In this document: positions 1 to 64,000 of the stretch, in pieces
Layout: every line of letters begins with the position of its first letter
Numbering within the stretch: position 1 is the first letter of the stretch
From: Podarcis gaigeae
Taxonomy: Eukaryota
DNA: 64,000 nt
Strand: one strand, 5' to 3'
Assembly: GCA_964106915.2 (NCBI GenBank)
Contig: OZ066918.1
The notes under the pieces: generated by a model
Told to the model about the DNA's origin: nothing
What the model saw: only the letters and a program-made list of their open reading frames with translations
Databases searched by the model: none
Position numbers and translations under genes: made by a program

Positions 1-68
1 CTTTCGCCCAACATAACCCATGACCCTGAATTAAGAGTCTCATGTTCTACCAACTGAGCTGTCCCAGC
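1..68 (-). mobile_element. tRNA-Lys-derived SINE head (truncated by the window edge)
   Basis: The reverse complement GCTGGGACAGCTCAGTTGGTAGAACATGAGACTCTTAATTCAGGGTCATGGG has an A box and a CTT anticodon loop, with a degraded B box. Confidence 0.7.
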
Positions 69-378
69 CTTGCACCCTAGGCAAGGATAACTATCTGCAC
101 CCACCCACAAAATGTCTTGCAGAAATCATAAATTTACTATATAAAAATAAACTGTTGTAAATTTATAAGGCATAACCAAAACTAATCCATATAAAACTGT
201 GCCCCTCAAGGGACAGTATTGTGCCCCTCTGAAGTCTGCACCCTAGGTAGCTTCCAAGTTGGCCTTACAATAGCACCAGCCCTGGGTTGCTTCCAGAAAG
301 TTCCCCGGGAAAGAATGCAGAAAGAATGCATCTCCCTGGGTGATCATTAAGCCCTCTGGCAATTCAGATGCTGCAGGG

Positions 379-976
379 TGTCACAGACAGCCTGGACGCA
401 GAGGAATGGTGGCAGAAACCAGCTGGGGAACCCCAAAGGAAGAAGGCTCAGAGACCATGGACTGGTGGTGGGATAACAATGGGTGGTCAGAGGGAGAAGA
501 CTGGGAAGAGGAGGTGTCAGGAGCTGAAGAGACAACTGGGCTCAGTGGGTTGGAAGAATCTGTGGCAGAGAGAAATCTAGAATCAGAGGCAGAAGCTGAA
601 GCTGAAGCAGGTGAGTGGATAGGCCAGACCAAGAGGCAGAGATGAGTCTGGCTACTGAAAAGTCATGGGTATCTCCACCTCCTGCTGTAACAAGCAATCG
701 TCCCTGCAGGTCTCCCAGAACCAGAAGAGGCATGAAAAAGGAGGAGAGCCTGGTTGCATGCAGATGCCATATCTGATTGCTTGGGGGGAAACTATGCAGA
801 GAAGGGGACTTAAGAGGAGGCAGGGACTGATTTTCATGGAGTAAGACCACAGGGAATGAGCTGCTGTGCTTTTCAGGCCTCACACTCAACCAAGTCTGTG
901 AGGATAGTGTTTTGCTACTAGATAGTTAACTCCATCTTTGAACTGTGTGATTACTGACCATCACGCTCATGTGACA
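379..976 (+). mobile_element. Solo LTR-like element (Gypsy-type)
   Basis: TGTCACA...TGTGACA 7-bp inverted termini, about 600 bp, purine-rich interior. No clean TSD (AGGG vs CTGT). Confidence 0.6.
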
Positions 977-3900
977 CTGTGGTGCAACTCCAGTCACTTC
1001 TGACCACTGGCCAAGCTAGCTGGGGCCGATGGAAGCTGGAATACAGCCACAGCTATAGAGGGCCATGGGGCCCTGCGACTTGGTTGTTGTTGAATCTAGG
1101 GTGCATATACAAATCAAGTTGAGTGTACTGGGGTGGAGCTATTAAGATCCCACGTCCCTGGCCCTGGAAATGGCAAACATTGGGAGCCCACCTGTCATGG
1201 AGCAGAAGATCTGAACGGCAAAGGCTCCAAGAGGTGGCGAGAACAGCGTCTCCTCCCCAGCCAGTCAGGTGAGAAGCTGGAGACGTCATTAACAGCCTCG
1301 GTTCTGCCTCCTTGTAAACAAACACGGCTCCGGGAGGGAGGAACAGCCTCTGACCCCGAGCTGCTTGTGGGATGGCCCTGCTGCCCTTCTCTGCGAGAGG
1401 AGGAGTGGAGAAGAAAAGCAGGATGCTTAAAAGGGAAACAAACAAGATAGCAACAAGGAGCGGGCGGGGAGGGGGGGCGGAAGTGGTCAGAAGAGCAAGT
1501 GCAAGAGGAAAAAATCTCTTAGTATTCCACTGGAAATTAAAACATAATTGAGATAGAACCTTAGGGGTGTTCCAAGCGCTTAAGTACAACAGCACTGCAA
1601 GGTAGGTCAGGATTTTGTCTCTCTTTGCGTTCAAAGTGCTCTAGAATGCGGGTGCTCAGCGATCTTTCGGGGTGCCTTGGCGGGAAGCCCCGTTGGTTTT
1701 CATTCTAAGCAAAGCACTTTAGCATTCTAAGCAAAGACAAACGCCTGCGTAACAGTGCACACTAATATGAGTCCACGCGGAAGGAAGGCTCATTTTCAAC
1801 AAGGCTTATTCCCAGATACGTGTGTGCAGGATTGCAGCTTAGGAGTTTTCTGCGGTTCCAAAACCTACATCGGTACAGAAATCGGTCAAATAATACTTAT
1901 CCCCTTTGCCGGCTAAAATAAAGGGTCTCCCCCCGCTTCAAAATATGCCCATCTTCTTTCCTTCTGCTTCCATTATGCCCGTGGTTGGAGAAAGATCCAG
2001 AGTCAAAGCCTTTTACAAACTTGAAAGAGTTTGCTCCAGTGTAGTTCAACCGAGTGACTGCTCCAGTAAACAACTGCAGGTAGTTTGGTAGATAACGCGC
2101 GCACACAAATATATACATAGAAATAAACACACACACGCGCGCGCACACACAATTTGTCTGTCTCTATGTGCAGCCAGGGAAGAGGTTTTGATTATTACTT
2201 TTTGCACAGGTATTAACCAGAACATTTTATTTCAACCGGGACCGATCCATAAGAAATGTTTCAGCCTTTAATGAATTCAACTCACATGTAAAATGCAATG
2301 GACACGCTAATGGAGGGAGGGCGGTGGGTTCGATCCTGTGCACGTTTCCTTCGAAATAAGTTCCGCTGAGGGCGGGTTATTCCCAAGTGCATAAGTTTTC
2401 AGCTTTGAATTTCACCCCAACCTGCAAAGATGTCATAAAACTGCGATCCTGAGTACATTTGTTTGGAAGCAAGTGCCACTGAAACCATCCTTAGGGTGGG
2501 GAAAATCACACAGACAAAACTGGAATATGTATTCTATATGTGCTTAATTTTTGTTCCTTCTTTAAAGAAAGCCACCAAAGCCCAAGTTCATCACCTTTTT
2601 CGGATCTTGCGAGATATATAACTTTGGACTAACTTCAAAGTCCTGAGAGGTGCTAGTATTTGCTAAGCTTTAACTATTTCACCGCTAACAGTTTCGGCGA
2701 CTGTCACTGATCGATATCCATTGAAATGTTTTGTCACAGAAGTCTGGATCGGGTGAACTAAAAACATCAAAAGGTTATATGATCCTCCTACTGTTGAAAA
2801 ACGATGGCATCACTCCTATTGGTTTTGACGGTACTCTGTTAAATAAACTCTTAGAGAATGAAAGTGTCCTTTTGGAACAAAGTGATGTAATGAGCATTTT
2901 TAATAAGAAGTAAAACAACAAAAAACATGGTCTTTGAATGAGGGATCTAACTCTTTTTATTGGGTTACCATTTCTTTTTTCTCTCCACCCCCCTCCCGCT
3001 TTAGTCTAATTCTTTATTAAGAGCTACAGGGTTGTGAGAAAGCACCAAGCACCTTTACATCTCAATTTTTCTTCCCTGACATTGGCGGCGGAGGGGGCGG
3101 GGAGCGGGAGAGACGGGTTCCCTATGTGTCAAGGTTGTAAATTTCCTTTATTGGTTACAGACTGGACAAAGTCCAGGCGAGGCATCCTAGAAAGCTTCTG
3201 GAAACATAATGAGTGGACAATGGGGCCCAAATGTTATAAGCTCTCCGGAGCAACCGCAATGAAATTAGCAAGTAATTACAAGCTTCATTGTTTATGTAGC
3301 AGACAGTTTAGAAAGGGGGGGGAGGGATGGAAATTCAGGAGATATACCTGGTGTGATAAAATACTGTGCGTGAAAGGTGTGCCCCTTTTTTTTAATCACA
3401 TCGTAATTATTTTTAAATAAAACTTTCCCATGCAAACTCTGATTGGTATCTCATAGGCATGCTAACAAATATATTTGCAAATATATTTCTTTCTTTTCTG
3501 GTCGGGAAAGCAGTGACCGAAAGAAGCGAGGTTCAACTTTTTGAAACTTCCAAAGCTGCATAAGGAAAGCATTACCGAAACATATTGTCAGCGCAGTTTC
3601 CCAGCCAGGATTTGCAGTTACCCGCAACCTAAGCACTTTGACTTTCGCTGTAATGTACTTGCAAGTCAAGACGTTTATGGCGTTCCTCTTGGGCACACGC
3701 TCCTTGGAAAGGAGTCCCAGGGAAGTCAATGGCAGACTTCCAAGCCATAGATCTCGGGGAGGAACGTCAGCGAAGCCGAGTTGCAAGTCGATGTGCCTCG
3801 GGTGGCAGTTAAAATTGATTTGAAGTCAATAAACGGGTTGCGGACAGCGATGTTGAACTCTTATTGCACCTACTAAAACTGAATTACGGTGTAAATGCAA

Positions 3901-4030
3901 GCATGTCTACAACACGTAAGTGTTGCGTGCAAGTGAGTGACTTTAAATCTACGTGGAGGGCAGGCGAGCCAAAACAGGATTCCTCGACAGTCAGTCCCAC
4001 AGAGTCTATGAAGCTTATTGCTTTACAAAA

Positions 4031-4210
4031 CCGCAACAGTACCTATGTTTACCTGGGTGTAAGTCCCATGAAACTCATTGGGGCTTACGTCTTCGTATCC
4101 CTGCATAGAATTATGTCCCTTGGTGCTTCTTAGAAGGACCTGCTCGGAAATAAGTGTCATTGACTTCAGCGCGACTTACTTCTGAGTAGGTGCTCATGGG
4201 ATCTGACTGT
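4031..4210. mobile_element. Two tandem palindromic MITE-like copies
   Basis: TTTACCTGGGTGTAAGTCCCATGAAACTCATTGGGGCTTAC and CTCGGAAATAAGTGTCATTGACTTCAGCGCGACTTACTTCTGAGTA. Confidence 0.55.
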
Positions 4211-7200
4211 CAGATAGTTCATCTTCTAAGCAAGATTTTCTCTAATGAATATATATATATATTTTAAAAAAATGTTCTACCATTCCTCCTTACAACAAAT
4301 AACCCGTTTCCTTCCCTGGGGAGTTTGCGAAGGAAGCGGGAAGAAAGTTCAGCTTGCAATCTCTCTCTCCCGTTCATGGCAGAGTACCAAAGGAAAGTCT
4401 GTCGTCACTGTATTTGCAAAAGCCTCGTGGCTGACCTTCTTCCAGATCGCCCCCCCCCCGCCCCCATTTCTACTTAATCGGCGCTGTGATCCTCTGACTC
4501 GTCCTGCCTCGGAGGTGGCGATCCCTGACTCATTTTCCTCTAATTTGGCCAGCGATGGCTTTCCTTTCGTTCGTCAACACACAGCTTCCCAAGAAAAAGG
4601 CGAATCAGAAATTGAAACCTGCGCTCTTTTCCTAATTAACTGTCCAGTTCGACGGATGTTTACTCAAAAGTAAATCCCGTTGCCTTCAAGGGGTTTACGC
4701 CTGAGCAAATGTGCCTGGAGGTGCAACCTAAACCACCTTTGCTGGTGGCCTGCAGGCTTCCAGCCCAACTCAGGATCATTGGCTACACGCTTCCTTGGGA
4801 GTAAACGTCCCATGGGGCTTCCGACCGAATCAAATAGATACTTTTCTTATTTGTAGTAGCCTCTCCCCCCCCTCCCAAATTTCCGTTGCTGGTTTAAATT
4901 CCCTAGGGAATATCAGGTACCTGCGATCATCTACACGCTTACTCGAAAGTAAAAAACAAAACCCACCAATGGCCAACTTCCAATTAAATATGTTTCGTAT
5001 CGCTATGCGGTAGGCGAGCAATATTACTGGAGGGCATCACTAATCCCTGAATTTTAAGTGCACGTGTGTCCTGAGCGAATCAGCCACGCGGCAGTAAATT
5101 AACAGAAAAGCTCGTTTCAGCCTATAGGGGAAAAGATGGATACTTCTGCACCAGGTGTGACACGTGTCAGCAAAGCACATAAATGCTGAACTGCGGTATT
5201 GTTTTCAGGCTACCTGGAGCTCTGGGAGAGTGACATTCTATTTTGTAAAAAAAAAAAAAAAATCGAGTGTAAACTCGTGAGAAATCATTGGGACTTATTT
5301 CCGATTCAAGGTGCTTAGACAGCAAAGTACACCTGAAACTGTCATTTGCAAGCCGCCCCCCCCTACCTCCGATATGAATGGGAATTGCGCAAAAACGCTA
5401 CGGTCCCAGCCAAGAGGGCATGCGTGAAACAAATTCCCAACTGATCGATGCGAACATACTTCCCAACGCGATCCAACAGCCAAGCCTGAGTATTCATTAT
5501 ACATTATTAGCAAAATTATTGTTGTTTTCTTTCTTACCCCACCCCCTTCATCAGAAAAAAGGTCCCTGGGCGGGTCATAACACATTTTTTAAAACCCACA
5601 ATACAATTAAATCCTTTGTGCTTCGGCTGCAACTGATGACGATTAAGGTTCCTAAATGCATTTGCTTTCAAAAAAAGCAGCGGCTGAATTGCTTCTAAAC
5701 AAACCTTTTGAGAATCACGCTATTAGGGGCGCGATAATTTAAACTGGAACCGCCTGGCTTTAGAGTCTGAAATTCATCTGTTAGAATCTTTACGCGGTGA
5801 GTTGGGATGTGTTAATGATCGGCAGTTAAACGTGTCCACTTTCCTGATGGGGAAACTGAGAACTAGTGGAGCTGTTCACAGCCACAGCCACAGCCATCCA
5901 CTCTGCCCTATTCTACACTGGTTCACACCCAGAGGATACTGCAGTGTAATATCCAGCGAAGAGAATGTTAGAAGAGTCTGATGGAAAATAGGTTTTCTAT
6001 CAGGCCACCATCTTTGGGCAGATCTCTCAGTTTCCATATCCACAAAATGGGATATTAAAAACAGACCATGTACTCTGAGGACGTGAGAAAACTCTTTGAG
6101 CTCCGAAAGTCCGACTTCCGAAATAACCAGAGCAGCACGCTAATGCAGATAGCAGTTGTTTTCTAAAGCGCCAAACATTCTGCTGTAGAAAGGAATGCCT
6201 TTACGTGGCTAGAAGAAAGGTAGTTCACAAAATGTGAAGGCTTCGCCCTCCCAGGTTATTTACATACATATAGCAGTGCATCAAAGAACTCTTACTCGCG
6301 GAAAGACCAAAACGAACAAAATTCATTACAACGGAATCACATTGCTGTTTACTAACTAAACAGCTTGATTTCTCCAAGAATTGGAGCTTTTATTGCCTGG
6401 TAACAAGAGCAAAAAAAATCAAATTACGAATTTATTATTTTTTAAAGTCATCGTCCGCATATGGATCCTTCATTTTCATTCTAACTCAAGGGTTACAGGA
6501 GGGCAATGAAAATGCAGGTTTCCTCCCCCACCCCAGTCACTGCAAGTTCAAACGGAAGACGTTCATGACCAATCAGCACTAACAGCTACGTGCATCCCGT
6601 TTGCGCAAGAATACATCCATATGAGTGTCGTGTGTACGCATAGGGAAATATACCGAATGGGTTGCGAGGGCGAAAGGAGGGCGAAGCTTCCCTTTCCCCA
6701 GAGAAAGAGCCTTGCCTTACAGAGATGCTCTGTAACCTGCACGGAACTAAGACACCAGCCCCAGCGAAGGAGCCACGTTTCCACCCAACCCAGTTCCTCC
6801 TGACACTCCTGCGAAGGGAGCCGGAAATCCTAGAAAGCCTTACTCGGGAGCAAGCGACCCTGAACTCATTGAGGAGAGAGGGTGCTGGCTGCACCAGCAG
6901 TCAGGTTTCTTCGAGCGAGGGGTTGAGCTGCCTGCTGAAAAATATTAAGAAGGAACCCTTTTGACTCCCTGGGTGGGGTGAGGCTTTTCAAAGCTTCTAA
7001 GTCGTAAGGGGAGGTCGAAGGCGTCTAGCAAACCCAACTCCCAGGTTGCCTATTGAAAGAGAAGCCTCACCTCCTTCCAACTTAACTGTTTAAAAGGCGT
7101 TTGGCGGAGAGGGGTGAGGAGAATGCATCCTTAATGCTTGGATACCCCATAAAACAGAAGTGCCAAAATCCTGTGCACAGAAGTACACGTATACCTAGGT

Positions 7201-9369
7201 ATGGACATACAGAATACAGTACCAATCTACAGCTTCATACAAGGCAATATATCCTGGGCATGCTGATTTGTTTGGGAGTAAGTGATCTTTTTTACGAGTG
7301 GGCCTGACTACATCGGCCTGCAAATGCCACGGATCCACCGGATCTTATTTCAGTCTGCGTTCTAGACCACACAGGTCCTATCCTACATTATCAACCCGTT
7401 CATTCTTTTATTCTCTTATTCTTCCTCCTCAAGCATTAGCAGCATTTGAGTCTGGTTCCTCGACACATGCGTGGCTCGCTACTAACATTTCCTGTGCGCG
7501 CGCGCGCTCCTGCACATTCGCTGCTGCGGGTTTCCTGGCCCTCGGTTTTTTTCTCCCTGTTTGTTTGTGTTCGGGTGTGCGTGCGAGAGAAACAGAGAGA
7601 GAGAGACAGAGAAACAGAGCGCGCGCGTGTGCTTTCCATCTATGGATTCCCTTGTATTCTACCAGTTAAACGGCCGCCTCTTTGACCAGCAACTAGCAAT
7701 CACCCGACATTAATTTATACGGGCTTTTACAAATACCTAAGCCATTTAAAATGCTGCGCTGGGGTTGTTGTGTGTGTGGCAGGGAACATCTATCTATTGA
7801 ATAGGCGGTGTCACACGGTAGCAGGCTCCCTTGTCAAGGGTGATTGTGTTTTAGGCAAACATTTGAGCAAACATAAAGGCAAAGGTCAAGGACTGTTCAG
7901 TTGCAGGGTGCGCTTAATTCACCTAGCTAGCCAATGGGGGCAAAAGTTGCGTTTTCTGCTAGTCCCACAGACCAAAGCGCGGAAAAACGGCATTAATCCC
8001 AGGGATCGCTTGTTTCTTCCATCACCCTGCACACTGTGCAAGCTTTGGTTGGGGGGCGGGATGGTGGGGTAGAGGGACCTCCGCCCCAGGCGAACTCTAT
8101 CCCCAGCGCATGTCAAAGAATCTATTTTGTTGCAAAGGAGCAAGTCCGTAGTTTTAATGTGGAAACGCCCCACTACCCTCTTTTATTGTTTATTTCTTCC
8201 CCAGGAAGGGAAAGGAGGAGGACTTTACGCTCTCTTCCCAGTTTTCGGAAAGAAAAGTCGGAATCAGCATCCAAAGAAACCAGAGTCTTCCAACCCAGCC
8301 AATTACATGGGACACAAATATGATGTCATATTTTACGCACTTACGAGCGAGGCATCTGAGATGGATACTGGAGAAACAACCACCAAGGGCAGCAACAGGA
8401 AAACGTGTCCAAGAGAAAGAGACAGGCAGGCGCAGGTGGGCTGCCAACAGGATCTTAAGCACCATGACCAGAAGCAAATCCGGTGCGTTGAGTTCAATGG
8501 GAGTTACTCCCATATAGTGGTACTTAGGGCCGCTCCCAGGAGACGCAGGGAAGCCGGAGTCCTTGCATTTAGACGAAATCCACCATCCTGAACCGACAAG
8601 CCAGTCAAAACAAAGCACTAAACCAAGACTCCGGTTTTATTTCACATGTTAAATGGGCTTCTATTGTAGCTTCCACTGAGTTCTGTGGAGGGGGGGGGTT
8701 ATGTCTATGCTATGTAATGCGGTTTCACTCCGAGCTAATCTGCTTGGGTAGTATTTTCTCGGCGGCTGGGATTATTTTGCTTAAATGGGGGGCGGGAGGG
8801 GGGATCTTTCCTATCTGGAGACTGACGAGGCACAGCGCAAAGGAAATGGCTGTGCATGTAACGTAACACACATAAACAGTTCTTAAAAATGAAGCTAACT
8901 CCCCAGATCACCCGCGTGGCTTCTCCCTTTGAATAAATAGCCCTGTTTGAACCAATGGCTGAGCTTCTGGAGAAGAAACCTCGCGCGCGTGTAGGACTTT
9001 GGCTAATACATTCGACCCTCGGCGTCGTGGACTTGAGTGGAATCCGGTGTGTGATGCTGACGATATGATTACATGGCACTATACATTGCAAAAGGCGCAG
9101 CTGCACACAGGCTTTTTGACGAGGGAACTGGCAGCTTGTCTTACAACTGGATCCTACGCACGTTTACTCGGAAGTAAGCGCCACTGAGCTGAGCGGTATG
9201 GATCCTCTTAAAGCAAACGCCATGAATTTTCGCCACGTATATTCACACAATGCACTGCTATTATTTACTACATAGTTTTTAATTAGCAAATTCCTTTTAC
9301 AATATGTCTTGTTTGCCCCAACAACAACAACCCTGCTAGTTGGGTCAGTTTTGTTTTTCTCATAGGCCA

Positions 9370-9400
<31 letters not shown>

Positions 9401-11485
9401 GGATTCCTGCAGTCCAATCATAGAAAGTTTGGCCCTACGTATACATGCTTTGAATGGGAAGTAGGTCCCATTCAATTCAATGCGGCTAAATTCTAAGTAA
9501 GTGGCAGTAGGACTGCACCTATCGTTTACTTCCAGGTGTGACTCGGATCGGGGCCTAAGATGCCACCCTTCTTCCCACAATATATCAAATAAATAAAAGA
9601 AAACCACGAGCCCACCGGTCCCCCATGACATATTGAATATCATCTCATTCAAACATATTAAAATCCCACTCCCTAGGAACCCACTGAAGTGGGAGATTGG
9701 GGTATAAAGCATCTTGATTTAGTTTGAAAATAATCCCGAAGTGAAGAGAATAGGGGAAAAATAAAATAAACAACAGCAAATCAAATCTAAACAGGATCCA
9801 AGACATACACAAATCATATCTCTATATGAAATGAGTTGGGAGAACATAAGCAATCCATCAGCTATGTATCTAGTATGTACATCAAGCATTTAAAAGGGGG
9901 GGAATACACTTGAAAATACACCGAGGTAAAACAAAATGAAAGATGAAACTTACCCCATGTGTCCATCAAAAACAAACACCACCAACCCCCACCCCGATTT
10001 CCTCCTTCCTTTTGCAGACACTTCCTGCTTCCTGGCCCTAGAGTCAATAAGGATTACTACAAGGAGGAGGACCGGGGGGGGAATATAAATAAAAATGCAG
10101 AGAGATATAGAGAGAGTGTGTGACTTGCTGCAAGTTTGGAAAAATAGTCATCAGAGCAGCTGGGGTCTCCAGGCAGGCTGCGGCTGTTTCTCTGAGATGG
10201 CCCAGACCCCGGCTTCGCCCCGCCACCTGGGCCGTCTCATAAGCTGCAAAAAAAAAAAAAAAAAGTTTTGGGGAGCGAAGCGAGCCAGTGCAAAGTTGTT
10301 TCCAGTCGGGACACAATCAATGTTTTGCTTGCTCCTTGTTGGCGCTGGGGGATTTTTTTTTTTTTTACACGCACCTCTCATTTCAGTTAACTTTTTAAAG
10401 ATTAGAAAAAGGAGCTTTAGTTGGAGGGGGGGAGCTGTATGGGGTTTTTCTCTGTGTGTGTGTGTCTTTCTCTCTCTCCTCCCTTCCGGGAGACTTTCCT
10501 CGTTATTCATCTGTTTAGTCTCCTCCGCCGCACAAAAGACTATCAGCTGCGTTATGAAAAATGGTCTAAGCCTAGAGAATGTCACAGTGGTCGACTTATT
10601 ATTTTAGCCTCCTTCTTTAAAAAAAAAAAAAAACTCGGGGAAAGTTTGCTTTTGATGAATTCAATAAGAGCGGGGCTTCAGCGGAAGAGATTTTAAGAGA
10701 AAATCATACAGCATGGGGCCACAGCTTAGAACAGCCAGATGGCCCGATAGGTAGACTCGGCTGACTCTCCCTGTTGCCACAGCCAAGAGATAGAATTACC
10801 AGGCTTCAGCTTCTTAGCTATCTCAGCCCCCCACCCTTCCAGCTCCTAATCTACCTTCACTGCCACTATGACTTGTTTTGGGGGGGACGGACTTATATTC
10901 ACATTACTATATAACATTTTCATATTTTATATATGGAAAATCGTTATTGTTGCTGTTGCTGTTATTTCTTCTAGGACTTTTGGTTTTGGGCAGGACTTTA
11001 GGTTTATTTTGATGGGAGCGGGGTGGTTTAAGGAAACAGGTTCAAAAGAGTCAATGGGTTATTGGATAAAGGATAAATCAGATCCTTATTTTAATCTCGG
11101 GTTCCTTCTGACTTGTAAGGGCGCGGAGGGAAAATTGATGTAAGTTGGTCGAATTTTCTTTGTCAGTTATTTGTCCTCCCTAAACCTTTCCCTAGTTTTT
11201 GTATGGCTGTCTGGGGTAGGGTGGGGGTGATTCAGACAGACAGGAAGGAATGGTTGGTGTTTTATTTGAGCCCCAAATCCCATGCCCACTTGTTTGGAAG
11301 CAAGTCCCGCTGCATTAGTAGCTAGGATTGCTTCAAAGTAAATAGGTGCAGGGCTGAACTACACGCCCCTATCCATATTTACCTGGAAGTCAAAGCGACC
11401 CCCCCACACACACATACAAGTAAATGAGCCTCGGATTGCAGCCTTCAACAAATCCAGACTAAGAAATCCAATTTATCCTAGGGAG

Positions 11486-11580
11486 CTGCAGATTCATGTG
11501 ATGAAGTGAACTGTGGTCCCCGGAAGCTTATGCCTCGAGAAATCGGTCTGTCTTCAAGGTGCCACAAGATTCTTTGTCAT
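11486..11580 (+). mobile_element. Penelope-like element terminal fragment
   Basis: TGATGAAGTGAACTGTGGTCCCCGGAAGCTTATGC...TCTTCAAGGTGCCACAAGATTCTTTG resembles the reptile Penelope end. Confidence 0.6.
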
Positions 11581-12669
11581 TCACTCATTCAATGCATCCA
11601 TTCTTTAGAAAGACATAGAAACACTCTTGTTTACTTTCACTGCTTTCCTCGCTTTTTTGTTTTTGTTTGGGCCGTTTAACTTCTGATCTCCCTTTTGTGC
11701 CCACTGAAGCGAAGGTCAGGAGAGACCCTTGCCCCCCGGGAGGACTTGTATCCACGGAGAGAAGTGGCCATCCCAGGGAATAAAGATCACCAGCCTCTCG
11801 CCCTCTCGAGGTGAGCTCGCTCCTTCTCCCAGTGACCGCCTTCTTGCTCGCTCCCGAAGTCACACTCCAGGCCAGTCTCTGGGTACCTCCAAGTCTCTTC
11901 GGAAACAAATGCCCTTCACCTTTGCCCTCGTCCCCTGGGAGAGGTGGGGAAGAATCCCAGGCTTCCCCGGGGGCTCGGCTAAAGGGCTGTCCCTCGTTTG
12001 GCTCCATCAACATTCAGCCATGGAGGAGGCAAGTAGCTCGACTGCACCCACCCACACGCGACCTCGAGGTCAAGGGCTAAAGTCTGCCTTGGTCAATTCA
12101 ACTGCCTGGCAAGTTGGCCACCAAATGCATGCCATCAAGCGAGGAGGACCTTGAAGACAGCTCCTTGTGCCTCTGTAAAAACTAAATAAATAAAATAAAT
12201 AAAGTATGTAAGTAGTGGCCAGACGCTGATCCTGATGCCTCGCGTTGCAAAAGGAGTAGCAAAGGTGTGGCACCGCTGTAAGGGACCTGAAGTTTAAATA
12301 GGATTCGCTGTTTCTCTTTCTCCCATCCTTGCTTCCCAGTCCCGTGTCCCTTGCATTGCAAACGATAAGGAATCTCATTCGTGTATGTGATTTATTCTAT
12401 CAGGCCATTCATTTATATTCTGTACACCCTGCTTTTAAAGGTAGTCCCCCTCAAGAGTCTTGGGGGAGACGCTGGGCTACAGATATAGATGTTTCCAGCC
12501 CCTCAAAGACTTTTGGGTAAGATGGGCTGCGCGCGCGGGTTGTCTTTGAGCAGCTAGCTTGCTTCCCAGCCTCAGTTTCCCCCCAGCAGTAAAACGGACA
12601 TTGTGTTTACCTGTTTTTTACAGAGCTGTGACTACGGTATGTAAGCCAAATGACGTGAAATAACTTTAA

Positions 12670-12760
12670 GGCTGCAATCCTCCAGACACGTCCCTAGGAG
12701 GAAGTTCAGTGAACGCAGTGGGGCTTACTTCTAACTAGGCAGCTATAGGACAGCACTGCA
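12670..12760. mobile_element. Palindromic MITE-like copy
   Basis: GGCTGCAATCCT...AGTGAACGCAGTGGGGCTTACTTCTAACTA...ATAGGACAGCACT. Confidence 0.55.
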
Positions 12761-12954
12761 AAAGCATTTTATTACATTGAAAATGATGCACTGAAATGGT
12801 TACTTCTTTTACAGCGGCAGGCTGTTAGTGCCAATCCCCCATTTATAGTTTTGCATTTGGCAAAAGTGCAGAGTTAAAACTCGGGGAGATCTTTCTTGAA
12901 GTATTCTCCCCTCCCCAAGTAGAATTATCACTATACTATACCATCAAGTCAGGT

Positions 12955-13025
12955 TTCTACCTCTCAGTCTCTCCTTTCCATCCGTGAAATGGGAATAATA
13001 CTGACAGTACAGTACCTCAAGGCAC
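12955..13025 (+). mobile_element. MIR-like core fragment
   Basis: CTCTCAGTCTCTCCTTTCCATCCGTGAAATGGGAATAATA...TACCTCA. Similar traces occur at about 6020-6060, 12570-12600 and 13570-13595. Confidence 0.4.
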
Positions 13026-14320
13026 AAACTAATTGTCTCCTGTTTTGTATTTCAAGAGCGAATAAGTAATAAGGAGCTGTTTTGAAATCCAAATTTTATT
13101 ATATNNNNNNNNNNNNNNNNNNNNNNNNNNNNNNNNNNNNNNNNNNNNNNNNNNNNNNNNNNNNNNNNNNNNNNNNNNNNNNNNNNNNNNNNNNNNNNNN
13201 NNNNNNNNNNNNNNNNNNNNNNNNNNNNNNNNNNNNNNNNNNNNNNNNNNNNNNNNNNNNNNNNNNNNNNNNNNNNNNNNNNNAGCTTCAGGCAAAAACT
13301 GAGTAAATGAAAAATTCCCTCTTTACTGCTTACAGTGCTCTCATAAAGAATAAAATGTTGATAAACTTTACATAATAAAGTCTGCCTTCTCTTCCCTGTT
13401 TACTTAATCCAATGTTCTGCAGGAGTTGATATCCCCAGGATCAGAAACATAAGTTTGTCGCAAACGCAGGACTTTTATCTCTGTGGGAGCACTGGTGGAG
13501 CTAAAAAGTCAATCTACAGTTCTTACGAGAGAGAGAGATGCTGATGATGTTTCTATATTGCTCGTACAATTTTACAAATAGAGAAACTGAGACTGGGAAA
13601 TAAAATGACAAATCCCTTCAGATTTTCGGAAGGTTTGCTACTGACACTAATAGGGAGGGATTTGCCCTTGGCCACCGTTCCTCTTTAAGAACTGGACCGA
13701 TTGTAACACACCGGTCACTCGAAGTTCTCATTGTTTGGAATAAGAGGTACTGGGGTCAGGCCTAGTTGGGAGTCGTGTGCTGTGTCCAGTGATTCTCTCC
13801 TGGACCCTCTCCTTCTTCTCCCATTGTTTAGAGTGGACGTGAAGGGGGGGACTCTGAACATGCTCAAATGCTCCCTGGTTTTTGTTATTTCTTGGACGTG
13901 CCAGACTGACTACGAGAGTTGAGAAACCGGCTGATCTAGAGGGACCCCCAACACAAATTTTACCTTGATGAGTTCGAGCATCAGTTCTCCAGAACCCATG
14001 AATTATTGGTCTCTAATGAAGATGAGAGTAATAAGGCTCAGTAAAACAAACTTCCTATGACGACTGAGGATGTTTTTCACCTGCAAGTCGTCGCTTGAAG
14101 TCGTGGTTACAGGTGGTGACTCAAATGAGTTCACACTAATTTTGACACGCCACATGTGGATGTCCAGTTCACAAAAAACTGTTGCTACCCCTGATAGCTA
14201 TGTTGCACGGCTGAAATCCTGTCATTTCTCTCATGTAAACATTATGTGGAAGTGGATATGTTGAATATTATTCATTGGTTTGCATTCTGCAATATTGGGA
14301 AAAACATTTTAAAAGAGAGA

Positions 14321-14530
14321 CAGTGTAAGCTATTGGTTAGAGTGTTGACCTGGGAGGCCATGATTCAAACCCCCACTCAGCTATGAAACTCACTGGGTGA
14401 CCTTGGGCTAGTCACACGCTCTATCAAACAACCTACCTCACAGGCTTGTTGTGACGATAAACTGCGAAGGAATCAGGTATGCCACCGTAAGTTCCTTGAC
14501 AGAAAGTTGGGATATGAATAGTAACAAATA
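14321..14530 (+). mobile_element. Older Squam3-like CORE-SINE
   Basis: Degenerate A and B boxes, CTGGGTGACCTTGGGCTAGTCAC core, ACCTACCTCACAGGCTTGTTGTG and an A-rich tail. Confidence 0.75.
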
Positions 14531-14658
14531 AGTGGTGCGTAGTCTATATAAACATTGCATACCCACTATCTACTAATGCGCATATTTAATAATTGATATA
14601 CAACAAGAACTTTCCAAGTCCCACTTACTTCAACTGGAATACTTAAGTGTGGGCTTAA

Positions 14659-14885
14659 GGCTGCAACCCTCTACTCATTTACTTGGGTGTAAATCCCACT
14701 GAACGCAATGCAGCTTGGTAGATACTTATAGGATTGCCCCATGGATCTCGGTCATTGAAATCAATAAAGCTTATGAGCTTAGCTTTGGTTGGATCGTGTT
14801 TAAGCTGCAATCTTGTATCTACTTAGCTGGGAGTACACCCATTCAGTGCTACTTACTTCTCAATTGAGATACACAGGAGTCTGTA
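14659..14885. mobile_element. Cluster of palindromic MITE-like copies
   Basis: GGCTGCAACCCT...TTACTTGGGTGTAAATCCCACTGAACGCAATG...ATAGGATTGCCCC, followed by a further copy. Confidence 0.6.
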
Positions 14886-16345
14886 CTGTTGAGGTGCATA
14901 AAGTAAAAATCTATATGCGTTCAGGTAAGTTACGGTATACTGGACGGTGCATGCTGGAGATATGTGCCATTTAATTGTTTATCCGTTTTCCCACCCACAA
15001 AATACGCTTCCTTTTGATTTCACACCAGCTTTCGATTTGATTTGTTTCTTTTCTCTTAGGCATTCAGGTGTAGCCACTGCCCAGAATCTCAAAAGTCACG
15101 GAGTCGAAGTAGATCCGGGTCTCCTTGAAGTCACAACGGGACTTCGTTGGAGATATTCCACCATTTAAACAGGACTTTGAGTTGAGCTGCACGTCATCTA
15201 AAAGAACTTCACAAGCCATTTGCAATCTGGATCAATGAGGTCTTTTGTGGCACCCAAAAATAAAATAAAATAAAATACACGGCACCGCGTGGACTCTGGC
15301 GTTTCTGTGCCCTGAAATTAGCCCTTTCGCTTAGTTTGTTTTAGTGTTAGGAAGAAGAAGAAGAACGAAACGGGGGAAAAGGAAAAGAACAAAATAACGA
15401 GCAAGTAATTCCCTCCCTCAATCCGTTGACGTACCAACGATTGAGAAAGGGTCTTATCCAGAGATAGTAGGGTAACACTTCTACTTTCCGAGCTTCTGCC
15501 CTAAAAGCGTCTGTCTCATTTCATTCCACATAAATAAATTACAGTACGTTGATTTTCCATCATAAGCGCTAGAGCAAGTTCTACACCTGCCCTCAATTGA
15601 CGCGGACCATCGCGGTTCAGCGGGTCGGGCTGAAAACTGGCGAGTATTTGGGGCGGCAGGTTGATATACTAAACAGCAGTACATTATTCAAAGTCTAAAA
15701 AATATGCCAATAAAAAACAGGAAATATACCCGAGTATCCTCTTACGTGTATGTAAAACAGGTACTGCTCCTGTTTCCCCCTGGATGATGGGCAGGTGGAA
15801 TCTTAAATCAGAATCTAATCTGCAAGTTTGCCCTGTTTCTTGCTTTTAAGCAAGAAGAGACTTAATGCACTTTCCATCTTCCAGCGGCGTTTCTCTAGAA
15901 TCTTTCCTCTGTCATTTTCCTTTAAAAAGAAAGAAAGAAAAACGAGGGATTTTATGGGTCGGGAATGAAGTAAGTGCTAACTTGTTTTACAACCTGTTGA
16001 GCATCTTTGTTCAGCAATCGCGGGGGTGCGGGTCCGAAAGATCCAAGAGGATAAATTTCATTTTCTATTCCACTAACTCCTTCTTGACTTGAATAATTTA
16101 AGTAAACGATCTGGGGTCAACAGTCAGCAGCAAACTTTAGCCCGGATAATTTAAAGCTGCAATAATATTTAGCTGCCACTGATTTCAGGGGCAAATCTAT
16201 GTGCGGTTTTTGAACTGCGTTTGGATTATTAAACTAACTTTCACGGACTGAACTCCACAGAGTTTAAAAACCTAACGAGAATTCTGATAAATTGAACTGT
16301 TTGGGTTTAAAGCGATTTAATTCACATAAATCAGCAGGACTACCT

Positions 16346-16513
16346 GGCTATAATCCTAAACACATTTACTAGGGAGTGATCCCCATTGACCACAATAGGA
16401 TTTCCTTTAGAATGGCTCTGTGAGGATGCAGTCGTTTGCAGAATTACTTGGGAGTAAATCACATTGAATTCAGAGCGGCTTACTTCTGGGTAAATATGTA
16501 CTGGGGCTAGGGC
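16346..16513. mobile_element. Two tandem copies of a ~90-bp palindromic MITE-like element
   Basis: TTACTTGGGAGTAAATCACATTGAA/TTCAGAGCGGCTTACTTCTGGGTAA imperfect hairpin, preceded by a second copy. Confidence 0.6.
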
Positions 16514-16694
16514 TACGAATCGGTTAGGGCTAAGTAATTCCGCTTAACTTTTCTTGTGGAAGGAGCAGTCATCCACAAATCAAGACGTCTGAAATACAAT
16601 AATTTATTCGAGGGACGGTTTGTTTGCAATTGTTCTTCTTTAATCACCAGCGTCACCATCATCCGCCCATCCTTTCCTTTCACACGACACAGGT

Positions 16695-16739
16695 TATGTT
16701 GTAAACCGCCCGGCGATCTTCCGATGAAAGGCGGTATAA

Positions 16740-16788
<49 letters not shown>
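16695..16788 (+). mobile_element. L2/SINE 3' tail ending in a (TTA)n microsatellite
   Basis: TGTAAACCGCCCGGCGATCTTCCGATGAAAGGCGGTATAAA followed by about 16 TTA units. Confidence 0.65.
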
Positions 16789-16789
<1 letters not shown>

Positions 16790-18479
16790 ATTAATAACGC
16801 GCCGTGCTAAAGGGGGTGGGGGGAGGGATCGTGTGGGAGCTACAATCCAGTTAAATCGATGCCCTGCGACTAACTGGGACAGAAGTCCTACCTAAGTCCT
16901 AAATAAGTCTTGGGGGCGTTAGGTTAGAGTCTGGAGAATATTTTTTGAGGCGTGTAAATAGATACAACTTAAACTAGTGGATCTTCCAGTTTGCTTAATA
17001 TGAGATGTTATATCCTTTGAAATAATTGGACTTGCTGTCTGATCTTGGACAAGAGAACCCTAAAATTCGTTCTATTTATTCGTTCTATGTACTGTGTTTT
17101 AAGTCCTAAGCTCTTGCCTATTTTCACACCTCTGGTTTTATTGACTACGAACGCAGAATACATATACCTAAGCTGTCTAAACCTTCCAGCAATAAATAAG
17201 TCGTCGCCTTGGGAAGAACTCAAGTGGGTTATAAATCCGTTAAATAAATAAATAAATAAATAAATTATACAAAATCCCTGGCTTGAAATTCTGTTTCTAA
17301 GAGAGAGGTATTTGGCGACGCACCCAACGGGTTAAAATAAATTTGCAGAGCAACGGTAGGGATACTGTTCAGTAGGGATACTGAAACTACAGCGCACACA
17401 TTTACCCACTCCATACTTTCTTAAAGGCCATCGGGTTATTTTATTTTACTCCTGAAAGAAGTCCCCCTTGTCCTGACCTGTGCGCCCAAGTGAAGAGTGC
17501 GAAGGGGGATTTCAAAGCGAGTTTATTCCAGGGCTTCCGCTGGGCACCTTGGCCTTCATAAGACCATGGGTTGCCTTTTAAGGACTTGAGAGACCAGCAT
17601 CGCAGTTCAGCCGGGACCCTTGGGGAAGGCCTTGCGAGCCAACGTGTGGGATGTGGTCATGTCAACAGTCGATCTCAGATTTCTTGCGAAGGACTGCCCG
17701 GGGAATGAAAAATGCAAAGTTGGTAAGGCAATAGCTTTTATTGGGCTCAGCCTCTGTTGGTGTGAAAGCGTCCAAAGCTTTTGAGCTTCAGAAAAAGATT
17801 AAGCATAAGAGGAAAATAAGAAGACTTGCTAAGGGGAACAAGGAAAATGAAGGCTTGCAAATGAAACATTTCTCTCCCACCAACCACCAGTAGTTTCGGT
17901 TCCGCCAATCTTCTCTCATTTTGATTATTAACCTGTTGCCATATTATTTTACTGCTGTTATTTGGCATTTTAGCCGCTCGAAGCCCCCATTTAGTTGGAA
18001 CACTTTAGCTTCAATAGTGAATTGGAAGTAGGAAGGTGACCATCCTAAACACATTTAAGCAGAAGTGCCTGTTAGCAGAAATCAGTGGGAATGGGAACCA
18101 GAATGTACACCAGATTTTGAATCGCAAAGTAAAATCCAGGCATACTCGGAGTGATGTTAACTGGAAGATGGTTGGAATGGCCAGTGTGTTCAATGGGCTT
18201 AATTCCCAATGACTTCGCTGCAAGTGTGAAGTGGATTACCAACCAGCTTTTCAAGTCAAACGTCGTTGGCGGGTGATCAGCATTTACTAGAGTAGCTCGG
18301 AGCCCGATTCTTCACCTGAATTAGCATTACCCTGTGAAGTCCCTGGGACAGGAAGCGGAAGTGGTCGGCTAAGGCCTGCTGCTGAAGCCTTTGGATGGTT
18401 GGAGTCGGACGTTGGCAGTTCTGCCTTGTGGATTTGATCTTTCTTTCTTTCTTCTCCTTCCCTCCCTCCCTTTCTAGCA

Positions 18480-18920
18480 AATGTCAGTAGCTTGCAACTT
18501 TAGTGCTCTGCAGTTCATATTTCTTGCCCGAGGTCTATCACTAGCATTAATTGTCCCAATAAATTGAGATATAGTGTGCATAATGCAATGTAACAATATG
18601 GTTATATTCCACGTGTAGACTTAATTAAGCTATTTGCAGCCTGATGCTGCAAGCCAACGGGTGTGCAAGTGGATTAACAATGTACTGTTCTCCTATCCTC
18701 AGGATGGTGCATAATTACTTTACTGGCGGTACATATCAATTTTTGATGATTGCAGAACACATGCTCACTTTACCAACAAGCGCTTTAATAACTCTCCATT
18801 GTGTTTTTAAAAACCGTTGTTTGGAAATATTTGGAAGTCTCTGCAAACAATTTTATAGCTTCTTAGCGTGTACTTTAATGGCTCCAGCTTCATTCCCGAT
18901 GTATATTTTATAAAGTGCAA
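18480..18920. promoter_or_regulatory. Candidate conserved non-coding enhancer
   Basis: Repeat-free, high-complexity block dense in TAAT/ATTA, Sox (AACAAT, CATTGT) and octamer-like (ATTTGCA) motifs. Conservation was not tested. Confidence 0.35.
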
Positions 18921-19650
18921 AGGCTAACGCGTCGTCCGCCTCCCAGGCTGGGGATTTGGAGTTCCCTCCTGCCACTAACCCCTCCACCTCTGTCCCCTGG
19001 CCTGCCCTGCAGAGCCATCAGTTCAACTGGTGCAAGCTGGGCTGCTCCAGCTCTCCGATATGACACAAACGATGGCCAGGCAAGAAATGATATTCGGCTC
19101 TTCCCACCCCCACCCCGTCTCTTTTTCTCCCTCCCTCCCTCCCTCCCTCCCTTTCCACACCTTGAACTGGAATTAATAATTCAATGAGAAGAAGACAAAG
19201 AGCCTGCATCCACTCAGAGACTTTGCTGTCTCAGGTCACCTCGTTTTCCAAAGCCAAAAAATACAATATATAGATATATTAAAAAATCGGCACGGATCTC
19301 CATAGTGTGCCCCAGAGCGCAAGGGATTGTGGGTGCCCTAGCTCGGCGGGGTTCCCGTGTCCCAGACCTCGCTTATGAAATTTACCAACAATTCAATTAC
19401 TAAATTAACAAAACTCGATTACGCCACTGGGAGGAGGAAATATCCGACACCCCCAGAGTAGAGGACGGGCAGCCGAAGAATCTGCCTTGCCTACTGCTGT
19501 TTATCTGAGCACCGTACAATATGTGGTTGCATCTCAAAATCGCTGCATTCAGCGCTCTTGACTTGGGCTGCAACGAGCTGGGGCAGTCAAACGTCCTGAA
19601 TTGAGGCCTGCGGTATCCTCTCCTAGTATCTGTTCATATCTCAACATGAG

Positions 19651-19824
19651 AGGGCCCTGGTTCAGTGGTTATAGAATCTGATTTGCATGCAGAAGGTACC
19701 AGGTTCAATATCCCGCATCTGCAGATAGGGCTTGGGGGAAAACACAATCAGTGTATTGACTGCGTTAGATAGAATAGATGAGTCAATGGTCAGACTCAGT
19801 AGAAGTCAACGTCATGTGTTCCTA
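19651..19824 (+). mobile_element. tRNA-Ala-derived SINE with CR1-like tail (Squam2-like)
   Basis: TTCAGTGGTTATAG...TTTGCATGCAGAAGGTACCAGGTTCAAT head and AATGGTCAGACTCAGTAGAAG...ATGTGTTCCT tail. Confidence 0.7.
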
Positions 19825-20013
19825 CAGAAAGTGAGAGAGAAGCTGCAGGTCAGAGACTACACTAATATTGGGACCAACGATCTGATTCATTTCAACCTCC
19901 TTCCTTGGAGGCTTCTAAGCAGAGGTTGAATGACCATCTGTCATGGAATGGATGCTTCAGCTGAGTGTGGGATGTATTATTTATTATTAGAGCAGTCAAG
20001 TACAACATTTTCC

Positions 20014-20584
20014 TGTTGCCTAGAATGGACACACAGGGGAATGTGGCTCCAGACAGGGAGGACTTCCTGTCATACCTGCTCTGGAGCTTCCTCCCCCTGT
20101 GTGTGACCAGGTAGATGGGCATGACTCTAGCTGACCAGATAAAATGGTTGGCTACACAACCATCTCTCTCTTGAACTCTTACTCTTAACTCTCCGTCTCC
20201 TGACTCTTAACCAGCTCATGGCTTAACCTTCACATAGAATGCAGCCCACAAGCAAAAAGTCTGAAACGCAGCTCAGACGTCTTTTCACTGTAACCACAAG
20301 ATAAAGCCTTTAGTGCTGTGAACTAAATGTGAGTAAATGTGAGCAAAACTTTATAATTACTTTTAAAGAAGACTCTGTGTTGTTGTGTTGATATTAGTAA
20401 GAGGGAAATAAAGGGAAAACTTACCAGGAACAATCCAGACTGGATTAATTAATTAAAGGATTCTAAGGAACCATCAACTTGCTTCCAATAAGCTGCAGTG
20501 GGAATCTGCTCTGCTGTTTACTCACTAGTGTGAGTGAGAAGGGATAATATCGAAACAATATATCCTCTTCTGCCTTCCTTAACA
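20014..20584 (+). mobile_element. Solo LTR with 4-bp target-site duplication
   Basis: TTCC|TGTT...AACA|TTCC, 571 bp. It has an internal GATAAAA TATA-like motif followed by a CT-rich tract, and AATAAA near 20407. Confidence 0.8.
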
Positions 20585-20600
20585 TTCCCACACTAAGAAT

Positions 20601-20660
20601 CCTGCATTACAGGAGTTTGGACTTGATGACCCTTGGGTCGCTTCCAACTGTATGGTTCCT
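20601..20660 (+). mobile_element. CR1 LINE 3' terminal fragment
   Basis: CCTGCATTACAGGAGTTTGGACTTGATGACCCTTGGGTCGCTTCCAACTGTATGGTTC resembles the CR1 3' end. Confidence 0.6.
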
Positions 20661-20951
20661 CCCAAGTCATCTTCCTATGTTTCCGCAGAACAGTTGCAGT
20701 AATGCCAAAGCCGTCTTGAGAACCTGCTGGTGAGCTACAACGGTGCACACAGCTAGGTTGCCTGGACCCCACAGAACTTCTTAGAATGTAAGCTCCTAGG
20801 AGCAGGTTTACAACCTATGCCTTTGAAGCTAAGGGCTTGGCCCGAAATCCTTCCTATCCTAGACGTTCAAGTGTACATGTTATGTGTTAATGAAGGTCCA
20901 ACTCACAAGGGCGGAAGGGCCATTCCACCACTTTGGCTAAGCCGGATCATT

Positions 20952-21096
20952 AACATAAGGACAAGAGCTTGCTGGATCAGGCCAGTGGCCCATCTAGTCC
21001 AACATCCTTTGCTCACAGCGGCCAACCAGATGCCCGTAGGAAACCCGCAAGCAGGATTCCAGCACAAGTGTATTGTCTCCTCCTGCGGTTACTGGC
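20952..21096 (-). mobile_element. CR1 LINE 3' UTR fragment
   Basis: AACATAAG...GCTGGATCAGGCCAGTGGCCCATCTAGTCCAACATCC is the reverse of a squamate CR1 3' end. Confidence 0.75.
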
Positions 21097-21599
21097 TAAG
21101 GATTCTCACTAGATTCATTGTCTTGGTGACTTTTGGGTAATGTTGGGCATGCAGGAGGGCGGAGGCTAATAGTAGACAAGCTCATTGATCAAGGCCCGGG
21201 TGAACCAGAAACTTGGGTCCATGATAACATGGCTGCAGTGGTGAGGGTAATTTTAGACACTGGGTTTAGCTGTTTTACGGGCGCCCCCACTTTAGGTGAC
21301 AAAGTGCATGACTTCACTTACTTCAAAATATGCTATGTTTCTAAGCACCCACATCAGGAGGAGATTCAGTCAGACCAGGCGCCGTGCGGGTAAAATGGGC
21401 GTCGGCCTCCTATTGGCCCACGTGAAATGAATCAAGAGCTGCCTGCTCCATTTACCTTTACAACGTGGAGGTTCTTGAGATAAAATAAAATATTTCGGGT
21501 TATTGCTCCCCCCCCCCAAATTTAAGGTTTCACTCCCCCCCCCACCTCAGAATTTTATTTTATTTTTAAAAGAAAGCAGTAAAAAGAGTGCATTTGTTC

Positions 21600-22140
21600 T
21601 TGTACCTGAAGCAGGTGATGTTTATGTAGAGACATCTGAAATGACAGCAGGAGAGGAGGCCAAATCTAATCAAGCCTAATAAACCGTGCGAGTCGAAATG
21701 TCATTAAACCTGATCAAGATGAGTCTCCGAATCGCCGAAAAAGGTAAATGCCTTCNNNNNNNNNNNNNNNNNNNNNNNNNNNNNNNNNNNNNNNNNNNNN
21801 NNNNNNNNNNNNNNNNNNNNNNNNNNNNNNNNNNNNNNNNNNNNNNNNNNNNNNNNNNNNNNNNNNNNNNNNNNNNNNNNNNNNNNNNNNNNNNNGTCTG
21901 CAAGATTACACACGAGGTCCCATCTATCTGCTCTCAAACTGTGCCTTCGCCTTTCCCCGCGACATATTGTGCGACTGACAAGTGAAATAGTGCAGATAAA
22001 CCAATGGTTTAAAACGTAATAAAGACAACAGCTATTTGCATTTTTTACATTTTATTACAAAGGTAATTTACTATGACACATTTTCGGGATGTCATCTCTA
22101 GAAAACATTGCCAAGCAATTAGAGAAATGTATACAACACC
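21600..22140. promoter_or_regulatory. Candidate conserved non-coding enhancer (interrupted by an N-gap)
   Basis: TGACAG/TGACAA (Meis-like), TAATC, TAATAAA/TTTATTA (Hox/Cdx-like), GATAA and TTGCCAA motifs in repeat-free sequence. Confidence 0.35.
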
Positions 22141-24593
22141 GAGGAGCCCGGGGTGGGGGGGGGGGGAGAGAAGTCAGATAAAGGAGAATATTATGGATCA
22201 TCAGAGGTTTTCTTTTCATATCGTAACACTTGGATTGGGGGCGGGGGTTCGAGGAAGGGGACCAGTTCAGCGAGAACAGAGGCCAGACCTTAACACAGAG
22301 AGGGCATAATAAAGCAACTTGATTCCATGCGGAAGGAACGTGGAATAACTTTCTGGGTGGTTTAAGAAGCCTGTCTAGATGTCTCCAGGGAACTCTGGTC
22401 AGAGGTGGTGGCCAGGTCTATGGGTCGGGGTGAGCAACCTCCCGCCCAAGGACTCGCTCTGGCGCTGAGCCTATTCTCATGCAGGTGGCAAGGAAGAGAG
22501 TGGGGAGGGGAGAGAGAAAGGGGTGACAGAATGAGAGAAGGGAAAGAGGGCGCCTTGTCCACTCCTGGCTTTGGCCCTGCCCACTGCCCACTGCCCTGAA
22601 GAGACAGGAAAGGGTCGTGGGCCGGTTGGCAGTATGACTCAGGGACTCCATCACAGGAGGAGAGGACCACGAGAGGGTGAGAGCGCAGCTGGAGTAAAAA
22701 TTTAGAAAGCAGCCGATCTCAACAGCAACTTTTCTGCAAATGGTGCTGCGACTTCGCCACTCCAAGCTCTTCACGTGTATCTGTGGCGTTGGCTTCTGGA
22801 ATTGCTGTTTGTTTTACAGGAACGGTTGCTACTCCCAGGATATGGTGTATTTACTTCTGTGAAGCCCGAGACTGTGAATGATTACTCGGAAACAAATCCC
22901 ATTGTATCCAATGAAGCTTCCTCCCAAGGAAGGGTCTATAGGATTACCCTGGAGTTGCTAGCATGTGCCACTCCAATAAGTGTCAAAGGATGAAGTCTAG
23001 GGGTTCAATTAAAGCGACCAGCGTTCAGCAACTAAATCTTAATATCCTTCATTTCTACCTCCGCCCACTTCGCATTTCCATTCTTTGCTTAGAATATATA
23101 GTAAAATCTCAGCCAGCCTATAAAAAGAGGTTTTATTACAGAATCTGTCCAGGTCTTTTAATCGTGCATGATTTAGACAGGGGGGAAATCTTGGAGGCCG
23201 CCAGCAGATCTTGTTCCCTACTGAGAGACAGAGTGTCAGAACCCCCTTTCTTCACATCTATTAAATCCCTCTCTCCCACTCTCCCTCTCCAAAATTTGTC
23301 ACAAGTGGAATCCGATTTATTGGGGAGAGGGTGCGGTGTGGGCTGCCTTGAACCTCAAATCTGGTCTCAATAGTTTAAAGTATCAACTACCCTTTCCACC
23401 GAGGCTTTATAAACTAAAGGAACTCCTTTGACATGCCTCCAAGTTTATAAGGGCTTACTTCCAGGGAGGCGTGTGCGCATGTTAACACAACTGACGCCGT
23501 CTAAATTTAAGCTTTCGGAGAAAGATTACGGAAAATCCTGAGGAAATTGATCTTTCAAATATTTTGTTCAGCAAGAGTTTGGTTTCCTTGCGGCAAATTC
23601 AGAAGGAGTTGACCCCTCCGTGCTCCCTCATTCTAAGGTTTTGTGGCTTTCAGCTAACACGCGAATCCAAACTATATATCCGGAGTAAAATCCCACTGAT
23701 TTCAGCTGGTCCTGCTTGCCAGTGGAACCTGCTTAGGGTGCCAGGCCTCAGGCTGACCTTAACCCAGTGCCTTCGCCGCTTTCGGCTGCTACGTGTTTAG
23801 ATATACACCTGAGATGTTAAAACACATAACGTATGGAAAGGACATCCATGGGTTTACAAGCAGCTGTGTCACACAGGTACGCACTACAGGGAGAAATGTT
23901 TGACTGAAACTCTTTTTTTTAAAAAAAAAAAAGTCTATTTGTCGACAAACTCGGGTATCTTTTTGCGTAACGTGTGAAGCGGCTCTTAGGATGGAGATTG
24001 ATTTTTCTCTCCGGTCTGGTCCTCAGGGAAGATTGCCTTATACATCTTATGTGCAGAGGTCAAGACCCAAGAGCTTTTGACCAGCAAGGAATAAAGGGCA
24101 TCTTGGGAAATGTGTCTCTCCTTGAAATATCCCTATTCCGCACCACCGCTCCAATTGTTAGTTTGCACTTATGGATGAGATTAGGGAGGCTGTGAGGTCC
24201 TTACTCCTCTTTCTGCAGCATCTCCTCAGCGAGTCTCCCTTTCCCCGCCTTGGTCCGCTTGCAGCGCGGGTCCACCACGTGCCGCCTAAGGTCAAGGGAA
24301 GGGCGTTTCCTGGCTGGTCGAGTCTGATGCACCGGCTGCAGGACTTGGAGACTGGACAACTGGGCGGTAATAAAGAAGAAACACTGTGACTCTGGGAGGG
24401 GGGAATCTGGACTGTGAACTGGCCAAAGAACTTGGGTAAATCCCAGGAAGAAATCCCCCNNNNNNNNNNNNNNNNNNNNNNNNNNNNNNNNNNNNNNNNN
24501 NNNNNNNNNNNNNNNNNNNNNNNNNNNNNNNNNNNNNNNNNNNNNNNNNNNNNNNNNNNNNNNNNNNNNNNNNNNNNNNNNNNNNNNNNNNNN

Positions 24594-24808
24594 CGCCTTT
24601 CACTCCCCTTCAGGAGTCTCAAAGCGGCTAACATTCTCCTTTCCCTTCCTCCCCCACAACAAACACTCTGTGAGGTGAGTGGGGCTGAGAGACTTCAGAG
24701 AAGTGTGACTAGCCCAAGGTCACCCAGGAGCTGCATGTGGAGGAGCGGAGACTCGAACCCGGTTCCCCAGATTACAAGACTACCGCTCTTAACCACTGCA
24801 CCACACTG
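24594..24808 (-). mobile_element. Young tRNA-derived CORE-SINE (Squam3-like, lacertid-type)
   Basis: The reverse complement reads CAGTGTGGTGCAGTGGTTAAGAGC (A box)...GGTTCGAGTCTCC (B box)...GGGTGACCTTGGGCTAGTCACA (CORE)...GCCGCTTTGAGACTCC. The tail runs into an N-gap. Confidence 0.85.
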
Positions 24809-27138
24809 AGAATTTCCCACTGGGCGGCCGGTACCTTCCTCGGCCAGCAGAGTCCAAGTTCGCCCCTTCGAAGTGGCCGGCGCCTTTGGAGGTTTACCGG
24901 ACGTGTCAGCCCCGCCGGGCCGGCCAATCGCTGGGTAACAAATGGCCACGGTGAAAAGACCACATTGTCCTCTGGGCGCAGCAATCCATAAGTGGCCCCG
25001 CTTCTGGCTGAATGGCCGGTGTTTTGATGACTTATAGTATATGCAAAAACAAACTTTCCCGCGGTGGCCTTTTTAAAAGGGGGTGGGGAGAATCCGTCAT
25101 GCTTTCCTTTCCCAAACAGCCCCGATTATTTTAAAAAGAAAAGGAGGGGGGCGAAAGAACACCCCGAAATGATAAATCGCGTGGCAAAGCTAATGGCTGG
25201 AGGGCGCGTTTACCAATTCATAATCATTTATTCTTGGTGATGTATGACCCTTACTCTTAAATCTCAAAAGCTTCTATTTGAAGGTGTAAATAGCTTTCCC
25301 CCCCCCCCTTGCAGTAAACCTTCCTGCATTAGCAGTGANNNNNNNNNNNNNNNNNNNNNNNNNNNNNNNNNNNNNNNNNNNNNNNNNNNNNNNNNNNNNN
25401 NNNNNNNNNNNNNNNNNNNNNNNNNNNNNNNNNNNNNNNNNNNNNNNNNNNNNNNNNNNNNNNNNNNNNNNNNNNNNNNNNNNNNNGCCGTTATTTTCTC
25501 TTAGACCCCCGCGGTTGTTATACATCGAATTAAAAAGTGGTCTTTTAGCATCATTTTTTTTTTTCTTCCAGTGGCAACTAAACGCCATTTAATGGGAAAA
25601 ACAAATGTTGACATGCCTCTTTGAAGGAAGTGTATTTCCTGGCAAGACATCAAAGTGTTTTAAACTGTATTGGCGGGCGGGGGCGGAAAGCGGGCTGGGC
25701 GAGATCTTGGTTTTCTATTAGTCCAAGCCTACGGTAATGTCAGAAAGAAACCGCTTGGTGTTCCTAGAGGGGAGGGAAGACGAAAGAGAAAGGTGGAGAG
25801 AGGGGAAGCTGGCTGGAGGTTTTTGCTGGATCCAGGTATACCTGGGGATTTGAGTCATGTTAGGTCACCACCAGGCAGCGATGGCTGCTCAGATTCTGAA
25901 ACCGCGAGTGCACGCCCCGAATTGGTGCATAGCAAAGGAGAGCAGTGCATGCAACGCGAGAAAGTTAGCCAATGCAACTGGCACATGTCAGAAACCGGAA
26001 GGAGGGATTCCTGGGATGAGAGGGTCAAGGCCGCCCATTTCATTACCAACAGCATTTTGAATCCACGTTGATTTCAATGGTCATGAAATCTGGTGCCGCT
26101 GCTCTGGCTCTGTAATCGATGAAAGCTAGAAGACGCTGAAGCTGAACCGTCAAGACACGTTGAGGAAGACCGCCGAGACAGGAGGTCTCCAGGAAGGGGA
26201 AGGAGAGTTCATGCTAACTCCCAGCAACTTCTGTTGGATATGTTAAGGATTTGGGCGGAGTGGCTGAGTTTGAAGACCATTTGTTGTGTTCCAGGAATGA
26301 TGGTCCAATAATAGCCAAGGAATATAGTCCTCAGTCCACCTGAGATCTGTAATACATTTGGGTGAGTGGGAGTTAGCCCACTCGTTCCTAAGCTTTTGCA
26401 GGAAAGTCAATTGAAATGACCGACCTAGGCCTGTTCACACCTGACTTATGTAAGTGCAAAGTGTGAAGGCATTCAGTTTGTTGGGAATTATTTGTCTCTC
26501 ACGACCACGTTTGTATAGTTGAGGTCAGGGAGGCTCCCTTCCAGTCGAACTTCGGGGTCCCTACTGGAGACTTTAAAAAAGAAAATCCAGCAGGCATTTT
26601 AATTGAAGTCTTATTTTATAGTTTTAACCGAGTTTTACCTTTTCTGAATTGGAATTCATGCACACTGCTCACAGATGAATGTTGTTAAGCGGTACATAAA
26701 TCATCTAATGAAACAAAATAAAGAGTCAAAGTGGCAGGACTGATTGCAGCTACGAGTTGAGTATCTCTACCGGTGAATCACCTGTGTTTGTTGCTGCCTA
26801 ATGTGCGGGATGGCTCTTACCTGACGGGGGCGGTGTCATCTTGCAACAATCATAACCTGAGTTTATCTCAGCTGGAATGTCCAAGCCCTCTCATTTGAGA
26901 ATGAGGACACGGTCACAAGGAAGGGTCTGCCACTGGAAGCTTATCCGTAGAGAATGTTGGGGAGGGAGCTGTAATAAGGACACCATGACTCCCTCTCCCA
27001 CAGAAAGCTCAACCTCAGAGCACCCTTTTAAGATGGATCACTTAAAAACGAAGAATATCCCGTTTGCATTAGCCTATCGGGAAAGAAGAGAAGCATCTTT
27101 ATATTAAGATTTTTCAGAATACAGACTTGGGGGAAGGG

Positions 27139-27139
<1 letters not shown>

Positions 27140-27184
<45 letters not shown>
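27140..27184. repeat. (GA)n microsatellite
   Basis: Seen directly. Confidence 0.95.
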
Positions 27185-27188
<4 letters not shown>

Positions 27189-28109
27189 AACCAGTCTTCA
27201 CTCCAAAAAACACATAATTGTTCCTCAGAGATGTTCAGAGAAAAATGTCTAGAGGTGCTGCTTCTTTTTAGATTCTACACATCCAGCCTGTTGTTGCAGT
27301 TATGGGATATGCCAACGACCTGTTTTGGTTTAGTCCCATTAACTTCCACCTTAGAGAGCGATCTTACGCATGGCTCCTCGAAGGTAAACCCTGCTGTCTT
27401 CAATGGCGTTTACTCACGAGTGAGCGTGCTTAGAATGACAGCCTTAAGCAGGTCTTTTCTTATTCGCCTTTGACTATAGCTAATGTCCTCTCCTGATTTC
27501 CCACCCCACCCGCCTTGTCCCTCTGCTGTTTTATTGTTGGATTACGATTCTATTTGTATGGACAAATTTTAATTGTGCCCCGCTTTGGAAATCGATATGA
27601 TTGAAAGGCGAGCTAAAAATAGAACTAAACAAACAAACAAGACAAACATGGCTACGTTAAAGAATCAGAGCAACAGCCACTGCCTTGTTGCTGTCTGCTC
27701 AGATACCCAAACGTAAACAAACCTCGCCACTCCGATAGCGCTCACCCTGTTCAACCTAAGCTTCTGTACTGTATGTTTGTTTACTCCTTTCCGCTTGGTT
27801 CAAAGGGACTTACTTCCGGGTTAGTGTCCTTTGGGTTAGAGATTCGGAGTACAGTCCTGTCCATGTTTATTCAGAAGAACTAAGGCGCCTTGAGTTCCAT
27901 GGGATTTGCTTTCAAGTAAGTGCGATTAGGATTGCAAACCCAGTGACAAGGGTTGCGCCTGATTTGTGCTTTAAAAACAACAACGAGGTTTCCTGTTACA
28001 CAGGATTCTTCAGCTACAGTTGACTGGATGATTAAAATAAAAAAGCAAATAAAGTAAATAAAATATATTCTCATTGTTGGCCCCCAGTTGCTTTTTAGAA
28101 AGACAGGCA

Positions 28110-28111
28110 CA

Positions 28112-28154
<43 letters not shown>

Positions 28155-28213
28155 GCTGTTGTTATTAGTAGTAGTGATAATAGTAGTAGTAATAATAATA
28201 ATAGCAGTAGTAT
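28110..28213. repeat. Compound (TAT)n/(TAG)n/(TAA)n microsatellite
   Basis: Seen directly. Confidence 0.9.
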
Positions 28214-30040
28214 TCTTACCCACCCTTCAGCATAAGATTCCAGATAGGGTGACAACAGTGTAAAAGCCCACTATTGTTTGTGGCTGTGTATTCTGCGTAT
28301 GTGTGCATGTGTGTACATGTACGCCTACATGCACACCATATGTATACCCATTCCTCTGAGTCCTCGCCCGTCCCTAAGCAGTTGACTTTAATGCTCCGGG
28401 TTTTCTTCCTCCTGAAAAATGTGCGGGTCTTTTATTGTTTCTGTAGAACTATAGAAAAAGAACTGAGAGGAAATCCCCCCTCTCCTCAAAAACAAAACAA
28501 AACACTAAACAAAAACTCAACTTGACCAAGGGGAAATAGCTGGGGATTATTTGCTTGGGACTTCCAAACAGCCGGTGGAGGTGAATGACCTCCCACCACA
28601 ACGTAACATATTTGCGTTTACTTTTTGTTTTTTTTGTTTTTTTTCCGCGGGCGGGGCAATGTATTCCCCCTTGAAGGAAAATGTGGTTTGGACACTTTTT
28701 CTTCTTTTATTTAAGAAGAGAGAGAGAGAGAATGAGACCTCAAAACGATGTTACAATGAAGAAGAAGAAAAAAACCGGACAAATTAGGAGCCATTTTCCC
28801 TGATCAAAGGCAAGCAAGCGAAAACGAGTCTGGGCATTCAGCGAGCTTGACTTATTCAGACAACTTCTTTGGAGAACAGGGCCAACAAGCGTGTCTTCCA
28901 TTGAAAAGGAGCCTCTATTCAGGATGCAGGTGCGAAGTGGTGCGGCGCATCGGGCACACTATGCGGAGGTTGTTGGAGATTAGTGCACAGCCTTAATAAC
29001 TAAAGCGCTTGATTTACATTGGGAGGCGGGGGGGGGGGGAGGAGAGAGAGAGAACTAAGACTCCTCATCCGTGAAAGCAAAATCATTGAACTCCTGGTCA
29101 TTTCGAGTGCTCCTGATATCCTAATACTTGGCATTGTTCTGCGGAAGAAGAAGAAGAAGAAGAAAGTCTCAGAGCATTCCGGATTGATTCATTTACAGCC
29201 AATGAACTCTGCTCCGAACTGGGGCGGGAGGTGACGCGGGAGGTGGTTCTGGGACAGGAAATGAAAGGGAGAGGGAGGGAGGTTTTCCATTTGAATAAAG
29301 AAAGCCAACTCCAAAAGATCCCTTCCCTAAAAAAAAAAAGGACTCTCCCCCCCCCACTATATTTGCATACAGTGCACCAAAGTCCAACCGGTCTCTCCCC
29401 CACCCAGCCTCGCCTCTTTCTCCTCCTATTAATATTCCTTCCAAGAACCAAAGAACAAACTTTGCCTTTCTTCTTGCAAATGCAATTAGTTGCAAAGACA
29501 AACTAGGCGAAGGAGGGAAAGAGAAATGGACCTCTGCCTACGCTGGATCGAGAAGCACGTGGGCTCGATTCAGCCACTCGCTCACGCGCACACACATTAT
29601 GGAGTGAATCTGGATCTGACCGAGGGAATTCCAAAATCCTTCGTGGAGCGATCCAACTGTCACCGATGAAGTCAGCGTCAAGAGCCCCGCTGCCCTGGGC
29701 AGAGGGAGACACAAATCAGTTTGGGATGTGGGGCTTGGACCTTTTAGGTGGTGGGAGAGCAAATGAAATGGAACGACCCAAATCCTCTTGTTGACAGCCC
29801 AAGTCTCGAATTGAAGGGCTTGGGATTTCAGCCTTTGACAGTTCATTTCTATAGCGGTCCCACCGATTTCAGGGGAATTTCTTACCTGCGAGGAACGAGT
29901 CCTAAGAATACCTACATATACTGGGTAGGTTTAGGTGACTTACTTCCAAATAAACATGTTGAGAATCGTGTTTAAGTTAAGCTGCACTTGGGTTTCTCCC
30001 ACACTGAACTAAAAAGGGTTGACACCCACCTTACACTAAC

Positions 30041-30180
30041 ATCCCACCTGTCTTCCAAGGAGCACGGAGTGGCGTAGATAGTTCTCCCTGCCCTCATTTG
30101 ATCCTCGCAACAACCCTGTGAGGTAGGCTAGGCTGAGGGACAACGACTGGTCAGGGTCACCTAGGGAACTTCATGGCATG
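30041..30180 (-). mobile_element. Squam3-like SINE fragment
   Basis: CAACAACCCTGTGAGGTAGGCTAGGCTGAG...GGTCACCTAGGGAACTTCATGGC. Confidence 0.65.
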
Positions 30181-30570
30181 TGAGTGCCTTCCTCCTCTCC
30201 TCCAGACTCTTCGTAACCAGACTCGTCAGGAGTTAGAGGGCGGGGCTTCGGGTCAGGGGGCGTGACCAGGTGTGACACGTGATGCAGCTCCTTTGATGAA
30301 GAGATATAGCAGTGCCTAGAATGGAGACGCCCTGGGAATGCTCTTTAGGCCGCCTTCAACCCAGTCGAGGAAATGCCAGTCGAGTATCTGAAAGCCTTAC
30401 AGTGCTTTCCAGCATATACCACCAGAACAACCCTCAGTTTCTTGCATTGGAGAAATAATGACCACTGCTTGAGGTCAGATTTGTTGATATTTTGGTGTGG
30501 CCCATGCCTGCGCACGTCTATTTAAGAGCAAGTAGAGATGTGTTGAATTGGCTTCATTTCATTCCATGTT

Positions 30571-30781
30571 TATGCCACCCTTCCTTCAAGGATCTAGAGG
30601 AGAGAGGGGCGCACATATTTCTCCACTTGCCTCTTACTGTTTAACAACAACCCTGTGAGTTAGGCTAAGCCGAGAGGAGGTAACCAGCCCAAGATGGTGC
30701 AGGGAGCTTCACAACTGGGTATGGGTGGAGAATCTGAACCTGGGTTTTCTTGAGTTGTAGCAAACAAGCTACACTATACTG
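30571..30781 (-). mobile_element. Squam3-like SINE, degenerate
   Basis: AACAACCCTGTGAGTTAGGCTAAG...GCCCAAGATGG...TGAACCTGGG...ACACTATACTG. Confidence 0.6.
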
Positions 30782-33700
30782 ACGGGAAGAGTGAAGTGGA
30801 CATAGGATTGCAGCAGCGTCAGTGTGGTGCAATGGTTTACTAGTTTACTCCCAAGTAAACGCCGTTGGACACAGCGGAATTTACGTTTCACTAAAAGTAG
30901 TTAGGATCACACTCTTAGAGGAGAGTGTTTAACTACAACTGGGCTTAACAATGAAAAGCATCTGATAACTCTCCTTTTTTAGGATTGCAGTCCTAAATTA
31001 ATAGGTTTAAATCCTATTTATTTAGCTTGTGGGCAACCTTCAGAGTAGACTTCAGGGGCGATCCTAGCCCCATTTACCTGGGAGCAAGTCCATTTGATTT
31101 AACTACTTATGAGTAGACGTGGCTACGTTTGTGCTGTTAATCTGCTAAGGGCCTGTTTCAGAAACTTTATGTTTGAAAGTTGGAACATATAACTAAACAC
31201 CAGCGATGCTTATTCCACAGCACCTCCTCCATCCTGGAACTGCCTTATGCCAGGATTACATCCAAAGGAAACATTTTTCTCTTTTAAAAAACGACAAATA
31301 ATTAATGTTAGTGGCCATCGCTGATATCCACGTTGGCCACCCATTTGAGAATGTTAAGAGAGGAAGTAATTTCTTATAAACTACCTATCTATTATAATGG
31401 AAATATCTACGGCTTCCCTGCCTCCCACCCCTCAATTTAAGTAAGAATCTTATTGGCATTTCCATAAGTTCTCCACGAGTATAAAAGCCATATAATGGGA
31501 ACAAGGTGAGAAAGCTGTTCAGCCTTGTTTCACCAAGAAAAGGTCGTAAGTCAGGCAATTGGTGTCTGACCTGTCAGGAGAAGGTATAAAGGCTTCTTTC
31601 ATTCAGTCGCTCACAATTTTCTCAGCTCTCACAAAAGTGTTTTTATTATTCTGTTTTCTTACCTCGTCCCTTAATTAAAAAGCTGAATGATTAGAATAGC
31701 ACCTGCATAATGTCTGGACCACGGCTGCATACTAATTCAAGAGGCTTTACACCTCGTAATTATAACATAAAATCAGAGATTGAATAAAACAGAAGGATTG
31801 TGCCCCTAAAGCCCTGCTAATCCCCTTTAAAAGAGTCTGCTGAAATAATTCAGAACACTTTCCGGAAGTTGGATTACCGTCTCTCTTTTTAACTTTGCAC
31901 AATGAAATGATATTTCACACTTAAAGGAGTGTCTGAATTTTTACAACTGTTCCCCCCCCCCCCTCTTAAATTGGACCGTTTCCTGGACGATTAAAAAAAT
32001 AATCTGAGGTACTCCCTATCCCCAATCAAACGTTGTTGTTTTTCTTTTGTGTGCTTGTGTAACATCCACCCACACCCACACACCACTACCAACATTTTCA
32101 AGTTTAGGAAAAATACAAGCAGTTGTAGTAGAGACCAGATTTATCAGGATGTTTAGCAGCAAAGCTAAAGCTATTGCTAAGGGAGAGAATAAAATTGTCA
32201 CGCGCTACCTGGAGATATATTGTTCTAGCCATATCAATAAATAAATATGCTAAAGAGTGCTGTAATATCTTCAAACTCGACACTTGTGAATAGATTCGGA
32301 GTCAATAAAACAATGGCACTATGTTGCATGGCTACATTTCCCCCCTCTTAAGTAGTTCAGTTGAGATTAATGAGGTTGATTCAGATGGGGTGGGTTGTGG
32401 GGTTGTTTTCGACGTTTCAGTGAAGAACAACTTCACCTAAGCCTTGAGGTAGTCAGTTTTAAAGAGGAATAATATAAACGGTTGGCTTATTATGTGAAAG
32501 CATCTGAGAATTCTGCCACCATTCAGTCAGACGAGAGTAAGTGTATTTAAACCGACTAAGCCACACTGAAGGCCAATGAAACAGGTAATTAATGAAGCCC
32601 CTCGCTTAACTGGGCTGTGGATCGAGGTCCCCAACACTGCAAAACATACAGAGAGAAAAGGGACAAAAATATTGGGAGAGAATGTAGAAAGTCCTCACGG
32701 TTAAATAGAAATCTTTTTTAAAAATGTATATAAGTAACTAAAAAGTGATCAGGTTTCTTTCAAGAAGGGATGGAGACGTTGGATCATTCAACAATTTTCC
32801 AAATTTATGCATTGATCGAGAGGTTTCTTCCACTCCCATGTTTAGGAAACGTCACATGAAATATTTTGAATCCATTCCCCCCCCCCAAAGAACTTGCTAG
32901 AAATCTTGCACGTTCTGCAATCTTCATGATTTATTTGCTCTTATTTGCAGAAACAGTTTTGAAAAAGTAAACCTACCTTCTTCAAACTGCATTTTGAATG
33001 CTACTGACGTAGCAGTGGTGAAGGGATTCAGCCAAGGTTCAAAGGTTAATTTGCAAAAGAAGGAACTGCCCTTTCAATATATCATTCAGGATCTATCCGT
33101 GAAAATAAAACATTTATAATGATGCTGATCATTTTTACATTGTTTTCACAATCTCTCTCTGTGTGTTTTTTAAAAAGAACTAATTACCACATACTGTAGC
33201 TGCACAATTCTCGAACTTTCTTTAGTTCCTGAACATGCATAGAAAGAAAGGAAACATTTTGCCCCTTTGCAAAGGTTGCAGCAGTTCTTTTGAACAAGTA
33301 AGAAGAAGGGAATAAAAAAATTCCGATGATGTATCATTTCTGCATCCTATCTCTATGGAATAGGGATTATATTATATCAAAATTCTTTTCTATCAAAAGA
33401 AGACTTACTCTTTGGTTAAGACGTTGCATGAGGCTCAAAGGAAGAACGTGCTTTAAATAGGTGTGTGCATGCCTCCATGCATTTTCGCCTTCATTTGGAA
33501 ATCACCATTCTCAGAAGGTAACCTAAAATAATGTGAGTGTAAGCAAATGAACATATGACCCAGATAACATGCTGGGATTTAAGTGAAACTGGGGATATTT
33601 CTGGTGCGCATGAGAAAAGTGGGGAGTGAAAGCAGGAGAGGACACTCGATCACCTTTAATTCCCTAATTTTACTCTGGTTTCTATTACTTCTTCCTTTGG

Positions 33701-36443
33701 TTCTGACGCCAACAACAGGCCTGATGTACGTGGGAACGCCACGATGCTAAGTTCACGCGACTGTGTGCACCAGTTGTAGCGTGCATCTATCTGACCTGTA
33801 ATACCCAGTCATCTCATTGGACTCATCCTTTGAGCACATTACATGAAATCCAGCCTAGGCTTGCCTCCCAAATTCTTATGTGTGTGTGCTTAGCGGTCAG
33901 TCCCACTTAGAAAGTTAAGCGTTAAGGTTTCAAATCTCTCTATTCTCATCGACATAATGGAATACTCTGGCTCTCAGAGTGCCTAGTCAGCATAGACGAC
34001 ACTGCCCCTCGTTTCCATTTGGTGTAGCTAGCTACTGGATGTGAATATACCGGGCCTGAAAATGTATAAAACACAACCCACCGGAGGAGCCTCTTGTCCA
34101 AGCCCCATTGAATTGTATGGGAAGCAGGCAAGACGAGGAGAGGGTACTCCTTCACTCCGTAGTGACACGACCATGGCCTGTGACCCGTCAACCCCTGGTA
34201 GATTTCAAGAGTTGTTTCGAACAAAGATTTCAGGAGAGCAATTCATGGAAGCTATGTTGTATGCCTGCAAACGAACATGGCATTAATTTCTCTGGATCTC
34301 CACGTAACACACTATACATACATCGTTTCTTCCAACAGCGCAGGGAACATTTCGCACAAAGTCAACTTAAATCGTGGCTCGCAACCTCTAACCCCAAAGT
34401 GTCCATTGGGTTCCTCCTGGCAAAACTTTCATTTCTGAAACATTCCTGGTCCTTTACTCGGAAAGCGGAAATGTCTTTCCAGGAACTGGACCAAGACCCG
34501 AGGGCCAGCTTCCGCCTGACATTCCCTGACACTACCTTCGAATCTAACCGTCTCAACGCGAGAAGCCTGGCGGCGAGGGCGGATCATCACCAATCCCCGG
34601 GTCATATACTTCTAGAGAGAAGCGCGGGCCATTCGTTTTTATGGGCATTCAATTAAAGGAGGTTGCAAAGACCCCGAAGGTCCTTTCTTCTTCTGCCTGC
34701 CTCCCGCCCCCAAGCCCCTCTCCCTTGTATAGTGTGCCTGGGCGGAAACGGGGCTCGGCCGTCCTGATTCATATTTCTAATCTTCATTTCCTAAAGATAC
34801 AAATGGCCTTTTGTGAAATGAATGGTCTTTAATTAATGCGTCCGCACAATGCAGGGGCTTGCATGGGGATCGATGCTAGAAAGCAACAGGGGAGGAAGCC
34901 ATCCGAAATGGATTGTCAGCATTAAAGGAAGAAAAAGGCAGCAGCGTCTATAGAAAGAGCAGGGAAGCCTGCCCACACGTCTCTCCCCATGTTGTCCGAG
35001 GGAACCTTCCATGTCTTGCTGACTACAGCCGAGTGTAATGATGATTACAGGGCTTCTGTCTGCGATTAGGGGCCATATAACTCTTGGCTTTAATAGTCAC
35101 CGACTCTCCAGCGTTGGGTTGGGGTTAGGGGGCGTTGTTTTGTTTTTTGTCGTCCTGTTTCCTACCCGCCAACCTTGCCGTCTGTAGAACAACCCACATT
35201 CCCCTCACTTCCTTGATCTCCTTTCCCACGTTCCACTAACCTGGTCTTCCTCTACCCCACCTTGGTCATATAGTTCGGCTTCTCTGTAGATGCACAGTAA
35301 CGGGCCGGTTGTGAAGAATGCAAGCAAGGAATGTGAGGAACACAACTAAGGTGGGATAGAAGCTAGAGAGGAGCACAGGGGGACTTGCTTCCGAACACGC
35401 ATAGGACTGGGCAGTCAACCAATCGCCCTATCCCAGCTTTACTCAGATCTAAGCACCGTTTATATAAGCACACCTTCCTTCCCAGCAAAAAGGAAGTGCT
35501 ACAGACGCTAGCCATCACGCACGTTTACTTGGGTGTGAGTCTCGATGATTTTAGTGACCTGTCCTCCTTTAGTGCAATGACAGCCCGATCCTATATATAG
35601 CTTTCTTGCTGCAACTGATTTCGACGGGACTTATTGTCGAGTGAGCGCGCATAGGATTCCGCTTCTGCACTGATAATATTTCCAAGCAGGAGAAAGGCAA
35701 ATCAACGACTTGCACAATGCGCATGTGCAGCAAAACGCAGTAGTAGGCATAGACAGCTAGCAGCGTTCGATAGATAGATAGATATATACAGTTGTGGGAA
35801 GGCGGAGAAATTTGAGGGGACTCATTATGGACTATTCACATTGAAAAAGGGATTGATTACTATCTGCCAGTGAACTAACTTCTTAAAAACAAGACAGTCC
35901 CACCCCCGCAGTTCTGGAAATATTAAAAAAAAAAAACACTAGTGTAGTAGAAAGCAGATATTATTTTCCTGCGCCAAACCATTTCTTGGGCACCATAGCT
36001 TTCCAACCCTAACTTGAGAGAATCGTTTATCATTTTCAAGGGGCATTGTTGAAACCACAACGGATACTTGATTTTCAAAGAATCAACTGGAAAGGGGGGG
36101 GGGAGAGAGAGAGAGAGAGAGAGAAAAGAGACAAGTTTTATATTTCTCACGGAGGGCTTTATTTTAAAAGTACAAATTATTTCTCCATAAGATTGAGTTT
36201 TCAGATAGCAATGATGTTTTCATTCAATATTCTTTTTTTTATTTATTTAAAAATCCATAACATGTCCATAATATTCCAACAACAATAATTGCCATTACAT
36301 CGCATTAGAAACCGACCCAAATTATACATGGTTGCTGCGTAGAATTGATTTTTCGTTTTGCTGTTTAGTGTACAAGTGATAGGAGGGGATTGTTAAAAAA
36401 AACACCTTTCGGAAATAGCACGGCAGGGCGAAAAATAAAACAT

Positions 36444-36449
36444 TTTAAT
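36444..36449 (-). terminator. Candidate distal polyadenylation signal ATTAAA
   Basis: Preceded on the minus strand by TGTA-rich UTR-end-like sequence (tttgtacaaattctgtgtagtgttattgtatc). An alternative AATAAA lies near 36163-36158. Confidence 0.4.
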
Positions 36450-36802
36450 TCATCTTTATAAAAAGAAGCACCGAAGCTTCGTAAATATTTAAAGATACAA
36501 TAACACTACACAGAATTTGTACAAATATCCTTTTCAAATAAAGAAACATTAAACCCCTGGGGGGAAACTGCACCTATTGGTAGATTGGAAACTGAATTTG
36601 GATTATAATCTTCCTTGTAAACGACACATGATTTTGAAATCAGTTTTTTTAAAAAATGAGATACCCTTATATACTGAAGTTCCTGTATTCAATGGTGAGG
36701 AATCATCCATTGTGTGTTTTCTTACTCAATCGTCCTAGAAGATGTAACCTGAAATTTGGAAAGTTCCTAGGAGAACCTCTCCCCCACCCCTTTTTTTAAA
36801 AC

Positions 36803-36955
36803 CAATACCATCTATGCAGAAGTAAGTGACACTGAGTTCAATGGGGTTTACATTTACTCCCGGGTAAATGTGTATCTGATTGCAGCCTTACAGCTCAATC
36901 CTCGTTTACCCGCAAGTCCCACTGTTTTCAATGGGGCTTACTCCTATGAAAGCTT
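36803..36955. mobile_element. Two tandem palindromic MITE-like copies inside the inferred ZIC4 distal 3' UTR
   Basis: AGAAGTAAGTGACACTGAGTTCAATGGGG...TTACTCCCGGGTAA...GATTGCAGCC, then CAGCTCAATCCT...AAGTCCCACTGTTTTCAATGGGGCTTACTCC. Confidence 0.55.
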
Positions 36956-39900
36956 CCTTACTCCGCTATCTTTTCCCACACCCCCTTTTAAGAATGATAC
37001 CAACGCCACGATTTTTCTCTCCCCCCCCCCCCCACTCCGTTTTGCTAAAGTCTCAACTTTTGGAGATCTCAAAAACTTTCTCACTATTTTGTGACATTTT
37101 TGTTGGCCTAATAAAAGTATTGCCCTAATACTATGGTGTGGGTAGGTGGGAGTTGCGTTGTGTTTCTTCTTCTGTCTATATTTTTCATTCTGATTAAGGC
37201 AAGTGCCATTTAAGCCTCAATCCCGAATAAATGCCTAAATTTAAGATGAATCTCATTTATTTCAAAGAAGCTTATTACTTCAGAAATTGTTTAGGACCAC
37301 AGAGTCCCGCTGGAAACATTTCAAAACTAAACACGACACATAGAAGTCATTATTATTTATTTCACTAGGACTTATTTCACATATGGATTGGAACTGATGA
37401 TGTACAATTGGTTTAAACGACAAATCCTTCTGCTAACTGAGGTATGGACAGGGTGTCTGCGAATTACACTTCCTAAAACGGCCTCCATAATGCAAGGCCC
37501 AGTATCTTCCAATAAACAGGCACCAGTTAAACCACTCTTCTTTCCTCAGCCTCTGAGCCAACAAAAACTTACTGGGATCGCTGCCAATAGTTTACACTCG
37601 GCACTTGGCTGCGACAAAAGAGGGCCCAACAACGATGCTACCATTTCATGGGGACCCAAAACTACCAGTGTGGCAGAAATGCTAAACTGGTGAGCAGTGT
37701 ATTCTCCAAGCCACTATCTCATTCCCAAAGACATCTATGGACTCTTGAGTTTGGTGTTGTTGTTTTTTCCTCCCAGTTGAGAGTACCAAGTTGCGGAGTG
37801 AGTGGGATGCTGTTACTTTTCTTTCCACTCGCTGACAATAAAACATTGAGACATATGGAAGTCATCGCTTTGAAGGCGTAACCATTTTAGTGCACTGCAG
37901 TAGAGAAACGGGCTTTTTAATAGGTAGTCTCAGCATTAACACGAGCCGAGCCTGCAATAAAGGCATGTACGAGCTGTTGCATTCTTTATGCTGGGATAAT
38001 GGGAGAGTAGCGAGGTTCAGCAGCTACAGACTTGGTGTTCATGGATGGCGTTCGTAGGAAGTTGGGTTTTGTGCAAAGAACAAAGGCTTGGGCAGAATTC
38101 AAGCAAATGAGTTCGGAATAGAAAATCCAGTCGGCCAGTTCCTCTGGGGCTGAGAAGTTCTGAAAGCAGAAGGGATCCTCTCTCGCTCTCGTTCTCCACC
38201 CCCCTCTCGTTTCCCCCTCCCCCCTCCCCACCCTAGAGCTACACGCCCCCCTCCACCTACAGCGAGACAGACATAGGCAGACAGACGTAGGTAGATGTAT
38301 GTATCTGATTGTATACTGGGACATTTTCTGTCTCCATCCCAACGTTATCTTTTAAGAAGTTTGGTTCCATCTCTTTAGAAACGGTCCCAGCTAACGGGGC
38401 AGAGGGAGTTTGACAGAGGGGAGAACAAATCGCTGACAAAGAACCTTTTTACGTTTCATCAGCGTTGTTAGGGCGACGAGGAGGAATTTCTCAGATAATA
38501 ACTCCCACTTCAAAGATTTTTCAGCTCAATAGAAATTGGACCATCCTTTTTTATTCAGCCACAAGGGCTAGCACTAAAGACGACTCGACTGTTTGAATTT
38601 TTTTTTTGTTCGGCGTGTTTATTTTTCCCCTATTCACTGGGGTACTTGGATAAAATAAACAAGAAGACAATTACTGGAACATGGACTTCTAACTTTCCCG
38701 GACCATGGCCCATCGCCCGTGGCCTCAGACTTGGGAGTGTCAAGTTCTGTAGCCCTGGAAGGCATTAAACCCTAATTTCTTGGGACATGGTTTTTGCCAC
38801 ACACCTAGGATCTAGTCCTTGTTTGTTTCCGTGAAAAAGTCAAGAAATTCAGAAGATTCCTCAGTCTTTGTTCTGGAAATGGCATCCCTTTCTACTTCAG
38901 TCTCTATCTTCAGCAGTGTGTGTGTGTGTGTGGATGTGACTGTGTGTGTTTACAAAGAAGGAAATAGTGTCAAAAAGCAACTTAAAGCCGCAGCATTCAG
39001 CAAGGAGCTAGACCCTAAGGAGGATGGAGTCAGACACAGAAATATCGAAATGTTACTTGCAAAGCAAAGATCAACAAATGTATACATTTATGAATAAGAA
39101 TATTGACACCAACCACTGTTTGGACCGTACTTGTAGGATGTCTTAGGGTTATGGCTTGGGGCGTGGAGACAAGAGTTTTGTGAGCTCGCTAGTAAACAAA
39201 ACTGGTCCACTACTGACTTGCTCCTGAGCAGTCCTATTCTAGCCAGGTGGGCTGCTTTGAACAAAAGTGGGTCCTCTGCTATTGAGTCCCAGCCCCAGAT
39301 TTCCATGGGTGCAAAATTTCACTCGACACTGGTAGCTCTTATAAAACCGCCTCGCCCCCTCCCCGCCCGCCCCTACTTCGGTTTCTTAATCGCAGAGATC
39401 CAAGATGCTGCAACAAAAGCCCTCCTTAGAGAGCAAGCCAGCAAAGCAAGCCAAAGGGGACGAGATGGAGGAAGTCCATCTCTGAGGAAGAGCAGATTGA
39501 ATGTATTAAGCTAGCATGAAACCAAAGGTCAGTGCAAATGTATCTTAATAGACTGTCTCGAATGGAGTGTGCCTCCTTTTCAAGGGCGCTTGCTATTGCT
39601 CCGCTCATTACCATAGCGATCCTAACGTGGCATGTTGATGCACCATAAAGCTCACACTTTCAACCCCCACCCTCCAACCAAAAAAAATAAAAAATAAAAA
39701 TCAGAGCCTTTGAACAAGGCCGGGCTTGATTAGACCTTTCTCCTTTTCTTTTCCCTCCTTCAAACCCATTTCCTCGCCTTTAGAAAAGTCGCCATCAAAT
39801 CCCAAAGGCCGTCTCTGATCATGGCCCAGAAGGAGAGAAACAAAAGTGAACTGGCGGACGGCGATTCAGGCGGCCCCCTTTTTCTTCCTGACATTCTTAT

Positions 39901-40014
39901 CCATTCTGATTATGGGCTGGAACAAGGACCCCCATTCGCGTGGGGGTTTTCTTGCCCCGGAAATTCGGAGGGAAAATATGCATACTCCACGTCCATCACG
40001 AACACAACATACAA

Positions 40015-40015
<1 letters not shown>

Positions 40016-40062
<47 letters not shown>
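40016..40062. repeat. (GT)n microsatellite in the inferred distal 3' UTR
   Basis: Seen directly. Confidence 0.95.
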
Positions 40063-40064
<2 letters not shown>

Positions 40065-41619
40065 TGTGGTTTTAGCACTGTTGGGGTGTTTTCTGTTTTA
40101 TATATATATGCATCGGTGAGGATGGGAGAAAGAAATTGAGCCGCGAGGGGATGGGGAGAAAGAGAGAGAATCTGTTAGACCTAAATATTATGTCCTTCAT
40201 GAAAAGACTGGACGGGCTCCAGACTTCGCTTTTCACTCTTTTTAAGTATGACTTGCCTATTGCTATAGAAATCTTAACTCACCATGAAGATTCACCGTTG
40301 CGAAGAAATACTTTCATTGTGAGAGACTGCTTTGATGTCTAAGGCATAAGATGCGGGGCTTTTCAGCTGCCTCTGTCTAGATTACCTTGAGAGCAACGGG
40401 ATAGACATCTGTAACAAGCAAATGAAAAATTAAAGGTGATTAGCCTACACATCCAAAAACCGCTTCTGCAAAGAAAGAAATCAAGAAGAAAAGGGAGAGG
40501 GAGGAGGAGGGCCGAGGGACGGAGCCGGGAGGGGGCAACCCAACTCCAGACAAGGTGGAAGCATCTTTCGCAGATGGCCTCCATCCATCCATCTCTACCT
40601 TCTCATTTCCACGACGGCTCCACTAGATCAGAGGGAGTAAACGAGCAGCAGCAGTAATGGCAACCAATATCTTGTTTTAATTTTTATCCTGAGAATCGGG
40701 ACGGGATGGTTATTTCTTTGTTTGCTATGTTTCGTCCATTTAACTCGGCGATCTATTAAGGATCTCTCGCTGAGGCAGTGAGAAGGAATGGGGAACCAAG
40801 TCATGCACATTGTTCAAAAGGTAAATAGGTGATAGATGGATTGATACCTAGATAAGTAGACTTCTATTATTATTATTTTTAATTTTTAATGTGAATGCCT
40901 GAATGTCACCAACCGCCCCATCTTCAGACGTAAGTGCCACGGTGTTCACACTTCACTGGGATGTCCCAGTGAACTCAGTGGAACTTACTTCCGAGTAAAT
41001 AAGCATATGGTCCTGCTGCACAAGGAAGATAGAGAGAAAGAAAGAGTTCAGAAATGTGGGAATGTTAAGGAAGATAGGGGAGAATATATTGTTTTGATAT
41101 TATCTCTCCTCACTCACGCTCAGAGCACATTCCCTTTGGAGCCACATCCCCCTGTGTGTCCATTCTAGGCAACAGGAAAATGTTGTACTTGACTGCTCTA
41201 ATAATAATACATCCCACAAGAAATAAGAAATTTCTGTTGGTGGTGGTGTGTGCATGGCTAACCCAAAGACTGGGCTGGACGTTTTGCTTAACACTCCTTC
41301 ACTGAATTGAAGGAAATGGCTTTGTAGAAGTGCTTTGGCTAATATCTTAGAGCGCCTACAGACAAATGGGCCTTTCCATAGTTTAAAAATGGATTAGAAT
41401 GAACCACGCCCCCTCCCTCATTCCTAAATATACTGCCTGTAAATAAGTTTCATTGAAGTATATGGGTCTTACTACAAAGTGATGCGTTTAGGGGCTACAA
41501 TCAGTAAATGAAATCCATACAGTAATATTTCCACAAACACCCCCCCCTGGGGAATTCGCTAGAGACAAGGACTCACATAGGGCTGATAAGAATCATATAG
41601 TTTTAGAGACCCCGACATA

Positions 41620-42840
41620 TGTTCATGATTTTAAAACCATTTTATTTTTACCTTTACAAAAAAAAATAATTAATATTTCGAATGGTTATTTTACATAACT
41701 ACTGTTGTGCGTTTGAAAACCAGACCACCACTGGGTTTACACCACGGGTTCAGAAAAAATCGACACGTCGTGAATCCTTTTGGACAATCCAAGCAACTCA
41801 ACACAATTACGTCACTCATAACAACTCCCCCCCCCCCTTCTCTCCAATTAACATGGATCTCACCTTCCATCCACTAAGGAATCACAAGAACTCACAATTC
41901 AACAGAAATAATGCGAGGGAGGGGGAAGAGAAAAGGAGAATATGTTTATGCATTTAAATCCATTACTAGTGTAAATTAAAATGTACCATAAATCATTAAG
42001 CCACCCTTGGGTCTGTTTTATTAGTGACAAGTGGGAAGAATATACTGGTGAAAAAGGGGCAGTAAAGAGATTCCCCCCCCCCGAAAAAAACGTCAACTGA
42101 GCTGGTAAATTAATCAAAGTATTTAATTGATCGATTTGTTGTACAGTTCGGTAACAAATAATATATTTATAGATACTGATGTTCCTTTTTGGGAGAAAAA
42201 AAGCACACGCACACAGCCCCCCACCCCCGCCAAGAAACCCAATTAGAATCCAGACACTGGGCTAATAAAACTGTCCAAGAAAAAAACACCATCACAAGAT
42301 ACCAGCACCGACGATCGCAGCTGTACAGCTAGAAATCCGTATTAAAACACTTTGGTTCATTGATACAAAAGGATGTTTCCATTCAAATCGAGGCCATTGT
42401 AAACGTATGGGAAGGAGGTGGTCCGCGGAGTCCGCCCTGGGAGGGTGTAAAATAAAAAGAAGAGCTCATGGAAAGAGGTGCGGGGAGGGGGAGGTGGCGG
42501 GAGGGGGGGTCTGCTGTCCTCTGTGCCATAATAAATACAAAACGGGGGTGGGGGAGAGAGGGAGGAGGTTTGTCCACCCCCCCCCCCCATGTATCTTCTC
42601 TCCGATAGCCTGTGCAGCATTTCTGATCGAAGGTGACTGACTGGGGGAAGAGGGAAGAGGCTGGGGAGGGGGGAGGGGGAGGGGGCTTGCTCCCCAGGCC
42701 TGGGATCGATTTCCGCCCCTCCCCCAAGAACCGGGCCTTGCCGACCCGCCGTTCGTCCAGTGTGAGCCAAGGATCCACAGCACCCCGAAAAGAACAATGC
42801 AGTCTCGCCGCCGCCGGCGGGCCATCCTACCGTATTGACT
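41620..42840 (-). other. ZIC4: ZIC4 proximal 3' UTR, used when the last coding exon is read through to TAA
   Basis: Follows the stop at 42841. It has U-rich/AU-rich UTR composition and minus-strand AATAAA at 42022-42017 and 41646-41641. Confidence 0.6.
41641..41646 (-). terminator. Candidate proximal polyadenylation signal AATAAA
   Basis: Plus-strand TTTATT at the end of an AU-rich stretch, with GU-containing sequence downstream on the minus strand. Confidence 0.5.
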
Positions 42841-43298
42841 TTAATAAGTGGGCCGGGGCTCGCAGTTCGTGTAAGCGGCCTCTCCCGGGTGAGGTGACGG
42901 AGAGTTACTGGGTGGAGTCGGGATGCCGCTGGCCCCTGAGCTCTGACACACGTACCATTCGCTCAGGTTGGCTGCCGCCTGGGTGGAGGAAGCCGCTGCG
43001 GGAGGCGGTGGCGGCGGCGGTGGCGGCGGCGGCTGAGGGGGCTCCCGGCCGCAGTCCGACGACGGCGACACCAGCGACGGGGTGGACGACTCGTAGCCCG
43101 AGCTGGGAGGTGGGGACTTGCAGTGGACTTTCATGTGCTTCCGCAAAGAGCTGGGGTGCGTGTAGGACTTGTCACAGCCTCGCACTTTGCAGTTGTAGGG
43201 CTTGTCGCTGGTGTGCACGTGGGAATGCTTCTTCCTGTCGCTGCTGTTGGCGAAGCGGCGCTCGCAGCCCTCGAACTCGCATTTGAAGGGTTTCTCGC
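42841..43298 (-). CDS. ZIC4: ZIC4 second major coding exon: zinc fingers 4-5, Pro/Ala tract, NLSEWYV motif and C-terminal extension to TAA
   Basis: The acceptor ttttccttgcag|GC GAG AAA CCC restores G-E-K-P in phase with the upstream exon. [49 protein letters not shown] is ZIC4-type. Stop TAA is at 42843-42841. The joined CDS is 1192+458=1650 nt (549 aa). Confidence 0.97.
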
Positions 43299-44134
43299 CT
43301 GCAAGGAAAAGAGGGAATCCAGGGAGACTTTGCGTAAAGGACCAGGGTGGGGAAAGGTGCGGGTGTGCGTGTTTTATTGGGGTGGCGTGTCTGCAGGTCA
43401 CAGGTTATTGAGCGATGAGCTCTGTGTCGCCCTCGCCCCACCTAGCTTTCCCAGCAGTGGCCGTGGAGCCAAACCCAGCAGAAGCGCCTAGCAGCACTGT
43501 ATGTGAACAGGATTACAAGGGTATGAGGAGAGATCTCTAAAGCTGTGGGGTCTTCTGAAATGACAAAGGGGGGAAGCTTCGTGTGTGAGTTTGTGTGTTC
43601 ATTTCTATCAATGCTTGCCTTCCAGTGGAAGGGTGGAAATGTTCCAGGCCTTGGATGAAGGGCCTGAGGCGAGGAGGTGGGACAACGCTTTCTCTTCCCT
43701 AGGCTTCTTGCCCATCTCGCTCGCTCCTCTGTTCCGTACCGTGTCCGTATGGACACATATTTCCCATCTCACAAATGCCCCTCCAAGCTCTCTCACCTGA
43801 CAACCCCTTTACTTCAGAGATGGCTACATAACCTAGGTTAGGATCTGAAACCCCAGAACCTACGGATTCGTGGCCTTGTGGTGCATAACTTCTTACTAGT
43901 AGTCTCGGGCACTCCCACATAAACAACTCCACATGCTGCAAGGCGCCTTCTTCTTGCGCGCACACACAGAGTCGCACAAGAGCTCACATTTGACCTTGCC
44001 AATAGGCTTTGGAGGAAAGTGGGATTGCAAAGTAGGCTTTGGAGGAAACGATGAGCAAATGTTAGCAGCCTGCTCATTAAAACCATCGTTTAGATACACC
44101 ACGGTTGAACCAGTGTTGCACAGGTTTAGAAATC

Positions 44135-44717
44135 NNNNNNNNNNNNNNNNNNNNNNNNNNNNNNNNNNNNNNNNNNNNNNNNNNNNNNNNNNNNNNNNNN
44201 NNNNNNNNNNNNNNNNNNNNNNNNNNNNNNNNNNNNNNNNNNNNNNNNNNNNNNNNNNNNNNNNNNNNNNNNNNNNNNNNNNNNNNNNNNNNNNNNNNNN
44301 NNNNNNNNNNNNNNNNNNNNNNNNNNNNNNNNNNNNNNNNNNNNNNNNNNNNNNNNNNNNNNNNNNNNNNNNNNNNNNNNNNNNNNNNNNNNNNNNNNNN
44401 NNNNNNNNNNNNNNNNNNNNNNNNNNNNNNNNNNNNNNNNNNNNNNNNNNNNNNNNNNNNNNNNNNNNNNNNNNNNNNNNNNNNNNNNNNNNNNNNNNNN
44501 NNNNNNNNNNNNNNNNNNNNNNNNNNNNNNNNNNNNNNNNNNNNNNNNNNNNNNNNNNNNNNNNNNNNNNNNNNNNNNNNNNNNNNNNNNNNNNNNNNNN
44601 NNNNNNNNNNNNNNNNNNNNNNNNNNNNNNNNNNNNNNNNNNNNNNNNNNNNNNNNNNNNNNNNNNNNNNNNNNNNNNNNNNNNNNNNNNNNNNNNNNNN
44701 NNNNNNNNNNNNNNNNN
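44135..44717. other. Assembly gap (583 N) in a ZIC4 intron; other gaps at 13105-13283, 21756-21895, 24460-24593, 25339-25486 and 62452-62591
   Basis: N runs. Confidence 1.
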
Positions 44718-47484
44718 AAATTCATATGGAAATAACTAAATTAATACATAAGTTAACCTAAAGGCAGTTCTGGTAGTTTCTGGAGAATAATCTACGATAG
44801 AGTATCTTTCCACTACATATCCTTGGTATAGATTAATAGAAGGATCTCAGTAGCATTCTGCTCGGAAAGCCAACGCCTTACTGAGTAGGCCAAGATTTCA
44901 TTTCGCTATCAAGGAAAATCTTCAGAAACTAACAGACAGGGACATATTTAGCAGCGGAGAGAAAGAAAAACAACGACGCAGTCCGTAGTGCATTGTCCAT
45001 GGGAGAACTCATTGATCTGGCTAGAAGATATGCATTGGAAACATATTAAACACCATATGCGGGATGAGATATTGGAAAGGTGAGGAGGGGTGAGAGACGG
45101 AAGGAAGCCAGATTCCCCAGGAAATCTACTGGAGATAGTCTGTACACCAAATGCTGCATGGGCGATTTTTCACCGATAAAGGAAAACACGTTGAAGCCAC
45201 GTGCTTTGATGTCTCTAAGGGGCACGAATGCCTTATTCTGAAAAACCAACAGACAGAGATGCTTGCGTACGAAAATCGGGCAAAAATGATATAACGCATA
45301 TTTGACAGGGATGGGAAATGAAGGTCAGGATACTATGTGTTTCTTAGAGGCAAATGTTGCCAAAATAGCAGGGTAAGTGCATATGTGTGTTAGTGTGTGT
45401 TTGTTTGTGTAGCATTTTTTAAAACATGAGTTCCTTAACGAGGCCATGTTGTATATTCAGACTTCAGCACAAAACATTTTTTTTTAAATAAAAAAAGCTG
45501 TGTCTACTGAATATGCTAAGGCTAAAGCGTTCTTTAAGAAATGTTGGTGGGGAGCTAAGCAACTGCTACTCCCCCCCTACAAAAGCATTCTCTGTCGGTG
45601 TAATGATTCAGGGAAATCCGCCGTGCTGGACGGCTAGTTATTGCAAGGAGTAAAATATGGTTCCACGTTTTAAAGAATATCGGTGGCAAATACCAATATT
45701 GGTCTCAGGCCTGCGAGAAAAACGACGTTTTTAGCAGGCTAGGCATGACAAGTGAGGCTCCGTGTGTACCTGCATCGGAAGGTATTTACTCATTTTGCTT
45801 TGTTTTGGCGGGGAGAGAAAAGAAAAGGAAGGTCATCTGTATATTTTGACGGCTCTTTAAGTATTTTAATTATAGTTCCTTGTAAAGAAACAGTTTGACC
45901 TTCCGCTACTCAGCTGAAATAACAAATCACGAGGATTGGTGTAGGACAGGCAAGCAGTAAGTTAGGAGGCCCTGGGGAGAGGCCCCGTCATAAACCCAGC
46001 GATCGGGCGGAGTGAGTTACATCGTGGTATAAGACCGGTCTTGTTTCTCGCGAGCAGCAACAAAAAAATAAATAAAAATGGCCAGCTTCTTTTACGCCCC
46101 CACCTTCCACACCTCGGCACCTTCTTTTACGCCCCGGCCACAAGAAATGATTGCAGAAGGGGGCTCTTTCTTGTTGGCTGCAGCGCATTATCTGTGAATG
46201 GTTTCAGGCCCAGGGTTAATGTTAGAGTTCCCCGTTAAAAGGCTAGGATTCCCTGCGCGTAAATATGTATCGGTCAAAAAGAAACGTGTTTGAATGTTTG
46301 TCTCTGACCCGCGGCACTTTTGAAAGTGTGTGTTTGGGGGTGGAGAGATGGGGGGGGGGAGGAAGAGAGGAAGCGAGGACTGAGGACGGATGGGGGCAAG
46401 GGCGCGCGCGCGCACACACTGCAGCGAGTCGACACCGCCATTTTCTACCCACACTTGTAGCTCTCACAGGACTCGCTGTGGAGAGCAATACGTACAGCTT
46501 GGAGATTTTAGCATAATCCTCCCAACTCTGGGACTGGATTAAAGTATTTGCAAAATTCTCGAGGGGGAGGGGAGGAGGGATATTGAGCTTGCCAGCGCCA
46601 GCACTATAAATTACAAGTTAAAACATACGGTACCTCTCTTACTGCGGCCTAAACACCACCTTGGTCACAATTGTCCCTTGGCCAGTTCTGATGGTAAGGA
46701 AGTGATTTTTGCTTTCCTTCTTCTGATACCTGTGCTACGTTATTGTGAATTAAGTTCGTTCTCTCTCCCTCCCTCCTTCCCCCCCCCCTCTCTCTCATCT
46801 CCAGAAACCCATTCCTGTCTGCCCAGGCTCAGGGAAACGCAACGTCATTAATATTTGAGAAGGCAATTATTTTCTCGTTTAAATCTAGAACTGTCTTCAT
46901 GAATAATTTGCAGGAAGTTCTATTGCCATTTCAGAAACATTTGGGTTTGAGAATTTAGGGCGGGGTAGGTCAATCGAAAACGCTACATTGTAATAAGGCC
47001 TAAGGATTCCACCTCCACCTCTCCCTCTCTCCGTCCCAAGCCTAGCCCACCACCACTGCAAAAATAAATTAATTAAGCAGGGAAGTTCAAGCGAAACGAC
47101 TACATAATGTAGTACATTTTGAATGCTGAACTCCAAGCCCGCACCCTTCCCAGGCACTCAACTGGTTGCACTGATGTAGGTCAAATTTACCAAGAATCCG
47201 ACCATTTTCTGCTTCATAGACTTCAAAGGAGAAGGCGGCTAAAGGGCAGTAAAAGTTTGTTTACTTAAGAAAAACACTGTAATTAAGGGATGAACTGTGC
47301 TCTTCAGTGCTTTCCTACCTAACACGAAGATGCCTTGGCGTCATTCGCTTTATTAATATTTTAAATAAAATAAGTAACAAAATATTCTCCATCAAATGCA
47401 CAGCTTTATTTTAAACGTAGTTTTTGGAGGGGGGGAAGGGACTAACCTAACCATACTACAGTTAAGGCTACGACATTTTAGAAC

Positions 47485-47518
<34 letters not shown>

Positions 47519-48560
47519 TTGGGTTGTAAGGGTATCTTACAATAGGATTATGTCGTTTTCCTGGGAGTTTATAAGGCTGTGGAGTGTGTGTGCAAAAAAA
47601 CTGCACAGTGGAACGGATTTAATTTTCCAAAAGGGCTTATTTATTATCTTCTGGTGTGTGTGTGTGAGAGAGAGTAAGATAGGAAGGAGTGGAGTGGAGA
47701 AGGCAATAAAAAGCTAAGAAGACCGGCTGTTAAACTAACTCTACAACTTCACAGGCTGAATTTGGAAGTCTGAAAACTTTATACCGCCAGTTTCATTCAT
47801 TCACCACAGATGCTTCTGTGGATTCCGAGGTCAAAGAGGGTGTTAGCAAGGTCTTCCCCTTCAAATAACTTTCCTTTCTGTGTTAACTAGAAATTGTTCC
47901 TATTTCTGACAAAATATTCCTTCATAATTCAGGCCAACGGCCGTTCAAAAGGAACAGGCTAGGAAGACAAAAATTAACTCCAAACACACACCACTACTCC
48001 CCTCTTTCCTTCCCAGGTTCCAAAAGAGCACCTTCCCATATTTCAATCTCCGTAGCAGTTTAAGAAGGAAAAGGCTCTTACGAAGACTTGGGATGAAACA
48101 TCGCAGGGTTCCTCGTACAAAACAAAAAGAGGGGACCTTGCAGCTGTGCTTTTCTCACAAGGAAGGCGGCAGAAGCAGCATCCCAGCAGCATCACTCAAA
48201 ACTGCCTAGACAAGTTGCAACTTCCATTGTTCGCTCCTAATTTGCGAGCTTGCATCAAGATTGGATGCTTTTCCGTCTCTATAGGGCTTTTTAACTCTCC
48301 CCTCTCCAGGAAATCCCGATCTAAATCATGGAAGACCCTTCTTGCATACGCACATACACATACACGTCAGCATTATGCATCCACACACGCCTCAATTCTT
48401 CAAACGAAAGACAACAATCAAAACAAACTATTGATCCGGTCTTCATTGGCTAGTATTAATTCTATGTAAAATTATAGCGGGCGGGGGTGGGGTGGGGAGA
48501 TCGCACATGCAGCAGATAGTTGAACAAAACACGAATGAAGAAAGACCTTTCCATACTAAC

Positions 48561-49752
48561 CTGTGTGCGTCCTTTTGTGGATCTTGAGATTTTCCGAGCG
48601 AGCGAAGACTTTCCCGCATCCCGGGAAAGGACAAGGGAAAGGTTTCTCCCCCGTGTGGACTCGGATGTGGTTGACCAGTTTGTATTTGGCCTTGAAAGGC
48701 TTCCCTTCCCTGGGACACTCTTCCCAGAAGCAAATGTGGTTGGACTGCTCCGGCCCTCCAACGTGCTCCACGGTGACGTGAGTCACCAGCTCGTGCATGG
48801 TGCTGAAAGTTTTCGAGCATAATTTTTTGGGAGTCTGGTCCAGTTCGATCCACTTGCAGATGAGCTCCTGCTTGATGGGCTGCCTCATGTAGCGGAAGAA
48901 AGCCCCAGGGCCGTGGTGTGGAGCTAAATTCACGTTCAGGTTCATGCCACCGTAGCCGTGGAAGGAGGAAGCAGCAAAAGGATCTGTCCTGGAGACTGGT
49001 ACTGGCGTGAAAGGTTCAGACCTGGCATACATTTCTCCAGGTAGCCCCAGCCTTATCTGTCCGTTTAGATGGCCACCTGGAGCTGCATGGGGAGGTTGCT
49101 CATGGTGGAGTCCAGTAAAAAGCGAGGGAGTTCCGGCTTCTGAGTGGTGGTGGTGGAGGTGGTGGAGGTGGTGATGGTGAGCATGGTGTCCGGGGTAGCT
49201 ACCTGTTGTTGAGACAAACATTCCATGGTGAGAACCTGTAGCAGCAGAGTGTTGATAAGGGAGCCCTGGCATGACTGGGGCTGTCAGATCTCTGCGCAGG
49301 AAGAATTCCCTACCTGATGAAAGAGCATGACTTGGGTGAGGGACTGCGTAAGGGACTGTTGTTGACTGCGCTGGGCCAAATGCTCCTGCTGGACTGGGTA
49401 CCACCTCGGCTTGGCCTGTCACAGGATGGTGGGGATGAGGCTGAGGGGCAGGGCTGAGCTTAAGGGCCGCTGAGTGATGAGGAGGATGAGAGTGGTGGCG
49501 GTGGTGATGATGATGATGGAGAGGATGGTGGTGGTGCCCCATGTGTTCTGACCGGAATGGACTCAGCCCGAGGCGGCTTTCTGCAGCGTACTCCCCAGGG
49601 TGCGTGGGAACCATGGAGTGGGGATGCCCGGCGAAGCCTGTCATGCTCTGAGGGGAGTGGTGATGGTGGCGGTGATGACGATGACGAGGAGCCCCTGCCA
49701 AGCCTAGTAATTTCAGCGCCGTGTTCCGTTTGGAGAGTGAAGCAGAGTCCAT
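48561..49752 (-). CDS. ZIC4: ZIC4 major coding exon: long His-rich N-terminus, ZOC-like motif, ZF-NC and C2H2 zinc fingers 1-3
   Basis: The 398-codon ORF starts at CCA GTA ATG G (strong Kozak). It contains [17 protein letters not shown] (ZF-NC) and Zic fingers 1-3. The ZIC4-type N-terminus is [10 protein letters not shown]...PQSMTGF and RLGLPGEMY. The exon ends at ACA G|gttagt (phase-1 donor 48560-48559). Confidence 0.97.
49203..49313 (-). other. ZIC4: In-frame 111-nt exitron candidate inside the ZIC4 major exon
   Basis: Donor TCAG|GTAGGG (GT at 49313-49312) and acceptor tgtttgtctcaacaacag|GTAGC (AG at 49204-49203). The length is exactly 37 codons and it encodes GREFFLRRD...VSTT. Confidence 0.6.
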
Positions 49753-50149
49753 TACTGGGCTCCCCCAAAGCCTCCAAGCTCTCCTGGTTCTACTACAATT
49801 CTAAAAAGTCACCTGACGCCGAGGAGGGGGGAGCGAGGGAGAAAGAGGAAGAGGGAAAGAGCAGTGAAAAAACTTTTTTGAAAGTCCCCCCCCACCCGCA
49901 AAGAAAAAAAAGGTTTTCCCCTCCCTCTCTCTTGGTCTGGACTATTTGGCTTTGTTTTGTTTTTGCTCCCCGCTTCCCCCCCTTCCCCTTTCTTTTCTCC
50001 CCCTCCTCTTCCATTATTTTGTGTGTGTGTGTGTGTGTGTGTTTTTCCTCCTTCCTTTTTTTTTTAACGCCTACGTGGAATCCCATACGCTTTGAGAAGC
50101 AGCAGCAGGACGCTGGGAGGCTACTGAATAGCGCTTCACAGACTAGGCT

Positions 50150-50792
50150 CCAACCCAGAGAGCTAAACAATCAGGGCGGTCGCTGATTGGCCGAAGCTGC
50201 CTGACCGAAGTCAGCGCTGACAGGTCCCCGCTGAAGTCTGAAAAGATTTAGGAAGGGGTAAAGGGGCGGGGAGGGAGGAAGAGGACTCGGGAAGCAGTGC
50301 GCCTGCGCTGCGTTTGTGGCTAATCCCCCCCCTCCAAAAGCTCCTTCCCTTTCTCCTCCTCCTCTTCCCCCTTTGCCCCCCTCCCTCTCTAGCCCTAACC
50401 AGTGCGCCGAGCTTGTCCGGTGTTTGCATTTACTCCCCGCATTTTGTTTTTATCTGCGTTTAACTGATTAAGGGCCGCTGGAACCGTCTTCCCCAGACGA
50501 AACGAGGGGTCCTCCGAGTCGTTTACGCGCTAATGAGCAGTGGTTGCCAAAGGAGGAACAAGGCCTTGAGCAAGCGGCGGCGGCAGCTCCTGGGAGCGCC
50601 TGGGAGGCGAGGCTGGCCGGCGGGTGGCTGTTGCTTTCTCCCCACCCCTTCCAAAGACGCTTTGGTTGTCCCCGATCATCTGCTTAGAAGAGCCAGGCGC
50701 TTGGAGGTATCCTGGGTGATCTCCTGACTCCTGCATGGCTTGGCTCGTGGCTCAAGCCCCTTCTGCTTTCTGTTCTCCTGCTAACCATTTAC

Positions 50793-50841
<49 letters not shown>

Positions 50842-51000
50842 CTTCTTCCACACCCAGCTCTGTCTCTCTTTCTCACTTAGCCTCGTAATGAGCAGACGAT
50901 TTAATGGAGAGCTCAGATCGGTGTCTGCTTCGGGGCGGACTGCCTGATTGGCCACCGAGCAGCTCATTGTGGACTAACCAAAGTGCAATTCTCAACACCC
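50150..51000 (-). promoter_or_regulatory. ZIC4: ZIC4 proximal CpG-rich promoter candidate for the long N-terminal isoform
   Basis: Two GGGCGG + CTGATTGGCC modules (50174-50192 and 50933-50953; CCAAT on the minus strand) and a GGGGCGGGG box near 50263. The region is CpG rich and lies 0.4-1.2 kb upstream of the ATG. Confidence 0.55.
50797..50838. repeat. (CA)n microsatellite between the two promoter modules
   Basis: Seen directly. Confidence 0.95.
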
Positions 51001-52689
51001 TTCCAGTTTCCTTCCTGCAAGAGCAACAACAAAGATGGAGAAGGGGCGGGAGGGGAGGAAGGTAGCACACACACATCACACAGGGACTTTCACAAAACTT
51101 CCGCTCTCGAGGGACAGGGGAGCGCGCGGGGGGGGGCAAATACGGCTAGGCCAAGCCACCGCAGAAATCTGCAGGGAAGGAGGTAGGGAGGAGAGAGACT
51201 GCCCGGAGAAGGTCTGCCGAGTCGTAGCAGGCTCTCCTCCGTGCCCTTTCCCTGCCCTCACAATCGTCCAGATTATGAATGAATCCGAAAGACAGGAGAC
51301 GCGCGGGGCTTTCTGAGACCGCCTCATAAATTCCTTTGCCTACGACCCACCATTGTAGGAAGTAGAGAAGCGCGCAGGTTTGTTACCAAGCCTGTTTTGG
51401 GCCAGGAGCAAAAGTCTAGATTTTTTTTTTAAAGCAATACAGCGATGATGGTGGTGGACCCCAAACCCCGGACCAGGCAAGATGCTTTCGAGGGATCCAA
51501 TCCTACACACACACAACCTCCACCCTCGCTTCCTAACCTCCAGCCCAACCGCGCCATCAATTTGACTGCTGATTATTTATAGCACAGACAAATCTCCAGG
51601 ACTCCCGTCCCAAACAGAAATGGGCACAATGTGGAAGAGACAGGCTTTGCATACAGAAGTCGTCCTGGGAAGCGGAGCTGGGCAGCTAGGTATTTAGATT
51701 TCTGACACTTGTTGGCGGCCCAGAGAACCAGGCCTTTAAAACAACAACAACAACAAAGGCTAAAGCTCTGCCACATCTTTCATTTCCCACGATTACACGA
51801 TATTTATGTAACCCTCCCTTTAAAAGTAATACAAAAAAGTCATACCTAATACCTGCAATTAACTGGCGCATATAACCCAATCCAAATGTTGCAAATCATT
51901 TCAGGAGCTTATGCAACTAATAAGTCTCTGACCATCTGAAGCAGCCCAGGATGCGTGTGAAACATCGTGTTGAATCCCTTTGCCTCTCCCTGTCAAACGC
52001 AATCGCCCACATTCATTTATAAGGAGCAATTAAAAGATCAAGTCAATTTAAAAAGCAACCTGTAGATTAATAGATAAATCTATCGGACGTTATGATGCTC
52101 ACATTTGCTCATTGTCAAAAGGAAAATAAATCGATTGCAAGTGTACTGTATCCGTGATGAAAATAAAAGTATAGGGTTTATTATTTTTACCCCCACTAAA
52201 AAAAAAGTCATTGAGAGCCCTTCCAATGAATGCTGGAACCCGATATTACTGAATTCAGGTAATTCTGTTCTCCTCCATTTAGTGGGATAATATCAAAATT
52301 CGGCCTTGAACTCTGGACCTAAACTCCTAAACGTAAAAGTTACTTTAAGTATACCCACTTTCTGCAGAAGGGCAGCTTTCAATTTGACTTAAAATCCAGT
52401 AAGAAACACGGCAATTTTGAGAATGTTTCCCCCCATTGAACAAGCAGCATTTTTTACTTTTAAATGACATCCGGCGAAAAGAGCCCTTTATTTCTATTTC
52501 ATTTTTAAAAACTGAACCATTTGGGCAAAAGTAAAATGCAAAATCGACACGTACTTTTAAAAATAATATTCTTTTTCCGCTTTGTGTCCCGTGTTAATAG
52601 CTGCACAAGTGATGTCCTGAAACCGAAAGTCGCTCTTAAGTTACTTGTGGTAATGCCCTGAGTATTAGTGAGGTCAGTGTTATTAAAGA

Positions 52690-52766
52690 TGCAATCACAA
52701 CACTCACTTGAGAGTAATCCCAACTGAATTCAGTGGAAGTTCCGAGGAAACATGCATAGGATGGGC
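52690..52766. mobile_element. Palindromic MITE-like copy in the ZIC4 upstream intron
   Basis: TGCAATCACAACACTCACTTGAGAGTAATCCCAACTGAATTCAGTGGAAGTTCCGAGGAAACATGCATAGGATGGGC. Confidence 0.55.
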
Positions 52767-55700
52767 TTTAACTCATTTCAGATGCAAGACTATGTGATGA
52801 ATTAAAAGTGCCCCCCCCCCAAAGGAAGTCACATATTAAAGGAGAATAACATCATTTCTCGGGATACAGAACTTCAGTTTCAAGAGTAAATATTTCTTTC
52901 TCTCATCATCCCAAAATTTACATCCTGTCATACAGTAAATAAACTATCTGAAGCCGCACTGAACACTTACAGCTTTTCCACCACTATCCCCTTCCCCCAA
53001 AAAAATATTTGAACTTTTTGTTTTTATTTTTTTAAAAGAACGTTTAGCTATACTGTGGAAACAGTTGCCAGTCACTGCATTTTAGAAAAATCACCCCGGA
53101 GACAGACCTTAGCAAACATCAAAACAATTTCTTGGGATATTCTAAAGTTGCTAGCTAAATGTTGTTTTTGTATGCTTGGGAACAACAATTCCCGACTCAA
53201 GCAATTGCCAGTCAAATTTACGTAAAGCAGAAAATAGGAGCCTGCCTCCTATAAAATATTTTTGAATTGCTAAATCGTGGAATATTGTGTTCAAGATGTA
53301 CGACATGCATAAATAATTATCTAAGAAGCATCTCATCACACTTTATACCATAGCGGGAGTTATATTCTTGTTTTTGACCATTTTTGTACAGATCACAATA
53401 CTGAGGATAAAATAAAAGGCAGCTAAATCGGTATTTATTATTGTATGAATGTAACGCGCGCGCACACATTGATGCCCCGAGGACCTGAAAAGTTACACAC
53501 GCTGTAATTAACTAGCTCTCCTTACGTAACATGTTTATGTAGACAACTTAAACCCCCCAGTAGTTCAAGACGACCTTCCCTTGCCAGTTTCTTTGCCCTA
53601 AGCCAAAAACATTTCGTATTTTCCCTTCCTCCTCCCTGACCATCTCCGAAGGAGATCACAGAAAGAAAGAAACGTTATCGGAAGCAGGACTCTGGAAGGC
53701 TGTTACTTACAAAGGTACTGAGAGTGTGACTTCCAAATAAAGCTGTTTTCCTCATCCCTCCTTACAACCACTTCACCTCTACACTCTTGACATCCTTCAG
53801 TCCTGACAGTCCTCAGTCAAGGGAGAAAACATCTGGAACAGTTTATCAATATATATATGTTACTATCGGTTGGCTTAGGCCATTCTAAAATATTGGCACG
53901 GCTTCTTGTCAAACGCTAATGGCTTTATCCGCTCTTACTTAAAACCCTGAGGTTCCTCACAGGGGTTTCCCCCCCTTGTTCCCCCCTCTGCTTGCATGAG
54001 TCCAATGGAAAAGAAATGGCCCATGGTGTCTCTCTCATTATATTAGGTGAAGTTAGTGCTCTCACTCCTAGCATTTGTTGTGTACCTTGGGAGACATATC
54101 TCTGTGCGTGTGCGTGCGTGTGTGTGTGTGTGCGCGCGCGCGCGCATAAAGGAGACAGAGCAGACAAGTGAGGGAGGGTGGTGATGCAGATGGAGCTGTA
54201 CACATGATCAGAAGGCGGGGGAAACAGAACTAGGAGGGCCTGAACAAAGTTGCAGAGTTATCCAGGAGACTTGCATCTGCGATGCAGCTCTTACCTATCT
54301 AATGTGCACTTTTCTTTGTGGTTCCCTCAGTGTGTGCGCGCGTGGGTGTGCGCGCGCACGGTTCATTTAGTAGTTCATTTTGCCAGCAAAACATGTTCTA
54401 TATATTGAGTAGATAAAACGACCAGAAGAGCAGAATAGCTCACCCTTCCACAAATAAACAAATCGGGATGGCAGGGACTCCCCGCCTTATATTTCAAAAC
54501 TGTCATGGCCCTCATGGACGCATTCCACTTCTAATATAAATACTGGAGCTGAGGAACTTGATGACAAAGAGAGCTGCGCTTTGCAAGAATAACGCCCAGC
54601 CCAGTTGCGTTAGCACGGCCACTAGCCAAAAGCCGAATCTAAACTCCCCAAAGGCAATAAGACTGTTTGGTCACTAGCTCCATTGGACTGCTGCTGCTGC
54701 TAATACTACTACTACTACTGCTATTAGCTTGCCACCGGAGGACCGCAGCCGCATAAGGCGTGGAAGAGACAATTAGAAGTCCTTGCACGTTTGTCCACAC
54801 AAAATGTTTTGCGGATCGCAGTTTCTCCCCCTACTGACTGCCCTGGACAATGCGGCCCAATTGTAAAGTATTGGCAAGATGCCCTTTACTCACAGAGCCC
54901 AGTTAAGTCACCTATTGAAACGACTGGGACTATGTAAGCGGGTTTCAATGAGATTGCTGCGGCTTAAGTGTCTTGTGAACTGGTTTGAGGATCCTAACAA
55001 CTTGAACACCGTGGCCCAGTGGTTTGGGGGGGGGGGGGAAATCACAGACTTGCCCTGCCAGACAGTGGGTAGGAGAGAGATGAGGTTTGTTGAAGAAAAA
55101 CCCTCTTATTACGCACACACAACCACATTGACTGCACCTACTAATAACCATTGAAAAGCTGAACAAATGACAATTGACTTCTTCCGTTTCAGGTTTTGCT
55201 TATCATAGCCTAGGAAATAAATGCATACCAGAAAGTAGGCAGCAAAGCAGCCATTCTGCCCTCTGTCTCCCACTGACACCAGCGACAATTATGTCTGCTT
55301 AAGTGTCGGCAGGATTGCCGCCCAATGGCGTGTTCTGTTGCTTCCAGTGACCTCAGCCACGAACTGGAAAAGATGTGGTTAAGATTTCTGCATAAGAGAA
55401 ACCACAGTATTATTTCTGTAGGTTGGAGATTCAGCAGAAATCTGTTGTGGGAAGGAGGTTTACACTTCCCCCCCAAAATACCTTCTCGATCAGTTCCAAG
55501 GATCAAAAGCCTAAGAGTCTGAGGTGCTTTTTTTCACTCTAAACCCAGATATAATCACATTTGTAGTTTATATTATCCCATCTTCCTCAAGGAATAGATT
55601 ACATTTCTGCATAAGTAGGACACTTGGCTGTTTTCTCCAATAAATAAGTAAATACAGAGTGGGGGAGTGTAAGCTTTTTTTAAAAAAACACACACAAATA

Positions 55701-56639
55701 AATAAATAAACAAACTTCCTAAACTTTAGAGCAATCATCTGGTCTTATACGCTGGGAGTATTTTCTTTACCCCATCTCTTTAACAGAGTTTATTAGGCTG
55801 TATCTGTTAGCAGAATCTGACCTTTAGCTTTTAGTTAAAACAGCCAGATTCTCTGGGCGATTGAGACCCACAGAAACTTTTTTCGCGTTTTCTATGTCTG
55901 TCTCGCTGAAGGGTCATTGAATCAGTGTAGGGAAGTGGTGACCTTTCCGAAGAAGGTCTTCACTGCTTATGAAGAAGGAAAGTCTTGTGAATAAGGGATT
56001 TCTATGCAACTCTACCCCTTCCCACTTCAAAAATCGCCTGTAAACGCAAATCTTCAGGGTGCACTACGGACATTGTCGCCTTATTTCGAATAGCAGCGTA
56101 GGAATCCATAGGAAAAGGAACCAGCCCGATAAGAGGCTTCCTTAAGCTGAAATATACGGGTGCAAGACTTGTGTCGTGCACATGATTTCGAGGGAAACAA
56201 TCCATTTAAAACCCAAGTTATCTGGGGGATTAACTGAGTTGTTGATGGGATGTAAGAGCATAATACAGGGGGAAGCCCGTGTTTCCTGATCACCTATTCA
56301 GCATTTAGGCAGCCGGGAGACTTAAGAGAAGGGAAGGAATTCACCAAAATCAAGAAGAGCCACGTGGAAGGATTGGCGAAGAATCGCCGCAAGATAATGA
56401 TGAGAATTAAACGTGAACCCTCCCTTTTATTCAGGAAGGTATTGGCTCAGAAAATATGACGGAAAATACTGATGGAAAATAAAGGAGAAATTCTGTATCT
56501 CCCCCCCGCCCTTTAATATGTCCTGCCTTTTATTGCTGAAAACTAATGTCTAATTGGGCTAAACTGCAGGAAAGGATGACAGAGCAGGTAATAGGTAGAA
56601 GGTAATGACCAGTTGTGAAGATCGGATGGCTTCAAATCC

Positions 56640-57140
56640 TCTTCCTTCCACCAGTTCAAAACTTGAATTACTGAAGATCAACCCAATCAAATGTTTATTT
56701 CAAATGGAATACTTAATCTAGTGCCTCAGATTAAGGTATTCCTGTCAGATAAGATGTCAATCAATGCCCTACTTAACTCCTCGCATGGTGGAAGTTGGGT
56801 AGCCACCACATTGTGGAAAGCTGGTATACCGGGTAACGATGATACATATCATGTAAACCCCATCGCCAAGATCAAAGCTTTCTTCTTTAATAGGATCCAA
56901 TACATGTCAAACCTCATTCCAATCAAATCGCCCGTAAATTAATGCAAGATGAATATGTCATAGAATAATGTGACAATGCAATCACAGAGGGTCAGGGGTT
57001 GTTGTTTCAATGAGAGAGTTGTCAAATATTAATTCTAGAACCTCCAAATGAATAGGCAGAGAGCAGGATTAAGCACTTGCTGGTGGGACCTTGTGTGGCT
57101 GATTTGTGTTCATGCAAGCAAGTTAAACACTAGAGGGGAG
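56640..57140. promoter_or_regulatory. Candidate conserved intronic enhancer next to the 85-nt ZIC4 exon
   Basis: Cluster of TGTCA, ATCAA(T/A), ATCAAAG (TCF/LEF), GGATTA (Otx-type) and ACAATG (Sox) motifs. Confidence 0.35.
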
Positions 57141-57197
57141 GAATCATATATTGTCTTTGGGCTTTTTTTTTTTTAAGAAAGTCATATTTTAACTTAC

Positions 57198-57282
57198 TTG
57201 ACTGTCCCAGAAGGTTTCTGTAAAGTCTTTTTCTTCTCCTCATTACAGGGGGACCCTTGTGCCTTATTTTCTAACTTGGTTC
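57198..57282 (-). CDS. ZIC4: ZIC4 alternative upstream 85-nt exon (mammal-type first coding exon); coding part 57243-57198 = MRRRKRLYRNLLGQS
   Basis: Acceptor cttttctctcctgaacag|GAACC and donor TCA A|gtaagt (phase 1). It translates IRHKGPPVMRRRKRLYRNLLGQS, collinear with the recalled human N-terminus [23 protein letters not shown]. It is in phase with the internal acceptor at 49202. Confidence 0.85.
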
Positions 57283-59309
57283 CTGTTCAGGAGAGAAAAG
57301 TGGCAATATTTTTTAAAGTGTCTAGTTTATATGCAAGTGATAAATAATTGAAGAATGGCGTGAAATCTTTTTCTTTCTTTTTTTAACACCCCCATCCCGA
57401 ATAAAAACCTCAAATTGTTTTGGAACTCAAGTCTTTGTGTCGCCAAAATATGGCAGAAGTAAAGAAGGGGGGGGGAGGGGGAGAGATGGAAGAGGTGGAA
57501 TATATTTACAATAAAACATTTCAAAACTTCGTGCATATATTACAGAACAACCCTAGGGCTGATTTAGAGGAAGAGATAGGACAGGAGATTTCCAGAATTC
57601 TGCTTTGATCTGACACATACCTCCTGGCTGAGCACTGAGAAGTGTTACCACCGACGCCGCATTGTTTATGGACTTTTCAGAGCTAATATTAAACTTTTCA
57701 GCGCTAATATCGCCGTGTTTGTTTGCAAGACTCTTCCAACCCAAGATGGGATGCTTTAAAGCTGCCGCTTTTGCACCGTCCAACTCTTACTTTTCAAAGG
57801 AGAACCAATGGCCTGGCTGTGGCAAGAGAGGAGCTCTCAGTGCAGATACTAAGACTTAAGAGGAGACTTCAAAAAGCAATAGATTCAGCCCATGACTTAG
57901 TGCTAGTGGTCAATGGGAACAGTAAAGTAGGAATACATAATAGGAAGGAGTGACGCTAACCCTTGTGCCAATTGCAAAGGAAGTAAATGACCAAGTCTAA
58001 ATATTGTTGCAGGAGCTCTTTCTGGATATATATTCCTGAAAGGGAGATGGGAAGGAGAGGAATATATACTTTATATAATTCCATAAGAACCAAATAATGC
58101 AAATATGTGAGCTCAAAGAGGGATTTCGTATAGCTTGTAGTTGTTGTTGTTTTTATTTTTTAAAAAACTACATTAGAAAGATTTCCAATGGGAGTGAAAT
58201 AAATAAATAAATAAATAAATAAATAAATACTCTTAAAATGCTCAATGAAGTTATTGAATCAAGGAGGGGCTTTATGTGGGATATCCAAACTTGACATTTT
58301 TGAATCATTGTAAATTATTGTGATGCTATTAATTATTTTTTATTCTGGAATACGTTTTAATTTTTTAAAATAAACAGATGTGGGGGGGCAGAGGCCAGAT
58401 TTCCTCAAATACTATCAAGGTGGAGTGCAACGTCTCTGCACATCATATAAAATTTGGGGTTATTATTAACACCGAAGTAGTGTTCTGACCTGAAGAGGGG
58501 GAAAGATAGGATTTCCTGTTTCTTTTTGGCTCGAAAAAAGGAGAGGAAATAGGTGCAAGGTCCATGAATGGGGACCTGGATTACATACCTTAACCTCACA
58601 TATTAATACTTATTTTCTTCTAGTTTAAAGTTTGACACGCACTTCACCCGAAATTTCAAAATAGGGGACACCGTAAACAGCGTCTGTTTACAGCCCGAAC
58701 TCTTTCTTATGTCTTCCATTCCAGAAGTGCATGAGATTATTTTACTGTGTGAGATGCACTTCTGAGATGAGATGGAACAAGCCTGTGTATGTGTGCGTAG
58801 GGGTTTGTGCGCGCGCGCGTGTAGTATTTACATCCAGAAAGGCTGGACTTCTGCTGCAGGTCGGCTAGTCAACAGCCTCTATTTCCATACTAAAAACAAT
58901 TTGGCAGCACTCACATAATGGCCGGTAATCCGACTCTCCATGCAGCCAGCCATTCTAATAAACTTCCAGCAAATCTTTTACAGATCCAGCTGACTCTTTG
59001 GAATATCATGCGGAATTTGGGGGTTCTTCTTATGAACTATTTCCATCCTCAAACGGCCTAGTTAAGGCAAGGGAAGCTGCAATGAATCCACCTCCCCAAC
59101 GCATATTGTTTTAAAAGCATAACATATATTTTTCAACGCTCTGAGACTGAGCATACAAGGCTCAAGGCAATCCTAAATGTCTATTACTCTTATAGAGCAA
59201 CTAAGAAGACACTTGGACAGATCTTGCCTTTCAAGAGCTAGACAAACTGTTTGCGGAGAGCATTAGAGGAACTCTATTCTTGGACGGAGGTTAGGAAATC
59301 AGGTTGAGC

Positions 59310-59631
59310 TAGTCGTTCGAAACGGAAGGGCGAACCAATGCGCACAGAGGCGGGGGCGCGCGGGGGCGCGGGCGCGCGGCTACACACTCGAGTCATTGTC
59401 CCGGATACGGTGGGCCCGGCACATGTTCCCGGTCGCAGGTCAGAGGTCAAGCTCCAGGGGTGTTTCCAAAGCCGGCCACTTCAAGAACTCAAGCCTTCAA
59501 CACTTATCCAAACTGATTAACTACATGATCAACAGTAGCCAAGGAAATGCAACGGGCTTCACAGGTCTCGCCACTGCGAGAAATAGCCAGACCAGGATAG
59601 TGTGCGTGTGCGTGTGCGTGTGTATGTGTGT

Positions 59632-59678
<47 letters not shown>

Positions 59679-60750
59679 GCGGGGGAGATGTGACTTTCGT
59701 GGAAATCCTTCTCGATTCCCTTTAAGACTTGGATAGCCTAAAGCTCTGTCGCCCTCCTCCTTCTGATCCAGATTTTACAGATATTCTCTTTAAAGAATAA
59801 AATAAAAATGCAGCAAAATAAATCAGCGAAAGGGTTTGTGGTGGTTGTTATTTTTTTAAAAAAAACACCATGCAGGTTGGTAGACATTTTTTGCACGAAT
59901 AAAAAAAAGAAACAAGGAGTTAAATGATGCTGGAGTGGGGTGTTTGTGTGTAAGGGAGGTAGGAGTGTCACCCGATTACGGAAAGCTCCTGATCGAGATG
60001 GGAATGGAAGGTCCATTGTGAAAAGCTTACGAAGTCTTGGCTACTAGACCTTTAGCCACAGACATGGTTAACTCCTTCCTAACTGCGCAGGAGAGAGTGC
60101 CTGAAACAGAGAAACTGGTGCCGAGTTCTCAAGGGGGAGCAAGACCTGGGCTGACCAAATCCCCGCCTCTCGGTTCCTCCCTGCACCTCGAGCCCAAAGC
60201 AGCGACTCATCTTCCACGGTTGGGAGGCTGGAGCAGAGGTGGACCGAGATAACCGCACTTCTCTAACGCTCGGCACCCTAGGGCATTGTCTGCTTAGGAT
60301 ACACACTCTGGTGTTCTCCGCCTCCTGTTCCCTCCATTCCGAGGCAACCGCATCTCTTTCGCTGCCCTATCTTTTCTCCGTCTGCCCTCCTGTAGTGGGC
60401 GTTCAGATATAGGGCGCTTGTCCCAGCGGCACCATGGGAAGCACCTTGATCACAAACGCCCCGATCCACTTGGCGGTGTGGACCTTCGGGTCGGGGAAGG
60501 GAAAGCCCTGCCCGCCTTTGGCAGTGGGGCCAGGTGCAGCTTTACCTCCCAGCAGTCTCCCGTGGAGGAAAGTCTCTGCCCACGTGCCTGAAAAGGTGCC
60601 AAACCACATCCGCAGAGTGTGTGCGAAGACGGGGGGGGGGGGGCTCCTAAGGTTCATTCATGCACATAACAAGCCTCCTGAAGGTGAAAGGTTGCTCCAG
60701 CGCTTGGCCTGACTGTGGCAGAAGGGAAGCCGCATTTCCTAGCCCGCCCC
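59310..60750. promoter_or_regulatory. CpG-rich promoter/first-exon region between ZIC4 and ZIC1
   Basis: CCAAT followed by TGCGCA and GC boxes at about 59334-59380. CpG is elevated. The region lies upstream of the 85-nt ZIC4 exon, which needs a preceding first exon. Confidence 0.4.
59600..59674. repeat. Compound (GT/GCGTGT)n-(GA)n microsatellite
   Basis: Seen directly. Confidence 0.9.
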
Positions 60751-61200
60751 GCGTCTCCCACCCCTTGATACCACTTCAGTCACTTACCCCACTCCACCTG
60801 TTGAAGCAGAGATCCCCTCATTTCTGCCTAGCATGTCAGAACTGATCAAAAAAAAGAAGAAAGTCGAAAGACAGAGGGAGACGAGAGGAGAGGCTGGGGG
60901 GGGGGTGGGATAGAGGGGGTAGCGTGGGCAGCGGTTGGATCAAACAAAACCAAAACACCTCTTGGGCGACTTCATCGAGGCGGTCATCCTTCATTTCTTC
61001 TTTTCTTGCTTTCTGGGAGCAGCTGGGGATTGTATGGAGAGGCAGAAATGAACCTTCAGGATGATATTTTAATGGCTTATATGTCACGTTGGTGCATGTG
61101 GCTTTGAACTGGAGCAGCTTTCGTTTCCTGCAGAGAGCATGCCGCAAATCCCACTTGATAACTTCTGCAGCCCACAACACTTGCACACAGAGCGCGCGCA

Positions 61201-61201
<1 letters not shown>

Positions 61202-61238
<37 letters not shown>
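61202..61238. repeat. (CA)n microsatellite
   Basis: Seen directly. Confidence 0.95.
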
Positions 61239-61240
<2 letters not shown>

Positions 61241-63379
61241 TGGACTTTATATCTGAACATGTTCCCAACAGCAAACAAACAAACAAACAAACTTTGGACT
61301 GTACCCTTCCACGGCTGTTGACTTAACTTGAGATGGGGTTAAGTGTTGCTCTGTTGCTCTGCATTTTGGAGAGGCGAATCTATTCCCTTTTGCTAACTTC
61401 AAGTATGTGTAGATTATTCTCTCTGGGACCAAACGTTCCTGAGATTCTTGCCCGTCGCTCTCGGATTAGGCATACTAGAGCGAAAGGGCGAAAGAGCAAG
61501 ATCTCATTACATATACCAAGTCTAACACATGAAAACTCTTTATATTCCTTATCAAGGGAAGATGCTTCAGACCTGTTGCTTTAGGACCTTAGATGTGTGC
61601 TTGTATGTGTGTATGTGTGTATGTGTTTGTATGCGTCTGTGTACACACACATAAACAAACATTGTGTGTGTGTACGTGCGTGCGTTTGTGTGTGCAAGCC
61701 TTCTTTAACGCAAGCAGCATTGCCTCCGCTATCGGTCAGAAACTATGATGCCTTGCTAATAGAACTGCCCCGAATATCCTCCTTTATGCATTGAACCTAC
61801 TCGGAAATCTGATATATATAGTATTACACTGCCGAATGGCAGTAAAAAGGTGGTTTTTGTTTTACTTAAACCAAACAGTGTGCCCCTCCCACATTTCACT
61901 GAAATATACAGCTCTGAAATAGGAAATATTTTTCGTGCACTTTTATCTGCCAAGGGAATTGATTCCTAACTCCTTTAACAGAAAACAGGATAAATCAGGT
62001 TGGGGAAAAGTCATAGCGAAGTCACATAAAGGCTGGACAAAGGTTCAAAACCCGAAGGGCTTTAATTTCTAGTTAACATTTATTAACATCCCTCTTCCTC
62101 TCCGTCTAACACACAGGCTCACATTTTCTGTATTGGGGTTGGGGATGGTCCAGGTTAAAATATTACCATTATGGTTTTTTTAAAAAATACCAACACTAAA
62201 AACACTGTTCTCAGCAAAACGCACCCTTTCTCAAAACTACACGGGCATCACAGGGAATAACATACCCAAGTTGCTTTGCTTAATTGATTGAGTCACAAAG
62301 ATTGTCTCTTTTTAAGTAACCATACTTCTACATCTCGACAATCATTTTAATATATAGTCAATGGGTCTTTGTAACAGGAACAAAGAGGAACTATCCGTAG
62401 TTTTTCAATAGACTTGAGTTGGGTAAAGGCAGGTTAATCGAGGGGTTGCATNNNNNNNNNNNNNNNNNNNNNNNNNNNNNNNNNNNNNNNNNNNNNNNNN
62501 NNNNNNNNNNNNNNNNNNNNNNNNNNNNNNNNNNNNNNNNNNNNNNNNNNNNNNNNNNNNNNNNNNNNNNNNNNNNNNNNNNNNNNNNNNNTCAGCAACA
62601 AAGGCGCCGCCTGCTTTTTCCACCGTCCTGGTGTGGCAAGTTGAGGAATTTCAATAAATGTGACAAGGGTGACTGATTTGTGAACTAGAAAAGGTTTGAG
62701 CGTCAGAAAATTTATATTGCTCCTATCTAGTGGGGATTTCAAATACATTATAAAACCCCAGGATCCAAAAGCTCCATGCAGCACAGAAGAGACAAAAGCA
62801 ACTTTGGGGGAGAAAAATACAGGCTTTTTTTTTTTTTTTTACCTGAATGAAAGAGGTCGCGTAAAAAAAGAAGAAAGAAAAACAAGAAACAAAGTGCAGG
62901 GAGATACAATAACAACACTACACTACACACACACACACACAAACAAGCACACAGGCAGAAAGTTAAGCGCTCTCACCCACCTGCCTTTTGATGGGTGCTA
63001 AAAAATAATTCAGAAAAAACAAAGTGATGGAACGTTACAGCCGTTTCCCCACAGAAATCACGCCTGATGTTTTAAAGCAAAATCTAATGTAACCAACACC
63101 TGCGTTCTGGAGAGCATCTGAAAGAAAACAAGGAGGAAGCCCAAATGGAAAAGGAGCAAGTCACAAAAGGACTTCCCTGGGCAACTCCTTAAAAAGTTGT
63201 GTTGTTCAAAGATCTCGATCTCCAGGAACCAAGCATCACCATCACAAGAAAGAAGGAAAAGATAGGCACAGGAATAACATCTACATCTTTCTCTATCTCC
63301 ATAAAACAGCTATAGAAAAGAGAGCTTTGGAATATTGCCGAACCGAAATATATATATATCTATATTATATATGTTTATG

Positions 63380-64000
63380 TATATAAAAAGTTGCTACTCC
63401 TGTACAAGCCTGTTTGTCAAAAGCGATGTCAATGCGCTTCACAATACCTGGGATTGATGAGCTGAGCTGGCCAATCAGGAGAGAAGGAAGGTTTTGCGCA
63501 CCCTTAGTTGGAGAGGAAGGAGGGAGTTGCAAGCGAAAGTGGGAACTGCCAGGCACCAATGATCAGCGACGTCGGTCTTTACGTAGCTCCTCCTCCTTCT
63601 CCCATTCATCAAGGGGGGGACGGTGTCGTCTTTTCAATTCATTTATCTGCAGGAATGATTGCCGCTATCAGTCTCGCGTTCACCGCCCGGCTGAGGAGGT
63701 GAAAGTTTCTCCCCAGGAAGATAAACCGCAAAAGACAATATTGTGCATGATTTGCGCCGTTTTTTTTTTTTTAACAAAGCAGGGGGAAAAAAGGAAAGTG
63801 AAGGGGGAAAAAAGCCCAAGGAGGGGGAAAAGAGACGGAAGGGGGAAAAGAGTGCAAGAACTGGAAGAGAAGAGAAAATTGCTCGCTAGTCCGCTACATT
63901 CCTCTAGCCTCTTTTTTTAAATTAAAAAAAAAAACAGAACTGAAGGAAGTTTAATTTTTGTTTTGCTCCCCCCTCCCCCGTCTGAGCCTGTTTCCTCCTC
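63380..64000 (+). promoter_or_regulatory. ZIC1: ZIC1 promoter and 5' UTR (CDS beyond the window), head-to-head with ZIC4
   Basis: TATATAAAAAG at about 63380, GGCCAATCAG at 63469-63478 and CCAAT at 63556. ACAATACCTGGGATTGATGAG and CATTCATCAAGGGGGG...GATAAACCGCAAAAGACAATATTGTGCATGATTTGCGCC match the recalled mammalian ZIC1 5' UTR. The divergent ZIC1-ZIC4 arrangement is established. Confidence 0.85.
63655..63702 (+). CDS. Upstream ORF in the ZIC1 5' UTR, MIAAISLAFTARLRR*
   Basis: GGA ATG A context, 15 codons plus TGA, inside the apparently conserved UTR block. Confidence 0.45.
   Translation: MIAAISLAFTARLRR

Follow-up and report, generated by a model that had tools for sequence, protein, structure and literature searches.

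Introduction

A composite terminal exon contains an internal 5' splice site (donor), in competition with a poly(A) site located in the intron. The type case with intronic polyadenylation is the secreted/membrane switch of the IgM heavy chain, in which the 5' splice site of a coding exon and a poly(A) site in the following intron compete, and the C-terminus and the untranslated region (UTR) change together. A stop codon placed on the last exon-exon junction is no target of junction-dependent decay.

Among the Zic proteins, alternative C-termini have been described for ZIC3. The products ZIC3_SP3 (p.W465*) and SP4 (p.W465Cfs*26) use a donor in the tryptophan codon of the NEWYV motif; this donor is silent under normal conditions and becomes active through a disease variant, with the loss of 3 aa (PMC11470249). 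The ZIC3 isoform 2 (exons 1, 2, and 4) drops NEWYV with an alternative last exon as well, by skipping of exon 3 from the exon 2 donor (PMC11470249). The NEWYV motif is described as conserved in all Zic members but ZIC4 (PMC4564895). Many ZIC4 isoforms are reported from human cerebellum, without detail (PMC10807796), and the accessible part of PMC13328068 makes no mention of the EWYV motif. In the open-access literature, subscription papers being outside our reach, we found no paper stating that the ZIC4 motif is encoded and spliced out.

Here we describe the Zic4 gene of the lizard Podarcis gaigeae, located in a stretch of 64,000 nucleotides of contig OZ066918.1 (assembly GCA_964106915.2), which is called the window and to which all coordinates refer. 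As in the IgM-type switch, a donor in a coding exon is followed by a candidate poly(A) site and by a distal exon; unlike there, the downstream exon adds only one coding base, and it is the removed motif itself whose codons impose the donor. The Zic4 donor lies in the same phase of the tryptophan codon as that of ZIC3_SP3 and SP4 (c.1224+170 is the second base of codon 465, as we computed from the numbering in PMC11470249), and in ZIC3_SP3, as in Zic4 isoform B, the stop codon spans the junction (PMC11470249). In contrast to the woken ZIC3 donor, the Zic4 event is normal and conserved, and removes 38 aa. The ZIC3 isoform 2 differs from Zic4 in that its last finger is altered and the in-motif donor stays unused (PMC11470249).

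Materials and methods

Splice sites were judged by consensus matches and pyrimidine counts. Contigs and reads were placed on positions 40600-43012, an interval with both distal acceptors outside, and came from four of 24 runs: X1 (contigs, organism A, only guessed to be RNA), X5 (organism B), and X21 and X23 (raw reads).

Results

The minus-strand gene with the coding exons 49752-48561 and 43298-42841 is, by its sequence, Zic4 (Zic subclass B). The main first coding exon (48561-49752, minus strand) extends from the N-terminus to zinc finger 3, and was placed by its open reading frame, squamate Zic4 matches, and tblastn of Podarcis models; its best matches are squamate Zic4 proteins (83-89%), and the domain is that of a five-finger Zic. 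The shared part of the composite exon (42956-43298, minus strand) contains zinc fingers 4-5 and a Pro-rich linker, and ends with AANLSE and the letters TG. The unspliced product of 549 aa is identical to Podarcis raffonei Zic4 X2 at 547 of 550 positions. A Zic reading frame on the opposite strand, just past the window edge (locus L009), is arranged head-to-head with Zic4, and we take this neighbor to be Zic1 on the basis of synteny. Upstream alternative Zic4 coding exons at 57243-57196 (MRKRKRLY-type start) and 60994-60959 (MKDDRL-type), both on the minus strand, match squamate models, and thus the N-terminus of Zic4 is variable too.

The 5' splice site ATG/GTACGT (42950-42958, minus strand, with GT at 42955-42954; the slash marks the splice point) is found within the E-W-Y-V codons. 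GAA TG ends at 42956 and GTACGT follows, which places the donor 42955 in the tryptophan codon, just where the first-pass annotation, made from the window's letters, had it. The W-Y-V codons invariably spell TG/GTAYGT, with four possible 9-mers, and the in-motif donor is carried by all five Zic paralogues of the genome, the 9-mer of Zic1 being the same as that of Zic4. By synteny, the loci L009, L010, L011, and L012 are presumably Zic1, Zic3, Zic2, and Zic5, respectively. Since the W-Y-V codons force the donor in all five paralogues, its mere presence proves nothing, and the donor was rejected as evidence in itself, selection for splicing being unneeded to explain a codon-forced site. Between positions 43298 and 36300, 14 of 378 GT sites fit MAG/GTRAGT at at least 7/9, that is, as well as the donor or better. 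That donor 42955 is used follows from one contig joint (in a related species and a run guessed to be RNA) and from database models. The splice had been described as removing a C-terminal EWYV motif; WYV is indeed lost, but E is kept, and the motif is not at the very end of Zic4, where 35 aa follow it, whereas in Zic1/2/3 it is terminal. A terminal position of the Zic4 motif was rejected for these 35 residues.

When the donor is left unspliced, the reading frame continues for 38 aa, from WYVCQ to RPTY and a TAA stop (42841-42957, minus strand), giving isoform A (549 aa). This tail, short and of low complexity, is conserved from sharks to lizards in the protein comparison, and read-through therefore looks ancestral. 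The contig 42668-42984 and about 3 raw reads (run X21) traverse the donor unspliced, and in run X1 an unspliced contig across the donor has a depth of 10.4. The proximal 3' UTR (41621-42840, minus strand), with AATAAA at 41646 and 42022, measures 1220 nt in isoform A and 671 nt in isoform C. A contig of run X1 ends at 41621, 20 nt past the AATAAA at 41646, and its depth is 17.8 against ~3 beyond, although contigs are no proof of an RNA end or level. The contig of run X5 continues to 41549, with neither the joint described below nor the 41621 end. Further inside the distal intron, a dispersed-repeat fragment (41055-41220) attracts reads and contigs whose ends are loose on both sides, with a depth of up to 138; all 12 reads of run X23, and most of the 30 of run X21, fall on this repeat (~41055-41220) and not on Zic4 exons.

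For isoform B the donor would be joined to a distal exon. The acceptor AG at 40410-40409 leaves an A at 40408 as the first exon base, which completes TGA, and the joined frame stops at the junction; the computed products are 511 aa spliced and 549 aa unspliced, so both the assembled stop codon and the removal of 38 aa stand as first proposed. The distal intron (40409-42955, minus strand, 2547 nt), the use of which in this lizard is suggested by orthologous models, spans the read-through tail together with the proximal UTR and the poly(A) signal of the latter. The start of the distal last exon (40377-40408, minus strand), with the A completing the stop of isoform B (511 aa), has frames matching the ends of bird and bat models. 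It is followed by a predicted distal 3' UTR (36160-40376, minus strand), for which a signal scan gave the candidates ATTAAA at 36449 and AATAAA at 38623, 38555, 37361, 37261, 36247, 36243, and 36163. With regard to the UTR lengths of ~1.2 and ~4 kb given earlier, the proximal one fits the distance to the contig end (1220 nt to 41621), and the distal one, 3978 nt to 36430, depends on an end which is one of several candidates.

From the window sequence alone, the arrangement of donor and acceptor does not beat chance. A follows 111 of the 404 AG sites (27%), and each of these would also yield TGA. The pyrimidine content before the acceptor is 15/20 for 40408 and 18/20 for the nearby candidate 40465, which also supplies A. 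What lifts the observation above chance is that tetrapod models end at this point and that four bird and bat ends fit the frames of the 40408 exon, the first ~30 nt of which are conserved among lizard, birds, and a bat. Downstream of 40408, the window frames read PVALKVI and a stop from 40400, PLLSR and a stop from 40399, and SRCSQG from 40401. A swan RefSeq model (P0210), with an upstream frameshift, ends QPERM-MSTPLLSR; the shifted frame of the window ends QPERM at 42956, and its PLLSR begins three codons past 40408, hence the junction of the swan model links homologues of both the donor and the acceptor. The wagtail model (P0009) ends MSTPLLSR, as in swan, the plover model (P0183) ends DVYPVALKVI, compared with PVALKVI and a stop in the window, and a bat model (P0112, Rhinolophus) reads LSE-C-CPPRCSQG in the stop frame, compared with SRCSQG. 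As all three frames match bird or bat ends, the exon start was placed at 40408, and from these sequences we infer that acceptor 40408 is used in this lizard.

Several details of these models and of the distal region are of note. The bat model P0112 has Cys at the position of the stop codon and 15 aa added, which may be a real stop loss or a model error. The same donor leads to different tails past LSE in the Lepidochelys (P0192) and Marmota (P0456) models. The bird models P0009 and P0210 use an extra donor in the finger-5 region, truncating or frameshifting the protein ahead of the distal exon. Donor-like sites (7-8/9) are present at 40385, 40295, and 40282 on the minus strand, at distances of 23 to 126 nt from the start of the distal exon; the 40385 site is within the stretch conserved in birds, and onward splicing from the later sites could expose the junction stop to decay. 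In the distal intron there is a candidate 27-nt cassette exon (41015-40989, minus strand) with a strong pyrimidine tract and the donor GAA/GTAAGT at 40988; no contig joint to it was seen in the four runs placed on 40600-43012.

The same donor 42955 leads to a third C-terminus, isoform C, which was overlooked in the first-pass annotation. Its acceptor, AG at 42438-42437, closes an intron of 519 nt and opens a 48-aa tail starting WADS (42292-42436, minus strand; isoform C, 559 aa). With the G supplied by acceptor 42436 the TGG codon is restored, ahead of 47 new residues. This tail recurs in eight database proteins of three Podarcis species, with 47 of 48 residues identical, and tblastn sets the borders at 42955/42435. 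In run X1 the donor is connected to 42436 in a contig of depth 17.8, with the joint at 42435-42955, GT..AG ends, and one side of 30 letters (the bar being 31); this is the sole joint in the RNA-like data placed on 40600-43012. None of the fetched proteins of non-Podarcis taxa has the isoform C tail, and in a search of other taxa with the WADS tail 0 of 6 candidates matched, a search which likewise did not return the known Podarcis proteins. In isoform C, YV and the conserved tail are missing, but the proximal 3' end is retained, with a UTR of 671 nt. Tail loss and UTR swap are hence not one-to-one, and the linkage of C-terminus and UTR, as it was first put, is valid for isoforms A and B, which necessarily differ in UTR, but is broken in its strict form by isoform C; the strict one-to-one link was rejected on this ground.

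Both spliced and unspliced forms exist, since both paths at the donor are found in run X1 and all three forms are modeled in two Podarcis species: the models of P. muralis and P. raffonei have 549 and 548 aa (WYV), 511 and 510 aa (...LSE; X4), and 559 and 558 aa (WADS), respectively. The lengths of the X4 models are as predicted for isoform B, and the human ZIC4 reference and the tetrapod RefSeq ...LSE isoforms have the same end at E. The human protein (NP_115529.2, Swiss-Prot ZIC4_HUMAN, 334 aa) has as its last residue the E that immediately precedes the W of the motif. Compared with human ZIC4 as treated in PMC4564895, in which the motif is absent, the lizard Zic4 encodes the full conserved tail.

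In a first protein search (n=120), 15 proteins end at ...SE, 73 have the motif, and 32 were unclassed (18 without the finger-5 marker and 14 other). Among the cluster members listed (up to 15 for each cluster), and counting gene models of limited independence, many of them predicted and possibly projected from human, 28 of the 119 Zic4 proteins from reptiles, birds, and marsupials end at the junction point, as do 63 of the 123 placental ones, human included (30 of the 123 being unclassed). On the same footing, 1 of 30 frog proteins (Spea), plus one caecilian, ends there, and none of the 79 fish Zic4 proteins listed (0/64 bony-fish, 0/15 shark/ray), an absence which could reflect annotation. 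The comparison suggests that the distal exon and isoform B likely arose in tetrapods. The placental tails range from 10 to 315 aa past WYVCQ; judged from these sequences, the placental read-through tail has drifted and the stop form is the reference. No primate read-through model is present among the 123 placental proteins listed, while the mouse X2 has the read-through form; consequently, a human read-through form can only be presumed from mouse and other mammals. In a control search with Zic5, the motif is found in 118 of 120 proteins, 2 are other, and 0 end at E, with a tail-bearing query that disfavors truncated forms.

Discussion

The isoforms discussed here are already in RefSeq/Swiss-Prot, human ZIC4 included, the class of mechanism is known, and a stop made at the same donor has been published for ZIC3 as aberrant. 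As the isoforms are publicly annotated, the gain is one of interpretation and not of a new element. Our interpretation, which we hold to be probable, is that the composite last coding exon of Zic4, with its donor spelled by W-Y-V and its three annotated C-termini, works as a switch, the choice between the ends removing an activity-damping tail. The donor 42955 and the proximal, intronic poly(A) site would be in competition. If the donor is ignored, the 38 aa from WYV onward would be translated as well, and the RNA would likely end at 41621 (isoform A). If it is joined to 40408, TG and A would stop translation right after E, and the distal UTR would be taken (isoform B, the human reference form); if it is joined to 42436, as in Podarcis, 48 other residues would follow with the proximal end kept (isoform C). 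With no junction present downstream of its stop, isoform B would be expected to evade junction-dependent decay, unless one of the donor-like sites 40385, 40295, or 40282 is used.

By analogy with truncations of ZIC1 and ZIC3, the loss of the tail likely raises the activity or stability of Zic4. ZIC1 without the last 11 aa, including NEWYV, disrupted en-2 in 66% of embryos, compared with 8% for the wild type (PMC4564895), and ZIC1 C-terminal mutants are more stable (PMC11735403). With ZIC3_SP3 (p.W465*) the SV40 reporter activity is up (p=0.0051), and with a frameshifted ZIC3 splice product the reporter activity is down (PMC11470249). The need of C-terminal sequence for ZIC3 transactivation counts against a simple damping view (PMC7403390). 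All these functional data come from ZIC1 and ZIC3, in which the motif is terminal. Human ZIC4, as the 1005-bp coding sequence, gave little activation on a multimerised site (PMC7403390).

The splice may be real and the difference in protein a tolerated by-product, in which case the tetrapod Zic4 would have acquired the downstream exon by drift or for the UTR it brings, and the isoforms would act alike. Codon necessity accounts for the donor in 5 of 5 paralogues, 27% of AG sites would yield TGA by chance, isoform C is seen in Podarcis only, and the placental tails vary from 10 to 315 aa past WYVCQ, all of which suits such an explanation. We nevertheless consider it unlikely, while granting it a real chance: the junction stop has been kept from amphibians to mammals, the read-through tail is still conserved in reptiles, amphibians, and fish, Zic5 has 0 of 120 such ends (with a biased query), and losing the motif alters the activity of ZIC1 and ZIC3.

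Distal splicing could also act mainly by lowering the output of Zic4, the long UTR, or onward splicing from 40385, 40295, or 40282, cutting the stability of the mRNA. The predicted 4-kb UTR and the donor-like sites (7-8/9) near the start of the distal exon (23 to 126 nt), with 40385 in a conserved stretch, would agree with this, but the curated human reference protein is itself tail-less, a last-junction stop is not a target of junction-dependent decay, and onward splicing appears in no model or read, which makes this explanation improbable to us. It is very improbable, finally, that the ...LSE isoform of this lizard uses another acceptor, e.g. 40465, or is rare, with 40408 conserved but little used. 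The pyrimidine tract of 40465 is stronger (18/20 versus 15/20) and A is supplied there too, protein models cannot separate 40465 from 40408, and the sole joint in RNA-like data led to 42436; against this, the codon register of the bird and bat models points to 40408 in three frames, and the reads and contigs covered 40600-43012, so the absence of distal acceptors there means nothing.

The switch removing a damping tail is the preferred interpretation. It may be extended to a bolder one, to which we give tentative and clearly less than even credence. EWYV would be doubly coded, its codons serving at once as a 5' splice site that cannot be avoided, and tetrapod Zic4 would have made the forced donor a regulated switch deleting a damping or destabilising motif. 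On this bold reading ZIC4 would not lack the motif, contrary to the literature; with the spliced form as its reference cDNA, assays of ZIC4 would have been confined to the tail-less protein, and the latent donor would be a hidden disease route in ZIC1, 2, 3, and 5.

When ZIC1 loses the NEWYV motif, the resulting gain of function causes craniosynostosis. One locus giving both a motif-bearing and a motif-less Zic protein offers a natural test of the role of the motif, and the in-motif splice would explain why ZIC4 has been described as the sole family member without it. A warning also lies in the latent donor shared by all Zic genes. If the bolder interpretation is true, the Zic4 switch would be a natural version of the gain-of-function truncations of ZIC1 and ZIC3.

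Follow-up and report, generated by a model that had tools for sequence, protein, structure and literature searches.

A 37-codon stretch carrying a ZOC-like motif in the first coding exon of lizard Zic4 is likely spliced out of some transcripts as an in-frame exitron

The Zic4 locus and a GT-AG segment within its first coding exon

The window, by which we mean the whole 64,000-nucleotide stretch of Podarcis gaigeae DNA analysed here, carries a gene that we identified as the Zic4 orthologue by its Pfam zf_ZIC domain, its ZF-NC region and top matches that are named ZIC4. The exons and the other features discussed below are listed in Table 1. The open reading frame of the proximal exon, on the minus strand, starts with an ATG at 49752 and extends to the constitutive donor (48560); the exon is identical to the Zic4 proteins of Podarcis raffonei and P. 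muralis at 396/396 and 395/396 aligned residues, respectively. A Zic1-like paralogue lies on the opposite strand in head-to-head orientation, approximately 1.2 kb beyond the end of the window, and such head-to-head pairing of Zic1 with Zic4 is described in the available part of PMC7403390.

Table 1. Features of the Zic4 gene in the window (a slash marks a splice border).
Feature	Position	Strand	Remarks
Last coding exon of Zic4	42841..43298	minus	Encodes zinc fingers 4-5 and the tail
Proximal first coding exon of Zic4, putative exitron kept	48561..49752	minus	N-terminus, ZF-NC, zinc fingers 1-3
Putative exitron	49203..49313	minus	111 nt, GT-AG, phase 1, 37 codons, stop-free
5' splice site CAG/GTAGGG	49308..49316	minus	Sits in the Ser-Gly-Arg codons with which the ZOC-like motif begins
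3' splice site ...CAACAG/GT	49200..49222	minus	In MFVSTTG codons; serves the exitron donor and the upstream exons
Candidate branch point CTCAC	49228..49232	minus	Predicted only; its A, at 49229, precedes the acceptor by 27 nt
Codons of the ZOC-like peptide REFFLRRD	49288..49311	minus	Aligns with the ZOC of Zic5 and Zic2
Upstream alternative exon	57198..57282	minus	ATG 57243; donor GTAAGT at 57197; P. muralis isoform X5 model
Further upstream exon	60959..61180 (5' border approximate)	minus	Matches the N-termini of bird and agamid models

The initial annotation had described a GT...AG segment of exactly 37 codons inside the coding exon, and this description is exact: the segment begins with GTAGGG and ends with ACAACAG, is preceded by TCAG and followed by GTAGC, and lies on the minus strand, which had not been given. 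In the fusion LSS-G-SYPGHH that was proposed to follow from its removal, a Gly codon is rebuilt over the junction, so that one Gly stays and the 37 residues that splicing would remove are those from REFFLRRD through VSTTG. The GC content of the segment is 0.514, versus 0.597 and 0.551 in the coding sequence on its two flanks.

With 172 GT..AG pairs in the exon that span 60-300 nt and preserve the frame, the GT-AG pattern alone is not beyond chance, and what raises this segment above chance is that the same two borders recur in 21/21 isoform pairs from single taxa (see below). By a crude score the donor matches the U1 consensus at 7/9 positions, which makes it joint best among the 39 GT sites of the exon. 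The acceptor is pyrimidine-poor and falls outside the best 14 of 74 AG sites when these are ranked by pyrimidine share, and the candidate branch point was picked out with the usual branch-point motif pattern. A 7-nt direct repeat, CAGGTAG, overlaps both borders, and RT-PCR alone would therefore not be decisive. No stable hairpin was found, the region folding no better than its shuffled versions (z +0.83; 157/200 shuffles as good).

Some further signals were seen around the borders. The acceptor side reads G/GTAGCT at 49202 (minus strand), a 7/9 match when scored as a donor, and the donor side, TTTCATCAG/ at 49314 (minus strand), has a better pyrimidine tract than that of the true acceptor; judged by these letters, each of the two borders could serve either splice role. 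An additional phase-1 acceptor-like site is present at 49236 (minus strand), and in one plover model the donor is joined to an inner site.

Isoform models, RNA records and the shared acceptor

Around 400 proteins were collected by protein searches and cluster look-ups, of which 287/399 were classified, covering 207 named taxa; Zic5, Zic2 and Zic1 rows were left out, as were fragments whose start lies beyond the junction and the majority of unnamed rows, and 7 were unplaced. Counted as taxa among the cluster members listed, at most 15 to a cluster, and not as frequencies of splicing, the retained form is present in 113/207 named taxa and is stop-free in all 113, and the spliced form, with the flanks fused at one Gly, is present in 67/207, from ray to opossum. 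It can be seen that the spliced form occurs in ray-finned fishes (36/69), amphibians (10/27), squamates (5/32), birds (8/33), turtles (3/9), marsupials (3/6), lobe-fins (1/2, the coelacanth) and cartilaginous fishes (1/11, one ray model only), and in 0/18 placental taxa. For every taxon that has both retained and spliced records (21/21), the two differ by a clean deletion of 30-37 amino acids running from R to TG, that is, the borders are constant over the 21 pairs and the length between them is 30-37 codons.

The X1 and X3 models of P. muralis, and likewise those of P. raffonei, differ by exactly the 37 amino acids of the window, the deletion being carried by XP_028587068.2 and XP_053246185.1, respectively, and the same junction is found in models of Xenopus tropicalis (XP_031758300.1) and Monodelphis (XP_056663492.1). 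In Chanos, Sminthopsis, Cygnus atratus and Mobula birostris, the protein entry that bears no isoform suffix is of the spliced form. Almost all of the spliced records come from automated gene models. Alternative models of this type usually rest on RNA-seq introns. Because models can be copied by protein alignment and because the taxa are related, the 67 taxa are not 67 independent observations. One spliced record is free of annotation, a 1278-nt Logan contig (P0296) of teleost-type Zic4 that has the last exon joined on. The 26 other members listed in two Logan-dominated fish clusters are all unspliced and are without the last exon, and a search of shorter proteins gave 2 matches, both fragments of the retained form, and no further annotation-free spliced record. 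The lengths in Logan clusters P0021 and P0031 had suggested spliced forms, a reading that was rejected because all of the members listed read through into the constitutive intron.

No splice junction was listed in the 8 lizard runs, which consist of reads at about 1x depth or of contigs. Four are raw RNA runs of a close relative, picked by species label, in which a joint was listed if it had at least 3 reads; two single-cell runs placed 9 and 9 reads on the locus, and two bulk runs placed 0 and 0. Among these 18 reads, one single read passes the acceptor unspliced, and the cover of one read ends at approximately 49204-49205, where a spliced read would end, although it was not counted as spliced. 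The other four are contig sets of uncertain type, which drop rare variants, may be DNA, and are no test of splicing: one gave a contig that runs unspliced through the whole stretch, one a contig that runs unspliced through the donor, one upstream sequence only, and one nothing.

The acceptor has users other than the exitron donor. An amniote-type upstream exon is joined to it in 35 taxa, and a mixed class of 19 taxa includes sharks, teleosts and frogs whose upstream N-termini are unrelated, along with a few misplaced rows. When exon 57282-57198 of the window is joined to 49202 the product is in frame and equals the P. muralis X5 model except for one residue, and this exon is the homologue of the exon that gives the placental (human-type) ZIC4 N-terminus. 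The proposal that the acceptor is the one at which the mammalian large exon starts holds, since both cat and opossum have upstream-exon forms whose junction falls on that same residue. The upstream-exon form is found across amniotes and not in mammals alone, and its exon lies inside this window.

The accompanying statement that ZOC is absent from mammalian ZIC4 is right for placentals (0/18 taxa with the motif) but not for marsupials, which keep it. Retained, spliced and upstream-exon models are all available for opossum, and two more marsupials have spliced models; we conclude that the loss of the motif is placental and not mammalian. The placental read-through models (6 taxa) keep a relic, LFVST(T)G, and the sequence upstream of it is without the motif, as expected if it is the splice site that is under constraint. 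The 113 of 207 named taxa with the retained form, the 67 with the spliced form together with the one contig, and the shared acceptor support the suggestion that the same DNA acts as protein motif, intron and alternative 3' splice site.

The ZOC-like motif and the constraint on its borders

The likeness of the deleted peptide to ZOC was upheld in part. It occupies the same columns of the alignment as the ZOC of Zic5 and Zic2, but neither of the two consensus strings given in the available part of PMC2988786 is matched in the window: the older one is (S/T)RDFLxxxR, where the window reads GREFFLRRD, and the revised one, RDFL-x(1,2)-RR, is missed by two conservative changes. The revised string was found in the Zic4 of ray-finned fishes (27/33), cartilaginous fishes (7/7), turtles (3/3), lobe-fins (2/2) and a marsupial (1/1), and in amphibians (3/21), squamates (0/25) and birds (0/17). 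The Zic4 motif shares position and alignment with the ZOC box of ZIC1-3, and Zic4 of fish, shark, turtle and opossum conforms to RDFL-x(1,2)-RR. The lizard motif is diverged (REFFLRR), and in Zic4 the motif lies within a removable segment.

A ZOC-like motif has been published for Xenopus Zic4 and mouse Zic5 (Layden et al., 2010, PMC2988786, available part), and ZIC4 and ZIC5 are stated to lack ZOC in the available part of Ahmed et al. (2020, PMC7403390). According to the same portions of these papers, ZOC raises the activity of Zic2 and binds a partner (PMC2988786), and deletion of the ZIC3 ZOC increases activity at an isolated site but not at a composite element (PMC7403390). ZOC, described in the initial annotation as a transactivation and interaction element, is thus not simply activating: it is repressive at the isolated ZIC3 site and depends on context; the ZIC2 and ZIC3 results suggest that its likely role is that of a context-dependent partner switch and not of a plain activation domain.

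Several possible losses touch the motif. Galliform Zic4 models (P0026, quail; P0027, pheasant) are without the donor Gly and without the ZOC core, and in a tegu Zic4 model (P0004) the Gly is replaced by Asp, a change that would abolish the GT; these are possible independent losses of the switch. In the Zic5-like gene of this genome (L004, G000:C8:24438858-24442046), no RDF motif precedes the MFISS stretch, and it appears that ZOC has been lost at the DNA level in the Zic5-like gene of this lizard, unlike in Zic5 of fish, shark and caecilian.

In the Zic4 of retained-form taxa the core of the motif drifts more than its borders. The border residues could be scored in 109/113 of these taxa, quail and pheasant being among the four unscored. 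The Gly that precedes the ZOC Arg is present in 108/109, the exception being the Asp of tegu, and TT-GS is present at the acceptor in 105/109.

The homologous stretch of Zic5 is uninterrupted in 30/30 proteins, a teleost-heavy set whose members are not independent. Here the position of the Gly is occupied by Ser in 22 proteins, Gly in 6, Asn in 1 and Ala in 1. Five of the 6 Gly cases are sharks and rays, in which Gly-Arg and TT-GS are also found, and we accordingly rejected the idea that the Gly is an invention of Zic4. The occurrence of Gly in shark and ray Zic5 suggests that Gly-Arg and TT-GS probably predate Zic4, and that the splice sites likely arose in pre-existing codons; it also means that part of the conservation of Gly-Arg and TT-GS may be at the protein level. 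Within this genome no phase-1 GT was found near the ZOC of the Zic1/2/3-like genes, and no AG at the position homologous to the acceptor in the Zic1-like and Zic5-like genes. The four paralogues of this genome that were examined read through uninterrupted, with no trace of introns once present at these borders (a 'splicing memory').

Interpretation, precedents and the termini of Zic4

We consider it very likely that, in a portion of Zic4 transcripts, the 37-codon stretch of the first coding exon is spliced out as an in-frame exitron. The splice choice is likely to be conserved across bony vertebrates and probably across all jawed vertebrates. In transcripts presumed to start at the proximal exon, the donor would lie in Ser/Ala-Gly-Arg codons and the acceptor in Thr-Gly-Ser codons, such that unspliced transcripts would give Zic4 with the ZOC-like motif and spliced transcripts the same protein minus 37 residues. 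Transcripts that begin farther upstream, towards the head-to-head Zic1-like gene, would skip the proximal exon and use the same acceptor to give a third form, with a short N-terminus and without the motif. The borders, the frame, the upstream exon and the three model forms can be read directly from the sequences and records, and we infer that the spliceosome uses the donor in the lizard.

Because Zic5 carries the homologous stretch uninterrupted, the stretch would have been coding before it was spliced, making this a likely case of intron gain inside coding sequence. In placentals the proximal exon likely decayed with the acceptor preserved, and this would account for the absence of ZOC from human-type ZIC4. 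By extension from the work on ZIC2 and ZIC3, the likely effect of the splice choice is that a partner-binding, context-dependent motif is switched on or off with DNA binding left intact.

The Zic4 segment resembles the in-frame (EIx3) exitrons of Arabidopsis and human in several respects set out in the available part of Marquez et al. (2015, PMC4484396): both splice sites lie inside one coding exon, the sequence is stop-free when kept, its length is a multiple of 3, its GC content is below that of the flanks, and a short linear motif is removed. It differs from them in that its acceptor doubles as a standing 3' site for upstream exons. The jawed vertebrates have a depth of approximately 450 My. 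The conservation that the models suggest for the Zic4 exitron over this group may be set against the 20 My given for Drosophila Or88a in the available part of PMC10990081. One case that extends from plant to human, EIF4A, is reported by Marquez et al. (PMC4484396, available part), and the Zic4 exitron would therefore be deep but not a record.

It is rather unlikely, in our view, that the segment is better viewed as a normal short intron that separates an alternative first exon from exon 2 and is sometimes retained, with the spliced form as the main product. Such an intron would fit the use of the 3' site as a standing acceptor for other exons, and the existence of spliced-only models, but what is retained encodes conserved protein, its counterpart being an uninterrupted coding stretch in every Zic5 protein of the set, and it has no stop in any retained-form taxon. 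The distinction is largely a question of naming, as an ordinary intron overlaps with the exitron that we propose and does not exclude it.

For the donor, the main alternative is that of tolerated noise copied through annotation: the acceptor would be real, the donor would be used at a low and unselected level, and automated annotation would have spread the spliced form. The lizard runs gave no junction reads, only one spliced record is annotation-free, the donor residue is lost in tegu and galliform models, and Gly-Arg is older than Zic4, all of which would be in keeping with noise. We nevertheless regard it as decidedly unlikely, because the Gly is held in 108/109 taxa even where the core has decayed beyond the strict consensus, as in all 25 squamates and 17 birds, because the same position is free to vary in Zic5 (Gly in 6/30), and because in several species (the four named above) the suffix-free entry is the spliced form.

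Lastly, it is highly improbable that the short form is a reverse-transcription artefact (falsitron), in which slippage between the CAGGTAG repeats gave a product that entered assemblies and models: falsitrons such as CD19 exon 2 do share a short direct repeat at their borders with Zic4, 35/57 falsitrons and approximately 75% of reported cancer exitrons have such repeats (Schulz et al., 2021, PMC8240250, available part), and all of the evidence for the short form is cDNA-based or model-based, but falsitrons are defined by having no canonical GU-AG, and the questionable exitrons were without U1 complementarity (same part of PMC8240250), whereas the Zic4 segment has canonical, U1-matching sites with a donor that is joint best in its exon, no stable hairpin or fold better than shuffles, an acceptor that is used by distant upstream exons without such a repeat, and borders that stay constant as the length between them varies.

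The exitron reading can be taken further, to a stronger proposal that we put forward tentatively and would call possible rather than probable. According to this, a regulated switch as old as the jawed vertebrates would toggle Zic4 between forms with and without ZOC by means of splice signals within the codons of the motif itself; placentals would have frozen it in the off position by abandoning the proximal exon, galliforms would have lost the motif independently, and the textbook rule that Zic proteins of subclass B are without ZOC would be a placental special case.

The exitron class, the isoform in automated annotation and the ZOC-like motif of Xenopus Zic4 were already known. RefSeq isoform models of Zic4 encode the very same junction without interpreting it: they tie it neither to ZOC or conservation nor to how placental ZIC4 arose. 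No published description of this splice event was found, nor any paper that joins Zic4 with an exitron, although Tohmonda et al. (2018), Houtmeyers et al. (2013), Aruga (2006) and Fujimi (2006) may mention Zic4 isoforms, and the available text of the ZOC papers PMC2988786 and PMC7403390 contains no mention of this splicing. Apparently the Zic4 exitron is implicit in automated annotation and has not been interpreted in print. If it is regulated, it would rank, for exitrons of developmental transcription factors, as one of the more deeply conserved, and would offer an evolutionary path by which the ZOC-less human-type ZIC4 could have arisen. It would also make the role of ZOC directly testable in vivo, as synonymous edits at one codon in fish or frog would lock Zic4 in one form or the other with the sequence of the protein unchanged. 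A note of warning is that experiments on fish, frog and mouse Zic4 used different N-termini.

Some observations concern the two ends of the protein. The start MSVDALGSPV, which is shared by fish, frog, bird, turtle and opossum models and is taken as ancestral, appears decayed at 49753-49790 (minus strand), where the first ATG is changed and there is one extra G; squamate models begin at the next Met. A TAG at 57271-57273 (minus strand) stands in the frame that runs from the 61-kb exon into the 57-kb exon, and suggests that the longer, bird-type upstream N-terminus is interrupted in the lizard and would restart at the ATG at 57243. In the last exon an internal donor-like site, ATG/GTACGT, is present in EWYV codons at 42949-42957 (minus strand); NLSE is where the models of Podarcis, Liasis, Pogona and Discoglossus end, which fits a stop built by splicing, and a third P. 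muralis Zic4 tail also appears. Finally, positions 63559-63803 on the plus strand, opposite to Zic4, strongly match in translation the N-terminus of an owl model (P0066); this is probably conserved sequence upstream of the Zic1-like gene that has been annotated as protein.
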